From Macrostomum lignano (taxonomy: Eukaryota), in contig NIVC01000024.1 of assembly GCA_002269645.1 (NCBI GenBank), positions 124,001-188,000 on the forward strand: a stretch of 64,000 nt of DNA. Reading direction: 5' to 3'. Both the position numbers and the translations under genes were made by a program. Below, piece after piece: positions 1 through 64,000 of this stretch (position 1 is the stretch's first letter; every line of letters starts with the position of its first letter). Under the pieces are notes generated by a model. It did no database searches. It was not told where the DNA came from and saw nothing but the letters and a program-made list of their open reading frames with translations.

Positions 1-107
1 ACAATAAACATATGCATTTATATTTATATCTCAAAATGTGCAAATAAGAACACAAAACAATTGATTTACAGTAAAAATCAGGAGTCCCAATTGTCACTGA
101 CAGTCAA
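1..107 (+). repeat. Left arm of an inverted repeat (partner at 4752-4859)
   Basis: 1-107 equals the reverse complement of 4752-4859 with about 3 mismatches; the arm runs off the window start. Confidence 0.9.
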
Positions 108-633
108 TCGTCACTGACAGTCAATCGTCACTGACAGTCAATTGTCACTGACAGTCAAATTGTCACTGACAGTCAATTGTCACTGACAGTCAAATTGTCA
201 CTGACAGTCAAATTGTCACTGACAGTCAATTGTCACTGACAGTCAATTGTCACTGACAGTCAATTGTCACTGACAGTCAATTGTCACTGACAGTCAATTG
301 TCACTGACAGTCAAATTGTCACTGACAGTCAATTGTCACTGACAGTCAAATTGTCACTGACAGTCAAATTGTCACTGACAGTCAATTGTCACTGACAGTC
401 AATTGTCACTGACAGTCAAATTGTCACTGACAGTCAAATTGGTACTGACAGTCAAATTGTCACTGACAGTCAATTGTCACTGACAGTCAAATTGTCAGAC
501 AGTCAATTGTCACTGACAGTCAATTGTCACTGACAGTCAATTGTCACTGACAGTCAATTGTCACTGACAGTCAATTGTCACTGACAGTCAAATTGTCACT
601 GACAGTCAAATTGTCACTGACAGTCAAATTGTC
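88..633 (+). repeat. 17-18 bp minisatellite (CAATTGTCACTGACAGT)
   Basis: About 30 tandem units; internally quasi-palindromic (TGTCA-C-TGACA, CAATTG). The same unit lies in opposite orientation at 25680-26746 and as a single copy at ~4752. Confidence 0.97.
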
Positions 634-3600
634 AAGCCGCCGGTCAGTCAGCACTCGATAATAGCCGGTAGCCGAGTCAGACTCAGCCATGCTGCACAGC
701 TGCACAGACTCCAAGGCCTGGCAGCCAATGTCACAGCCGCGGTCGGCAGCCAGACAGTCCGCATTTAGCCGGCACAGTCGCTGCTGACCTCGGGGCAGAC
801 GGCTGCACTTTGCCACTGTCAGGTGGGGCTTCCAGACGGAGCCGGGCTGCCGATCGGCTTCCACTTTCAGGCCGGCGTCAACGAATGACGTCATCAACTG
901 GTTGCGAGCACGCCGAAGCCAGGCCAGGGCCGGGTTCTCCACTAGAGGCACAAACAGGACACGCCGGTTGAAGGAATCGACGCCGAGGAACTGCAGCTCG
1001 AGGCCGGGCGCTTGCGCGGCGACTGAGTTCAACGAATTCTGCAGGGTCTGCTTGGCTCTGCAATTGGATTGGATGGGAGAGAGTGACTGACTGCGGTGGG
1101 ACTGTAGCTGGAATTTGTTGCTAATCTTATTAAGAACGGGTCCATGAGAAAAAATTGAGAACGGGTCCATGAGAACAGATTGATAACGGGTCCATGAGAA
1201 CAGATTGAGAACGGGTCCATGAGAACAGATTGAGAACGGGTCCATGAGAACAGATTGAGAACGGGTCCATGAGAACAGATTGATAACGGGTCCATGAGAA
1301 CAGATTGAGAACAGGTCCATGAGAACAGATTGAGAACGGGTCCATGAGAACAGATTGATAACGGGTCCATGAGAACAGATTGATAACGGGTCCATGAGAA
1401 CAGATTGAGAGCGGGTCCATGAGAACAGATTGAGAGCGGGTCCATGAGAACAGATTGAGAGCGGGTCCATGAGAACAGATTGAGAGCGGGTCCATGAGAA
1501 CAGATTGAGAACGGGTCTATGAGAACAGATTGAGAGCGGGTCCATGAGAACAGATTGAGAGCGGGTCCATGAGAACAGATTGAGAGCGGGTCCATGAGAA
1601 CAGATTGAGAGCGGGTCCATGAGAACAGATTGAGAGCGGGTCCATGAGAACAGATTGAGAGCGGGTCCATGAGAACAGATTGAGAGCGGGTCCATGAGAA
1701 CAGATTGAGAGCGGGTCCATGAGAACAGATTGAGAACGGGTCCATGAGAACAGATTGAGAACGGGTCCATGAGAAAAGATTGAGAACAAGTTCATGAGAA
1801 CTGATGAGAACAAGTTCATGAGAATCAATGAGAACAAGTTCATGAGAATCAATGAGAACAAGTTCATGAGAATCAATGAGAACAAGTTCATGAGAATCAA
1901 TGAGAACAAGTTCATGAGAATCAATGAGAACAAGTTCATGAGAATCAATGAGAACAAGTTCATGAGAACTGACGAGAACAAGTTCATGAGAATCAATGAG
2001 AACAAGTTCATGAGAATCAATGAGAACAAGTTCATGAGAATCAATGAGAACAAGTTCATGAGAACTGATGAGAACAAGTTCATGAGAATTAATGAGAACA
2101 AGTTCATGAGAATCAATGAGAACAAGTTCATGAGAATCAATGAGAACAAGTTCATGAGAACTGATGAGAACAAGTTCATGAGAATCAATTAGAACAAGTT
2201 CATGAGAATCAATGAGAACAATTTCATGAGAATCAATGAGAACAAGTTCATGAGAATCAATGAGAACAAGTTCATGAGAATCAATGAGAACAAGTTCATG
2301 AGAATCAATGAGAACAAGTTCATGAGAACTGACGAGAACAAGTTCATGAGAATCAATGAGAACAAGTTCATGAGAATCAATGAGAACAAGTTCATGAGAA
2401 TCAATGAGAACAAGTTCATGAGAACTGATGAGAACAAGTTCATGAGAATCAATGAGAACAAGTTCATGAGAATCAATGAGAACAAGTTCATGAGAATCAA
2501 TGAGAACAAGTTCATGAGAATCAATGAGAACAAGTTCATGAGAATCAATGAGAACAAGTTCATGAGAACTGATGAGAACAAGTTCATGAGAATCAATGAG
2601 AACAAGTTCATGAGAATCAATGAGAACAAGTTCATGAGAACTGATGAGAACAAGTTCATGAGAATCGATGAGAACAAGTTCATGAGAATCAATGAGAACA
2701 AGTTCATGAGAACTGATGAGAACAAGTTCATGAGAATCGATGAGAACAAGTTCATGAGAATCAATGAGAACAAGTTCATGAGAACCGATGAGAACAAGTT
2801 CATGAGAACTGATGAGAACAAGTTCATGAGAACTGATGAGAACAAGTTCATGAGAACTGATGAGAAAAGGAACAGATTGAAAAACGAAAGATAAAGAATA
2901 TTTGACTATTTTATAGGCAAGCGGCGGGCCTCACAGTTCAACATCAGCTTCCTTAGCCAGGGTGCACACAAACAAAGTCACGTGCAACTTGCTGGCCGGA
3001 ACCGCAGCCCGCTTCATAGCCGGATTGGCGTCGATAAACTGCTGCTGCAGCTGGGCAAAATTTGACCGGGTCTGTCGCGGAAAATAAAAAAATGTTTGAG
3101 ATGAATGCAGACAGTGTCTACTGGAAGTAGGAGCACGGGATAAAGCATGATTTTGTATTTCATATACTTCTCTTGAAGTAACTGACTGACTGACTGACTG
3201 ACTGACTGACTGACTGACTGACTGACTGACTGACTGACTTGAGTGACTGACTGACTGACTGACTGACTGACGGATTAACTAACTAACTATGCATCTATCT
3301 AATTAACTAACTAAATAATTACTATTTAAATAACATTATTTAGCTAGATACTACTTAGCAAACTACTAACTTGAAAATTAGTGCCCTAATCCTCCTGCTT
3401 CTAGTAGTGATGAAAAGAAATGTTAATACTTTATTATTTGATAGTCTGCATAATTACCTCCTTGTTGGTGACCTGCATGGCCAGGAAGTGGGTGGGTCTT
3501 GACTGCGATTGCTTCTTTTTCTTCTGAGCAGTTGCTGCCGCAGCTGCTTTGCTGTAGCGCCGGAGCATGTAGGCGCACTGTTGAAGGTTAAAGGAAGATG

Positions 3601-4084
3601 AAGGTTGTGGAGAACAGCAGGTAAAGTGCCTATTTTTAATGCTTAATACGCCTTTTATCGAAATGCTAACGATTTCCTATCGACTTCAGACAAAATTCAT
3701 TGAGTATAAGAGTCAGGAGTGTAGTGTAGTGTACCATGATTTAGAGGGTTTATTACTTTGTAATTTAGATTCGCTTTTACACTACTATTAGTAGCTTATA
3801 TTAGAAGTTGGGCTAGTTAGGGTATTTTGCGGGATTTTTTATAATCAAAGAGCAGTTTGGCTCTTGGGGGAATACATCCAAGCCTGACCAGTGAAAAATG
3901 TCATGGAATGGAAATGTTAGGGAAAACAACTCACACAGAGCAGTCTACTGAGACAGCAAGGCGGCCAATACACGAAACCGACCATGAGCTGCTGGAGCAG
4001 ACTGGGACCTCGACGCACTAACGAAGTGTACAGGTGCAATCTTGATCCTGCGACTGCGAGATGATTGTGCAGAACCAGGTGCAT
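571..4084 (-). CDS. AKAP7: AKAP7-like 2H phosphoesterase (2',5'-phosphodiesterase family)
   Basis: Exons 4084-3935, 3577-3458, 3071-2935, 1057-571 with GT-AG and phases 0/0/2 (297 aa). Both 2H motifs present (KLHVTL, KPHLTV), plus RPTHFLAMQVTNKE, FNRRVLF, QLCSM and GYY matching AKAP7. First exon less certain; an alternative ATG lies at 3568. Confidence 0.88.
1125..1775 (+). repeat. 25-bp intronic minisatellite (GAGAACAGATTGAGAACGGGTCCAT)
   Basis: About 26 tandem units in the last AKAP7 intron. Confidence 0.97.
1776..2866 (+). repeat. 24-bp intronic minisatellite (GAGAACAAGTTCATGAGAATCAAT)
   Basis: About 45 tandem units directly continuing the 25-bp array. Confidence 0.97.
3182..3275 (+). 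repeat. (ACTG)n microsatellite
   Basis: About 22 units within AKAP7 intron 3072-3457. Confidence 0.95.
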
Positions 4085-4203
4085 GCGTTTCGATGATTGA
4101 AATTTCTATTGAATCTGAAATCCAGTACAGATTCACTGTGAGTATTATAAATATTCAGACCATAACAAAATTCCATACTGAAATGTGCTGGTAAAACATA
4201 CAT

Positions 4204-4350
4204 GCGCAGCCTAGGGATTCACCCGGCCGTTTCTATTGGCAACACACACATGTAAGTCGCCATTGGCTGAGAGCAGTCACGTGACTACTATTCCGTCCAA
4301 TAGCGGAATAGCGGCCAATAGAAACGGCCGGGTGAATCCCTAAGTTGCGC
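4204..4350. mobile_element. Short palindromic MITE-like element
   Basis: Perfect 29-bp inverted repeat TAGGGATTCACCCGGCCGTTTCTATTGGC, extendable to GCGCA; a decayed copy lies at 38002-38155. Confidence 0.75.
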
Positions 4351-4751
4351 CCAAGCATGTGGTAAAATATAACATAACGTTGCAAAACAGACTTTTAAGA
4401 ATACTTCCCGACACTAATCAATGTAAAGTGAACGCCGTTGCATAGGGGTGGACCACATCTGTTTAAAGACGGTAAATTATAAAGTCTATGAGTTTAAAGA
4501 CTGTCAAAATTTCTGCAGATTTTTGTGTTAAAAAGCTCAAATAAAAATTTGTTAGAAATAAAACTCACACACCATAATAAAGCCATTCACTATCAAAGGA
4601 CAACAACATTTGAGTGCCTATCGCTTTATAAAAGGCCTCCGACTAATAATAGAATTCACCAATAACGATGACGAATATTGAATATTAATTATTCCAAGAA
4701 GCGAGGTAAAATGAGTTACGAGTATTTAAGAAATCGATAGAATTTCATCAA

Positions 4752-4859
4752 TTTGACTGTCAGTGACAATTGGGATTCCTGATTTTTACTGTAAATCAAT
4801 TGTTTTGTGTTCGTATTTGCACATTTTGAGATATAAATATAAATTCATATGTTTATTGT
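4752..4859 (-). repeat. Right arm of the inverted repeat (partner 1-107) with one satellite unit at its inner end
   Basis: Direct base comparison with 1-107. Confidence 0.9.
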
Positions 4860-5658
4860 GTATACATTAAGCTTAAAGATTTTGTAACATGAGTTTTAAA
4901 TAACGATAGAAATATATCACACAGAAATTATGCATACTCCCGCTTGGAGCAGTTCGCAGTTTTTAGAATAACTTCTATTTAGAGCATTAATATGATGACA
5001 AAATCTATGCATGGCGGTAGACGAGTGTGGTAGGTAGTCGGTAAAGAAAAAAAAGATGTTTTTAGGTATTGTACGACCACAAGTTTTCCGAGGAGGGAGG
5101 GGGTAAATTCGGGACAAGCTTAGCCATTCGCAGGGCGTGTCTCCTCAAGAGCCTCTGCCTCAGCCAAGCCGGAGGGTCAGAAAGAGATCAGGCTCTCTAT
5201 ATAGGACTCCACGACATACACCATTCTTTTACATTCCAATTTACCCCCCCCTCAGGCAAATTTTTAGCTCGAATGCACACGCGATGAATCATAAGACAAT
5301 TTCAAACCGAATAAGAAAAATATGGACAAGGTCGCAGTGCAGGAGCAAAGAAAACAGACAATAGGAATCTCTGGCAGGCGCCTAGTCACGCTCGGCAAAA
5401 TAGACAGCCGTACAGTTGCGACGGCAGGCTTGACTAACAGAGTAAAAACGGTTGCCACCCTCGTCCTCTGTGCCCCTACTGTATAGCGCTTGCTGGGCTT
5501 TAAAAAAGGAACATATAATTTGAGCACAAAGATACCTCGACACGCCAGCGCAGACTCAAATTTAGTGAGTTAATTACAACTAGGCTTGAACTTGAGATCG
5601 TCACTGCCGGTGCGCGACGCCTGACAGCGGTAGGGATTCCAAGCAACTGGGGTCAGCC

Positions 5659-8600
5659 ATGGCTCCGCTAGAGATCCCAGAGGATTTGGAAGACGCGATA
5701 AGTGTAAGGAGATTCACATAGCTACGAGTACATGTTGCTGTGCTGAGATTTTGCTTGTTTCAGAAGTTTTTTTGAATGCCTAGTAGCCGAAAGTACAGCG
5801 TATGTTAACCGAGTAAAAAAATCTTGACTAGCAATCTTTGCTCCCCCGTTAAAGAGGCAACAAAGAAAAGAATAATTTTTTGCATAAACGCATCCTCATG
5901 TGCTTCGGCATCTCAGCAATTCCCCCGTGAGCCTTGGCATCCCAGCAATTCCCCCCCCCGTGAGCTTTGGCATCCCAGCAATTCCCCCGTGAGCCTTGGC
6001 ATCCCAGAAATTCCCCCGTGAGCTTTGGCATCTCAGCAATTCCCCCGTGAGCCTTGGAATCCCAGCAATTCCCCCGTGAGCCTTGGCATCACAGCAATTC
6101 CCCCGTGAGCCTTGGCATCCCAGCAATTCCCCCGTGAGCTTTGGCATCTGAGCAATTCCCACTGAACCCTTGCAATCTCAGCAATTCTTCCGCGAGCCTT
6201 GGCATCACAGCAATTCCCCCGTAAGCCTTGGCATTTGAGTAATTCCCTCTGTACCCTTGGCATCTCAGAAATTCTCCTGGACCCTTGGCATCCCAGCAAT
6301 TGCCCCGTGAACCTTGGCATCTAAGCAATTGACCCTTGACCCTTGATATTTGTTTCTCTCTCTGACCCTTGGTACATGTACTTGGTTGCGAGACTCGCGA
6401 CATCCTGTTTTCAATTCTGGTACCTCTGCGTTGTAGAAATTCGTCTCCGTGGACGGGCAAGACAACAGAAAGCTTCAGAACTACAGCGAACTGGCCGAAC
6501 TAATCTACACATATGCTAGGAACGTGCATTGCTACGCAAATTTTCCTAACGAAACGAGAGATTTCGGTGAAAAAGTTACCAAAGCGTTGAAAACGCTGAA
6601 TATCTACCTGGAGATGACCGACTACAGTGATGCGTTTGGGCAATGCGCCAAACAATGGAAGGAAACCATCGAGGTGACAACTGCTTTCTGTTGCTTTTTA
6701 GAGTCCTGCACAAGAAGAAGTTTACTATTCTCAATTTCCAATTTCAGCAAATTGCCGACTCAATTACTGACATACTGAGATCGCTGGACGAACTTCGCCT
6801 AAAAGCGGCAAGCACATCGAAGCCTGTGACAGCCAAGGGTGCCAACGAAAAGGCTCTAACAGTGAAACCATTTTTTAACGGAACGGTAAGCAATGAATGT
6901 GAGGTGGTGCTGCATGGATATGACAGCATAAAAATATCACAAACGCACATAGTTGATAGGGACACCCTTTGTAATAAAGTTTCGGGTTCAAATCCGCAGC
7001 TCGGCTGCCGTAAAGTAGTTGGGGTTCACGCACTGAGTCCTTCCGACATTGCCTGAGGCTGTGCAATTCATACTAATGCGGGTCTAACCCATAAAGCAGT
7101 CTAAACTTGCTTCGTGGTTCGTCGACACTGACACCAACTGAGCTATCAAATACACGACTGATGTACAAAGCGACGAAAAGTATGTAAAAACGGTGTGATA
7201 ACACGATACGAACTCGCTTTATGGTGACGTAACAAATCATAAAAGTCGGCGCAATTTCTATAGTCTCTTCACTGATTGAAGGACGACTAACTGTCGGCAG
7301 TTGCGTCAAATAATTTTATCAGTTCGAAGAAAACCGTTTTTCTATACGATGCACTGCGTTAAAAAACTATTTTTAGGATCTGATCGGCTCCGGCGAGATG
7401 GTGACAGTCGTCGGCGAGGCGTACGGAAAGTCGGGCTTTGTTCGAGTCAACAAAGCCAGCGGTGAAAAGGCTTTGCTGCCGCTGATTAACCTTGCGTCCA
7501 GCGCTGAGAACACTGAACTTCTCACCTTTTTCATGAGGTTAGTACTGAATGTAGGAAGATAGAAACTCGATAGAAATAATCGTAGGATCGAACGATGGTC
7601 TTTATAAAGCCAACACTCGCTTTGTCTACGATAGCTGCAAAGAAGATCTAATGAAATTACGGCTTAGGGAATGTGTTTTGAACTCAACTATATACACCCT
7701 CTTCCGCTCGCAGCTCCGTTGAAAGGATGAAGCAATGCCTCGACCAGACTCGCCGAGAGGTGACAGCCAAATTCTGGGCACTGGCGCGGTCATATTTTCA
7801 GTCGCGAAGCAAGCAAGACTTTGTGGTTAGTTCTTTTAATACTACTACTAATACTACTAATAATAATGTACTAATGCTGAAGCAATACTTGTTAAACTGG
7901 CAGTTGATAGCTGACACCAAAAGCTGGAAATTGGCAACGGATATTCTGCTAAAAATGGAAGACAACAGCACAGGCTTCAGTTTTCGATCGTGTATCAATG
8001 GTATTCTAGCGAATGCAGTTGGAAAAAGTACGCATTCCTTTTCTATTTGGACTCTATTCATGATAGTTAATTGGCTGTCAATCACGTGCTAAATGCAAAT
8101 ATTCCAGGCGTGCGCGGTTCGTTTGAAATCACTGTTGAAGAAACAGACAGTCTGCACCAATTCATTTCGAATCACCAATGGTTAGGTCAGCTGCTGGCCC
8201 AGTCGTCAAGCGCTCTTAGCTCCGTGGACAAGATCTGGGGCGAGGATTGGCAGAAGCTACTGATGCAGTAAGCGAACTCAGACTAGACTCAAATAATCAC
8301 AACGCTCGATCCAAAGTTAAAAATGTTTTCTTCGCAACTTTCCAGCACCCACAGTTTGCAGCTTAATACATTGTCAGCAACTGGGCAACAGCACTCAATG
8401 CAGAGCTTTACCGGACAGACGAGCGAGTACCAACACCTGCAGGTTATGCACACTGCAAAGCGGTTTGTTTCCTCGAGCAATAGCTACGAGATGACGATGA
8501 CATCTTCATCTGAGCAGCAGCAGCAGCAGCAGAATTCATACCGCCCGATGCGCTCCATTGAAAGTGCGCAGCAGCAGATGCACGGCAGGTCCGAACAACA

Positions 8601-11600
8601 TGTCGCCGATTTTGACATCCATCGAGTGTCATCAAGACGCTCGTCGATTACCAGCGACTCTGGCAAGGGGCAGCATCAGCAGCGAGGCTCAACAACAGGA
8701 TCCATGCAGATGACATCATCGCCTTTGCCGTCGCCAATTGTCATGAGTGCAAGGCTAGAGCACAGGGTAAACAAACTATGTACCGTTTATCACAAATACT
8801 AATTTAAATACTATTACTAATTTAAATACTAACATATATGTTAGTATTCTAAACTTAATTTTGAAAGTTAAGAGCTACGTGTAAAACTTGCAAATGTATT
8901 CGCAAAAAAACCAATGTGCACATTTGAAAAATCAACAAGGTTACCGATATTTCTAAAAGTTCGGTTCACTGGTTATTTATCGATTTATGACTCCACATAC
9001 TGAACATTTGTTGGATGGTCTACTGATAGTAGAAATAGAAGGAAAATACGTTAAAAAGAGTCCATGCAATGTCGAATGCAAGTACTGTCCTTACTAAACC
9101 AATAGTTTTAGTCCCTTACACAACAATTAAAATAGACTTTGTTTCTAAATAAACAGGAGTCGCGACGAGGCATCATGGATGACTTCTGCAGCTATGAGAC
9201 TCGAGTACGCGATGCAGCAGCCATGACTGATAGCGTTTGTATCATGAGCGAAGAGGAGCTCTTTGAACAGCGGATTCAGCTGCAAGAGGCCAGACGTCTG
9301 CTAATTCAAATGGAGACGAAAAAAGCGCAAACCTGTGAAGCTTCCAGCCACACGATGACCGACAGCACAGACTTTGCAGCCAAAGAACAAAAGAGCGTTC
9401 GATTTTCCTTGGACTCGCTGCCAGCGAAGCCCAGGGGTGACGTTATCGATTCTGGTTGTCGTGGTGATTTAAGCATAGAAACTAGCTGGGTAAATATCAA
9501 CAAGGTCTCAGAACAGCGCTTAGTTGTCTGCAGGACTGACGCTCAGGTCATAGCGGCAACTAACGCTAGTAGAGAAGTCGCTGTTAAGGAAAGCAGCCTG
9601 GAATTTAGGGAGCCTTCAAAACCACAGGCAACGGCAGGAGTGAGTATCAGTCCTTCGATAGTTGACTCAGGGGCAAGTCTGGAACCGAAAGAGGTGAAAA
9701 CAGCGAGTGTAGTTATCACACCAGAGAAGCCGCCGATCAAAGATACCTACGCCAGTCGATCAATCACCTGGGGCGACAGCTCCGTCATCTTTCGAGAGAC
9801 GCCTAAGACGATGAAAACAGCGAGTGTAGTTATCACACCGGAGAAGCCGTCGATCAAAGATACCTACGCCAGTCGATCAATCACCTGGGGCGACAGCTTC
9901 GTCATCTTTCGAGAGACGCCTAAGACGATGAAAACAGCGAGTGTAGTTATCACACCAGAGAAGCCGCCGATCAAAGATACCTGTGCCAGTCGATCAATCA
10001 CCTGGGGCGACAGCTCCGTCATCTTTCGAGAGACGCCTAAGACGATGAAAACAGCGAGTTTAGTTATCACACCGGAGAAGCCGCCGATCAAAGATACCTG
10101 TGCCAGTCGATCAATCACCTGGGGTGACAGCTCCGTCATCTTTCGAGAGACGCCTAAGGCGATGAAAACAGCGAGTGTAGTTATCACACCGGAGAAGCCG
10201 CCGATCAAAGATACCTGTGCCAGTCGATCAATCACCTGGGGTGACAGCTCCGTCATCTTTCGAGAGACGCCTAAGACGATGAAAACAGCGAGTGTAGTTA
10301 TCACACCGGAGAAGCCGCCGATCAAGGATACCTGTGCCAGTCGATCAATCACCTGGGGTGACAGCTCCGTCATCTTTCGAGAGACGCCTAAGGCGATGAA
10401 AACAGCGAGTGTAGTTATCACACCGGAGAAGCCGCCGATCAAGGATACCTGTGCCAGTCAATCAATCGACTGGGGCGACAGCTCAGTTAAAATTGGCAAA
10501 GATTTATTTTACTCCCACGTGAACTTCCATGCGGATTCAACTTACGCAAGCGTATTCTTCAGACAAGAACGACCAGCTGTAACAAACACGTTCGCCAGCA
10601 AGGTCTTGGAACACGTTACTCAATCCACCAGTGCTAAGATTGAGCACATGGCTGGCAGCTGCCGGGCAACTGTGGCCATGGTAACACATCCCGGGGTAAA
10701 ATTCAGTCCAGAATTGATTAGCAACGGCATGAAGTCGCTTGGGAAGCCAATAGTTGACAATGGTGTATTCAGGATTAACGAGATGATCGACTCCTGGACT
10801 GACATGCCGATCAAAAGTGAGTTTCGCTGCCAGAATTATATTTAATGTGCAGCTCTGACATCTGGAACAGGATATGACGAAACGTATTACCTAACTCCCA
10901 GAATCATCGATTGGCATGCTGTGACTGCATAACAGACTTTCCTACTAGTCACTAAACACGCATTGCCCGTTGTGCTGCACAACTTGTGCATTTGACATGC
11001 ATACTGCGTCAAAAGTTAAGCTCGTGTGAAATTTTAATATACGCGCCATGCAATTCCAGAGCCTGCAGAGAGCGGGGCGCACTGCACCGTGACTCGACGC
11101 GACGCGCGCACACAGAAAAACGCAACAAGGCCGCCGCAGGTGGAGTGCGGCGTCGGCGCTAATCTAGACGACTCCGACAGGCATCAACCGGTGCGACCAG
11201 TGGAGGCCGCATCTGTACAGACGACTCAATCCGGTCGCACTGTGGAGTGCGGCGCCATTGGTACCGCTGATGGAGGCGGTAAGAACGACAAGCAAAGAAA
11301 AACCCGCGGCACAGACATGGCCGACAGGCACACAATTTGCGATACGGGTGTCTGCGCCAGCACTAAGCAGGTTGCTAAAATTCAGGTCAGTAGGCTTGAA
11401 CAACTCATTTTTGGCAATCAAGATGTTTGTGAAATTCAAAATGCAAGACTCAATAACCAGAGATAAAGAAAAGTGATACAGGTCTTACAAGTTACACGCT
11501 ACAAGTTACAAGCTGATTAGTGACAAGCTACAAGTTACAAGTAATTGAGTTTCACGAGCCAACTTGTGAATTTTTAGTCTAAAAGTTAAAAGTCGCCTAC

Positions 11601-12968
11601 CATTTTAGTTTATGGTCATAAGTGCTAATTTTGAGAGAACATCGAAGTTGGGCTCATATTATCGCCACGTAGTGTCTTTCTCAACTGTGGTTTGCAATTC
11701 CATAAGGGAAACTATAAAACTTCAGCTTGTCAGTCATTACACGCATCGAGAATTGTAGACATACTCGTAGACACTTCATAAACCGGAACGCTTGTAATAC
11801 AGACTTGTCGTTTGTAGGAACTTGTAGCTTTGCCAAATTATATGAAGCGAAATTCACTTGTCACTAGGCTCACTTATAGCCACTACAAGTCGCATATGAA
11901 ACACTCCCCAAGTGGACATAGCCAAATACCAATACGCTGGACCACAACAAGGTGAAGGGAAAAATTTGACCCGCAACCAGTGGTGAGGCAATTCTGCTCA
12001 TTCCTCTGACTCCTGAGCAAATGCAAGCACACCAATGCTGTACACAGACACGCCCTGTCTGTCCTGTACTTTCCAACCAATTTTCGTCCACAAGTCCCAA
12101 CTAAATGTCACTAAACATTTATCACTGAGCTGCTTTTGCCCCTAAAAACAGAAGCCATGATTTCTTTGTGTGCCTTTTTGTACATCCATAAAACAAGTTC
12201 ATGATGCTGAGAGAGTGAAATTGGCACATTAATTCCAGAAGGAAGACTTGGAAATTAGTCGCCAGCAACGAAATAGAACTTCAGCACCACCCCAGGTGCA
12301 ACCGAAACCCACAACAACTGTGATCAACAGCGGCGCCACAGGGGAAAGCCGGAGCCAGAGCTCAGAGCAACAACTGAAGCAGACCGTGAGGACAACAGCG
12401 CCACAAGCGAGCAGAGTGGTCAATAGCGAGGCCTCAGGCTTCAGTCAATTCGATGCCAGCTTGACTGTAACAGGCAAAATAGAGAAAAGTCGAAGCTCAA
12501 AAACACACAGGCAGGAAACAACGAAAACGCTGGCATCGCCACCAAAAAAGGTGGTTGATACTGGCGCTTATGGTCAAAGCGTCGAGGCCAGTATGACTGT
12601 AACAGCCCGAGTTGAGTCAAGACAGCGTCTGGAATCGGCGCCACTGGATTCAAGTGAAACAATAGTGAAGAAAACGGAGGTTCGAACTCAAGCTGCTAGA
12701 GATCCGCTGCCGCAGCCGCTCCATAGGACCAAGAGCGAAGATATACCAAACAAAGAGTGGCGATTTCCCATTAGCAGAAAAGACTTCCGGTGAGTAAAAC
12801 TTTATCTACAACAAGATAAAACCGATCTCAATGATAGGATTATCTGTCTTAAATGTACTATTAATGAAACATTCCACAACACTGCAGGCAAGGTCCACAG
12901 GATAAACAGCCTAAGCAGCCACAACAGTCAGCTAGACAGAGAAATTATTCTTTGCCAAAACAGCCCAG

Positions 12969-13006
<38 letters not shown>

Positions 13007-13167
13007 CAGGCACTGCAGCAGGCATGGACATTGTGCAGACTAGGGTTGAGCCAGGTGCTTGGGCACCAGAAAGCAGGCAGCAATGGAGCAGCCGAAGTAT
13101 GCACATTAGCACCAGAACAGAATCCAGCATGAGCAACCAAAAGTCAATCAAATCGCAAGTTGTATGA
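5659..13167 (+). CDS. Large multi-exon protein (~1400 aa): N-terminal globular region with SH3-like segment, then S/T/Q-rich region with 39-aa repeats and poly-Q
   Basis: Exons 6437-6673, 6748-6885, 7377-7537, 7714-8027, 8108-8267, 8346-8766, 9157-10816, 11060-11385, 12239-12789, 12888-13167 join in frame through GT-AG introns (4248 nt). Candidate phase-0 first exon 5659-5703. The SH3-like call rests on GEMVTVVGEAYGKSGFVRVNKASGEKALLP and is tentative. Confidence 0.7.
5828..6345 (-). mobile_element. Helitron-family remnant (3' end) carrying a ~28-bp satellite
   Basis: Minus strand reads GGGGGAGCAAAGATTGCTAG|T, matching the 3' ends at 53573 and 62916; satellite CCCCGTGAGCCTTGGCATCCCAGCAATT at 5920-6345. 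Confidence 0.7.
9697..10480 (+). repeat. Coding 117-bp tandem repeat (39 aa, ~6.7 copies)
   Basis: KTASVVITPEKPPIKDTCASRSITWGDSSVIFRETPKTM repeated in frame inside exon 9157-10816. Confidence 0.95.
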
Positions 13168-16100
13168 TGATTGGCAGTTATTGAACATTATTATTAGACA
13201 CAGAATGATACATTCTTCTGTGTATGATTTTTTTTAATTGTACTTTTAAACACAAAATTTTAATTTTAAAAACAATAAAAAAACATTTTATCTATCAATT
13301 ACATTTTTATACCATATTGGCTAAAATAATTATTGATAAATGTGCTATTCTACAGTATAAATAATAGTGAAAGGTCTTAAATTCTTGCTCATATAGCTAA
13401 GCAACACTGTTTTCTCAATTATATGTTCATATTTATCACTCATAAAAATACCCATGTACTCTATTTAAATTATAGTATCATTAGCATATCATTACCTTTC
13501 TCAAAATTAAATATACATTAATAACCTTCTTACTATGCTGGTAGTAATTTATTATTTTTTTAAACTTGTTAAACTTATTTAGAAGCAAAATATGCTTCAA
13601 CCATTATTGATTTATAATATAAAATACAAAATAATTGGCCTTTTAGACATTTAAGACATCTTAATAATAATAGAAACCATAAAAACTATAGAACTTAGAA
13701 GATCAGATTAGAAGAAAATAAATCAATTCAAGCTATTACCTTCTCAAATAGCTAAATTATTTGGGCCTACTAATATATAGGCCATAGTCAAGAAAATAGC
13801 TTTTTTCACTGAAAATTTTAGGCAAATTTAGCCTTGGGCAGAGCAGTGGGACAAGGTAGGCCTAGGACAGGGGCAGGTCAAGGCAAGGGTAGGCAATGGC
13901 AGGGGCAAGGCAGGGGCAAGTGAGGCTAGGTCAAGGACAAAGTAAAATAGAGAGCAGCAAAGTGGTTGACTAGCATGCTAGAGCCAAGCCATATTGGATA
14001 TTTTTACCAATATTACAATAAAGATCTAGATAAAAATCACTAGGCCTAAATCAAGGGTCAGAAACCTTTTCAGAGCAAGGGCCAAATAGCCAAATTTTTC
14101 AAGGGCTCAAGGGCCAACAACATAAAAAAGAGAAAAACCACAGTTACATTATGTCAGATATGTTAGTCTGAACTAACATATTTTTCAATTGATAATGAAT
14201 AAAAACCTCAATCTTACCCTAAGAGTTCAGATTTCCTCACCCTAAAACCTGCTGTATTCCTTCTTCTCTCAATCCAATCCCAATAACCACCTTTTCTGAA
14301 AACATTCAGACCTGCAAGCTGCAGCTCCACAGAAGGCCAACATAGGATAGGATGAGAAAGGTGAGAGAGAAAGAGAGAAAAGGTAGATTGAAAGTTGTTG
14401 TGGTAGTGATAACTAACATTGCAAGATATTTCCTATAGACATACTAGGGGATTTGTGCTATATAGGGATGGGGCCTGAAACCAGCAATTGCTAGTTAAAA
14501 AAGATACAAATACATTATATAGAGAGCTAGGAGCTCATATTGAGTTTTGAACTCATATTAGGCCCTGATTTGTGACTTATAAGTTCAATTTGGTTTATCA
14601 AAGAAGCAAAGAACACAACAAAAGTTTAGGAGGCTAGATGCAATGATACATCATCTTGGGTGCTAGATTGGAAGGCTTTGGAAGAGGGGAAGCAGATCTG
14701 GCCCTAGGGCTAGAGATTGCAACCCTTGGCCTAAATGATTGAACTGGACCTTAGGGCAAACATTGGGACTACTTTAATCAGGGCATTAGGCTATAGTTCA
14801 GAAGGTGGCCTTTATGCCAGAATTTTCCAGCATAGGCCCCTATTTTTGCTCTTGCCAACAATCTTGACATACACTTGGTATATAGAATTTTTAGGTTCAA
14901 CATGAAGTGTGCTTAGTTGGTGTATAAAAAATAGCCAAGTTCAAGGCTAATATAATTGTATAATTAAATATCAACCAATGTTAGAAGCTCTTTAAAAATA
15001 ATTGGAAACTAAAATAGAAAATATTAATGCAGTCACAAGAAAAACAAAATTAAAACAAAGAATATCAGTTTTTTTAAAAACAGCTATTTTAAAGTTGAAT
15101 AAAAGTTTAAAATTCTTAAAAATATATATTCTTAAAAAATGGTATATAGGGCCTAAATAATTTTAGGCTTGGCATAATTTTTTTTCATTTACATTGCCAT
15201 AAAATTGAAAAAACTAATTTTCATTCTAGCATACTCCTGCCATGATCTAAACTATAGGCATTAAGCAGATTGTGAGTCTGAATTTTAGGGAATTAGGGCT
15301 TAAAGCAGCTATTTTTTGGTCTTATAGGCCTATTTTAGGGTAGGCCTAGCTATGCAATATGCATACCAATGCCATGCCAGGATGGAATTCTTGCAAGAAA
15401 AATTGCAATGCATTTTTGCATTTGGGAAAAAAATGGAAAAATTGCACAATACAGAAAAAAATTATGCACCTGTACAGGCTGCAAAAAATGCAACAAAAAA
15501 TTGCAAATTATTTTGCAACTGTTTGCACAGTTTAAATTACTGACTTTACTATATTAAATGTAGAATTAATACAAAATGTATCACCTTATAGTGTGTTATC
15601 ACTGTTATGAACTGTTTAAATTTAAAATTTTTAGGCCTACTTAAAAACAAAGATAATCAGTCTACTCTTTATTGTAACAAGTTGTCTAAAAATGAGACTA
15701 TAAGACTATCACAAAACATTATTTTGACAATTGGTAATGCTACAAATTGCACCATCAAATTTTGTAAAGATTGTAAACAATTCTATTTGGTTCAATATGG
15801 AATTGCACACTGAAAAAGTCACAATTTTCTGTTTTATACGCCAGATGCAAGAATTCCATGCTGGATGCCATGATCTAGTGATCCATATCCTGACTATGGA
15901 AAGTAGGCTTATGCAGATAAAATATTTTTGTACTGTATAGGGCCTAAGCCTAGCTAGAATGAAAAAGACACATTATCAAAACCTTAAGTGACACATTAAT
16001 AAATAAGTTATATGCTACTTAATGACTTTATAGATAGAAAATATTTATAGGCATATTATTAAGCCTACCAAATATTCTAGGACTACCTAATAACCTAAAA

Positions 16101-17831
16101 TTTTGTTTTGATTGCAGCAACAAATTTATTATGCTGATTTTAAAATAAAAAACATAGGCCTATCTATGCAACATACTAATTAATAAATTAAAGGTTAAGT
16201 ATAGCTACTAAGCTACTGATTGTTAGAACTAAAAAAGGTTAAAAAGCATACGTAAAGGATGATTTCCTACTTCTATACCGGTGCCAAAACGTTCTTAAAT
16301 ATCACTATATCAATATTATTATTATATAAGAACAGGAGCGGAGGTGAACAGAAGTACAGAACAATGAACATAGGATCCAGTGAGCAGCAACACGTGCATT
16401 TCTACGAAAACGTATGGATTTAAATTAGCTTCGCTTGCGATTTCGTTATAATCAAATCACAAAACTTAAGATTTCATACTACAGATTTCGTTAAGCAGTG
16501 CAACGTTAGGCCTACCAACACGTCCATGCATGCAGCGTGCAGAAGTAAATTCAATAGACTATTTGACAACTGAGTAAAGAGACAGTCTATTTAAGGTAGT
16601 AAGTGTAGCGCGCTAAAAAAAGTAAAATTGCCCATATTCTGCATTTGCCAAAAAACAAATATAACGATTTACATTATTTACTTTATGCTCATTTAAACTC
16701 AAAAGCGTGTTCATGTACATGCTTCTGCGGCCCGAAGTCGGTAGGACTTGGAGCATAACTTCAATGATTGTACATTATAACTTAAGCTTGATACGTCGAG
16801 CTAGGGTCACCCAGAAAGTCATTAGCCTGAGTAGGATCCACGAGACGTACAGTGTACATGCAGGTAGAAGCATGAAATTTGTTTTTATTAAGACCAACTT
16901 TTAAAAGTATTGCAACTAAGCCTTCAAACAGAGCAGCATGCATGCACTTTTGAGTCCACTGCAGCGATTCAAAGTCAGTTCACCCCATTAGTCATTCAAT
17001 TCAACAATGAAGCTGGAAAATCGCGACTTTCAGAGCAATAGCTAGTGTACTTATTTACACTTCATGCAAGCAATTGGCAAGTCGCTGGCCGATTCGTTTT
17101 AAACTTTACAGAACGTTTTCACCTATCTATGTCCTTGCTTCATACGCTGTAAAAAAACTGATTCGCTGATCGTTTCGCCAAGGTTGAGAAAGCCTCGAAG
17201 ATTTAACATCGATCCGGGAAACCCTCATGAGTGACTCCGGAAAATATCTGCGCTGTGTCAAGCACGATTGCCGCTGACCGGCGAGTGACCTACCTGCAGC
17301 AGATCCAGCAGGAGATCGGGATTGGCTCGGGGAGTGTACACGCCATTCTGCACGAACACCTTGGAGTGCGGAAGCTGGTGGCTTCCCGGTGGATCCCCCA
17401 TCAGCTGTCGGATGTGCAGAAGCATGTGGCTTCTGTTTCACTTGAAGATCGTCAGACAGTCACCGCTGACTGGTCACAACGGTTTGCCTGTCCAAATTGT
17501 CTTTTCTGCTGTGAGCCAGTGGAGTTTCTAGCTGCAGGCTGACTGTGGGGTCCAGCTGATGACTCACCCAGCTGCATACAGTTTAGACCTGTTCTGCAGG
17601 CTGACTGTGGGGGTCCAGCTGATGACTCACCCAGCTGCATACAGTTTACGAGGGGTGATCAAAAAGTTCTGCAACCTTTTGTTATAGCTTTTAGTTATAG
17701 AATCGGCAAAAGCCAAAAACTTACACATATGCGGCTATATCTGTTTGCTATATTTATATGCATTTTTGGCTTCCAAATGTGCTCCAGTCAAATTTCACAG
17801 CCATATATTTTCCATGTGTTTTCAGTAGCTG

Positions 17832-19200
17832 ATGGAAACATCAAAAGACAGTGTTCGCTTCTATATCTTTATGCGCATGCAACTTGGTTGCAAAGTGACT
17901 GAGACTCACACCGATCTGGTGAATGTTTTAGCTGACTCTGCTCCATCATTTGACACGGTTGCCCGCTGGCTGCGCCATTTCTTGGAAGGCTGGGACAGCT
18001 TCAACGATGAACCAAGGTCTGGCCGACCCCGGACATCCGTGACCGAAGATGTTGTGGCCCATGCCGATGCAATAATTCGTGAGGATTGGAGCATTATGCT
18101 GAGATTCCTTGCTTATGAGCTTGGTGTCAGCTATGGAAGTGCTCATAACATCATGCATGAGCAACTGGACCGCACAAAGACCTGCGCTCGGTGGGTACCC
18201 CATCTTCTCACTCCGGAGCAGCAAGCAGAGAGGGTGCGCATCTGTCGCTTGTGGCTGCAAATGTTTGAGCCCCACGGCCCACGAAAACTGTCGGATGTCA
18301 TCACAGGAGACGAATGTTGGATCTCCTTCTTTACCATGAAGGATAAGCAGTCCAACATGGTCTGGCTGGCAGAAGATGAGCCAAGGCCTGAGGTGCTGAA
18401 AACCGGATTCCGCAGTCCGAAGCGGATGTTCACCATTTTTTTCAACTCTCAGGGTGTTGTAGCGGTGAAAATCCTTCCAGCGGGTGCCACAGTGACTGCC
18501 AGGTACTACACAGACACTGTTCTGCCAGGCGTGCTGCAGGAGCGGCAGGAACGTGCGCGAACCAGGCATGGACCTCGACTCCTATTGCACCATGACAATG
18601 TGGCACCGCACAGAGCGGCATCAACCATGGCGTACCTGGAGCAGCAGGGGTCCGGCTGATGCCCCATCCACCCTACTCTCCAGACCTAGCACCTTCCGAC
18701 TTTTGGCTGTTCCCGAGGATCAAATCCGTCGTTTCTGGCCCGCATAGCAAAATTACGTATCCAATAGAAAGTGGGACGTCTCCAATACGTAACTTTTTTG
18801 GTTGCAGGAACGTCTTTGATACGTATCCAATTTTTATGATCCTCTAAAGAAACTCGTTTCTACAAAAATGGTGGAATAAATAATCAATAAAATTACAAGC
18901 ATTATCTGTTCACCATTTTTGTTGAAACGAGTTTCTTTAGAGGATCATAAAAATTGGATACGTATCAAAGACGTTCCTGCAACCAAAAAAGTTACGTATT
19001 GGAGACGTCCCACTTTCTATTGGATACGTAATTTTGCTATGCGGGTGGGAGGCCGTTTTCACGCATACAAGACCTTGCCCAAGCGGTACATTCAGCTCTA
19101 CAGGGTATACCAACTTCGGTACCATGACTGCTTTCAGACATGGTGCACACGGATGCGACGGTGCATGGATAGTGGTGGAAAGTACTTTGAGGGAATGTGA
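17832..19200 (+). pseudogene. Mariner transposase with two frameshifts and a MITE insertion
   Basis: WVPHLL, TGDECW, HHDN and YSPDLAPSDF motifs with D34D spacing; frameshifts near 18650 and ~19120; C-terminus RCMDSGGKYFE. Confidence 0.92.
18739..19045. mobile_element. 307-bp hairpin MITE with CCC...GGG ends and 3-bp TSD
   Basis: ~130-bp near-perfect inverted repeats; TGG duplicated at 18736-38 and 19046-48; removal restores KSVVSGRPFSR of the transposase. Confidence 0.92.
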
Positions 19201-20464
19201 CACTGATTAGACGCCTCGGCTGCTGTAGCACAGAGTTGTGAGGTCACTTGCAGAACTTTTTGATCACTCCTCGTAGACCTGTTCTGCAGGCTGACTGTGG
19301 GGGTCCAGCTGATGACTCACCCAGCTGCATACAGTTTAGACCTGGCACCGTGCGACTTTTGTTTTTTCTTCATCGGAAGAAGCTGTGAATGAGTTCAAAA
19401 GCATCATCGATCGGAGCTCGTCTCTCTGACATGAGGTACATGTACACAAGTCCTAGCTACTAGCTAGTCTATACGAAGGTACACTAGCTGTAATACTATG
19501 GACAACTAATTTACTTCGTACTAAGCCACTTCTTTGCTTTGCTTTCGAGGACTTATCGGAAAATGGATAATACTATAATATTGTATTTTTACATTTACAT
19601 GTAGACGCTGGTATAAGGCGATTATACTTGTACATGTATATACACACATTGCTTAAAGGAATGTGCAAGAAATAATCTATGGAGCTTTTGCACGTAATTG
19701 TATGTAGTTGTGTTAAAATCTCACCAGTAATGTAGCGATACACAAAGAAAGCAAATATTCGCGAGATCTGTTTTAGAGAAAAGTTTAGCTCTCGATATAA
19801 ATAAACACAAACACAAAAACTTTTTCTTTACCAAATGAATCTCGGACAAAACAGCGTGCATTTACATGTATATATAAAACATGTAGAGTTGTTTGCTTCG
19901 TTTTGAATTCCAGAAGGTGATAGTGTGTATTTCTATTAACTACGATGCAGTTGACAACAGAAAAGTCGCGGTTTGCTTCAACTAAGTAGTAAGGCTGCTA
20001 GTAAAAAAACGTACTTTGCAATTTTCCCTAACGTCAACTGTCATTTATAGAGAGATAGAACTTCTTTGGTGAAATTTTTTTCATTTATAGCCGAAATCAA
20101 TGCAGGCTTAAAAAACCGCCAAGTTTACGAGCCTAAAACATACATCATGTAGATGCATGATAGCTGCAGCATCCCTAATAATGGATCAATTAATTGCTGC
20201 TTCTGTTTGATGCTGATTCTAAGAAACACACGGAAAACTGCAGCAGAAGAACGCTGCAGTTGATTTTCTTTCAAGTGAGATAATTGGGCCAATGAAGGAA
20301 CCTTACTTGTATATATTTTTCGTATCGATAGTGAATTCAGTATACTCTGGATAAACCGGATTATTCTTGAACGAATTCGTCTCTGGAAACCCCTTCAGCG
20401 CTATGCGTTCTTACGAGCATACTAACTAAATGAACTAATGATGTGACAAATAGGCCTCCAACTC

Positions 20465-20960
20465 ATTTCTAAAAAAATCGAGTGATTTCTAATAAATTCA
20501 AGTGCTTTCTAAGAAAGATGAATGGTTTCTTTGAAATTTGAGTGGTTTCTTATAAATTCAAGTGATTTCTAATAAAATCAAGTGCTTTCTTAGAAAATCG
20601 GGTAGTTTTTAAGAAATTCAAGTGGTTTCTAATAAAATCGAGTGCTTTCTTAGAAAATCGGGTAGTTTTTAAGAAATTCGAGTGATATCTAATAAAATCG
20701 AGTGCTTTCTAATAAAATCGGGTAGTTAGGAAATTCAAGTGGTTTCTAAGAAAATCGGTTGGCTTCTAAGAAAATCGACTGGCTTTTCAGATAGTCGGCT
20801 GTTTTCTAAGAATATGCATGGAGTTGTTTCTAAGAAAATCGGGTGGTTTCTAAGATAATTGGTTGGTTTCTGAGAATATTGGGTGATTTAAAAAGAAAAT
20901 CAGCTCGGTTCTAATTGAAGTCGACTGGTTTCTAGGAAAATCAAGTGGTTTCTATGAAAA
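20465..20960 (+). repeat. Degenerate ~20-bp tandem repeat (AAAATCGAGTGCTTTCTAA-like)
   Basis: More than 20 diverged units. Confidence 0.8.
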
Positions 20961-21383
20961 CGATTTTCCACAAGCTAACACTACCGAATGCAACCAACAT
21001 GCTAGAAATCGCTCGTAATTAGTCCAAATTAATTGAGAAATCGCGCTAATGTCGTTAATTTTCAAGTTTTAGTAAACAATATCATAGAAAAGATTTTACA
21101 CTGCAACTTCAATCGAAACCAGTAAGACATATTTGTTGAGCTTGCAAAGACTTCGAACTTTGGATATTTTTTTCAAAATAAAGCAAGTCAAAAGATACAA
21201 AAAACGTTTGTAATGCATTAATTGATTCAATTGTTGTATTTTACTGAGATCATTTATTCTCTCTATTTCTAATGTTTTACTAATCAACCATTGCTCTAAA
21301 GTGGGCACGCGCAATGTTTTGGCTGCAGTTGCAGCTACAAAGATCGAAAGTTCGATAATAGATTTAGCACGAATTTTTCAAAT

Positions 21384-22112
21384 TCAAACCAGGCCAAACT
21401 TGACCCAGTCGGCGCTCGTCTCGATCTCCGCCTCCACCTGAGCGTCGGTGAACAGCAGCAGGCGACAGGCTCTCAGCTTGCTGTTGTACAGCACGTGTCT
21501 GCAGCTGGCGTCACTCATAGCGGCTGCAACGCACTCAACAGCGCTGCTCACATGCGGCACATCGGTGAAGCAGTACTCAGTGTTGTAGATGGCTCTCTTG
21601 AACGACACCTTCTTCCAATTGGCGAGCTTCCGGTAAGCAGAGGGGTCCTTGTACTCGCAAGCGAATCCATAGTTACGCTTGCAATAGATGTCCCTGAGTT
21701 TTCCAAGTTTGTTCATCCGAATGCAGTTTTCATCAGCAAGTCCTGATGGTTCGTTTGTGAGAAACAGACTCTCAGGACTGGCGATGCCGTTTCCGTTGAC
21801 CCTCTGCCAGCCGTCTCTCTTCTCGCCTCTCTCATCGGCCAGGTCGCTCAGTCCGAGCCACAGCTCGCAGCCGCAGGATGAGCTGATGCCGCTGCGATTC
21901 AGTGCCAGGATGGAGCTGTGCGAGTTGAGCAGCTCGCCTCCGATCGATGCGCACTGCCGATTGGCTGAGCACCAGCTGTGGCTGTGAGCTGTGCTCACGA
22001 ACAGGCACAGACCGGCCTGCATGGTGAACGGTGCGGGACACGGCAGGGCCTGCGACTGCAGCAGCTGGCAGCTCAGCAGCAGCAGCAAGCAAACAGCACT
22101 CTTCGAGATCAT
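21384..22112 (-). CDS. Secreted C-type lectin domain + PAN/apple-like domain protein (copy A)
   Basis: Intronless, 242 aa from ATG 22112; signal peptide; CTLD motifs W-SANRQC, LWLGL, EPS, NC..D..C..NYGFACE; C-terminal EC---C/CRHVLYN/CRL domain. Confidence 0.9.
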   Translation of the reverse strand: MISKSAVCLLLLLSCQLLQSQALPCPAPFTMQAGLCLFVSTAHSHSWCSANRQCASIGGELLNSHSSILALNRSGISSSCGCELWLGLSDLADERGEKRDGWQRVNGNGIASPESLFLTNEPSGLADENCIRMNKLGKLRDIYCKRNYGFACEYKDPSAYRKLANWKKVSFKRAIYNTEYCFTDVPHVSSAVECVAAAMSDASCRHVLYNSKLRACRLLLFTDAQVEAEIETSADWVKFGLV

Positions 22113-23206
22113 TTTTCTATCATTTGTCTGGAGCAATTTGCAAGCTGCACCTGCGCCAAGTTTATACTCGTCAATCGTGTTTGCTTTTTGTAGCCATCCC
22201 GGCTATTAACTGATGCATTTTGATGACCCTTGTGGTGTACAGTTTTTACCCAATCGCAGGTAAAAGCCTACTTAATTGTCATGTGATTTGTCGCGATGTT
22301 TTTTTCCATTAGCTTTTGTTTGGCTAGAATCTTGAGTGGCTTGCAAGGTCTTATGGTCCTGACCCAGTAAAAAATAGGATAAGTTTGGAGTCTGCTAATG
22401 GCTGCAGCAGTGGGGCCCTTCATACGTTGATTCGGCATCTCGGTAGCAACTTTTCTGCTTGCACTTGGATTTGTACAATAGTAGACAATGCTTGTGTAGT
22501 TTAAAACGCCCTTGATGACCAACCCACAAGGCACAGTGAAGTGTACATGCCTAAACGACTAATAGAGTCCTGTGTGACTGCGTACGTATCCGCGCGCTTG
22601 CGTGCCTGCTCAGGGGAGTCGGCGAGATGGACAGTATAGTGCCTCTCACCGGTTGTGTGACAATGCAGCTTTCCCTTAAAGTGCGCCAGGGTGCACACAG
22701 GACCCTTGCCTTAAATAAAAAAATATGGTTCCCTAACGGCCTCCAGCTCATTTCTAAGAAAATGTACCTAATGTACCTAAGACCGTGGCTTCGTTAAAAG
22801 GATTGCATGATTTAGGAAGTCATAATTAAAAATGTGTGGGAGAAAAATCCATGGTTTCGCCTCGCTTCACAATACACAGACAGGTGCATGTCATTAGTGA
22901 TGTCGCAGCAGAAGTGCCGGCATAGCGCCTGCCCAGCTCAATGCAGAATATTTATAGAGAGACGAGTACAGGACCCAAAGAATGAGTTGGGATTTTTCCA
23001 TAGATGCAATATTCAATGATTATTAGTTGAGTTTCAGGTTCGTGAGAAACAGCTTGAGAATAAAAACCTGTTGCTGATTGACGTCAGCCATTGAATGCAG
23101 TTATTTAGTTAAATACTCCTTATAGAGATATGAGAATTGCATGCACCGAAGCTCCGAATTGATCACAGGCATCAAAACTAGCACCAGTATAGTAAAAAAA
23201 CGATTC

Positions 23207-23944
23207 ATGAAGTACAGCGAGGCTCGTTATATAGTGCTGCTGCTGAGCTGCCAGCTGCTGCAGTTGCAGGCCCTGCTGTGTCCCGCACCGTTCACCATGC
23301 AGGCCGGTCTGTGCCTGTTCGTGAGCACAGCTCACAGCCACAGCTGGTGCTCAGCCAATCGGCAGTGCGCATCGATCGGAGGCGAGCTCGTCAACTCGCA
23401 CAGCTCCATCCAGCTGTTTCGGAGTGCCAGCATCCCCGGCGCCAGCTGCAGCTGCAACCTGTGGGTCGGGCTGAGCGACTTTGCAAACGAGAGAAACCGG
23501 AGCAGAGACGGCTGGCAGAGGGTCAACGGAAACGGCATCTTCCCGGAGGATGGCAGCCTTTTTAGTGGCGCTCAACCAACCGGCGGGCTCAACTCCGACT
23601 GCCTCCGACTGCACAATGGCAGGTACTTGGCTGACTTTCCCTGCACGGTGAACTACGGGTTCGCCTGCGAGTTCGTGGGAGACTCCCGACCGCCGACTGA
23701 CGGCGTCTGGACGGCCGCCGCCTTCAAGCGCGAGAGCCTCAACTCCGAGTACTGCTTCACCGATGTGCCGAATGTGAGCAGCGCTGTTGAGTGCGTTGCA
23801 GCCGCTATGAGTGACGCCAGCTGCAGACACGTGCTGTACAACAGCAAGCTGAGAGCCTGTCGCCTGCTGCTGTTCACCGACGCTCAGGTGGAGGCGGAGA
23901 TCGAGACGAGCGCCGACTGGGTCAAGCTTGACCTTTTAAATTAG
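23207..23944 (+). CDS. Secreted C-type lectin domain + PAN/apple-like domain protein (copy B)
   Basis: Intronless, 245 aa from ATG 23207; same architecture as copy A, with QPT at the EPN/QPD-equivalent position. Confidence 0.9.
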   Translation: MKYSEARYIVLLLSCQLLQLQALLCPAPFTMQAGLCLFVSTAHSHSWCSANRQCASIGGELVNSHSSIQLFRSASIPGASCSCNLWVGLSDFANERNRSRDGWQRVNGNGIFPEDGSLFSGAQPTGGLNSDCLRLHNGRYLADFPCTVNYGFACEFVGDSRPPTDGVWTAAAFKRESLNSEYCFTDVPNVSSAVECVAAAMSDASCRHVLYNSKLRACRLLLFTDAQVEAEIETSADWVKLDLLN

Positions 23945-24224
23945 AACAGCCGGACCTGCAGTTTCCGATAAATAAGATCTCCGAGGAAACTGCTTCGAAT
24001 CAAATACGATTGCCATCTTTCACTAGTATGAAAAACTTCTATATTATTTAGATTTTACAACACTCAATAAAATATGGGATGCACAATAAGACTGTATTAA
24101 CTCAGAAGAAAACGACAATAAAAATGAATGCGAGCAACACGGATGTATAAGGAGTGTGTGGGGCGTGGGACTTACTATCATGTTTGCAAATTCTTCAAAC
24201 TCTAGTCTTAAAGTGGGCACCCTA

Positions 24225-25230
24225 GTTTAGTCTATAAGTGAACACCCTAGGGACACCGCAGTCTACAAGTGGACACCCCAGTATACAAGTAGACACTCAT
24301 AGTCTACAAGTGAACACCCTAGTCTGCAAGTGGATACCCTAGTCGATAAATAGCCACCCTAGTCTAAAAGTGACACCCTAGTCTACAAATGGACCCCTAG
24401 GTCTATAAGTGGACACTCTAGCCTACAATTAGACACCCTAGTCTACAATTAGACACCCTAGTCTACAATTAGACACCCTAGTCTACAATTAGACACCCTA
24501 GTCTACAAGTGGACACCCTAGTCTACAAGTGGACACCCTAGTCTACAAGTGGACACCCTAGTCTAAAAGTGGACACCCTTAGTCTACAAGTGGACACCCT
24601 TAGTCTACAAGTGGACACCCCAGTCTACAAGTGGACACCCCAGTCTACAAGTGGACACCCCAGTCTACAAGTGGACACCCCAGTCTACAAGTGGACACCC
24701 CAGTCTACAAGTGGACACCCCAGTCTACAAGTGGACACCCCAGTCTACAAGTGGACACCCCAGTCTACAAGTAAACATCCTAGTCTACAAATGGACCCCT
24801 AGGTCTATAAGTGGACACTCTAGCCTACAATTAGACACCCTAGTCTACAATTAGACACCCTAGTCTACAATTAGACACCCTAGTCTACAATTAGACACCC
24901 TAGTCTACAAGTGGACACCCTAGTCTACAAGTGGACACCCTAGTCTACAAGTGGACACCCTAGTCTAAAAGTGGACACCCTTAGTCTACAAGTGGACACC
25001 CTTAGTCTACAAGTGGACACCCCAGTCTACAAGTGGACACCCCAGTCTACAAGTGGACACCCCAGTCTACAAGTGGACACCCCAGTCTACAAGTAAACAT
25101 CCTAGTCTACAAGTGGACACCCCAGTCTACAAGTAGACACTCTTAGTCTACAAGTAAACACCCTTAGTCTACAATTAAACACCCTTAATCTACAATTAAA
25201 CACCCTTAGTCTACAAGTGGACACCCTACA
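24225..25230 (+). repeat. 20-bp minisatellite (GTGGACACCCTAGTCTACAA)
   Basis: About 50 units; the block ~24380-24780 is re-duplicated from 24781. Confidence 0.96.
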
Positions 25231-25395
25231 AGTGGGGTGACTCCTGCTGTCCATGTGCAAGTACACAATGATACAGAATTAAGTTAATAAGTTAATTCGC
25301 GATGGATACTAAGGGTAATCTGACATTAATAATTGAGTCGATAAGCCGTGAGTCAGCGATCTCAGCTCTCCAATGCACTCATCCAGCGCAATCAA

Positions 25396-28035
25396 TTAGA
25401 AACTTCCAAAAGCCTCCCAGACCATAGCAACAGCAGCGGCCGCTGATCCGCAGGCGGCTAGCCAAGCAAGTTTCGAGTCCGGACCTCCAGTTGTTCTGTT
25501 GCACAGATCCACAGAGCAGAAGCAGTACTCAGCACTGTAGCCGACAGGATTTTTAACCATTCTGCAGCCGTCGGAGTCATCCAACCATGTGCTACGGTTG
25601 AAAGCTATGCTGTCCTCAACTGTGTAACAGATTCGCAGCACCGTGTGCACGTAGGCGCCGATTTCTGAAAGTGTAGTCTTTGACTGTCAGTGGCAATGAC
25701 TCTCAGTGACATTTGACTGTCAGTGACAATTTGACTGTCAGTGACAATTGACTGTCAGTGACAATTGACTGTCAGCAGTGACAATTGACTGTCAGTGACA
25801 ATTTGACTGTCAGTGACAATTGACTGTCAGTGACAATTGACTGTCAGCAGTGACAATTGACTGTCAGTGGCAATGACTCTCAGTGACATTTGACTGTCAG
25901 TGACAATTTGACTGTCAGTGACAATTGACTGTCAGTGACAATTGACTGTCAGCAGTGACAATTGAGTGTCAGTGACAATTTGACTGTCAGTGACAATTGA
26001 CTGTCAGTGAAATTGACTGTCAGTGACAATTGACTGTCAGTGACAATTGACTGTCAATGACAATTGACTGTCAGTGACAATTGACTGTCAGTGACAATTG
26101 AATCTCAGTGACAATTGACTGTCAGTGAAATTGACTGTCAGTGACAATTGACTGTCAGTGACATTTGACTGTCAGTGACAATTGACCGTCAGTGACAATT
26201 GACTGTCAGTGACAATTTGACTGTCAGTGACAATTTGACTGTCAGTGACAATTGACTGTCAGTGACAATTGACTGTCAGTGACAATTGACTGTCAGTGAC
26301 AATTGACTGTCAGTGACAATTGACTGTCAGTGAAATTGACTGTCAGTGACAATTGACTGTCAGTGACAATTGAATCTCAGTGACAATTGACTGTCAGTGA
26401 CAATTGACTCACAGTGACAATTGACTGTCAGTGACAATTGACTGTCAGTGACAATTGACTGTCAGTGACAATTGACTGTCAGTGACAACTGACTGTCAGT
26501 GACAATTGAATCTCAGTGACAATTGACTGTCAGTGACAATTGACTCACAGTGACAATTGACTGTCAGTGACAATTGACTGTCAGTGACAATTGAATCTCA
26601 GTGACAATTGACTCACAGTGACTTTTGACTCACAGTGACTTTTGACTGTCAGTGACAATTGACTGTCAGTGACAATTTGACTATCAGTGATATTTGTCTC
26701 TTAATGACATTGACTGTCAGTGACAATGGACTGTCAGTGACAATTGGAGGACCTCATCTATTAAAAGAGCGAATTAATTAATTAAAGTTTTCATACTACT
26801 ACAAAAGTCAGTAGTTTAAGAGTATGAAAAATCGCGGTAATTCAAATTCAAACAATTGTACCACGCACAGTAACTCTCATCAACTCACCCCGCGAGTACT
26901 GGACCTGGGTCTGTCTGGCGCATTTTCCAGCGCCCCGAGGCATCGTGCAGGTGCTGCGACCGGCGATGGCGATGCACTTGAACAGCGACACGCCTGGCAG
27001 GTAGGAGGCCCGGCACTGGTGGCACGTCAGGGTGTCATTGTCTAGGCCGCAGTGGTGGGGGTTTAAAATGCTCGTTATAACACATGCAAACTCTGAGTTA
27101 TAGTTTCTTATGTATAAAGAGGATTGTGATCTTTGAGGATTGTGAATTGCTAAGAAGTCAAAGGCGATCATGGTGAAATTCTTAGGCTCAGAAAGAATTC
27201 ATGAAATGTTAAGGTTCATAGGGACAATTGCTGAAATGCTGTGGCTCATGGAGGATTTCTGAAGTTCTGTGGCTCATGCAATGCTCATGGGAAATTGCTG
27301 ATAAGTCAAGACTCAGGAGGAATTGCTGAAATGCTGCGGCTCTCGGCAGGGTAATGGTTCAATTATGAAATGAAAGACAAATGGGTGAATCGCTGAGATG
27401 TCAAGGCTCATAGAGGAGTTGCCGAAATGCTCTGGCTTATGTGGGTTGCTCAGATGCTTTGAGCCAAAGCTCATAGGCTAGATATAGTTGGCTTTCCGAG
27501 TGGGTGCTTTTTATAGTGACTGCACGAGCTACATGTACAAGGGCAAAACCATGATGTAGTTTATGAAAAAAATCTTTCCTTTCTTAATTGCGGCCTCCCC
27601 GACGGGGGGCGCAGGTTGCTAGTCCACTATACTAAAAATGATTTGTCTCTATCTATAGGTAGGTATCGTGTGTGGTTAATTTTTTAATCTAAGAATGGAT
27701 ATGACTGCATGCCTTCCTGGTTCAGGGTCGACTAATTACTAAAGCTATAATTTGAGATAAAATTATGCTTTTATGCTATACAGGAATGCGCCACTCAGAA
27801 AGGCGAAGTCTTAAATATTATTTGTTAATTTAAATGAGCCACCTAGTTGAATTCCGAAATCACCTGCAATCAGATCGCTTCCGAACTGGTGCTTTGACGA
27901 TTTTTGCACGTTCGAGGCGGCCGGCGTCAGCCGCCCAGGGTCCTCGGCTGTGCAGCAAGTCAAACCGATTAGTAGGGCCTGCAGAAGCAGCAACAGCAAT
28001 AACGGAGACAGATTGCTTCCGGTTGGTGAAGACAT
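25396..28035 (-). CDS. Ly6/uPAR three-finger (quiver/sleepless-like) GPI-anchored protein
   Basis: Exons 28035-27864, 27041-26889, 25664-25396 (phases 1/1); signal peptide, TCHQC, CFCSVDLCN and a hydrophobic C-terminal GPI-type tail. Confidence 0.85.
25680..26746 (-). repeat. 17-18 bp minisatellite (same family as 88-633) filling Ly6 intron 2
   Basis: About 60 units of GACTGTCAGTGACAATT. Confidence 0.97.
27170..27670 (+). mobile_element. Helitron-family remnant with 3'-end/5'-end junction
   Basis: Decayed AATTGCTGA..GGCTCA repeats (same family as 5920-6345, inverted), then CCCCGACGGGGGGCGCAGGTTGCTAG (to 27622) joined directly to TCCACTATACTAAAAATGA. Confidence 0.72.
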
Positions 28036-28619
28036 CTTGTGTTTCAATTCTGTGTTCTTTTGCGGATGGAGCTTGTCGATGCGAAATGAGAAGAACTGCA
28101 GAAATTTGAAAGCTCGCCCTAATTTATTTGCCCCACGGAAGACATGCGAAAGAAGTTTTTCTGTGTGCGCTTGATGGCGGAGACCTGTCAGGTTCAAGGA
28201 TTATAACATCCAGCTGGACAAACCTTGAAAAGCGCCAAAAGAAACCGCGCTACCATGGCTGCAGGGCAGCTAGAGAGAATGGGAGGACAAAGAGGTCTAT
28301 GCTTTTTGAACGCGAAGGATTAATCAAAAAACTTTTCTGCTTTCCACTTTGCTTTTTCCCTGCCCGTTGTTTCGCCCGGATTTGGCAACCCTTCAGTTTC
28401 TCTCCATCAAAATCAAATTTGACAAGGACAGTCTGCGCGACAGAGAAGACACAGCTGGACCAGAAGGCAATCTGTGTCTACATCTAGTTCAGAAACCTAT
28501 AAACCTGAAAAGTGCGCACTTGCACAAGGGTTACGCACGCTTAAGGAATTTTAGGGAAGGAAACTACGAAGGGTGTTCAAAAAATCGGGAAATCCGATGG
28601 TGCTAGTAAAATGCGTTTT

Positions 28620-29300
28620 GCAAGCACTCATTTTAGCGCCGCAGGCACTCATTTCAGCGCCGCAGGCACTCATTTTAGCGCCGCAGGCACTCATTTTAGC
28701 GCCGCAGGCACTCATTTTAGCGCCGCAGGCACTCATTTTAGCGCCGCAGGCACTCATTTCAGCGCCGCAGGCACTCATTTTAGCGCCGCAGGCACTCATT
28801 TCAGCGCCGCAGGCACTCATTTTAGCGCCGCAGGCACTCATTTTAGCGCCACAGGCACTCATTTCAGCGCCGCAGGCACTCATTTTAGCGCCGCAGGCAC
28901 TCATTTTAGCGCCGCAGGCACTCATTTTAGCGCCGCAGGCACTCATTTTTAGCGCCGCAGGCACTCATTTTAGCGCCGCAGGCACTCATTTTAGCGCCGC
29001 AGGCACTCATTTTAGCGCCGCAGGCACTCATTTCAGCGCCGCAGGCACTCATTTTAGCGCCGCAGGCACTCATTTTAGCGCCACAGTCACTCATTTTAGC
29101 GCCGCAGGCACTCATTTCAGCGCCACATGCACACATTTTAGCGCCACAGTCACTCATTTTAGCGCCGCAGGCAATCTTTGGCGCTGCAGGCTCTCATTTT
29201 AGCGCCACATGCACACATTTCAGCGCCACAGTCACTCATTTCAGCGCCGCAGGCACTCATTTTAGCGCCGCAGGCAATCTTTGGCGCTACAGGCTCTCAT
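28620..29300 (+). repeat. 21-bp minisatellite (TTTTAGCGCCGCAGGCACTCA)
   Basis: About 30 units; possibly inside a degenerate MITE (28505-29402). Confidence 0.96.
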
Positions 29301-30072
29301 TTTGGAGCCCTGAAGCAATTTTTTTTTTCGTAACGAGTCACAATTGTTTGTGTGTGGGGAGGGGACATGCCCCCTGTCCCCCCCCCAGTGGCACATGCAC
29401 TAGACATAAGTTTCACAAAAATAGATTTTCAATATCAGATGCTTACGAGGCACTCATGTATTATTAAACATCTATTAAACATTAGATGTTTAATACTCGT
29501 AGATGTTTAATATCATAATTAGAAATTCGAAAAACGTTCTCCTACACCTCTGCATGCACCTCTGTCATTGCTAAGTCTCCTCTTGGCTTGGAATATTTTC
29601 GTTCGCCTCTGAGTTTCCCTATCGAAAGTGAGTTTGAAAGGCCAAAGTGAATAATTAATATTGAAAATTTACTGCCCTAATTTGTAGCTCGGTACCAATG
29701 TAAAGCGAATATCTTTGTTTTATCAAGACAATTCAATTTATTGAATCAATTAACACTGATTGAATGTAATCGGGGGGCGTGATTTACAATATGCAAAAAT
29801 ACAATCTGAAATGCTGCTAATGAGCAAAACCATTACTTACTACTGCACAATACTCAATCAGTAGTCAGTTGCCAATTCAAGTTTGCATAGTAACCAGTGC
29901 TAGGTGATTAAAGGAAAATGCGCTTGCACAAATGACAAAAAAACAATGCAACAATGAACATGCCAATGCTGTTTCTGAATAGTATAGCAAAAACTACAGG
30001 TTGATCAAAACAATAATTTTGTCACTATGATGTTGTTGCCACTAAAAATTAACCTTGCTTAGAGGTAAAAAG

Positions 30073-30305
30073 GGGGTTCGTCAGGAGTGTACATTGTGAC
30101 TGGGGGGATGGGGGTTGGTTGGTCAGGAGTGTACATTGTGACTGGGGGGGTGGGGGTTGGTTGGTCAGGAGTGTACATTGTGACTGGGGGATGGGGGTTG
30201 GTTGGTCAGGAGTGTACATTGTGACTGGGGGGATGGGGGTTGGTTGGTCAGGAGTGTACATTGTGACTGGGGGTGGGGGCTGGTCAGGAGTGTACATTCG
30301 TGGGT
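30073..30305 (+). repeat. ~40-bp G-rich minisatellite (GGAGTGTACATTGTGACTGGGGG..)
   Basis: About 6 units immediately after the neugrin-like B stop codon. Confidence 0.92.
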
Positions 30306-31347
30306 CATAAATCAGCTGTCTGCCTCTCCAACTGCCTTCTCTCCTGAGCCAGGCGCCACTCGTTCATGAGCCGCGCCAGCTCGGCCAGGCAGTCGTCGCC
30401 AGGAGCCGAGTAGCCGGGCAGCTCGTGCAGGCCGCAGGCGTTCTGCATCAGCGGCAGCTTGTCCAGCACCTGCAGCCACCTGTAGCCAATTAAGAATCGC
30501 CGATTAGAACGGAGCATCTGGCAGATTGAGCGCCAACGGCGACGGACAATGAGGTCGTGATCGGCCACCAGTTTGGCGTCGGACAGCATCTGGGACAGCT
30601 CCCTCTGGCGCAGGGAGGACAGCAGACTGGCGCAGGACTGCGGCGGAGTAGGGAGAGAATGAGGTTGGGAAAGGAGATCAAGTGGTCTGCTTAGAACCAA
30701 TAAAAATTCCAATTTCTTTGTTCAGGATTCTAAGCACGAATGATCTGAACTCTAAGCTTCGAGATCTGAACTCTAAGCTTCGAGATCTGAACTCTAAGCT
30801 TCGATATCTGGACTCTAAGCTTCGAGATCTGGACTCTAAGCTTCAAGGTCTGAACTCTAAGCTTCGAGATCTGGACTCTAAGCTTCGAGATCTGGACTAT
30901 AAGCTTCGAGATCTGAACTCTAAGCTTCGAGATCTCTGGACTCTAAGCTTCGAGATCTGAACTCTAAGCTTCGAGATATGGACTCTAAGATTTGAGGTGT
31001 GGACCTTCTAGGATAAAAAATCGCGTTACTCTAAACTATCTCACCTGCTCGCTAATAGGAAACTGTCTCGCCAATTTCCGAGCAGTGAACTCCGGCGATT
31101 TAGTACTGTTCAGCAGTAGTATCTGATACTTAGCACCCAGGGTCAGTACGCAAAGCTGCTTGCGAGCGGGCTCTGATTTGATAAAACTCGAATACTTTTT
31201 GTAAGATTTTGCATCTCGCGCAGACAAAGTTGACTGAGTGTGATCAGTAGTGCCGACGCAGAGAGTTCTTGAAGGCTGGTGAATCAGCCAAAGTGTTGAA
31301 GCTGTTGAAGTCCTGCAGCACAATTGCGCGGAGAGTAAACCGCGCAT
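30305..31347 (-). CDS. Neugrin/Rrg9-like mitochondrial protein (paralog B)
   Basis: Exons 31347-31045 and 30637-30305 (phase 0, 211 aa); presequence-like N-terminus; LTLGAKYQILLL..F.ARKLARQFPIS..LLSS aligns with recalled neugrin LTWEAMEQIRYLH..W...LAEGFDVS..VLKS. Confidence 0.65.
30740..30990 (+). repeat. 21-bp intronic minisatellite (TCTGAACTCTAAGCTTCGAGA)
   Basis: About 12 units. Confidence 0.95.
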
Positions 31348-31504
31348 AGCTGATTGAAGGGGCTGAGACAACTGGAATGGAATGACAATAAAAAACTATT
31401 TTCTTAATATTGAAAGATTCATTCAGAAACAAAACTTACCTGAAGTATATGTCAACTAACAGTGATATATCTATCTATTTCTCAAGTCTGATCAAGTATT
31501 CTCA

Positions 31505-32505
31505 GATTCGCTGATCTGTTATCTACTTCTCGAGTCTACTTCAGCTGATCTGTTATGTACTTCTCGAGTCTACTTCCGCTGATCTGTTATCTACTTCTCG
31601 AGTCTACTTCAGCTGATCTGTTATGTACTTCTCGAGTCTACTTCAGCTGATCTGTTATCTACTTCTCGAGTCTACTTCAGCTGATCTGTTATGTACTTCT
31701 CGAGTCTACTTCAGCTGATCTGTTATCTACTTCTCGAGTCTACTTCAGCTGATCTGTTATGTACTTCTCGAGTCTACTTCAGCTGATCTGTTATCTACTT
31801 CTCGAGTCTACTTCAGCTGATCTGTTATGTACTTCTCGAGTCTACTTCAGCTGATCTGTTATCTACTTCTCGAGTCTACTTCAGCTGATCTGTTATGTAC
31901 TTCTCGAGTCTACTTCAGCTGATCTGTTATCTACTTCTCGAGTCTACTTCAGCTGATCTGTTATGTACTTCTCGAGTCTACTTCAGCTGATCTGTTATGT
32001 ACTTCTCGAGTCTACTTCAGCTGATCTGTTATCTACTTCTCGAGTCTACTTCAGCTGATCTGTTATGTACTTCTCGAGTCTACTTCAGCTGATCTGTTAT
32101 CTACTTCTCGAGTCTACTTCAGCTGATCTGTTATGTACTTCTCGAGTCTACTTCAGCTGATCTGTTATCTACTTCTCGAGTCTACTTCAGCTGATCTGTT
32201 ATGTACTTCTCGAGTCTACTTCAGCTGATCTGTTATGTACTTCTCGAGTCTACTTCAGCTGATCTGTTATCTACTTCTCGAGTCTACTTCAGCTGATCTG
32301 TTATGTACTTCTCGAGTCTACTTCAGCTATCTGTTATGTACTTCTCGAGTCTACTTCAGCTGATCTGTTATGTACTTCTCGAGTCTACTTCAGCTGATCT
32401 GTTATCTACTTCTCGAGTCTACTTCAGCTGATCTGTTATGTACTTCTCGAGTCTACTTCAGCTGATCTGTTATGTACTTCTCGAGTCTACTTCGCTGGTC
32501 TATTA
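31505..32505 (+). repeat. 34-bp minisatellite (CTCGAGTCTACTTCAGCTGATCTGTTAT[C/G]TACTT)
   Basis: About 29 units, largely alternating C/G variants, between the two neugrin-like genes. Confidence 0.97.
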
Positions 32506-32765
32506 TCTAGTTCATAAGCTCCGTTCGTTAATCAATCTACCTATCAAGTCTAGTTCTGCAAATCTATCTACTTTATAGTTACAATCAAGCAATTTGTAAC
32601 ACTTAAACTACAAAAAAATTTGGAACCCCGTAAAGTTTTGGAGCTAAATGGTAACATTGAGGAACAGTTGGTGTTATTTATCAGAGTTCACTAAATTACA
32701 CAAAGAAAAGCTAACTGGTTGAAACGCACATCATACATAAAACAATGGCAGACACTAGGCCAATT

Positions 32766-35700
32766 TCATTTGTCATAAATAAACTTTTCGCTAAAGTCAA
32801 ATCCTTCCAAACGCCTTTTGAATTGATATCTCTCCGATTCAGGCGAGTCCGCCTTCCGCTGACTCAGTTTGGCCACCAATAGCGACAGCTCCTGTCGAGC
32901 GGCTTCCAGATCCGTCCGAGACGAGGCCAGGGCTGCTTCAGCCTGCGAGTGGGAATTGGAAACGACACAGTGGCCTTTTAATTTAAAGTAATTTACACAA
33001 CAAATGGGCAATTAGCATTCATTTACACAATGAAGACGCATTCAGCTCTGTAAAGTTATTTACACAACATATCGGCAAAAATTCATTTTGAACACAATGA
33101 AGACGCATTCAGCTCTGTAAAGTTATTAACACAACATATCGGCAAAAATTCATTTTGAACACAATGAAGACGCATTCAGCTCTGTAAAGTTATTAACACA
33201 ACATATCGGCAAAAATTCATTTTGAACACAATGAAGACGTATTCAACTCTGTAAAGTTATTTACACAACATATCGGCAAAAATTCATTTTGAACACAATG
33301 AAGACGCATTCAGCTCTGTAAAGTTATTTACACAACATATCGGCAAAAATTCATTTTGAACACAATGAAGACGTATTCAACTCTGTAAAGTTATTTACAC
33401 AACATATCGGCAAAAATTCATTTTGAACACAATGAAGACGTATTCAACTCTGTAAAGTTATTTACACAACATATCGGCAAAAATTCATTTTGAACACAAT
33501 GAAGACGCATTCAGCTCTGTAAAGTTATTAACACAACATATCGGCAAAAATTCATTTTGAACACAATGAAGACGCATTCAGCTCTGTAAAGTTATTAACA
33601 CAACATATCGGCAAAATTCATTTTGAACACAATGAAGACGTATTTAGATTTGTAAAGTTATTTACACAACATATCGCAAAGCATTCATTTACAGAATAAA
33701 GACGTATTTAGATTTGTAAAGTTATTTACACAACACATCGGCAATTAGCATTCATTTACGCAATGAATGCGTATTTGCCTTTGTATGTAAAGTTATTTAC
33801 ACAACATATCGGCAAACATTCATTTTGAAAACAATGAATGAAGGCGTAATTAGACTTATTAAGTCATTTACACAGCATATCAGTAAATCATTTATTTACA
33901 CAATGAAGGCGTATTCGGCTTTGTAAAGTTATTTACAACATATCGGCAAAGCATTCATTTAAATAATGAAGAGTTGAAGACATATTCAGCTTTATAAAGT
34001 AACTTACAAAACATATCGGCAAACTAAGCATTTACACAATGAAAAATGCAGCTCTATAAAGTTATTTATACAACATATCGGCAAAAAGTAATTTTGAACA
34101 CATTTTTTAAAAACGTATTCAACAATCTAAGCATTTACACAATGAAAAATGCAGCTCTATAAAGTTATTTATACAACATATCGGCAAAGCATTTGCACAC
34201 CTGAGCCAGAAAGCCATTCTCGTCGCAGTAAAATCCGGCCACTAATCGTTCCATCTGGCCGGCCTCTCCGCCCATACGCAGCGGCGATTGGCGACTTTCC
34301 AGTTTCGATGCATTTGCGTCATCTTCGTGACAATAATAAGCCAGATCGGGATTGCCGGCAGCGAACTGCAGCAGGCCCAGTTTGCTGGCATCTTCTCTTA
34401 GCCAGGCCAGACCGGATCTCGAGGCATCCAACGGCCGTTCGAGCAGAGGCCAAACTCGCAGCCGAATCTGATTGTCGGAGCGTTGAATGTCAGCCGGCCA
34501 GCGCAGTTCAACAAAGTCAGCTAGCAGGCGACGGGCGGCGGCCTCGGTTAGGGGAAAAGCTTGGGATAGGGAGGCCGGGTGCCACGTCTGCTGGTTGGAG
34601 TGGCAGAGCGGTGCATGTTGCCGGCTTTTTATGCTTTGTTTTACTGCATAAGCGTAATTTAAGATAACATACGAGGGGCGTCCCAAAAGCTCCCGGAATG
34701 TCTAACGTAGCTCTTCAACAGAGCCAGGAAATTTCACGCCCATGGTGTCAAATGAAAGGAAATTTTGTCACAAAGAATACAAAGTTAAAATCATGTTGAT
34801 ATCTTTTTTTATTCAAGAGCTACAGCAAGAAACTTGCACAAAGGTCAGGGGTAGTGTTACACAACCTCAACAATCTATGGCAATAATTTTTTCATCTCCA
34901 TTTTTGGAGTTTTTCATTTTGAATTCATTCACAGCAGACTGGCCATCTCTAAAGCGTTCGATCCATCCGTAAATTGCAGTTTTTTTCAGGCTGTTCTCAC
35001 CGTGGATGGAGAATAAATGGTCAGAAATCTTGGCTCCACTCCATCCTACTGACCAAAGGGCAAAAATTTGACTTCGCTGACTTTCAAGGCTCTGAAGAGA
35101 ACTCATTTTCGCAAAGAAATTTCAAGTTGAAAGCAAGCGCTTGGTACGAATTATCTGCACTCGCGCAAAAGCTCAGATTAGCTTTATGGGCATTTCTGTT
35201 TTTTTCCATAGACACTACCACGTCTTTCTGACACGTCAGTAGCACGAATTCAAAATGAAAAACTCTAAAAATGGAGATGAAAAAATTATTGCCATAGATT
35301 GTTGAGGTTGTGTAACACTACCCCTGACCTTTGCGCAAGTTTCTTGCTGTAGCTCTTGAATAAAAAAAGATATCAACATGATTTTAACTTTGTATTCTTT
35401 GTGACAAAATTTCCTTTCATTTGACACCATGGGCGTGAAATTTCATGGCTCTGTTGAAGAGCTACGTTAGACATTCCGGGAACTTTTGGGACACCCCTCG
35501 TACATTAGCCTAAAGTAACCGACCTCAGTATCAACAGCAGGAAATAAGACATTGTTATCAACAGAAAATACCCTTGAACAAGCAGTAAAATACCCCTAAA
35601 CAGACTGCAAAAACACCCCAAACACATGCAGCAAAATACCCCATAAACATGCAGCAAAAATACCCCTAAACAGACTGCAAAAACACCCCAAACACATGCA

Positions 35701-36886
35701 GCAAAGATACCCCAAAACAGGCAGCAAAAATACCCCAAACACATGCAGCAAAATACCCCTAAACAGGCAGCAAAAATACCCCAAAACAGGCAGCAAAAAT
35801 ACCCCAAAACAGACAGCAAAAATACCCCAAAACAGGCAGCAAAAATAACCCAAACACATGCAGCAAAGATACCCCAAAACAGGCAGCAAAAATACCCCAA
35901 AACAGGCAGCAAAAATACCCCAAAACAGGCAGCAAAAATACCCCATAAACAGGCAGCAAAGATACCCCAAAACATACAGCAAAGATACCCCAAAACAGGC
36001 AGCAAAAATACCCCATAAACAGGCAGCAAAGATACCCCAAAACATGCAGCAAAGATACCCCAAAACATGCAGCAAAGATAACCTAAAACAGGCAGCAAAA
36101 ATACCCCAAAACAGGCAGCAAAAATACCCCATAAACAGGCAGCAAAGATACCCCAAAACATGCAGCAAAGATACCCCAAAACAGGCAGCAAAGATACCCC
36201 AAAACATGCAGCAAAGATAACCCAAAACAGGCAGCAATAATACCCCAAAACAGGCAGCAAAAACACCCCAAACACATGCAGCAAAAATACCCCAAAACAG
36301 GCAGCAAAAATACCCCAAAACAGGCAGCAAAAATACCCCAAAACAGGCAGCAAAATTAACCCATAAACAGACAGCAAAAACACCCCAAACAATGCAGCAA
36401 AGATACCCCAGACCAGGCTGCAGACACAAAGAAGACACAAACCTCAGGATCGGATCGATGCAGCAGCACGGCCTGCCTTCTAGCGCAGTAGAGCAGCACA
36501 GAGGCCTCCCCGGCAGCGAGCGCCGGCAGGTACCGAGTTGCAGCGGCCCGAATAGCCGCCGAACGACGCGTCCGACGTTTGGCATCGGCCAGTTTGTCAT
36601 CAATTCTAGAAGCAAGAGCTGGCGAAGCCACCATGCCGGACAGTTCGTCCAAAGCAGACTCCGCGCTTGAAGCCAACAGTTCGGATGAGTTCAACTCGGA
36701 TTTGGCCATAGCAACGGCATTGTCAGCGTTCTTGGCAAGGCGTCGTTGACGGTTGCCGCGCGATGGCGACTGGCGACGATTTCGGGCAGCTGAACTGTCG
36801 CTGCTGCTCCAGCGCGCCAGTGGTGCAGCTAAGGCGCGACAGTGCGCCAACTCGCCTACTGATAGTAACGCTTTAAGTGAATTCAT
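32766..36886 (-). CDS. Neugrin/Rrg9-like mitochondrial protein (paralog A)
   Basis: Exons 36886-36443, 34587-34201, 32942-32766 (phase 0/0, 335 aa); ARRQAVLLHRSDPETWHPASLSQAFPLTEAAARRLL aligns without gaps to recalled neugrin AMEQIRYLHEEFPESWSVPRLAEGFDVSTDVIRRVL. Confidence 0.72.
33020..34190 (+). repeat. ~67-bp intronic minisatellite
   Basis: About 17 units, decaying toward the donor site at 34200. Confidence 0.95.
34672..35500 (-). mobile_element. Mariner-derived non-autonomous element with ~255-bp inverted arms
   Basis: Ends CGAGGGGCGTCCCAAAAG / CTTTTGGGACACCCCTCG with TA TSD; central truncated transposase HTH (IHGENSLKKTAIYGWIERFRDG) on the minus strand. Confidence 0.9.
35570..36410 (+). 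repeat. 22-24 bp intronic minisatellite (CCCCAAAACAGGCAGCAAAAATA)
   Basis: About 36 variant units. Confidence 0.95.
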
Positions 36887-38001
36887 GCAAGAGATTTCGA
36901 ACAGACTTGGACTCTGTGTGATTTAATTGCATGCATTTATTATGCATTATGCAGATGTTAATTCAAAGATTCTGTGTGCGACCAATGGATTGCATAAATA
37001 ATTCTGCCTCATTATTCCTTTTGGGGTCATGAGCTAATAGTATTGGCATGAGGCAAGCTTTTGTGATTCTATTAGGCTAATATTAAGTTTTTTTGACAAA
37101 GGTGTTAATGACATTCCTCTGTTGACCTGGCTTATGCAACTTTTCAATACTATATGTTAACCATTTGCCACATTAGAATAAAGTTTTTAAATCGCAATTA
37201 ATCCAGAATCCAGATTGGCTAGGTCAGCCATCAGTTGCACTGAATGTATGCTGGGCTCCTATTTATAGGGGAAGTCATATGCGCCAAGACCATCTCTAGC
37301 ACCATCTCTCTATCATTGTACTAAGACCAGTAGAGAACTGCCAAATTTGTACAAATGTTTTAACTAATCTTATATAATATAATAACTAAATTATAATTAT
37401 AATTAAGCTAGGCCTAAACAGAATAGCTTACATAATTAGCTAGGTTTAATGCATATATTTTATAAAAGCCTATGTTTAGTAACTTATCAATAGTCAAAAC
37501 TATCATTATCAATATTAAAATAATAATAGGCAATACAAAAATCAAAAGCTAGGTTTTTGGGCCAAATGGGTTTTTTTGCCCTTTAAAACTCTCATTGGCA
37601 ATAGGATTTTTGGTATCAAAGGCCAATCTGGCAACTTTATTTTCTTTATGCTAGTTACCAATTTCAAAAAATTATTTTGTAAATATAATAAAAGTACCAT
37701 ATAGATATGAATTGATATAATAAAATTATTTGTTTGATATTGTTTGCAGTATATATAGCAATCTTGGAGTTTAGAGAAATAAGTTTTGCTCTTTAAATAC
37801 AACCTTGGAAATATTCATTCTCAATAATTTGGATAGTTGCCAACCTAATGGGCAATTGAAAATAGCCATTGGCAACTAGATTTTGAACCCTAAAGACCAG
37901 CTGGCAGCTGGATTTCTAACCTTAGCCTAAAAAAACCTATATTAGATTATCAGAAGCTAATATTAACTGCTTTGCTAATTATTTAATATAGTCATGCTTG
38001 A

Positions 38002-38155
38002 ACACAACCTAGGGATTCACCTGGCTATTTCTATTGGCAACACACACATGTAAGTCACTATTAAATGGAATAGTAATCACATGAATGCTTTTAGCCAATA
38101 GACTTACATGTGTGTGTCGCCAATAGAAATGGCTAAGTGATTCCAAAGGTTGTGC
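38002..38155. mobile_element. CpG-decayed copy of the 4204-4350 MITE
   Basis: CTAGGGATTCACCTGGCTATTTCTATTGGCAACACACACATGTAAGTC shared with 4211-4258. Confidence 0.75.
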
Positions 38156-38728
38156 ATGTATTAGGATAGTAGTTTTGAGTATTGCTAGATAAATATTATT
38201 GATAAAAAAATACAACCAGTCTTAAATAACTAGGCCAAGGCCTAGATTAAGCCCTAGCCTAGGCTCTATGCCCTAGATAAGATAACTAGGCCTAGCTTTT
38301 AATATATCATCAAAGAAAAAGGACATAGGCCTACCTAGGAGGGAGCAGAAAAGAAAGGCAGTTGTTTAGTTTTTTCAATGACAATGGAGATCTAAAAATG
38401 AGAAGGGAAAAATATACATGTTTGCCAAAATTTCTAGTTCCACCAGGCCTATTATCTGACTATAGTCATGACAGGCAGGCTAGTTCCAACTTTCTAGTTG
38501 ATACATTTTAATATAATTTACAACTACGCTTGTTATAACATGGTTAAATTAAAATTAAATATTAGTTATTAGGTCTGATATTTATAGTAGGCCCTATAGG
38601 CCCTGCGCCCTAGTAGCAGTATTTCGCAGTGTAGTGGCAATGGCAATGTAATCACATTCATTTTCTCTTTAGATTAGGGGCTAGTTAGCTTAGTATCACT
38701 ACATCATTTTACATGTATGGGAATCTTT

Positions 38729-39487
38729 GAATCCAGTCTATTTCGGCGACAAGTCATTTCGGCGACAACCATTTTGGCGACAAGTCATTTCGGCGACAAC
38801 CACTTCGGCGACAAACATCGAAACCGCAGTAATAATGGATCTGATAGTGTTTGCTTATTGAGTATGTAATGTATTTGATTGTTCTACTTCAATCAACCTC
38901 ACCTGTCTTACTTATAAGTAGCATCGTTTGCCGTCACCAATATTTTATAACTAACTTCCGCGCATCTGCCGATTTGACGGATTTGTGACTTCTTTTATTC
39001 GATTTAAATAAAAGTCTTTTACTTTTAATCTTACTTTTAATCTTTTACTTACATTTGTTGCCGATTTGTTCCGCACTTCTGCCGATTTGACGGATTTGTG
39101 ACTTCTTTTATTCGATTTAAATAAAAGTATTTTACTTTTAATCTTACTTTTAATCTTTTACTTACATTTGTTGCCGATTTGTTCCGCACTTCTGCCGATT
39201 TGACGGATTTGTGACTTCTTTTATTCGATTTAAATAAAAGTCTTTTACTTTTAATCTTACTTTTAATCTTTTACTTACATTTGTTGCCAATTTGTTCCGC
39301 GCTTCTGCTGATTTGACGGATTTGTGACTTCTTTTATTTGATTTAAATAAAAGTAAAAAAATATATAAATAAAATAAATTTGTTCCACGACTTCAAAAGT
39401 ATTGTCGCCGAAATGGTTGTCGCCGAAATGACTTGTCGCCGAAATGGTTGTCGCCGAAATGACTTGTCGCCGAAATGGACTGTTTCC
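38729..39487. mobile_element. MITE with sub-repeated TIRs, 8-bp TSD and internal 113-bp tandem repeat (Merlin-like?)
   Basis: ATTTCGGCGACAA units inverted at both ends; GAATCTTT at 38721-28 and 39488-95; about 3.5 copies of a 113-bp unit inside. Confidence 0.8.
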
Positions 39488-39569
39488 GAATCTTTCTATC
39501 CAAGGATGCTTGCTAGAGTCCTTTCTCTAAAGGGACTCTAGCAAAAGGCTGGTCATTTATAACATCCCA

Positions 39570-40115
39570 AGACAGCAAGCATCCCCCAGATAGCAAGCAT
39601 CCCCCAGATAGCAAGTATCCCCCACATAGCAAGCATCCCCCAGATAGCAAGCATCCTCCAGATAGCAAGCATCCCCTAGATAGCAAGCATCTACCCAGAT
39701 AGCAAGCATACCCCAGATAGCAAGCATCCCCCAGATAGCAAGCATCCACCCAGATAGCAAGCATCCCCTAGATAGCAAGCATCCCCCAGATAGCAAGCAT
39801 ACACCCATATTGCAAGCATCCTGCAGATAGCAAGCATCCCCTAGATAGCAAGAATCCCCCAGATAGCAAGCATCCACCCAGATAGCAAGCATACCCTAGA
39901 TAGCAATTGCATCCATGCATCTAGATAGCAAGCATCCATGCACCTAGATAGCAAGCATCCACCCAGATAGCAAGCATACACCCAGATAGCAAGCATCCTG
40001 CAGATAGCAAGCATCCCCTAGATAGCAAGCATCCCCCAGATAGCAAGCATCTTGCAGATACCAAGCATCATCCAGGTAGCAAACATCCACCTAGATAGCA
40101 AGCATCCCTAGATAG
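39570..40115 (+). repeat. 18-bp minisatellite (AGATAGCAAGCATCCCCC)
   Basis: Same unit, inverted, inside both large Helitron copies. Confidence 0.95.
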
Positions 40116-40767
40116 AAAGATTCCTATACATGTACTCATAGATCCATGCAGCCAGTACGCCCTTCTCCTAAATAGCAAGTACCCAGCCTCCTTCAAGAGA
40201 GAAATCTTAGTAAAAACTGTCAAAATCTATTTCAAAAAATGTCTTAGTCAAAATCGATTGTTAGGGCCTAACTGTTCAATATTGATTCGGAGTTGTCAAA
40301 AATGAAGCGGACTTTTTTGGGTATACAAACCATAGTGTCAGTTTTGAAGCAACTCTGTCAAAATAGAATCAGACTTTACAGCCCAACCAGTCAGGCTATT
40401 TTAATCTGTGTGTGTAAAGGATAGAGAAAAATAAATTTTATCAATACTTGTAGATCCAAAAAGCAAAGTCAGAATAAGCTAATTCTGCACAGCTCACTTC
40501 AGCCCCATTTAGGCTTTAATTGGATTACTTTGTTACCGAATTCTCCCAGGAGAAGTTAACTAAACGTGCATTGTCAAAATTGAACCAGAGTTTGTCAAAA
40601 ATGAAGCTTGATCTGTCAATATTGATTGTAGATTTTGAGTGCCCAACCATGTGTCAATATTGAAGAGGAGTTGATCAGTTTCGAAGTTCTCCTTGTTCAA
40701 AATCGAGGGTAAAATTGTGTATCACTATATCAGTATCACTCTGACCTAACTAGCTACTAATACACGA

Positions 40768-41148
40768 GGTCTGCGGTCATTTCGTCTGCCGCCTTTTCGT
40801 CTGCCAAAAGACGAAACGACTTTTTTATTTATGTTTATTTTGGTTCACTTATTTAGTATTTTTTTATGTAGGGAATTAAAATAAATTAGTATAAGCAAGT
40901 TTTAAGTATGTTTTCTTATTTATATTGATACATTTTGTTTTTCTTCATTTTCTACGAAACGTGAATAAATTGCATATGAGTTTACATTTTCTGTGCCTAC
41001 AATTTCGATTGCTCCTTACATTTTACACTTTGTGCATTTAAGCTACTTGTATTCGTGAATAAATTGCACATGAGTTTACATTGGCAGACGAAACGACTAT
41101 ATCGTATATTGGCAGACGAAAAGGCGGCAGACGAAATGACCGTCAACC
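40768..41148. mobile_element. 381-bp MITE, GGT...ACC ends, 8-bp TSD (Merlin-like)
   Basis: ~34-bp TIR CGGTCATTTCGTCTGCCGCCTTTTCGTCTGCCAA; ATACACGA at 40760-67 and 41149-56. Confidence 0.88.
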
Positions 41149-43082
41149 ATACACGACACGATCCCAATAATTTAAATAATAAATAGTACAATTAGTTACA
41201 GACAAAATAAAACGGCCTAGAGAGATCTATAAGTGCCCTGACAGCGCTCCCCATGCTCCCTGTCCCTGGAGCTAGCATCACAATGAACCGTGCCACTTGT
41301 GCAGCTCCACCCGCAGCTCCACAAGTCGTTCTTAGGTTGGCAGCCAGCAACAACAACAGCAACCACGCTTTGATTAAAGCTTTGATGTTAGTATTAAGCA
41401 AACTATAATTAAGGCATTAAATAATCATATACCTTTTTACTAAAGTACCTAACAGAACTAAAAAACTAAAAAATATCATTTGTTTTATTGAACAAATGTT
41501 CAGTTTAAACTATGAGAACCATTTCTAAGAAACATTCGGGAATATTTGTGGCTGGGCAGGCGATCAGGCCGCCACTGGCTTTTCCCACAGCGTGTAACTC
41601 TATTTTCCGCCGCGCGATTTCTCTTTGCTGTAATTTTACGTCATCCTGGTCCTGACGTCACACGCGCGCTACAGTTAATGTAACTCCCCGTTCCACTCCC
41701 CGTATTTTTGTTCGTTTTTGTGACGATTATTCGGTGGCCTCGAAAGAAATTAACGAAGGCAAACACGGCAGAGGCTGTCCCCATCCCCCAAAGGGTATAT
41801 ATCATACTCCTTTGAGCAACACTTGAATGCACATCTAGGAATTTTAGTGCAGCAAAAAGAGGGAACAAACAGCAATATAGTTAAAGCCCAATTTAAAATA
41901 TTTTGTTTCTTCAAAAGCTATATGGTTCTCCAATTTTTTCCATAGATATCTCTTTATCACAGCAGCCTAACAAAGAAGTCTGAGTGCATTCTATCAAAAG
42001 TACTTTTGCTACTTTCCGCTAACTTGTCAAATTACTATAAGTCTATGGTTGAGGTCCTGCTACATTTTAGTTTATAACTTTTGTTTCCATTGTCTGTTTT
42101 TAATGATGGAAGTGCTTATCCCCACTCCCCATGGTCCCATGCTGATAATTCCAATTTTATCCACATGGATCCATGTCAATAATTTTCTTTAATTCCTTTA
42201 ATGATATTAAAGTGACTATAAAGAAGAGAGTTGCTGCTATAAATCTGTGCAAAATGATTTTATTTAGATTAGCAAAACAAGATATATAGTGAAAAGTAAC
42301 TCTACTTTTTAGATAGCCCTCATATATATTTATTTCTAGGAATTAGTAAGCCTAGTATAGTGCTAGTGCCTTGGTTTAATTATAACACATTTCTAATAGG
42401 CCCTAGCAATTCTCATAGCCTTTCTAATGATAATGTAGTCTGGTTGCATTCTAGGCCTAATGTTTATTTCTAATCTAGGAATTATTTAAATTGAAAAGTT
42501 ATAGGGGCCTAGCTTTTTCATTTATTATAAACCTTTTGCATATTATTTTCCATTTCTTCTTTGCAAAAACTCTTCAACCCTTGCTTAGAATTTTTCTTTG
42601 CTAAAAATAACCCAAATAAAAATCTTAAAGCTAGGCCTATTTCCAAATATCCAAATAGTTTTATATTGAACCAATAGATAATAGACTAATTGCGTATTTT
42701 GGAACAAAAATGTATATACATTTATAACAAAAATAATCAATCAATTTATTCATATACTTAAGCAATGAAAACCTCTTCTAGGGTCTCATAGGCCTGCAGA
42801 TTTAACTTCTTACTTTACACTTTACAGGTAACATATAGCACAAATAAGTGTTGCCTCAATAACAAATTTATGTGTTAGCTCTTTACCCAATGTGTTTATT
42901 TCTATTAAAGATATTTAATAAATAAATCATATTTCAAAAATTGGTAAATAATAGACTTTTTAACAAGTATGTCTATTTATCTATGCAATAATGAATAATA
43001 AAATATTAAGGAAAAACTAAAATTTACTACCTTTTTAATTTATGCTATTATTGAACTTCATTGTGCTTAGTTCGGATATACC

Positions 43083-44530
43083 ATGGAAGCTAATTATAAA
43101 TCTAATAAATTTTTACTTAATACAAGTTTGTCAACAATTGGCAATGTATTTCAAGATACCACACAGTCACTAACAAGTACAGCTTTGCCTGGTCAGATCC
43201 AAGGTCACAAGCCCAGCTTTGGAATGCTACATTTCATCATTTATATTGTTCTACCAATTTTGGCATTCAGTGCAGTTGTACTTTTGATATTTATGGTATG
43301 CTGATTGCTGAGCACTAAATATTGGTTTCTTAAAACAGTTAGTTACAGGAGACTTCAAGCCTTTGAGTCCCTTCCTTAGCCTTCGAGTCCCGATCCTCAG
43401 TCTTTGAATCCCAATCTGCAGCCCTTGAGTCCCAATCCCCAACCTTTGAGTCCCAATCCTCAGCCTTTGAGTCCCAATCCTCAACCTTTGAGTCCCAATC
43501 TGCAGCCCTTGAGTCCCAATCCCCAACCTTGGAGTCCCAATCCTCAGCCTTTGAGTCCCAATCCGCGGCCCCTGAGTCCCAATCCTCAGCCTTTGAGTCC
43601 CAATCCGCGGCCCCTGAGTCCCAATCCTCAGCCTTCGAGTCCCAATCCTCAACATTGGAGTCCCAATCCTCAGCCTTTGAGTCCCAATCCTCAACCTTGG
43701 AGTCCCAATCCCCAACCTTGGAGTCCCAATCCTCAGCCTTTGAGTCCCAATCCTCAACCTTGGAGTCCCAATCCTCAGCCTTTGAGTCCCAATCCTCAGC
43801 CCTTGAGTCCCAATCCTCAGCCTTTGAGTCCCAATCCTCAACCTTGGAGTCCCAATCCTCAGCCTTTGAGTCCCAATCCTCAGCCCTTGAGTCCCAATCC
43901 TCAACCTTGGAGTCCCAATCCCCAACCTTGGAGTCCCAATCCTCAGCCTTTGAGTCCCAATCCTCAGCCTTTGAGTCCCAATCCTCAACCTTTGAGTCCC
44001 AATCCTCAGCCTTTGAGTCCCAATCCTCAGCCTTTGAGTCCCAATCCTCAACCTTGGAGTCCCAATCCTCAGCCTTTGAGTCCCAATCCTCAGCCCTTGA
44101 GTCCCAATCCTCAGCCTTTGAGTCCCAATCCTCAACCTTGGAGTCCCAATCCTCAGCCTTTGAGTCCCAATCCTCAGCCCTTGAGTCCCAATCCTCAACC
44201 TTGGAGTCCCAATCCCCAACCTTGGAGTCCCAATCCTCAGCCTTTGAGTCCCAATCCTCAGCCTTTAAGTTGAAAAAAATTTTAGTTGCGACAGAATACA
44301 GATAACTCATTTTTTCATATCCGATTTACCTACTTATAGTAACCCATTTTCTTCTATAACAGGCGATTTTGTGCATCAGAAAGTTTCGCTTAGACAAATT
44401 GCGTCATCGACTTATGCCGCTGTACCAGTTTGACCCTGCCGACACTGACCGGGACTGGGAGATCGACCTGCTTGAAGATGACAGGGACCAGCAGGTGCAG
44501 CAGTGCCGTCTGGCAGCTCCAGCTGTTTAG
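43083..44530 (+). CDS. C3orf18/SMIM29-family single-pass membrane protein
   Basis: Exons 43083-43295 and 44363-44530 (phase 0); TM helix followed by RKFRLDKLRHRLMPLYQFDP, matching recalled C3orf18 KKRLEKLRHQLMPMYNFDP. A further 3' exon is possible. Confidence 0.82.
43380..44266 (+). repeat. 21-bp intronic minisatellite (GAGTCCCAATCCTCAGCCTTT)
   Basis: About 42 units. Confidence 0.97.
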
Positions 44531-44718
44531 CAATGAGACTGCATCAACTGCTGGCCCCCCATGCTTGCCGCTATTCCTAGAAATTGCGTCTCTGTGGCAT
44601 CTGTAGCTGTCTGATTGTTGGGACAACTTGTTCATTCTAAAATAATTGCTACTAATGAAATTCAAATCTATTTTTATACATAGCTAAATGTTTCCTAACT
44701 TTATTAGCTATAAAAAAG

Positions 44719-45340
44719 GAGTCCCGATTCTATGAACTAGGATTCACGATTCTATGAACTAAGATTCACGATTCTATGAACTAGGATTCACGATTCTATG
44801 AACTAGGATTCACGATTCTATGAACTAAGATTCACGATTCTATGAACTAGGATTCACGATTCTATGAACTAGGATTCACGATTCTATGAACTAAGATTCA
44901 CGATTCTATGAACTAGGATTCACGATTCTATGAACTAGGATTCACGATTCTATGAACTAAGATTCACGATTCTATGAACTAGGATTCACGATTCTATGAA
45001 CTAGGATTCACGATTCTATGAACTAAGATTCACGATTCTATGAACTAGGATTCACGATTCTATGAACTAGGATTCACGATTCTATGAACTAGGATTCACG
45101 ATTCTATGAACTAGGATTCACGATTCTATGAACTAGGATTCACGATTCTATGAACTAGGATTCACGATTCTATGAACTAGGATTCACGATTCTATGAATT
45201 AGGATTCACGATTCTATGAATTAGGATTCACGATTCTATGAATTAGGATTCACAATTCTATTAACTAGGATTCACGATTCTATGAAATAGGATTCACGAT
45301 TCTATGAATTTAGGTGTCCCGATTCTATGAATTAGGAGTT
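44719..45340 (+). repeat. 22-bp minisatellite (GATTCTATGAACTAGGATTCAC)
   Basis: About 27 units. Confidence 0.97.
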
Positions 45341-45654
45341 CCGATTCCCTAGTCTACAAGTCCCAATCAATGATTGCGCATTTCAAAATATGAGGTTTGT
45401 CTTCTTTTTAATCTCTTGTTGTACATGCGTTTGATAATCAAACTATACAGTAATTGCATGCTATAATTCATATTTTTACAATTATACTTTTTTAACTAAT
45501 TGTTAAATGTGCAATCAAGTTTTTACAATTGTTTGTTGAATTTGTCTCTCCACTCTGAGTTGATGTCTCCGTCTGATCACGTCAATGAAATATATTTCTC
45601 CTGTTTTACATGTACTAATCATCTCCAGGTGTTGAGTCTCAATTCTTACTCTCC

Positions 45655-46376
45655 AAGAGTCCCGATCCTCAATCCCCAAGAGTCCCGATCCTCAATCCCA
45701 AAGAGTCCCAATCCTTAATCCCCAAGAGTCCCGATCCATAATCCCCAAGAGTCCCGATCCTCAATCCCCAAGAGTCCCGATCCTCAATCTCCAAGAGTCC
45801 CGATCCTCAATCCCAAAGAGTCCCGATCCTCAATCTCCAAGAGTCCCGATCCTCAATCCCAAAGAGTCCCGATCCTCAATCCCCAAGAGTCCCGATACTC
45901 AATCTCCAAGAGTCCCGATCCTCAATCCCAAAGAGTCCCGATCCTCAATCCCCAAGAGTCCCGATCCATAATCCCCAAGAGTCCCGATCCTCAATCCCAA
46001 AGAGTCCCAATCCTTAATCCCCAAGAGTCCCGATCCATAATCCCCAAGAGTCCCGATCCTCAATCCCCAAGAGTCCCGATCCTCAATCTCCAAGAGTCCC
46101 GATCCTCAATCCCCAAGAGTCCCGATCCTCAATCTCCAAGAGTCCCGATCCTCAATCCCAAAGAGTCCCGATCCTCAATCCCCAAGAGTCCCGATACTCA
46201 ATCTCCAAGAGTCCCGATCCTCAATCCCAAAGAGTCCCGATCCTCAATCCCCAAGAGTCCCGATCCATAATCCCCAAGAGTCCCGATCCTCAATCCCAAA
46301 GTGTCCCTATTCTCAATCCCCAAGAGTCCCGATCCTCAATCTCCAAGAGTCCCGATCCTCAATCCCCAAGAGTCCG
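45655..46376 (+). repeat. 23-bp minisatellite (CCAAGAGTCCCGATCCTCAATCC)
   Basis: About 31 units. Confidence 0.97.
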
Positions 46377-48354
46377 ATTTCTGAATGCGATTAATTTTAG
46401 TCTTACCTGTTACCTTTGCTAGTTTTAATCAATCATTATTTTTCAATATAAAATTTATCAATTTTTTATATCAGAATCTTTTAACAGGAATTTTCTACTA
46501 GCATTTTCAAGTACTCCAGCAAAATAGCTTGGGTAAATTTACTGTACCGGCTTAATTCACCATTTAGTTTTTCAGTTTTTTACATCGTCTCTCATATATT
46601 AATCATTTTATGCTGTTGTTGTTTTACTATACTCGTATTTTAGCAAAGTTTAGTACGTGTTTCTTATTTGATTGGCATATATTTCTGTTTTATATGGTTT
46701 TACAAAATTTGCCCCTTACTGTTGCTTTTAATTTACCCAAATATTGTTAAGCTGAGTCTAAACCAAAAATATAAAAATAAGTAGGTGGGCCACTTAGCAC
46801 TTTTGCGTGTAAGCTACTTTCAGTTCAGTAGTAAGTTAAACCGTAGCATTTCAATGCATTTTAAAGCCAAGGCTCATTTATTGGCTCTTGCTTCCCTCAG
46901 ACCCTCCAACCGCGCCTTTCCACACTATCCCCTGCCCCCTAAAGCTTACAGCCTAAAAGCTGCCATGTACATTTCAGTGGACTGGCCAATGTACATCATT
47001 GCTGAACCAATTAGCAAGTTGTTTACGCCTCCCAAGATTTTAGGCTTCTATAAACTTATAATTTGTTTCAGCTGCCTTTATTCTTATAAAATAGCTTATG
47101 TATTCTTCTTTGCTACTGAACTGCAAGTAGAAAGCTGTTTTGCTAAATATATATGCCTACAGTGGCCCATCTGGTTATTTTAGTATCTGCGGTCTAGACT
47201 AAGCACAATGAAAATGGATTGCTAGCCTAGCTAATTACGACTGTGCATTGGGTATCTCCTCGTTTCAGTGGTTTATTACACATGAAAGTGGATTGCTATT
47301 GCTAGTCTAAGCTGCGGATAATAAAATGAGTTGAGTAGAGCTGAAGCTATACAAAGATTCGGTAAGCGCCATAATCCTAAACTGCAAGTACGGGCACAGT
47401 GTATGTGCTGGAAATAAACTAATCGAGTTGTTGTAGTTCACTAGCTGTCTTTATTAGTTACAGCGCAGTCCTGACTCAAGTTCAAGTGAGCCGAGTTGCT
47501 TCAATTTGCATTTTTGCATCAATTTTCCAAGGTTTCTGGGTAATGTATTCGACAATCGTGGAATCTAATTTGTGCAATTTGTTAGATTGGTAATGGGAAT
47601 TTTCTGTGCAAATATTGGCTAATGAAAACTCGTTTTTAACTGACACAGGACTGCAGAGCTTACTTATAGTAGTTGTGCTAGGCTAATACAGGGAAATTCT
47701 AGGCCAGCAGAATACATATACACTAGAGAATACTCGCAGAAATGTACAATTCTACTTTCAGTAGCAAAATTAGCGTTTGTTTTCTAACATTTTTTGAAGC
47801 TTTCGGAGCTGGAGCGAGTTATAAGCTGAGTGTGATTGCCTGTTGAATTGACATGACTCATGCTCTCTATTCTATACCAGCGTTCGCTCGCTCGTACGCA
47901 AGGCATCAGCGTCGGATTATCACGCCAATGATCCATAGGATTACAGTATGTGTGGTTATGCATTCATACATTAAGCAAGCCTCGCCCTTCACTTGTATTG
48001 GCCGCTTATCGAAATGCTCGATGACTCATCGCGCTTTTTATCGAAGCTGCTATGCGATAGTGTCAGACACAAATTAGAGATTAATGCTCATACATAATGT
48101 TTCACCATAATACAGCACTGACAAAACACCTTCATTTTCGACTAACATAGTATGCTACGTACTTTTGTTACCAGATAATTTAACTTTTAACCACATCATT
48201 AAACGTAACTGACTACTGAATAGAAATAAGTAGTGCAGTGGCGCTTTCACTGCACATGCACCGTGCTATTCGTGCTTTCGCATCACGCGTCACACAATTG
48301 GATGAAACGGAAAATGATTTTAATGCGACTGAATAGCCAAATAAAATGTTCCAA

Positions 48355-48848
48355 GTTTCTGACACCCCAGCACAGTCTCTGCCTACTAAAGTATCTGACA
48401 CCCCAGCACAGTCTCTGCCTACTAAAGTATCTGACACCCCAGCACAGTCTCTGCCTACTAAAGTATCTGACACCCCAGCACAGTCTCTGCCTACTAAAGT
48501 ATCTGACACCCCAGCACAGTCTCTGCCTACTAAAGTATCTGACACCCCAGCACAGTCTCTGCCTACTAAAGTATCTGACACCCCAGCACAGTCTCTGCCT
48601 ACTAAAGTATCTGACACCCCAGCACAGTCTCTGCCTACTTAAGTTTCTGACACCCCAGCACAGTCTCTGCCTACTTAAGTTTCTGACACCCCAGCACAGT
48701 CTCTGCCTACTTAAGTTTCTGACACCCCAGCACAGTCTCTGCCTACTAAAGTTTCTGACACCCCAGCACAGTCTCTGCCTACTAAAGTATCTGACACCCC
48801 AGCACAGTCTGCCTACTAAAGTATCTGACACCCCAGCACAGTCTCTGA
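48355..48848 (+). repeat. 36-bp minisatellite (TCTGACACCCCAGCACAGTCTCTGCCTACTAAAGTA)
   Basis: About 14 units. Confidence 0.97.
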
Positions 48849-49785
48849 CATCCTAGAACAGTCGCCTATTTACTAGTAAATCTTTTGCCTTAGTCTTTGA
48901 CATCCTTTGAAGGGGTCTTCCTGACCCCTTCCCCCAAAATAAACAAATCATTCAATCTACCATAATCTACATTTAGCAATAGATATTTATTAAACGTTAA
49001 CAAGAGCGCGACGTTCGACAGCAGGTGCAAATATACTTGTTTACTAAAAAAGACAGTACAGCGCGACAGACAGACAGACAGACTCACTGACAGGCAGAAG
49101 CCACTTAAATTAGAATTGTAAAACAAATGGAGGGGCATTGAAATTTCGGATTAACTTTTGCAATACAATAATAGATCGATAGAGGACTTTAGATAAAGCA
49201 ACGGGATAATTTTGACTAAAAAAGATACACATTGTCGCTACTAATAGTATTATATGTATAAATACATACTCCATACATGAATTCAAGTTAGCTAAGTATA
49301 TGGTATGATAGCAGCCACTAATGTACTGGATTAATTTGTAACTCAGCAATAGAGATAGAATATGTGCCGATAAATCTGTTGATTGATTAAGCAACTGACA
49401 GACAGGTCACCTGAATAATCATTGTAGAAGACACCTGGAAACTTTTTCAGTTAAAAAAAAACATGTTTAGTCGGGATTTCTTTCAACAAAAGATCGATAA
49501 CAATTGAGTGCCTGTTTGTCGGGTGAAATAATTTATTATCATTTTCAATTGAAAAACAAAACATTTTTTGGAAGATGCAAATCATTTTTTATTCAATTGC
49601 TTGTCAATTTTGTGGGTTCGAGTTGGGTAGAAAACGAGCAGATTTTTTATTCAATTCACTCACGGGTGGTTGGCGAATTCAACTACATAGGAGAGGATTT
49701 CAATTTTCATAATGCAAAACAATATATTAGTAGTAGTAGTAGTATTATTATAACAGCTAAGCAGCTTGTTTCCGAGTGCGTGAAT

Positions 49786-49791
49786 TTTATT
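49786..49791 (-). terminator. Candidate poly(A) signal of calnexin
   Basis: AATAAA on the minus strand ~160 nt after the stop at 49948. Confidence 0.5.
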
Positions 49792-49947
49792 TGAGTCTAA
49801 AGATAAAAACCGAAGCATATAATAGTAGAGTATATCGTAGCAGAGTTAGTTGCTATGCCTTCGAACTGCAGAACTTTACTCAACTGACTACACAGACCGA
49901 GCGAGCGGACAGCTTTAGCAAACAGTTGAAATTTGGAACAGCCATTT

Positions 49948-52900
49948 TCACTCCTTGCGAGGTGCGCGCTTGCGGGCACTGCCGGACCTGCAGGTGAAAA
50001 TGGAGTGACATTGTTATTCAGGCTACTTCGCGATAACAGCCGAGTGACTCTGTGACTGTAGTGGCTGAGTGACATTGTGACTGTAGTGGCCGAATGACAT
50101 GGTGACTGGCTGGGTGACATTATGACTGTGGCTGAGTGACATTGTGATTGTGGTGGCCAAGTGATATTGGGACTGTGAATGAGTGACATCTCCTTCTTCC
50201 TTCTTCTCCTATATACTAAAAATGAGTTGTCTGTATGTGGGTAGGTATGCGATAGATTTCAGAAAAAATGGCTCAACCGATTTTCTTCAAACTTGCACCA
50301 TTCGATCAGAAATTTTCCTGGGACGGTACATGCATCTTGGCTAAAAAATTGCTCAATATTAAAGGGATTAAATATTCGAAAAACATGCTTTTTTGCAAAG
50401 GTCAAGCAGCTCTTTCGACCTAAAATTCATTGTAAGAATGCTAGAGAAAAAACTGACTGGCTGAATTTCAATTCTGATAAAGATTGCATCACAACAAATT
50501 GAAAAAAGTGCCGAAGAAATGCACACACGACTTGATTTAAATTGCGTAACCAATATTGCTAACTTAAATTGAGACTGATACTGGCTGACTGAGAAATTGA
50601 TTATGTCATTACTTTTTACTTCAATTGACTTGCTGTAAGAATTGAATTATAAGGGCCACAATTCATGTTCTCCAATTGAAAAGAGATAGCCAAGATGCGA
50701 ACAGACTGGAATGCTAATGTAGCGACCTGGGTTCGAATCTTAGTAGTGCAAAAAGATTTTTTTATCAAAACACCTTAAAAACACAACAAAACTGCTAAAC
50801 ATAATAGAAGCGCAATGTCAAACATAGAAGAGCCACCATGTCGAACATTAAAGAGCCAACATTTCGAATATAAAAGAGTTACCATGTCAAACATAAAATA
50901 AGCACTATGTCAAACATATACGTGACTCCATGTCAACGATTAAAAAGCCACCATTTCAAACATAGAAGAGCCACTATGTCAAACCTAAACAAGCCACCAC
51001 GTCTAACATTTAAGAGCCACCATGTCAAACATTTAAGAGCCACCATGTCAAACATTTAAGAGCCATTATGTCAAACATTTAAGAGCCACCATGTCAAACA
51101 TTTAAGAGCCACCATGTCAAACATTTAAGAGCCACCATGTCAAACATTTAAGAGCCACCATGTCAAACATTTAAGAGCCATTATGTCAAACATTTAAGAG
51201 CCACCATGTCAAACATTTAAGAGCCACCATGTCAAACATTTAAGAGCCACCATGTCAAACATTTAAGAGCCACCATGTCAAACATTTAAGAGCCACCATG
51301 TCAAACATTTAAGAGCCACCATGTCAAACATAGAAGAGCCACCATGTCAAACATAGAAGAGCCACCATGTCAAACATAGAAGAGCCACCATGTAAAACAT
51401 TTAGGAGTCACCATATCAAACATATATGTGACTTTATGTCAAACTTTAAAGAGCCACCATTTCGAACATTAAATAGCCACTTTGTCAAACATTAGAGAGC
51501 CGCCGTGTCAAACATAAAAGAGCCACCATGTCAAACATAGAAGAGCCACCATGTAAAACATTTAGGAGTCACCATATCAAACATCAAATAGCCACTTTGT
51601 CGAACATTAAAAAGCCACCGTATCAAACATAAAAGAGTTACCATGTAGAACAAAAAACAGCCACCATGTAGAATATTAAATAGCCACTTTGTCGAACATT
51701 AAAGAGCCACCGTGTCAAACATTAAAGAGTTACCATGTAGAACAAAAAACAGCCACCATGTCGAACATAAGAGTTACCATGTAGAACAAAAAACAGCCAC
51801 CATGTAGAATATTAAATAGCCACTTTGTCAAACATAAAAGAGCCACCATGTTAAACATAGAAGAGCCACCATGTCAAACATAAAAGAGCCACCATGTCAG
51901 ACATTAAAAAGCCACCGTATCAAACATAAAAGAGCCACCATGTCAAACATAAAAGAGCCACCATGTCAAACATAAAAGAGCCACCATGTCAGACATTAAA
52001 AAGACATCGTATCAAACATAAAAGAGTTACCATGTAGAACATTAAAGAGCCACTATTTCACACAGTAAAGAGCCACCATGTCAAACATAAAAGAGCCACC
52101 ATGTCAAACATTAAAAAGCCACCATAGCGAACATTAAAGAGCTACCATGTCAAACATTAAAGAGCTATCATGTGAAACACAAAATAGCCACCATGTCAAA
52201 CATTGAAGAGACACTATGTCAAACGTATACGTGACTCCATGTCAAACATAAAAGTGCCACCATGTCGAACATAAAAGAGCCACCATGTAGAACAAAAAAC
52301 AGCCACCATGTCGAACATAAAAGAGCCACCATGCCAAATATAAAAGAGCCACCATGTCAAACATAAAAGTGCCATTATGTCAAAAATATACGGGACTCCA
52401 TGTCAAACATTAAAGAGCCACCATGTCAAACATTAAAGAGCTATCATGTCAAACACAGAATAGCCACCATGTAAAACATAGAAGAGACACTATGTCAAAC
52501 GTATACGTGACTCCATGTCAAACATAACAGAGCCTCCATGTCAAACATAAAAGAGCCACCATGTCAAACATTAAAGAGCCACCATGTCAAACATTAAAGG
52601 GCCACCATGTCAAACATTAAAGAGCCACCATGGCGAACATTAAAGAGCCACCTTGTCAAACATTAAAGAGCCATCATGTCAAACATGAAAGAGCCATCAT
52701 GTGAAACATATACGTGACTCAATGTCAAACATTAAAGAGCCACCATATCAAACATTAAAGAGCTATCATGTCAAACACAAAGGAGCTACCATGTCAAACA
52801 TAGAAGAGCCACCATGTCAAACATTAAAGAGCTATCATGTCAAACACAAAAGAGCTACCATGTCAAACATAGAAGAGCCACCATGTCAAACATTAAAGAG

Positions 52901-55900
52901 CTATCATGTCAAACACAAAAGAGCTACCATGTCAAACATAGAAGAGCTACCATGTCAAACATTAAAGAGCCACCTTTTTAAACAAAAAAGAGACCCCATT
53001 TCAAACATAAAAGAAGTGTCATGCCAAACAAAATGGAACCATTATAAAGCTAAGGAAATTGTTGCACTAGCTACTTGTTCTCTGGTGGATGCTTGCTTTT
53101 TAAGGATGGATACTTGCTTACAGGGGGATGCTTGCTCTTGTGGGTGGAGGGTACTTGCTATCTGAGAGGGGGTTGCTAGATATCTATAAGGTATCTTTGT
53201 ATCCAGGTTATGCTTGCTATCAGGGGTTGCTTGCGAACTGGGGGATGCTTGCAATCTGGGGGATGCTTGCGAACTGGGGGATGCTTGCAATCTGGGGGAT
53301 GCTTGCGAACTGGGGGATGCTTGCTACCTGGGGGATGCTTGCTACCTGGGGGATGCTTGCTACCTGGGGGATGCTTGCAGTCTGGGGGATGCTTGCTATT
53401 TGGGGATCGATGCTTGAATGCTGTCTGAGGATGCTTGCTGTCTTGGGATGTTTTGTTTTTAGAGGGAATGTCTGTTGTTGTTTTTTGAAGGTTTTATTTC
53501 GCTGTCTATTTGTTATTTGTAAAGAACAAGGATTCTATCCAGATGTCCCCCATCGGGGGGCGAAGATTGCTAGTTGTGACTATGAATGAGTGACATTGTG
53601 ACTGTGGTGGCTGAGTGACATTGTGACTGTGGTGGCCGAGTGACATTGCGACTGTGGTGGCCGAGTGACATTGCGACTGTGGTGGCCGAGTGACATTGTG
53701 ACTGTGGTGGCTGAGTGACATTGTGACTGTGGTAGCTGAGTGACATTGTGACTGTGGTGGCTGAGTGACATTGTGACTGTGGTGGCTGAGTGACATTGTG
53801 ACTGTGGTGGCTGAGTGACATTGTGACTGTGGTGGCCGAGTGACATTGCGACTGTGGTGGCCGAGTGACATTGCGACTGTGGTGGCCGAGTGACATTGTG
53901 ACTGTGGTGGCTGAGTGACATTGTGACTGTGGTAGCTGAGTGACATTGTGACTGTGGTGGCTGAGTGACATTGTGACTGTGGTGGCTGAGTGACATTGTG
54001 ACTGTGGTGGCTGAGTGACATTGTGACTGTTGTGGCTGAGTGACATTGTGACTGTGGTGGCTGAGTGACATTGTGACTGTTGTGGCTGAGTGACATTGTG
54101 ACTGTGGTGGCTGAGTGACATTGTGACTGTGGTGGCTGAGTGACATTGTGACTGTGGTGGCTGAGTGACATTGTGACTGTGGTGGCTGAGTGACATTGTG
54201 ACTGTGGTGGCTGAGTGACATTGTGACTGGCTGAGTGACATTGTGACTGTGGTGGCTGAGTGACATTGTGACTGTGGTGGCTGAGTGACATTGTGACTGT
54301 GGTGGCTGAGTGACATTGTGACTGTGGTGGCTGAGTGACATTGTGACTGGCTGAGTGACATTGACTACAAGTAACACGATAACGGAAAGTTCCGAGCGAC
54401 ACTATCAATATACTCGTAGAAATGGCCGAACGATAAAAGAAACTCACTCATTTCCAGCCTTGGCCGAATCGCCCTTGGCAGGCGCAGCCTCTTCTCCTTC
54501 ATCGTCTTCAGCCTCCTCCCCATCCTGCGGCTCTCCATTTTCGTCTCCATCTTCATCTTCGTCGCTCTCCAGATTCGCTTTGGATTCGGCGGCGGCCGCC
54601 GGAGCGCCCGAATCTGGCGTGGCCTCGTCCGTTTTCTTCCGTCTGGCCGCCTGCGACGCCTGCGAAGCCGCCGGGGCCGGCGAGCCGCGGCAGCAGTAGA
54701 CGATAAGCAGAACGGCAGGCAAGGCGATCACCATGAGCAGCACCGCCCAGATCCACGGCCGGTCCTTCGTAGCATCGCGAACGGCGTCCACCACCGACTG
54801 GGCGCCAGGGTCGGCCAGCCGCTCGGCCTCCCGCTTAACCGTCCAGGTCTGCTCGGCGAAATCGTCGGCCAGCGATTTGCGATCGACAATTAGCAGATTG
54901 TCGAAAACGACGCCGTCGTTCATCGACCAGAGCTCGAAGCCGATGGCGCCGATCGGGGCGAAGCGCCAGGGCTCTTTGTCCTCGAAATAGTCGGGATTGG
55001 GGATCACCCGCGGCTTCCAGATGCCCTTGTAGGCCGGGTTGTCAATCATTGGGGCCGACCACTTGCCCTTGTACTTCGGATTCTTCACCTTCGGCCGGGT
55101 CCACGGGCCGCAGCCTGGCGCCTCCTTGCACCTGGTTTTGGAGAATGATTTTCGGATGATTATTGGAATGATTTCCGGATGATTATTGGAATGATTCCCA
55201 GATGATTATTAAAATGATTTCCAGATGATTATTGGAATGATTTCCGGATGATTATTGGAATGATTCCCAGATGATTATTAAAATGATTTCCAGATGATTA
55301 TTGGAATGATTTCCGGATGATTATTGGAATGATTTCCAGGCATTTACAGGAATGATTTCCAGACGATCACAGGAATGATTTCCAGAATATCACAGGAATG
55401 ATTTCCAGACAATCACAGGAATGATTTTTGGCAATCACAGAAATGATTTTCAGACAATCACAGAAATGATTTTTGGCAATCACAGGAATGATTTCCAGGC
55501 AATCAGGAATGATTTCCAGACAATCACAGGAATGACTTCCAGACAATCACAGGAATGATTTTTGGCAATCACAGAAATGATTTTCAGACAATCACAGAAA
55601 TGATTTCCAGACAATCACAGGAATGATTTCCAGACAATCAAAGAAATGATTTCCAGACAATCACAGGAATTATTTCTTAGCAATCACAGAAATGATTTTC
55701 AGACAATCACAGAAATGATTTCCAGACAATCACAGGAATGATTTCCAGACAATCAAAGAAATGATTTCCAGACAATCACAGGAATTATTTCTTAGCAATC
55801 ACAGAAATGATTTTCAGACAATCACAGAAATACATTTGTAGTTTGCAGATGATTATTGGAATGCTTCAGAATAAAAAAAAACAGACAAAGCCTCACTTGG

Positions 55901-58445
55901 GATTGTCAACCTGCGCCGGCTCCCAGGACCCGTCCATATCCTCGTCCCAGTCCTTGGGCTTCTCGGCCTTGGGATCCGGGACGGTCAGCGGCTCGTCAAC
56001 CAGCCAGCCCTGCGGCATGACGGCCTCGGCGTCTTCGATAAACTCCGGCTGAGTCTCGTCCCAGTCGTCCGGCTTAACGGCTTTGGGATCGGGGATTTTC
56101 TCGCGCTCGTCCCAGTCGGCCGGCTTTTTGTCGTTAGGATCGTCAATCTCTTTAGGCGGGTTCACCGGCGGCTGCATGTCCTCTAGGAGACTGCCGCTGT
56201 TCACCAGGCTCCTGTCAACGTACACCTCGAAGCTATTGTCCGAGTTCAGCACCAGAGTGTACAGGTGAGTCCGCTTGTCGTTAAAGTACGAATCCAAATC
56301 AGCTTTGGGCTTTTTGGCGTGCTTCTCTTCGATTTTGCCAGACTTCGGATTCTTGTGCCGCAGAATGAAGTGCAGCTTGTGGTCCATGCCGCACTTGTCA
56401 GGCCCGAACATGATGGTGTACGGAGTCTTGTCGTTGAACTCCTGCGGGGGTTGAAGGAGCGGCATGTTCGGCTTGGGGTGTGCAGTGGCATCGCATTGGG
56501 TTGCTGGGTCACTCAGTGACACCCGCTACCCTCCCTCAGTGATAGCCGCTACCCTCCCTCAGTGACAGCAGCTACCCTCCTTCAGTGACAGCCGCTACCC
56601 TCCCTCAGTGACAGCCGCTACCCTCCCTCAGTTGAGAGTCGCTACCCTCCCTCAGTGACAGCCGCTACCCTTCCTCAGTGACAGCCGCTACCCTCCCTCA
56701 GTGACAGTAGCTACCCTCCCCCAGTGACTGCCACTACCCTCCCTCAGTGACAGCCGCTACCCTCCCTCAGTGACAGCCGCTACCCTCCCTCAGTGACAGC
56801 CGCTACCCTCCCTCAGTGACAGCCGCTACCCTCCCTCAGTGACAGCCGCTACCCTCCCTCAGTTGAGAGTCGCTACCCTCCCTCAGTGACAGCCGCTACC
56901 CTCCCTTAGTGACAGCCGCTACCCTCCCTCAGTGACCGCCACTACCCTCCCTCAGTGACCGCCACTACCCTCCCTCAGTGACAGCCGCTACCCTCCCTCA
57001 GTGACAGCCGCTACCCTCCCTCAGTGACAGCCGCTACCCTCCCTCAGTGACCGCCACTACCCTCCCTCAGTGACAGCCGCTACCCTCCCTCAGTGACAGC
57101 CGCTACCCTCCCTCAGTGACAGCCGCTACCCTCCCTCAGTGAGAGCCGCTAACCTCCCTCAGTGACAGCCGCTACCCTCCCTCAGTGACAGCCGCTACCC
57201 TCCCTCAGTGAGAGCCGCTACCCTCCCCCAGTGACTGCCACTACCCTCCCTCAGTGACAGCCGCTACCCTCCCTCAGTGAGAGCCGCTAACCTCCCTCAT
57301 TGACAGCCGCTACCCTCCCCCAGTGACTGCCACTACCCTCCCTCAGTGACAGCCGCTACCCTTCCTCAGTGACAGCCGCTACCCTCCCTCAGTGAGAGCC
57401 GCTACCCTCCCCCAGTGACTGCCACTACCCTCCCTCAGTGACAGCCGCTACCCTCCCTCAGTGAGAGCCGCTAACCTCCCTCATTGACAGCCGCTACCCT
57501 CCCTCAGTGACAGCCGCTACCCTCCCTCAGTGACAGCCGCTACCCTCTCTCAGTGACAGTCGCTACCCTCCCTCAGTGAGAGCCGCTACCCTCCCCCAGT
57601 GACTGCCACTACCCTCCCTCAGTGACAGCCGCTACCCTCCTTCAGTGAGAGCCGCTAACCTCCCTCATTGACAGCCGCTACCCTCCCTCAGTGACAGCCG
57701 CTACCCTCCCTCAGTGACAGCCGCTACCCTCTCTCAGTGACAGTCGCTACACTCCCTCAGTGACAGCCGCTACCCTCCCTCAGTGAGAGCCGCTACCCTC
57801 CCTCAGTGACCACCGCTACCCTCCCCCAATGACAGCCGCTACCCTCCTTAGTGACAACATAGAAGCAAGCCACAAAAGAGCACTGAGTGAATGCCAACCA
57901 ACCTTCAGATCCATCCCGGGCCCATCAGTCAGCAGTTTAACATAGGCTCCGCCGCAATCCATGCCGTTCTGAAACTTCACTTCGTATTGCATGACAAACT
58001 GCTTGCCGGGCTGGTCAAAGGCGAAAGGCTTAGCCAGCTTAGCGGATACGGCGTGGTGTTTGGCTTTGGATTTGAGCACCAAAGCAAAGTCGGCATCAAT
58101 GGCGCTAGACTCGGGCACTTCAACGGACCAGAAGCCGTCGTATTTGGACAAATCTGAGTCTACGCCTTCCTTCTTAGACTTGGACAGCACCAGCTGTTCA
58201 GCTAGATTCGATGGCGCAGTAAAGAATTGAGCATAATAGGAACCAGCTGGAACCTTTGGCGGCGTGAACACCGGCTTAGCAGGCGGGGCTGTCGCGTCTC
58301 CACCGGCTTTATCGTCGGCCGGGTCGTCTTCGTCGGAGACGTCTGCTTCAGCGTCTGGTGGGCTGGCATCCTCTGCACCAGCTGCCCATTCAGTGGCCAG
58401 CAGCAGTAGCAGGGCTAGGAGCAGCAATTTCATACTGTGAGGCAT
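49948..58445 (-). CDS. CANX: Calnexin
   Basis: Exons 58445-57903, 56441-55897, 55131-54448, 49987-49948 (phases 0/2/2, 603 aa); signal peptide, [19 protein letters not shown]-domain KPEDWD/GIWKP repeats, TM helix, acidic tail, C-terminus [10 protein letters not shown]. Confidence 0.97.
50045..50188 (+). repeat. 25-bp minisatellite (GAGTGACATTGTGACTGTGGTGGCT), left part
   Basis: Continues at 53574-54363 after the Helitron insertion. Confidence 0.9.
50683..50750 (+). pseudogene. tRNA-like segment inside Helitron (second copy 60183-60250)
   Basis: A-box-like TAGCC, loop TGCTAA (GCT anticodon-like) and B-box GGTTCGAATC; no complete acceptor stem. Confidence 0.55.
50815..53030 (+). repeat. ~23-bp minisatellite (AAACATAAAAGAGCCACCATGTC) inside Helitron copy 1
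   Basis: About 95 variant units. Confidence 0.96.
53200..53445 (-). repeat. 18-bp minisatellite (GATGCTTGCTA[C/T]CTGGGG) inside Helitron copy 1
   Basis: About 12 units. Confidence 0.93.
53574..54363 (+). repeat. 25-bp minisatellite, right part
   Basis: About 31 units. Confidence 0.97.
55140..55830 (+). repeat. 23-bp minisatellite filling calnexin intron 2 (GAATGATTTCCAGACAATCACAG)
   Basis: About 30 units reaching within ~10 nt of the acceptor at 55132. Confidence 0.96.
56515..57850 (+). repeat. 23-bp minisatellite filling calnexin intron 1 (CAGTGACAGCCGCTACCCTCCCT)
   Basis: About 58 units. Confidence 0.97.
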
Positions 58446-60334
58446 AGCTGTCTGAAGATTGGCTGCAATAGATTTTATTTTAAATATGATTTTTCAAGAA
58501 TTCTGTTTACATTTTTAGCATATTTAAAGTAGACAGGTATGCTGAATTTTGTGCACAATTTCTATATAACAAAATTTGGCAAAAGGCCTATCATGGAATA
58601 TATGTTATGTTTGATGAGTTATTTAGTCTTAATTGATCTGTGACTATGCCATAATGCAAGTATGCAAGTATAAGAGCATCTTAATAGCTATATCTAGAGA
58701 GTCTTTTGCAAAAACAGCTTTACTCTGTATGCAATTAAAATATTTTTTCTTATGGCTGAATTATTTAATTCTCTTCTTTTCTTTTATTAGTATATTTTTA
58801 AATCATTTATAAAGGTTTTTCTTTCCATTTCTTTGCCAAACTGTGCCAGTGAAATACAAATAATAATATATAAACCCAAAAATTGAGTTTATGTTCCAAA
58901 CTTCCAAAACTTTTAAAGTCTTAAATAACAACTACATTTCTCCTATATGCACCATGCTTCTAGAATTGTTGCCCATTGACCACAATATGGCACAATATAC
59001 AATATTGCTCTGCTCTCAAAATGTGCCATGACACCATGTCTGCCTTTCTTAAATTTGCAATCATGGCAAAACACTTGAAAATATGAAAAACAAGATTAGC
59101 AGCTGGGTGGCAGTGCCTAACCCATCCTTTACCTATCCTTTAAGCTGCAGGAATCCTTTTGAACCAAAATCAAAAAGATAGCTACACTCCAGACACTCTA
59201 CATACTAGGCACTACTTCTTCAAAGGTGACCATCAAAGCAAACTATGCACCTTTTGCAACCTCAAATATGAAGATACCAAGCACTTTATCTGCTACTATC
59301 TGGCTTTCAACTGAGACCTACTCAAATACCTTGGACTCAGCTGGGCCCTAGATACCTACTAGCCCAAGAATATCCCACAGCTTATCTAGTTCTTCCAGGC
59401 TATATCATACAAGCCTTTATCTTTCCCACCAAAGACAACATTGCAGATTTCCCTAACTGGTCCCATCCCTATGCCTTACCCTATATTGGCTTTTTAGAGA
59501 TTAGCAAAATGGGCAATGCTTACTTCCCTGCTCTTCCCATTTAGATTACCTTGCAGCTAAGTCAAATAAGTCAAGTCAAGATTGGCAACTATCCACAGTT
59601 TGTTAACTTGTTCTAATAAGAATAATTTACTACATTTAGACCCTCTTCTTTATCTCCATCCTTAGTAATATTAAAAAATTAAATGGTGCTAACCAATATT
59701 AATAATTAATAAATAGCTATTAATTCTTTAAATAAAAAATCTATATGTATGCCAGTTAGGAAGGCAATGTACTTGCCATTTTTCAGCATATATCAGCATC
59801 CATTTTCCATATACTAAAAAACATGCTTTTTTGCAAAGGTCAAGCAGCTCTTTCAACTTGAAATTCATTGTAAGAATGCTAGAGAAAAAACTGACTGGTT
59901 GAATTCTGATTTTGAAATAGATTGCATCACAATAGGCATTTATTTATTGTCTGTGTACTGGCTGAATTTTAACACTGAATTCAATTACATCACAGTGTTG
60001 AGTATGGAAGCATAGCACAATACTTGATTTATAGTGTAACCATATTGTTAACTTGAATAGACACTGGTACTGACTTGCCTCAGAAATTGATTATGTCATA
60101 ACTGCTTTGTGTGACTTTTACTCTAACTGACTTAGTATGAGTGTTGAATTATAAGTGCTACAAATTCATTTACAAATTTGATGAGAGCTAGCCTAGAGGT
60201 GAACACACTGGACTGCTAATGCAGCGACTTGGGTTTGAATCTTAGTAGTGTAAGTAGTGTAAAAGTAGTAGTGTAATTTTTTATTGAAAGCTTTTATTAA
60301 AAACTAATTAAAAAGATCTGGATTACTCCATTTG

Positions 60335-60690
60335 ATAAACCAAGCATTACTGCACTTGATAAACCAAGCATTATTGCATTTGATAAGCTAAGGATTAATG
60401 CGCTTGACAAACAAAGGATTATTGCACTTGATAAACCAAGGATTACTGCACTTGATAGACCAAGCATTACTGCACTTGATAAACCAAAGATTACTGCACT
60501 TGATAGACCAAGCATTACTGCACTTGATAAGCTAAGGATTAATGCGCTTGACAAACAAAGAATTACTGCACTTGATAAACCAAGGATTACTGCACTTGAT
60601 AGACCAAGCATTACTGCACTTGATAAACCAAAGATTACTGCACTTGATAAACCAAGGATTACTGCACTTGATAAACAAAGGATTATTGTA
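60335..60690 (+). repeat. 24-bp minisatellite (GATTACTGCACTTGATAAACCAAG) inside Helitron copy 2
   Basis: About 14 units. Confidence 0.94.
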
Positions 60691-60859
60691 CTAGCTTAGA
60701 AATAGACTAATGCACTAGCTGAGACATTGATTTTGGACTTGATGAGTAAAGGATTATTATTGTGCTGGAATCAAAAGAAATTTTTGCGCTGGCTAAGACA
60801 TGGATTATTGCACAGCATTAGTGGGAGGAAATATTTGCACTAGCTACTTGCTGTCTGGT

Positions 60860-61130
60860 GGATTCTTGCTATCTGGGGGATGCTTGCTATTGTATCTGGG
60901 GGGGGTGCTTACTATTTTATCTGGGGGGAGGGGGTGCTTACTCTTGTATTTAGGGATTAATTGCTATTTGTAGGATGCTTGCTATCTGGGGGATGCTTGC
61001 TATCTAGGGGGATGCTTGCTATCTGGGAAATGCTTGCTATCTGGGGGATGCTTGCTATCTGGGGGATGCTTGCTATCTGTAGGATGCTTGCTATCTGGGG
61101 GATGCTTGCTATCTAGGGGATGCTTGCTGT
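60860..61130 (-). repeat. 18-bp minisatellite inside Helitron copy 2
   Basis: Same unit as 53200-53445 and 39570-40115. Confidence 0.92.
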
Positions 61131-61410
61131 CTTGGGGTGTTTTTTATTTAAGGGAAATGTCTGCTATCTTTGTGAAAACTATATATTGTTGTCTTTCTAT
61201 TAGTTTTTGAAAAAAAATAATAAAGATATTCATAGCAAACATCTTTGTCCATGACAATTTTACTCGAATAAGGTGATTAATAAAACTGAAGAAAGAAATG
61301 TACTAAAGAAAAGAGAATGTTTTTTTATTTTTTTCTATGAATAATTTTGCTCCTTGCTTATTGTGTGCCACAGTAGAAAACACAGTAGAAATTTTTTGGC
61401 ATAGATCTAT

Positions 61411-62357
61411 TAGAGGCATAGCCAAGGAGAGGGGAGAATACTGGGGACATACCCCCCCCCTAGAAGGCTAATTTTTTTCTGCCTTTGTATTTTGCTTCTA
61501 TTGCTTCCATTGGAGATGGATGTGGCTCATTCCATATAAGCATGGTCGTAACATGACAGGTTATTTTTACTTATAAAATGAAATCTAATAATAGAATATA
61601 CTAAACCAATATTTTAAATGAAAGATTATTTTGTCTAGAATATATTTATAGAGTTTCATATAGATATCATCATTAGTATAGATGCTATTAACCCTTAAAT
61701 GACACTTATGGTCGTAACGACAGGATTTTTGACATATAGAAACTAAAAGGTAAAAGTCTTATAACATTTTTCATTTTTGATATTTTGCAATACATTTTTA
61801 AAATTTGACTAAGAACATCTTTAGAAATCATACTCTTTTATTAGAATATATAAACTCAAAAGGCAACAAAGATACAAAAGAAAAGGCAGCCTTATAGTCA
61901 TAACATTATGGTCGTAACATATTTTTTTCTGTCAATTCAGTAACTTTGAGGTACTAATACATTAAAAATATAATAGATTATTTGGTCACCAATGCTTTTA
62001 TCTGATGATGCAAGTACTATACTTTTATCTATAGTTTGTTTCAACCTTCAAAAGCTTTCTATTTGTTTTTAAAAGGTACAAAATCTTAATGATGTCTTTT
62101 GCTTCGAAAAATGTCCAAATTTTTACAAAAATGACTTTTTGCCAATTGATAACATACTAATCCAACATTTTACCATTCCTTTATTCTTAGATTGTATATA
62201 TTGCACAATATAAACATTTGGTAAAAAATAGGCTAATTAGGCAATGGCAAGCAAAAATATTGACTTTTTTCTATTTTCCAAATATGTCCATCTTATATGG
62301 AATGAGCCATGTGTGTCTCTGTTGTCCCCCCTGATGTGAATCTTGGCTATGCATCAG
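61411..62357. mobile_element. hAT-like MITE with 8-bp TSD
   Basis: TAGAGGCATAGCCAAG / CTTGGCTATGCATCAG ends; AGATCTAT at 61403-10 and 62358-65. Confidence 0.7.
61524..62308. mobile_element. 785-bp TIR element with 4-bp TSD nested in the hAT-like MITE
   Basis: GGCTCATTCCATATAAG / CTTATATGGAATGAGCC; ATGT at 61520-23 and 62309-12. Confidence 0.78.
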
Positions 62358-64000
62358 AGATCTATGGCATACCTACATACATGTTATGTTAGGATCAAAT
62401 AAAGTTTTTTTATGTAAAATATGCCATATGCAACCCATAGTTAGGATCACGGCATGCCTATACCAGAACAAATCTTATCAAGTAGTTTGATTGTGCCATA
62501 TACCAGAACAAGTACTATCAAAAAAGTTTGCTTGCACTATATACTACAAAGGGTTGCTTTCACAAACTCTAAATTTCACACAGTTGCAAGACACAAATTT
62601 TCAAAAGCTTTAAATTTTATGTGTTGCTTATTTCAAACATTGTAAAAAATAGGGTTTAAAAAATGACCCTACTACAACTTTTAAAAAATGCAAAAATTAG
62701 TAATTGTCCATTTAAAAAATATTACTAAAACTTGTATTTGAATCTGTTTCATAGAATATGCTATGTTAACATATAAGTCATTATTCAATTAATTTAATTT
62801 AATCAATTAATTAACGTCTATTGTTTTTATGAAGGCTTTATTTTGCTGTCTATTTGTTACTTGTGAAGAACAAAGATTCTATCCAGATGTCCCCCATTGG
62901 GGGCGAAGATTGCTAGTAACATGCTAATTTTCTATCAAAGAAAATATTGTCTTGTCAGAAGTTTTTGTGCACCATACTGCGCTAGATTTTTGTCCCTTGC
63001 TTGCTATTGCACCAGAAAGTATCAGTGCAGTGCATGTCCAACCCCTTTATGTGCTGGAATTTTCCATAAAAATGGCCATCTTCTTGACTATGGTATGCAA
63101 TACCATCTACATAGATTCACAAAACAAGAAATGAAACAACTTTTTTCAACTTTTAGCATATAAAAGTATTTAAAAATAAAAAAACTTCTTTTATAATTGT
63201 CTTTTCTCAGTGAATACTAAAGAAGTGTATATTTTTTAATTTGCTACTCTGCATTGATAATAAATTAAATAAAAAGTATATAACTTTGGTGTACAAAGTT
63301 TGAAAACATTTTTTAGTCTAGGTGTACAAATGTAGGCAATTGTCAAGTTTCATTCATTAAATTATTTTGACTCTAGAAAAGTAATCTACAAACTATTTTA
63401 AGTATAAATAAATACTTTAAAGAGACTTAAGCCTGATTAAGCACTAATTCTATGCTTCAAAACTTGTTATAATGTATCTGACACTAGAAAGCTACAATAG
63501 TCTTGTCTTATAATCTATGGCCAGAACATTTGAAAATTTTTTGACTTGAAAAAAGGTATATGGTCAAGTCTAAACATCAATGATCTTTAACAAGTTGACG
63601 AATAACAAACAACTAAAAGTAAAGTTCTAATTTTAGTAAGGCTATGCTACGTGCCATTCATGGGACTTCACAAGCCCTATTTGAAACATATTTAAATTAG
63701 TGCCTGATTAAGCTTAAAATCTTAAAAATAGCTATTTATACTTACAATAGTTTGTACCATATTTTTCTAGAGTCAAACAAATTAAACAAATGGAACTTGA
63801 CAATTGCCAAATATGGTCCTATAGTTTTTCCCCTTAAAGATCTAGTATACATTAATATACTCGTAAAATCTAAACAATAATATATAATATAGTGGGATAT
63901 ATATTCTTATTTTAAAATAAATGATTATTGTAGCTTAGGTTTATATTTGAATCTATATTTGAATGAAAAGTGCATTTCTAAAATTTATAGAAAATAAAAG

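Follow-up and report, generated by a model that had tools for sequence, protein, structure and literature searches.

Patchy identity between two inverted C-type lectin genes of Macrostomum lignano: a probable old duplication and recent, segment-restricted conversion

Described systems and the inverted gene pair

Homogenisation of parts of genes encoding C-type lectin domains (CTLDs), termed "merohomogenization", has been described in KLRC, KLRA, and KLRB (Fossum et al., 2011; PMC3210942). The locus analyzed here, a pair of genes (A and B) from the flatworm Macrostomum lignano, resembles the KLRC/NKG2, KLRA/Ly49, and KLRB genes in that it likewise consists of clustered CTLD paralogues with probable part-gene conversion and trees that depend upon the segment considered. 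However, the homogenised part is a different one. In the KLR genes it is the ligand-binding CTLD, while the signalling parts stay distinct; in A and B, it is the CTLD framework together with a PAN-like domain, while the two genes still differ in the long-loop half of the CTLD. Furthermore, the KLR genes contain introns and encode vertebrate type II membrane receptors, whereas A and B are inverted, intronless, and encode putatively secreted flatworm proteins.

Inverted arms that undergo intrachromosomal conversion, and which are near-identical at silent sites, are known from the Drosophila Hsp70Aa/Ab pair and from the palindromes of the human Y chromosome (reviewed in PMC3924832 and PMC3403216). 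Those arms are homogenised over their full length, whereas at the A/B locus the near identity occupies three short tracts within a 730-bp coding sequence (CDS) and excludes the flanks. A third comparison is offered by the sea-urchin Sp185/333 (SpTransformer) family, which likewise comprises genes for small secreted proteins with shared and variable "elements", and for which recombination and conversion have been invoked (PMC3342357; PMC5103432). The Sp185/333 family has ~50 tightly clustered members that show many element patterns, and their instability has been linked to flanking microsatellites; in contrast, A and B are locally just two copies, with one related database protein. Our search of the literature on C-type lectins and gene conversion in Macrostomum returned adhesion proteins and an unrelated CLECT-containing gut gene, with nothing on the CTLD-PAN family to which A and B belong, and no report of segment-restricted gene conversion in macrostomid flatworms was found.

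Both genes lie within the 64-kb window, by which we mean the whole stretch of DNA that was analyzed. According to the list of open reading frames (ORFs) and their translations, gene A occupies positions 21384-22112 of the minus strand (242 amino acids plus stop) and gene B positions 23207-23944 of the plus strand (245 amino acids plus stop), each as an intronless CDS. With translation of B from the ATG at 23207, the protein begins with a hydrophobic leader, which a start at the upstream in-frame ATG (23141) would bury. As had been noted in the preliminary description, which put them ~1.1 kb apart, the two genes are arranged head-to-head; the divergent-promoter spacer between them (22113-23206, assigned to no strand) measures 1094 bp, has a GC content of 43%, and is unique sequence. 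The observed architecture is common to both genes and consists of a signal peptide, followed by the CTLD, and then the PAN-like domain. An AATAAA sequence is found past the stop codon, ~120 nt downstream in A and ~125 nt downstream in B. When the spacer was compared by blastn with its own inverse and with the whole window, only chance matches were obtained and its halves had no mutual similarity. Likewise, no similarity between the 3′ flanks of A and B was found, and a wider palindrome enclosing the pair was looked for and not found. Elsewhere in the window, a truncated mariner-type transposase ORF (17832-18659), unrelated to the pair, is adjoined by a 135-nt hairpin, which is the one further inverted repeat in the window. 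The best named hit of an ORF for the calnexin C-terminus was Schistosoma calnexin (59%), in agreement with a flatworm genome.

A mosaic of near-identical and diverged segments

Within the CDS, near-identical and diverged segments alternate. Constant block 1 covers codons 10-68 of both genes (A, 21908-22084, minus strand; B, 23235-23411, plus strand), and encodes the core of the signal peptide, β0-β1, α1, and the start of α2. It is followed by variable segment 1, with α2 and β2 (A, 21819-21907, minus strand, residues 69-98; B, 23412-23503, plus strand, residues 69-99), and by a 36-nt island (A, 21783-21818, minus strand; B, 23504-23539, plus strand), which encodes RDGWQRVNGNGI in both genes and matches at 36/36 positions. 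Variable segment 2 contains the long-loop region, β3, β4, β5, and the linker to the PAN-like domain; in A (21579-21782, minus strand, residues 111-178) it carries the triplet EPS, and in B (23540-23746, plus strand, residues 112-180) the triplet QPT, with LAD at the WND position. Finally, constant block 3 encodes nearly the entire PAN-like domain (A, 21399-21578, minus strand, residues 179-238; B, 23747-23926, plus strand, residues 181-240).

A repeat finder returned three inverted pairs from the two genes. One is coextensive with constant block 1 (177 nt, 98% complementary); another (21391-21602 and 23723-23934; 212 nt, 94%) has constant block 3 as its core, in which 179 of 180 positions match; and the last (21783-21876 and 23446-23539; 94 nt, 83%) includes the perfect 36-nt island. 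In a codon alignment, nucleotide identity was 97% in constant block 1, 61% in variable segment 1, 100% in the island, 48% in variable segment 2, and 99% in constant block 3, with 44-58% in the leader (codons 1-9) and the tail. At the amino acid level, the variable segments are 43% (segment 1) and 34% (segment 2) identical. These values, 97-100% for the three blocks, bear out what had been read from the sequence earlier, namely three blocks of near-identical DNA (synonymous sites included) separated by segments that are less than about half identical in protein, in genes that have different signal-peptide starts and UTRs. The flanks are unrelated. The 3′ part of variable segment 1, which lies in the 94-nt repeat, is ~83% identical between A and B and looks like the remnant of an older exchange. 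Six differences between A and B are still present within the blocks, and uninterrupted identity reaches 155 nt in one run and 111 nt in the next longest. When the 167 mismatches over the 726 aligned sites were shuffled 100,000 times, the longest run was never above 68 nt.

The two variable segments had been described as swapped ligand-binding cassettes. This description is not supported by an alignment with DC-SIGN and an AF2 model: variable segment 1 corresponds to helix α2 and strand β2, which are framework, and variable segment 2 alone covers the binding (long-loop) half of the CTLD, together with β3-β5 and the interdomain linker.

The contrast between segments is also seen at synonymous sites, where dS was 0.011 in the constant blocks versus 1.39 in the variable segments (2.7 in variable segment 2). 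In terms of counts, there is 1 synonymous difference at ~91 sites in the former versus ~42 at 66 sites in the latter (Fisher p = 7e-20). Constant block 1 has a dS of 0.023 and constant block 3 has no synonymous difference at all. Variable segment 1 has a dS of 0.61 and a dN/dS of 0.86, and variable segment 2 is saturated (pS 0.73), with a dN/dS of 0.26. Where A and B encode the same amino acid, the codons are identical in 125/126 cases in the constant blocks versus 23/36 in the variable segments. The GC3 of variable segment 2 of A is 0.59 versus 0.80 elsewhere.

An independent relative, L001, was used for a third-party codon comparison. In variable segments 1 and 2, the pS between A and B (0.42 and 0.73, respectively) is similar to that between either gene and L001 (0.44-0.70), such that the three are equidistant. 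In constant blocks 1 and 3, the pS between A and B falls to 0.03 and 0.00, versus 0.29-0.42 when A or B is compared with L001, so that synonymous sites in these blocks are free to change, and their identity is limited to the A-B pair. A second relative, the M. lignano protein A0A1I8H0J8 (hereafter P0001), was compared at the protein level. It is identical to A at 26/30 residues of variable segment 1 and 52/68 residues of variable segment 2, versus 13/30 and 23/68 for A and B, and yet among the 131 residues of the constant blocks A differs from B at 5 and from P0001 at 9. The trees are discordant: those from the constant blocks join A to B, and those from the variable segments join it to P0001. 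Together with the contrast in dS (0.011 versus ~1.4), this discordance supports the earlier proposal of gene conversion between the inverted arms, which is the best explanation of the patchwork. In P0001, the core is of the A type, a B-type "NRS" patch lies beside the island, and the few constant-block sites at which A and B differ show mixed A and B states. This mixture resembles a conversion tract that ended at another point, rather than a cassette swap, and the combination is a hint of ongoing exchange, from which it would be expected. The exact A and B proteins, in their short and longest ORF versions, had no match in indexed public assemblies, and a 41-nt piece of constant block 3 gave 0 matches among JGI metagenome contigs.

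The CTLD-PAN family and its binding site

Pfam Lectin_C matches A with 24.7 bits and B with 26.1 bits, both above the cut-off of 22.6, and 41/44 family members match at E<=0.01. The AF2 model of A (pLDDT 83, pTM 0.80) was compared by Foldseek with the CRD of DC-SIGN, giving a target-normalised TM of 0.80-0.84, and the top matches in the PDB were DC-SIGN, DC-SIGNR, MGL, and type II antifreeze protein (E ~5e-8, target-normalised TM 0.74-0.84). The match to PAN_1 spans residues 185-225 and is below the cut-off of 21.4 in both A (E=0.003, 17.8 bits) and B (E=0.002, 18.5 bits); 36/44 family members match at E<=0.01, the best at 4.8e-7, and residues 182-241 are predicted to form a compact α/β domain in the AF2 model.

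More than 50 family members of ~240 amino acids were recovered, mostly on unnamed contigs from public sequencing runs. The distant members L002-L006 (runs ERR14224704-06) are single intronless genes on contigs of 1.4-5 kb, on which no partner copy is visible. Family-wide conservation is highest in the island (3.1 bits), which is the most conserved motif of the family (GW.W..G), and lowest in variable segment 2 (2.1 bits), with the other segments at 2.6-3.1 bits. The last ~40 residues hardly vary, not even in P0004 and L001, two relatives with an overall identity of 50%.

The triplet EPN is that of DC-SIGN and mannose-binding protein, and QPD is that of the asialoglycoprotein receptor, while Ca2+ site 2 takes its Asn and Asp ligands from the WND motif on β4. 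EPS in A (21744-21752, minus strand) and QPT in B (23573-23581, plus strand) both align to EPN of DC-SIGN. The preliminary description, in which they were taken to be the sugar-specificity triplet, was therefore right as to the position, but neither triplet is canonical: the third residue is Ser in A and Thr in B, instead of Asn or Asp, and the WND position reads LRD (A) or LAD (B). In B, moreover, the Glu that follows the triplet is replaced by Asp. Among the 44 family members, EPN occurs in 7 and QPD in none; none has the Trp or the Asn of WND, and 29 have kept its Asp. Given that neither triplet is canonical and the WND Trp and Asn are missing, the EPN/QPD rule is not transferable to these proteins, and the idea that EPS versus QPT represents a mannose/galactose switch is not supported. 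With the WND asparagine absent from A, B, and all 44 members, the canonical Ca2+/sugar site is predicted to be incomplete. Compared to the canonical CRDs of DC-SIGN, mannose-binding protein, and the asialoglycoprotein receptor, A and B have the same fold and conserved cysteines, but differ in the third residue of the triplet, in having LRD or LAD for WND, and in the fused C-terminal PAN-like domain. As for function, we infer that they are probably secreted binding proteins in which the canonical CTLD Ca2+/sugar site is incomplete. One may speculate that A and B are co-expressed as heterodimer partners, by analogy with Anopheles CTL4/CTLMA2 or the snake snaclecs; a literature search yielded nothing usable on this idea.

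Origin of the mosaic

We consider it likely that A and B stem from an old inverted duplication and have recently undergone segment-restricted interlocus gene conversion. A single gene for a small secreted CTLD-PAN protein would have been duplicated long ago as an inverted, head-to-head tandem, after which the UTRs, the promoters, the first 9 and last 4-5 codons, and the two internal segments would have diverged for long enough to become saturated at synonymous sites. Non-reciprocal homologous exchange between the arms would later have overwritten three stretches of ~177 nt, 36 nt (inside the older 94-nt tract), and ~180 nt. It is the combination of variable segments that are as distant between A and B as from a third relative, and constant blocks with a low dS, that argues for an old duplication with recent and restricted conversion. 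The presumptive tracts match the most conserved parts of the protein, i.e., the N-terminal CTLD framework, the GW.W..G motif, and the PAN domain. Conversion may last where leftover similarity permits heteroduplex formation and homogenisation is harmless, and may be prevented, or removed by selection, in the diverged segment with the long loop, β3-β4, and the linker. However, variable segment 1 is as conserved family-wide (2.8 bits) as the constant blocks, and a rule of "conserved means converted" is therefore imperfect.

Consensus polishing with cross-mapping reads could, in part, have inflated the near-perfect identity of the blocks. It is improbable, in our judgement, that the pattern as a whole is such an assembly or polishing artifact, in which blocks that are merely similar were made identical by cross-mapping or local collapse. 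Points in favor of an artifact are the extreme repeat content of the genome (45 tandem-repeat rows within 64 kb), the absence of the exact proteins from other indexed assemblies, and the sharpness of the block edges. Cross-mapping nevertheless requires true copies that are at least 90% alike, and the contrast with segments of 48-61% identity, and therefore the case for conversion, would survive it. In addition, P0001 is an independent M. lignano protein model that shares the constant-block peptides at 93-95% identity, the six differences left inside the blocks are real, and a palindromic read chimera would have produced uniformly identical arms, rather than a mosaic.

Less probable still is a recent duplication in which the variable segments are what changed, be it under accelerated or diversifying selection or because they were imported from dispersed third-party paralogues. 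Selection on amino acids is unable to saturate synonymous sites, as seen in variable segment 2 (pS 0.73, dN/dS 0.26), even though the dN/dS of variable segment 1 (0.86) and the location of the ligand-binding half of the CTLD in variable segment 2 would fit such a scenario. A recent duplication should also have left the UTRs, promoter, leader, and tail similar, yet none can be aligned. The GC3 of variable segment 2 of A (0.59) could suggest a foreign origin; the variable segments of A are, however, common to P0001, and are therefore no private recent import.

We regard as very unlikely the earlier suggestion of a lectin diversification or switching system, in which the inverted constant blocks would serve as recombination sites, with crossovers flipping the DNA in between and trading promoters, leaders, or binding cassettes, in the germline or somatically. 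The geometry would permit it, since a crossover in constant block 1 would swap promoter and leader, and one in the island would recombine variable segments 1 and 2. However, a swap at constant block 1 would affect just promoter and leader, and one at constant block 3 just the 3′ UTR and the final 4-5 codons, leaving binding specificity untouched, and the runs of 155, 111, and 36 nt are so short that efficient crossover would not be expected. P0001 is a partial A/B mosaic, but one that consists of a 3-residue tract extension plus single shared sites, with no reassortment of variable segments 1 and 2. Searches of the 64-kb window for further genes with the constant blocks and other cores (blastn, tblastn, and a six-frame family HMM) found no other copies, fragments, or silent cassettes, and no inversion-type chimera was found. 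Similarly, neither a dedicated recombinase nor recombination signal sequences were found next to the pair; the inverted repeats are the coding blocks themselves, and the nearest enzyme ORF is the truncated mariner transposase ~2.7 kb away. Crossover-driven inversion between the arms is physically possible, and is here purely our inference. Just as doubtful is the broader notion that the pair and homeologous or dispersed relatives, such as the P0001 locus, form a recombination-prone module, in which recurrent constant-block exchange, in the germline or in somatic cells, reassorts promoters and variable segments 1 and 2. If true, such a module would lead to individual-specific repertoires of secreted CTLD-PAN proteins, and to an invertebrate form of "framework/CDR" diversification.

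The least credible alternative is plain purifying selection, in which the protein, or an overlapping nucleotide-level element, constrains the constant blocks: although these are more conserved family-wide and the last ~40 residues are near-invariant in P0004 and L001, the pS of 0.29-0.42 of the same blocks versus L001 means that their synonymous sites are unconstrained, and both the excess of identical same-amino-acid codons (125/126 versus 23/36) and the segment-wise contrast in dS (0.011 versus ~1.4) contradict it.

Read as an old duplicate with patchy conversion, the locus is a clean, yet ordinary, case of patchy concerted evolution, and it opens no new mechanism. Its ~100-fold contrast in dS within a 730-bp intronless CDS would make it a compact example, of textbook quality, of segment-restricted conversion. 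For annotators, the EPN/QPD rule is unfit for CTLDs that lack WND, and near-identical coding blocks in repeat-rich assemblies call for read-level confirmation. The pair also flags a sizeable, unannotated family of CTLD-PAN proteins, putatively secreted, whose binding site is non-canonical.

A head-to-head pair of CTLD-PAN genes

Gene A occupies 21384-22112 on the minus strand and gene B 23207-23944 on the plus strand, and each is a complete intronless open reading frame (ORF), of 242 and 245 aa, respectively. The genes are arranged head-to-head across a 1094 bp spacer of unique sequence, and in both an AATAAA lies ~120 nt past the stop codon. The encoded proteins begin with a hydrophobic leader, which is followed by a C-type lectin-like domain (CTLD) and a C-terminal PAN-like domain. 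Pfam Lectin_C scores 24.7 bits in A and 26.1 bits in B, both above the cut-off of 22.6 bits, and the C-terminal domains give a sub-threshold match to PAN_1 (E 0.002-0.003). The AlphaFold model of A, which rests on an alignment of 44 family sequences, is a confident prediction (pLDDT 83, pTM 0.80), and its modeled N-terminal domain overlays DC-SIGN-type CRDs with a target-normalised TM of 0.80-0.84.

The nearest relatives of the lectin are M. lignano proteins. The CTLD-PAN family is sizeable and unannotated, comprising >50 proteins of ~240 aa with Lectin_C and PAN_1, which sit mostly on short contigs of public sequencing runs and are intronless wherever genomic context was retrieved. Other family members in the public M. 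lignano proteome, the protein models P0004 (A0A1I8JSG6) and P0003/P0007, are predicted to be fused to a sodium/solute symporter or a globin, probably because neighboring genes that lie close together were merged in the models. Over the final ~40 residues (CRHVLYNSKLRACRLLLFTDAQ.EAEIETSADWVKF) they are near-identical to A/B, despite ~50% identity elsewhere.

Tandem arrays of 17-42 bp are extremely abundant in the window as a whole (45 TRF rows). The 17-bp satellite CAATTGTCACTGACAGT occurs at 88-634 and 25680-26746, in opposite orientations and 25 kb apart, but these two sites do not mirror each other around the lectin pair. An ORF at 571-1200 (minus strand) carries an AKAP7/2′-5′ RNA-ligase-like domain (Pfam AKAP7_NLS, E=2e-16) and continues upstream into a 24-bp satellite, which gives the false appearance of a long ORF. 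In the 568-aa ORF at 9139-10845 (plus strand), a 117-bp (39-aa) coding unit is repeated in tandem 6.8 times, almost perfectly, at 9695-10484; the Pfam matches of this ORF are spurious and due to low complexity. A small cysteine-rich ORF at 25396-25650 (minus strand) has a hydrophobic C-terminus, matches Ly6/uPAR (QVR) weakly (E=0.008), and may represent the terminal exon for a three-finger protein with a GPI anchor. Finally, a calnexin gene at 54444-58445 (minus strand; Pfam Calreticulin E down to 3e-78) has at least three exons (57816-58445, 55893-56522, and 54444-55088), 23-bp satellites filling most of its introns (55143-55831, 56512-57856), and Schistosoma calnexin as its best named relative (59% identity).

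Probable gene conversion between the inverted arms

A repeat finder returned exactly the three inverted blocks of the preliminary description: const1 (21908-22084 and 23235-23411; 177 nt, 98%), a 212 nt pair at 94% (21391-21602 and 23723-23934) whose core, const3, matches at 179/180 positions, and a 94 nt pair at 83% (21783-21876 and 23446-23539) that contains a perfect 36-nt island. By codon alignment, A and B are 97% identical in nucleotides across const1, 100% across the island, and 99% across const3, as against 61% and 48% in the intervening segments, var1 and var2, 44% in the leader (codons 1-9), and 58% in the tail. Uninterrupted identity extends over 155 and 111 nt in the two longest runs, whereas no run exceeded 68 nt when these mismatches were shuffled 100,000 times. 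Neither the UTRs and promoters nor the leader and tail can be aligned, and comparison of the spacer halves and of the 3′ flanks detected no similarity.

The contrast extends to silent sites. By Nei-Gojobori estimates, dS between A and B is 0.011 in the pooled constant blocks (one synonymous difference in ~91 sites), but 1.39 in var1 and var2 together (~42 differences in 66 sites; Fisher's exact test, p = 7e-20), with var2 saturated (pS 0.73). Where A and B share an amino acid, 125 of 126 codons are identical in the constant blocks, versus 23 of 36 in the variable segments. This contrast rules out amino-acid-level selection as the cause of the mosaic, and likewise a young duplicate with fast-evolving loops; dN/dS in var2 is 0.26, and the flanking and terminal sequences do not align.

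An independent relative on an ENA contig (L001; ~52% identical) allowed a three-way codon comparison. In var1 and var2, pS between A and B (0.42-0.73) is on a par with that of either gene against L001 (0.44-0.70). In const1 and const3 it falls to 0.03 and 0.00, yet A and B each differ from L001 at 0.29-0.42; synonymous sites there are therefore free to change, and the identity is limited to A and B. Among database proteins, P0001 (A0A1I8H0J8, Macrostomum lignano) comes closest, at 86% identity to A. The variable segments place it with A (26/30 and 52/68 identical residues, versus 13/30 and 23/68 for A and B), whereas in the constant blocks A differs from B at 5 of 131 residues but from P0001 at 9 of 131. 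Trees that conflict in this way are the usual hallmark of interlocus gene conversion. Immediately 5′ of the island, P0001 has an "NRS" patch of B type, and at the handful of constant-block sites that distinguish A from B it shows a mixture of the two states. This is exactly the outcome to be expected if exchange recurred and its tracts ended at varying points. The part of var1 within the 83% block looks like an older conversion tract that has since decayed. The silent sites and the incongruent trees support the earlier proposal of conversion between the arms.

Polishing with cross-mapping reads might have raised a block identity of ~95% to ~99%, in a genome where tandem repeats are extremely abundant and with no second, independent assembly of the locus found among indexed assemblies; cross-mapping, however, presupposes blocks that are already very similar, six A/B differences persist within them, and P0001 independently carries the same block peptides. 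The case for conversion would survive such an artifact.

Proposed inversion, switching, and sugar specificity

It had also been proposed that crossover between the arms would invert the DNA between them, as part of a candidate diversification or switching system. The inverted geometry would permit such an event but does not in itself count as evidence, and the proposal of a dedicated system is not supported. Searches of the window (blastn, tblastn, and the family HMM against six frames) found neither another copy or fragment nor a silent cassette. There is no wider palindrome around the pair, and the sole recombinase-like ORF nearby, ~2.7 kb from A, is a Mos1/mariner-type transposase (17832-18659, plus strand; 275 aa) with Pfam HTH_48 and a partial Transposase_1, apparently truncated. 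It is directly followed by a hairpin inverted repeat (18739-18873 and 18911-19045; 135 nt, 99% complementary, 37-nt loop). P0001, the single mosaic relative, bears a conversion footprint rather than reassorted var1 and var2. Exchange within const1 would swap only promoter and leader, and within const3 only the last few codons and 3′ UTR.

The reading of EPS (A, 21744-21752) and QPT (B, 23573-23581) as a sugar switch holds as to position, both triplets lining up with EPN of DC-SIGN, but not as to chemistry. Neither Asn nor Asp occupies the third position, the Glu that follows the triplet is Asp in B, and in place of the WND motif A reads LRD and B reads LAD. The triplet varies strongly in the 44-member alignment (EPG 9, EPN 7, EPS 5, QPS 5, QPD 0), in which the Trp and the Asn of WND are both absent from every member, leaving the canonical Ca2+ site 2 incomplete across the whole family. 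One should not extend the mannose/galactose rule to these proteins, which may nonetheless bind some ligand, be it a glycan or not, with or without Ca2+.

Segment architecture and known systems

Mapped through the model of A and the DC-SIGN alignment, const1 encodes the signal-peptide core, β0-β1, and α1; var1, α2 and β2; the island, the GW.W..G motif; var2, the long-loop region, β3-β5, and the linker; and const3, the PAN-like domain. Conservation among 40 distant family members is lowest in var2 (2.1 bits per column), compared to 3.1 for the island, 2.7 for const1, and 2.6 for const3, and var1, at 2.8, is not below the constant blocks. GC3 is 0.59 in var2 of A (21579-21782) and 0.80-0.85 in the other segments of A and all of B, which could reflect a different segment history or the absence of GC-biased conversion.

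We infer that the pattern arose by self-reinforcing conversion, which would persist where similarity still permits heteroduplex formation and homogenisation does no harm, and would fail or be selected against in the diverged binding half. Inverted duplicates are a classic setting for gene conversion (PMC3924832, PMC3403216), and our literature search returned no earlier report of such conversion in this lineage (macrostomid flatworms). In NK-receptor CTLD gene clusters, segment-restricted homogenisation is known as "merohomogenization" (PMC3210942). The A/B locus resembles it as segment-restricted homogenisation of clustered CTLD genes but has the opposite polarity, since here homogenisation affects the framework while the binding half stays distinct. 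It is a fresh instance of a known process, segment-restricted gene conversion.
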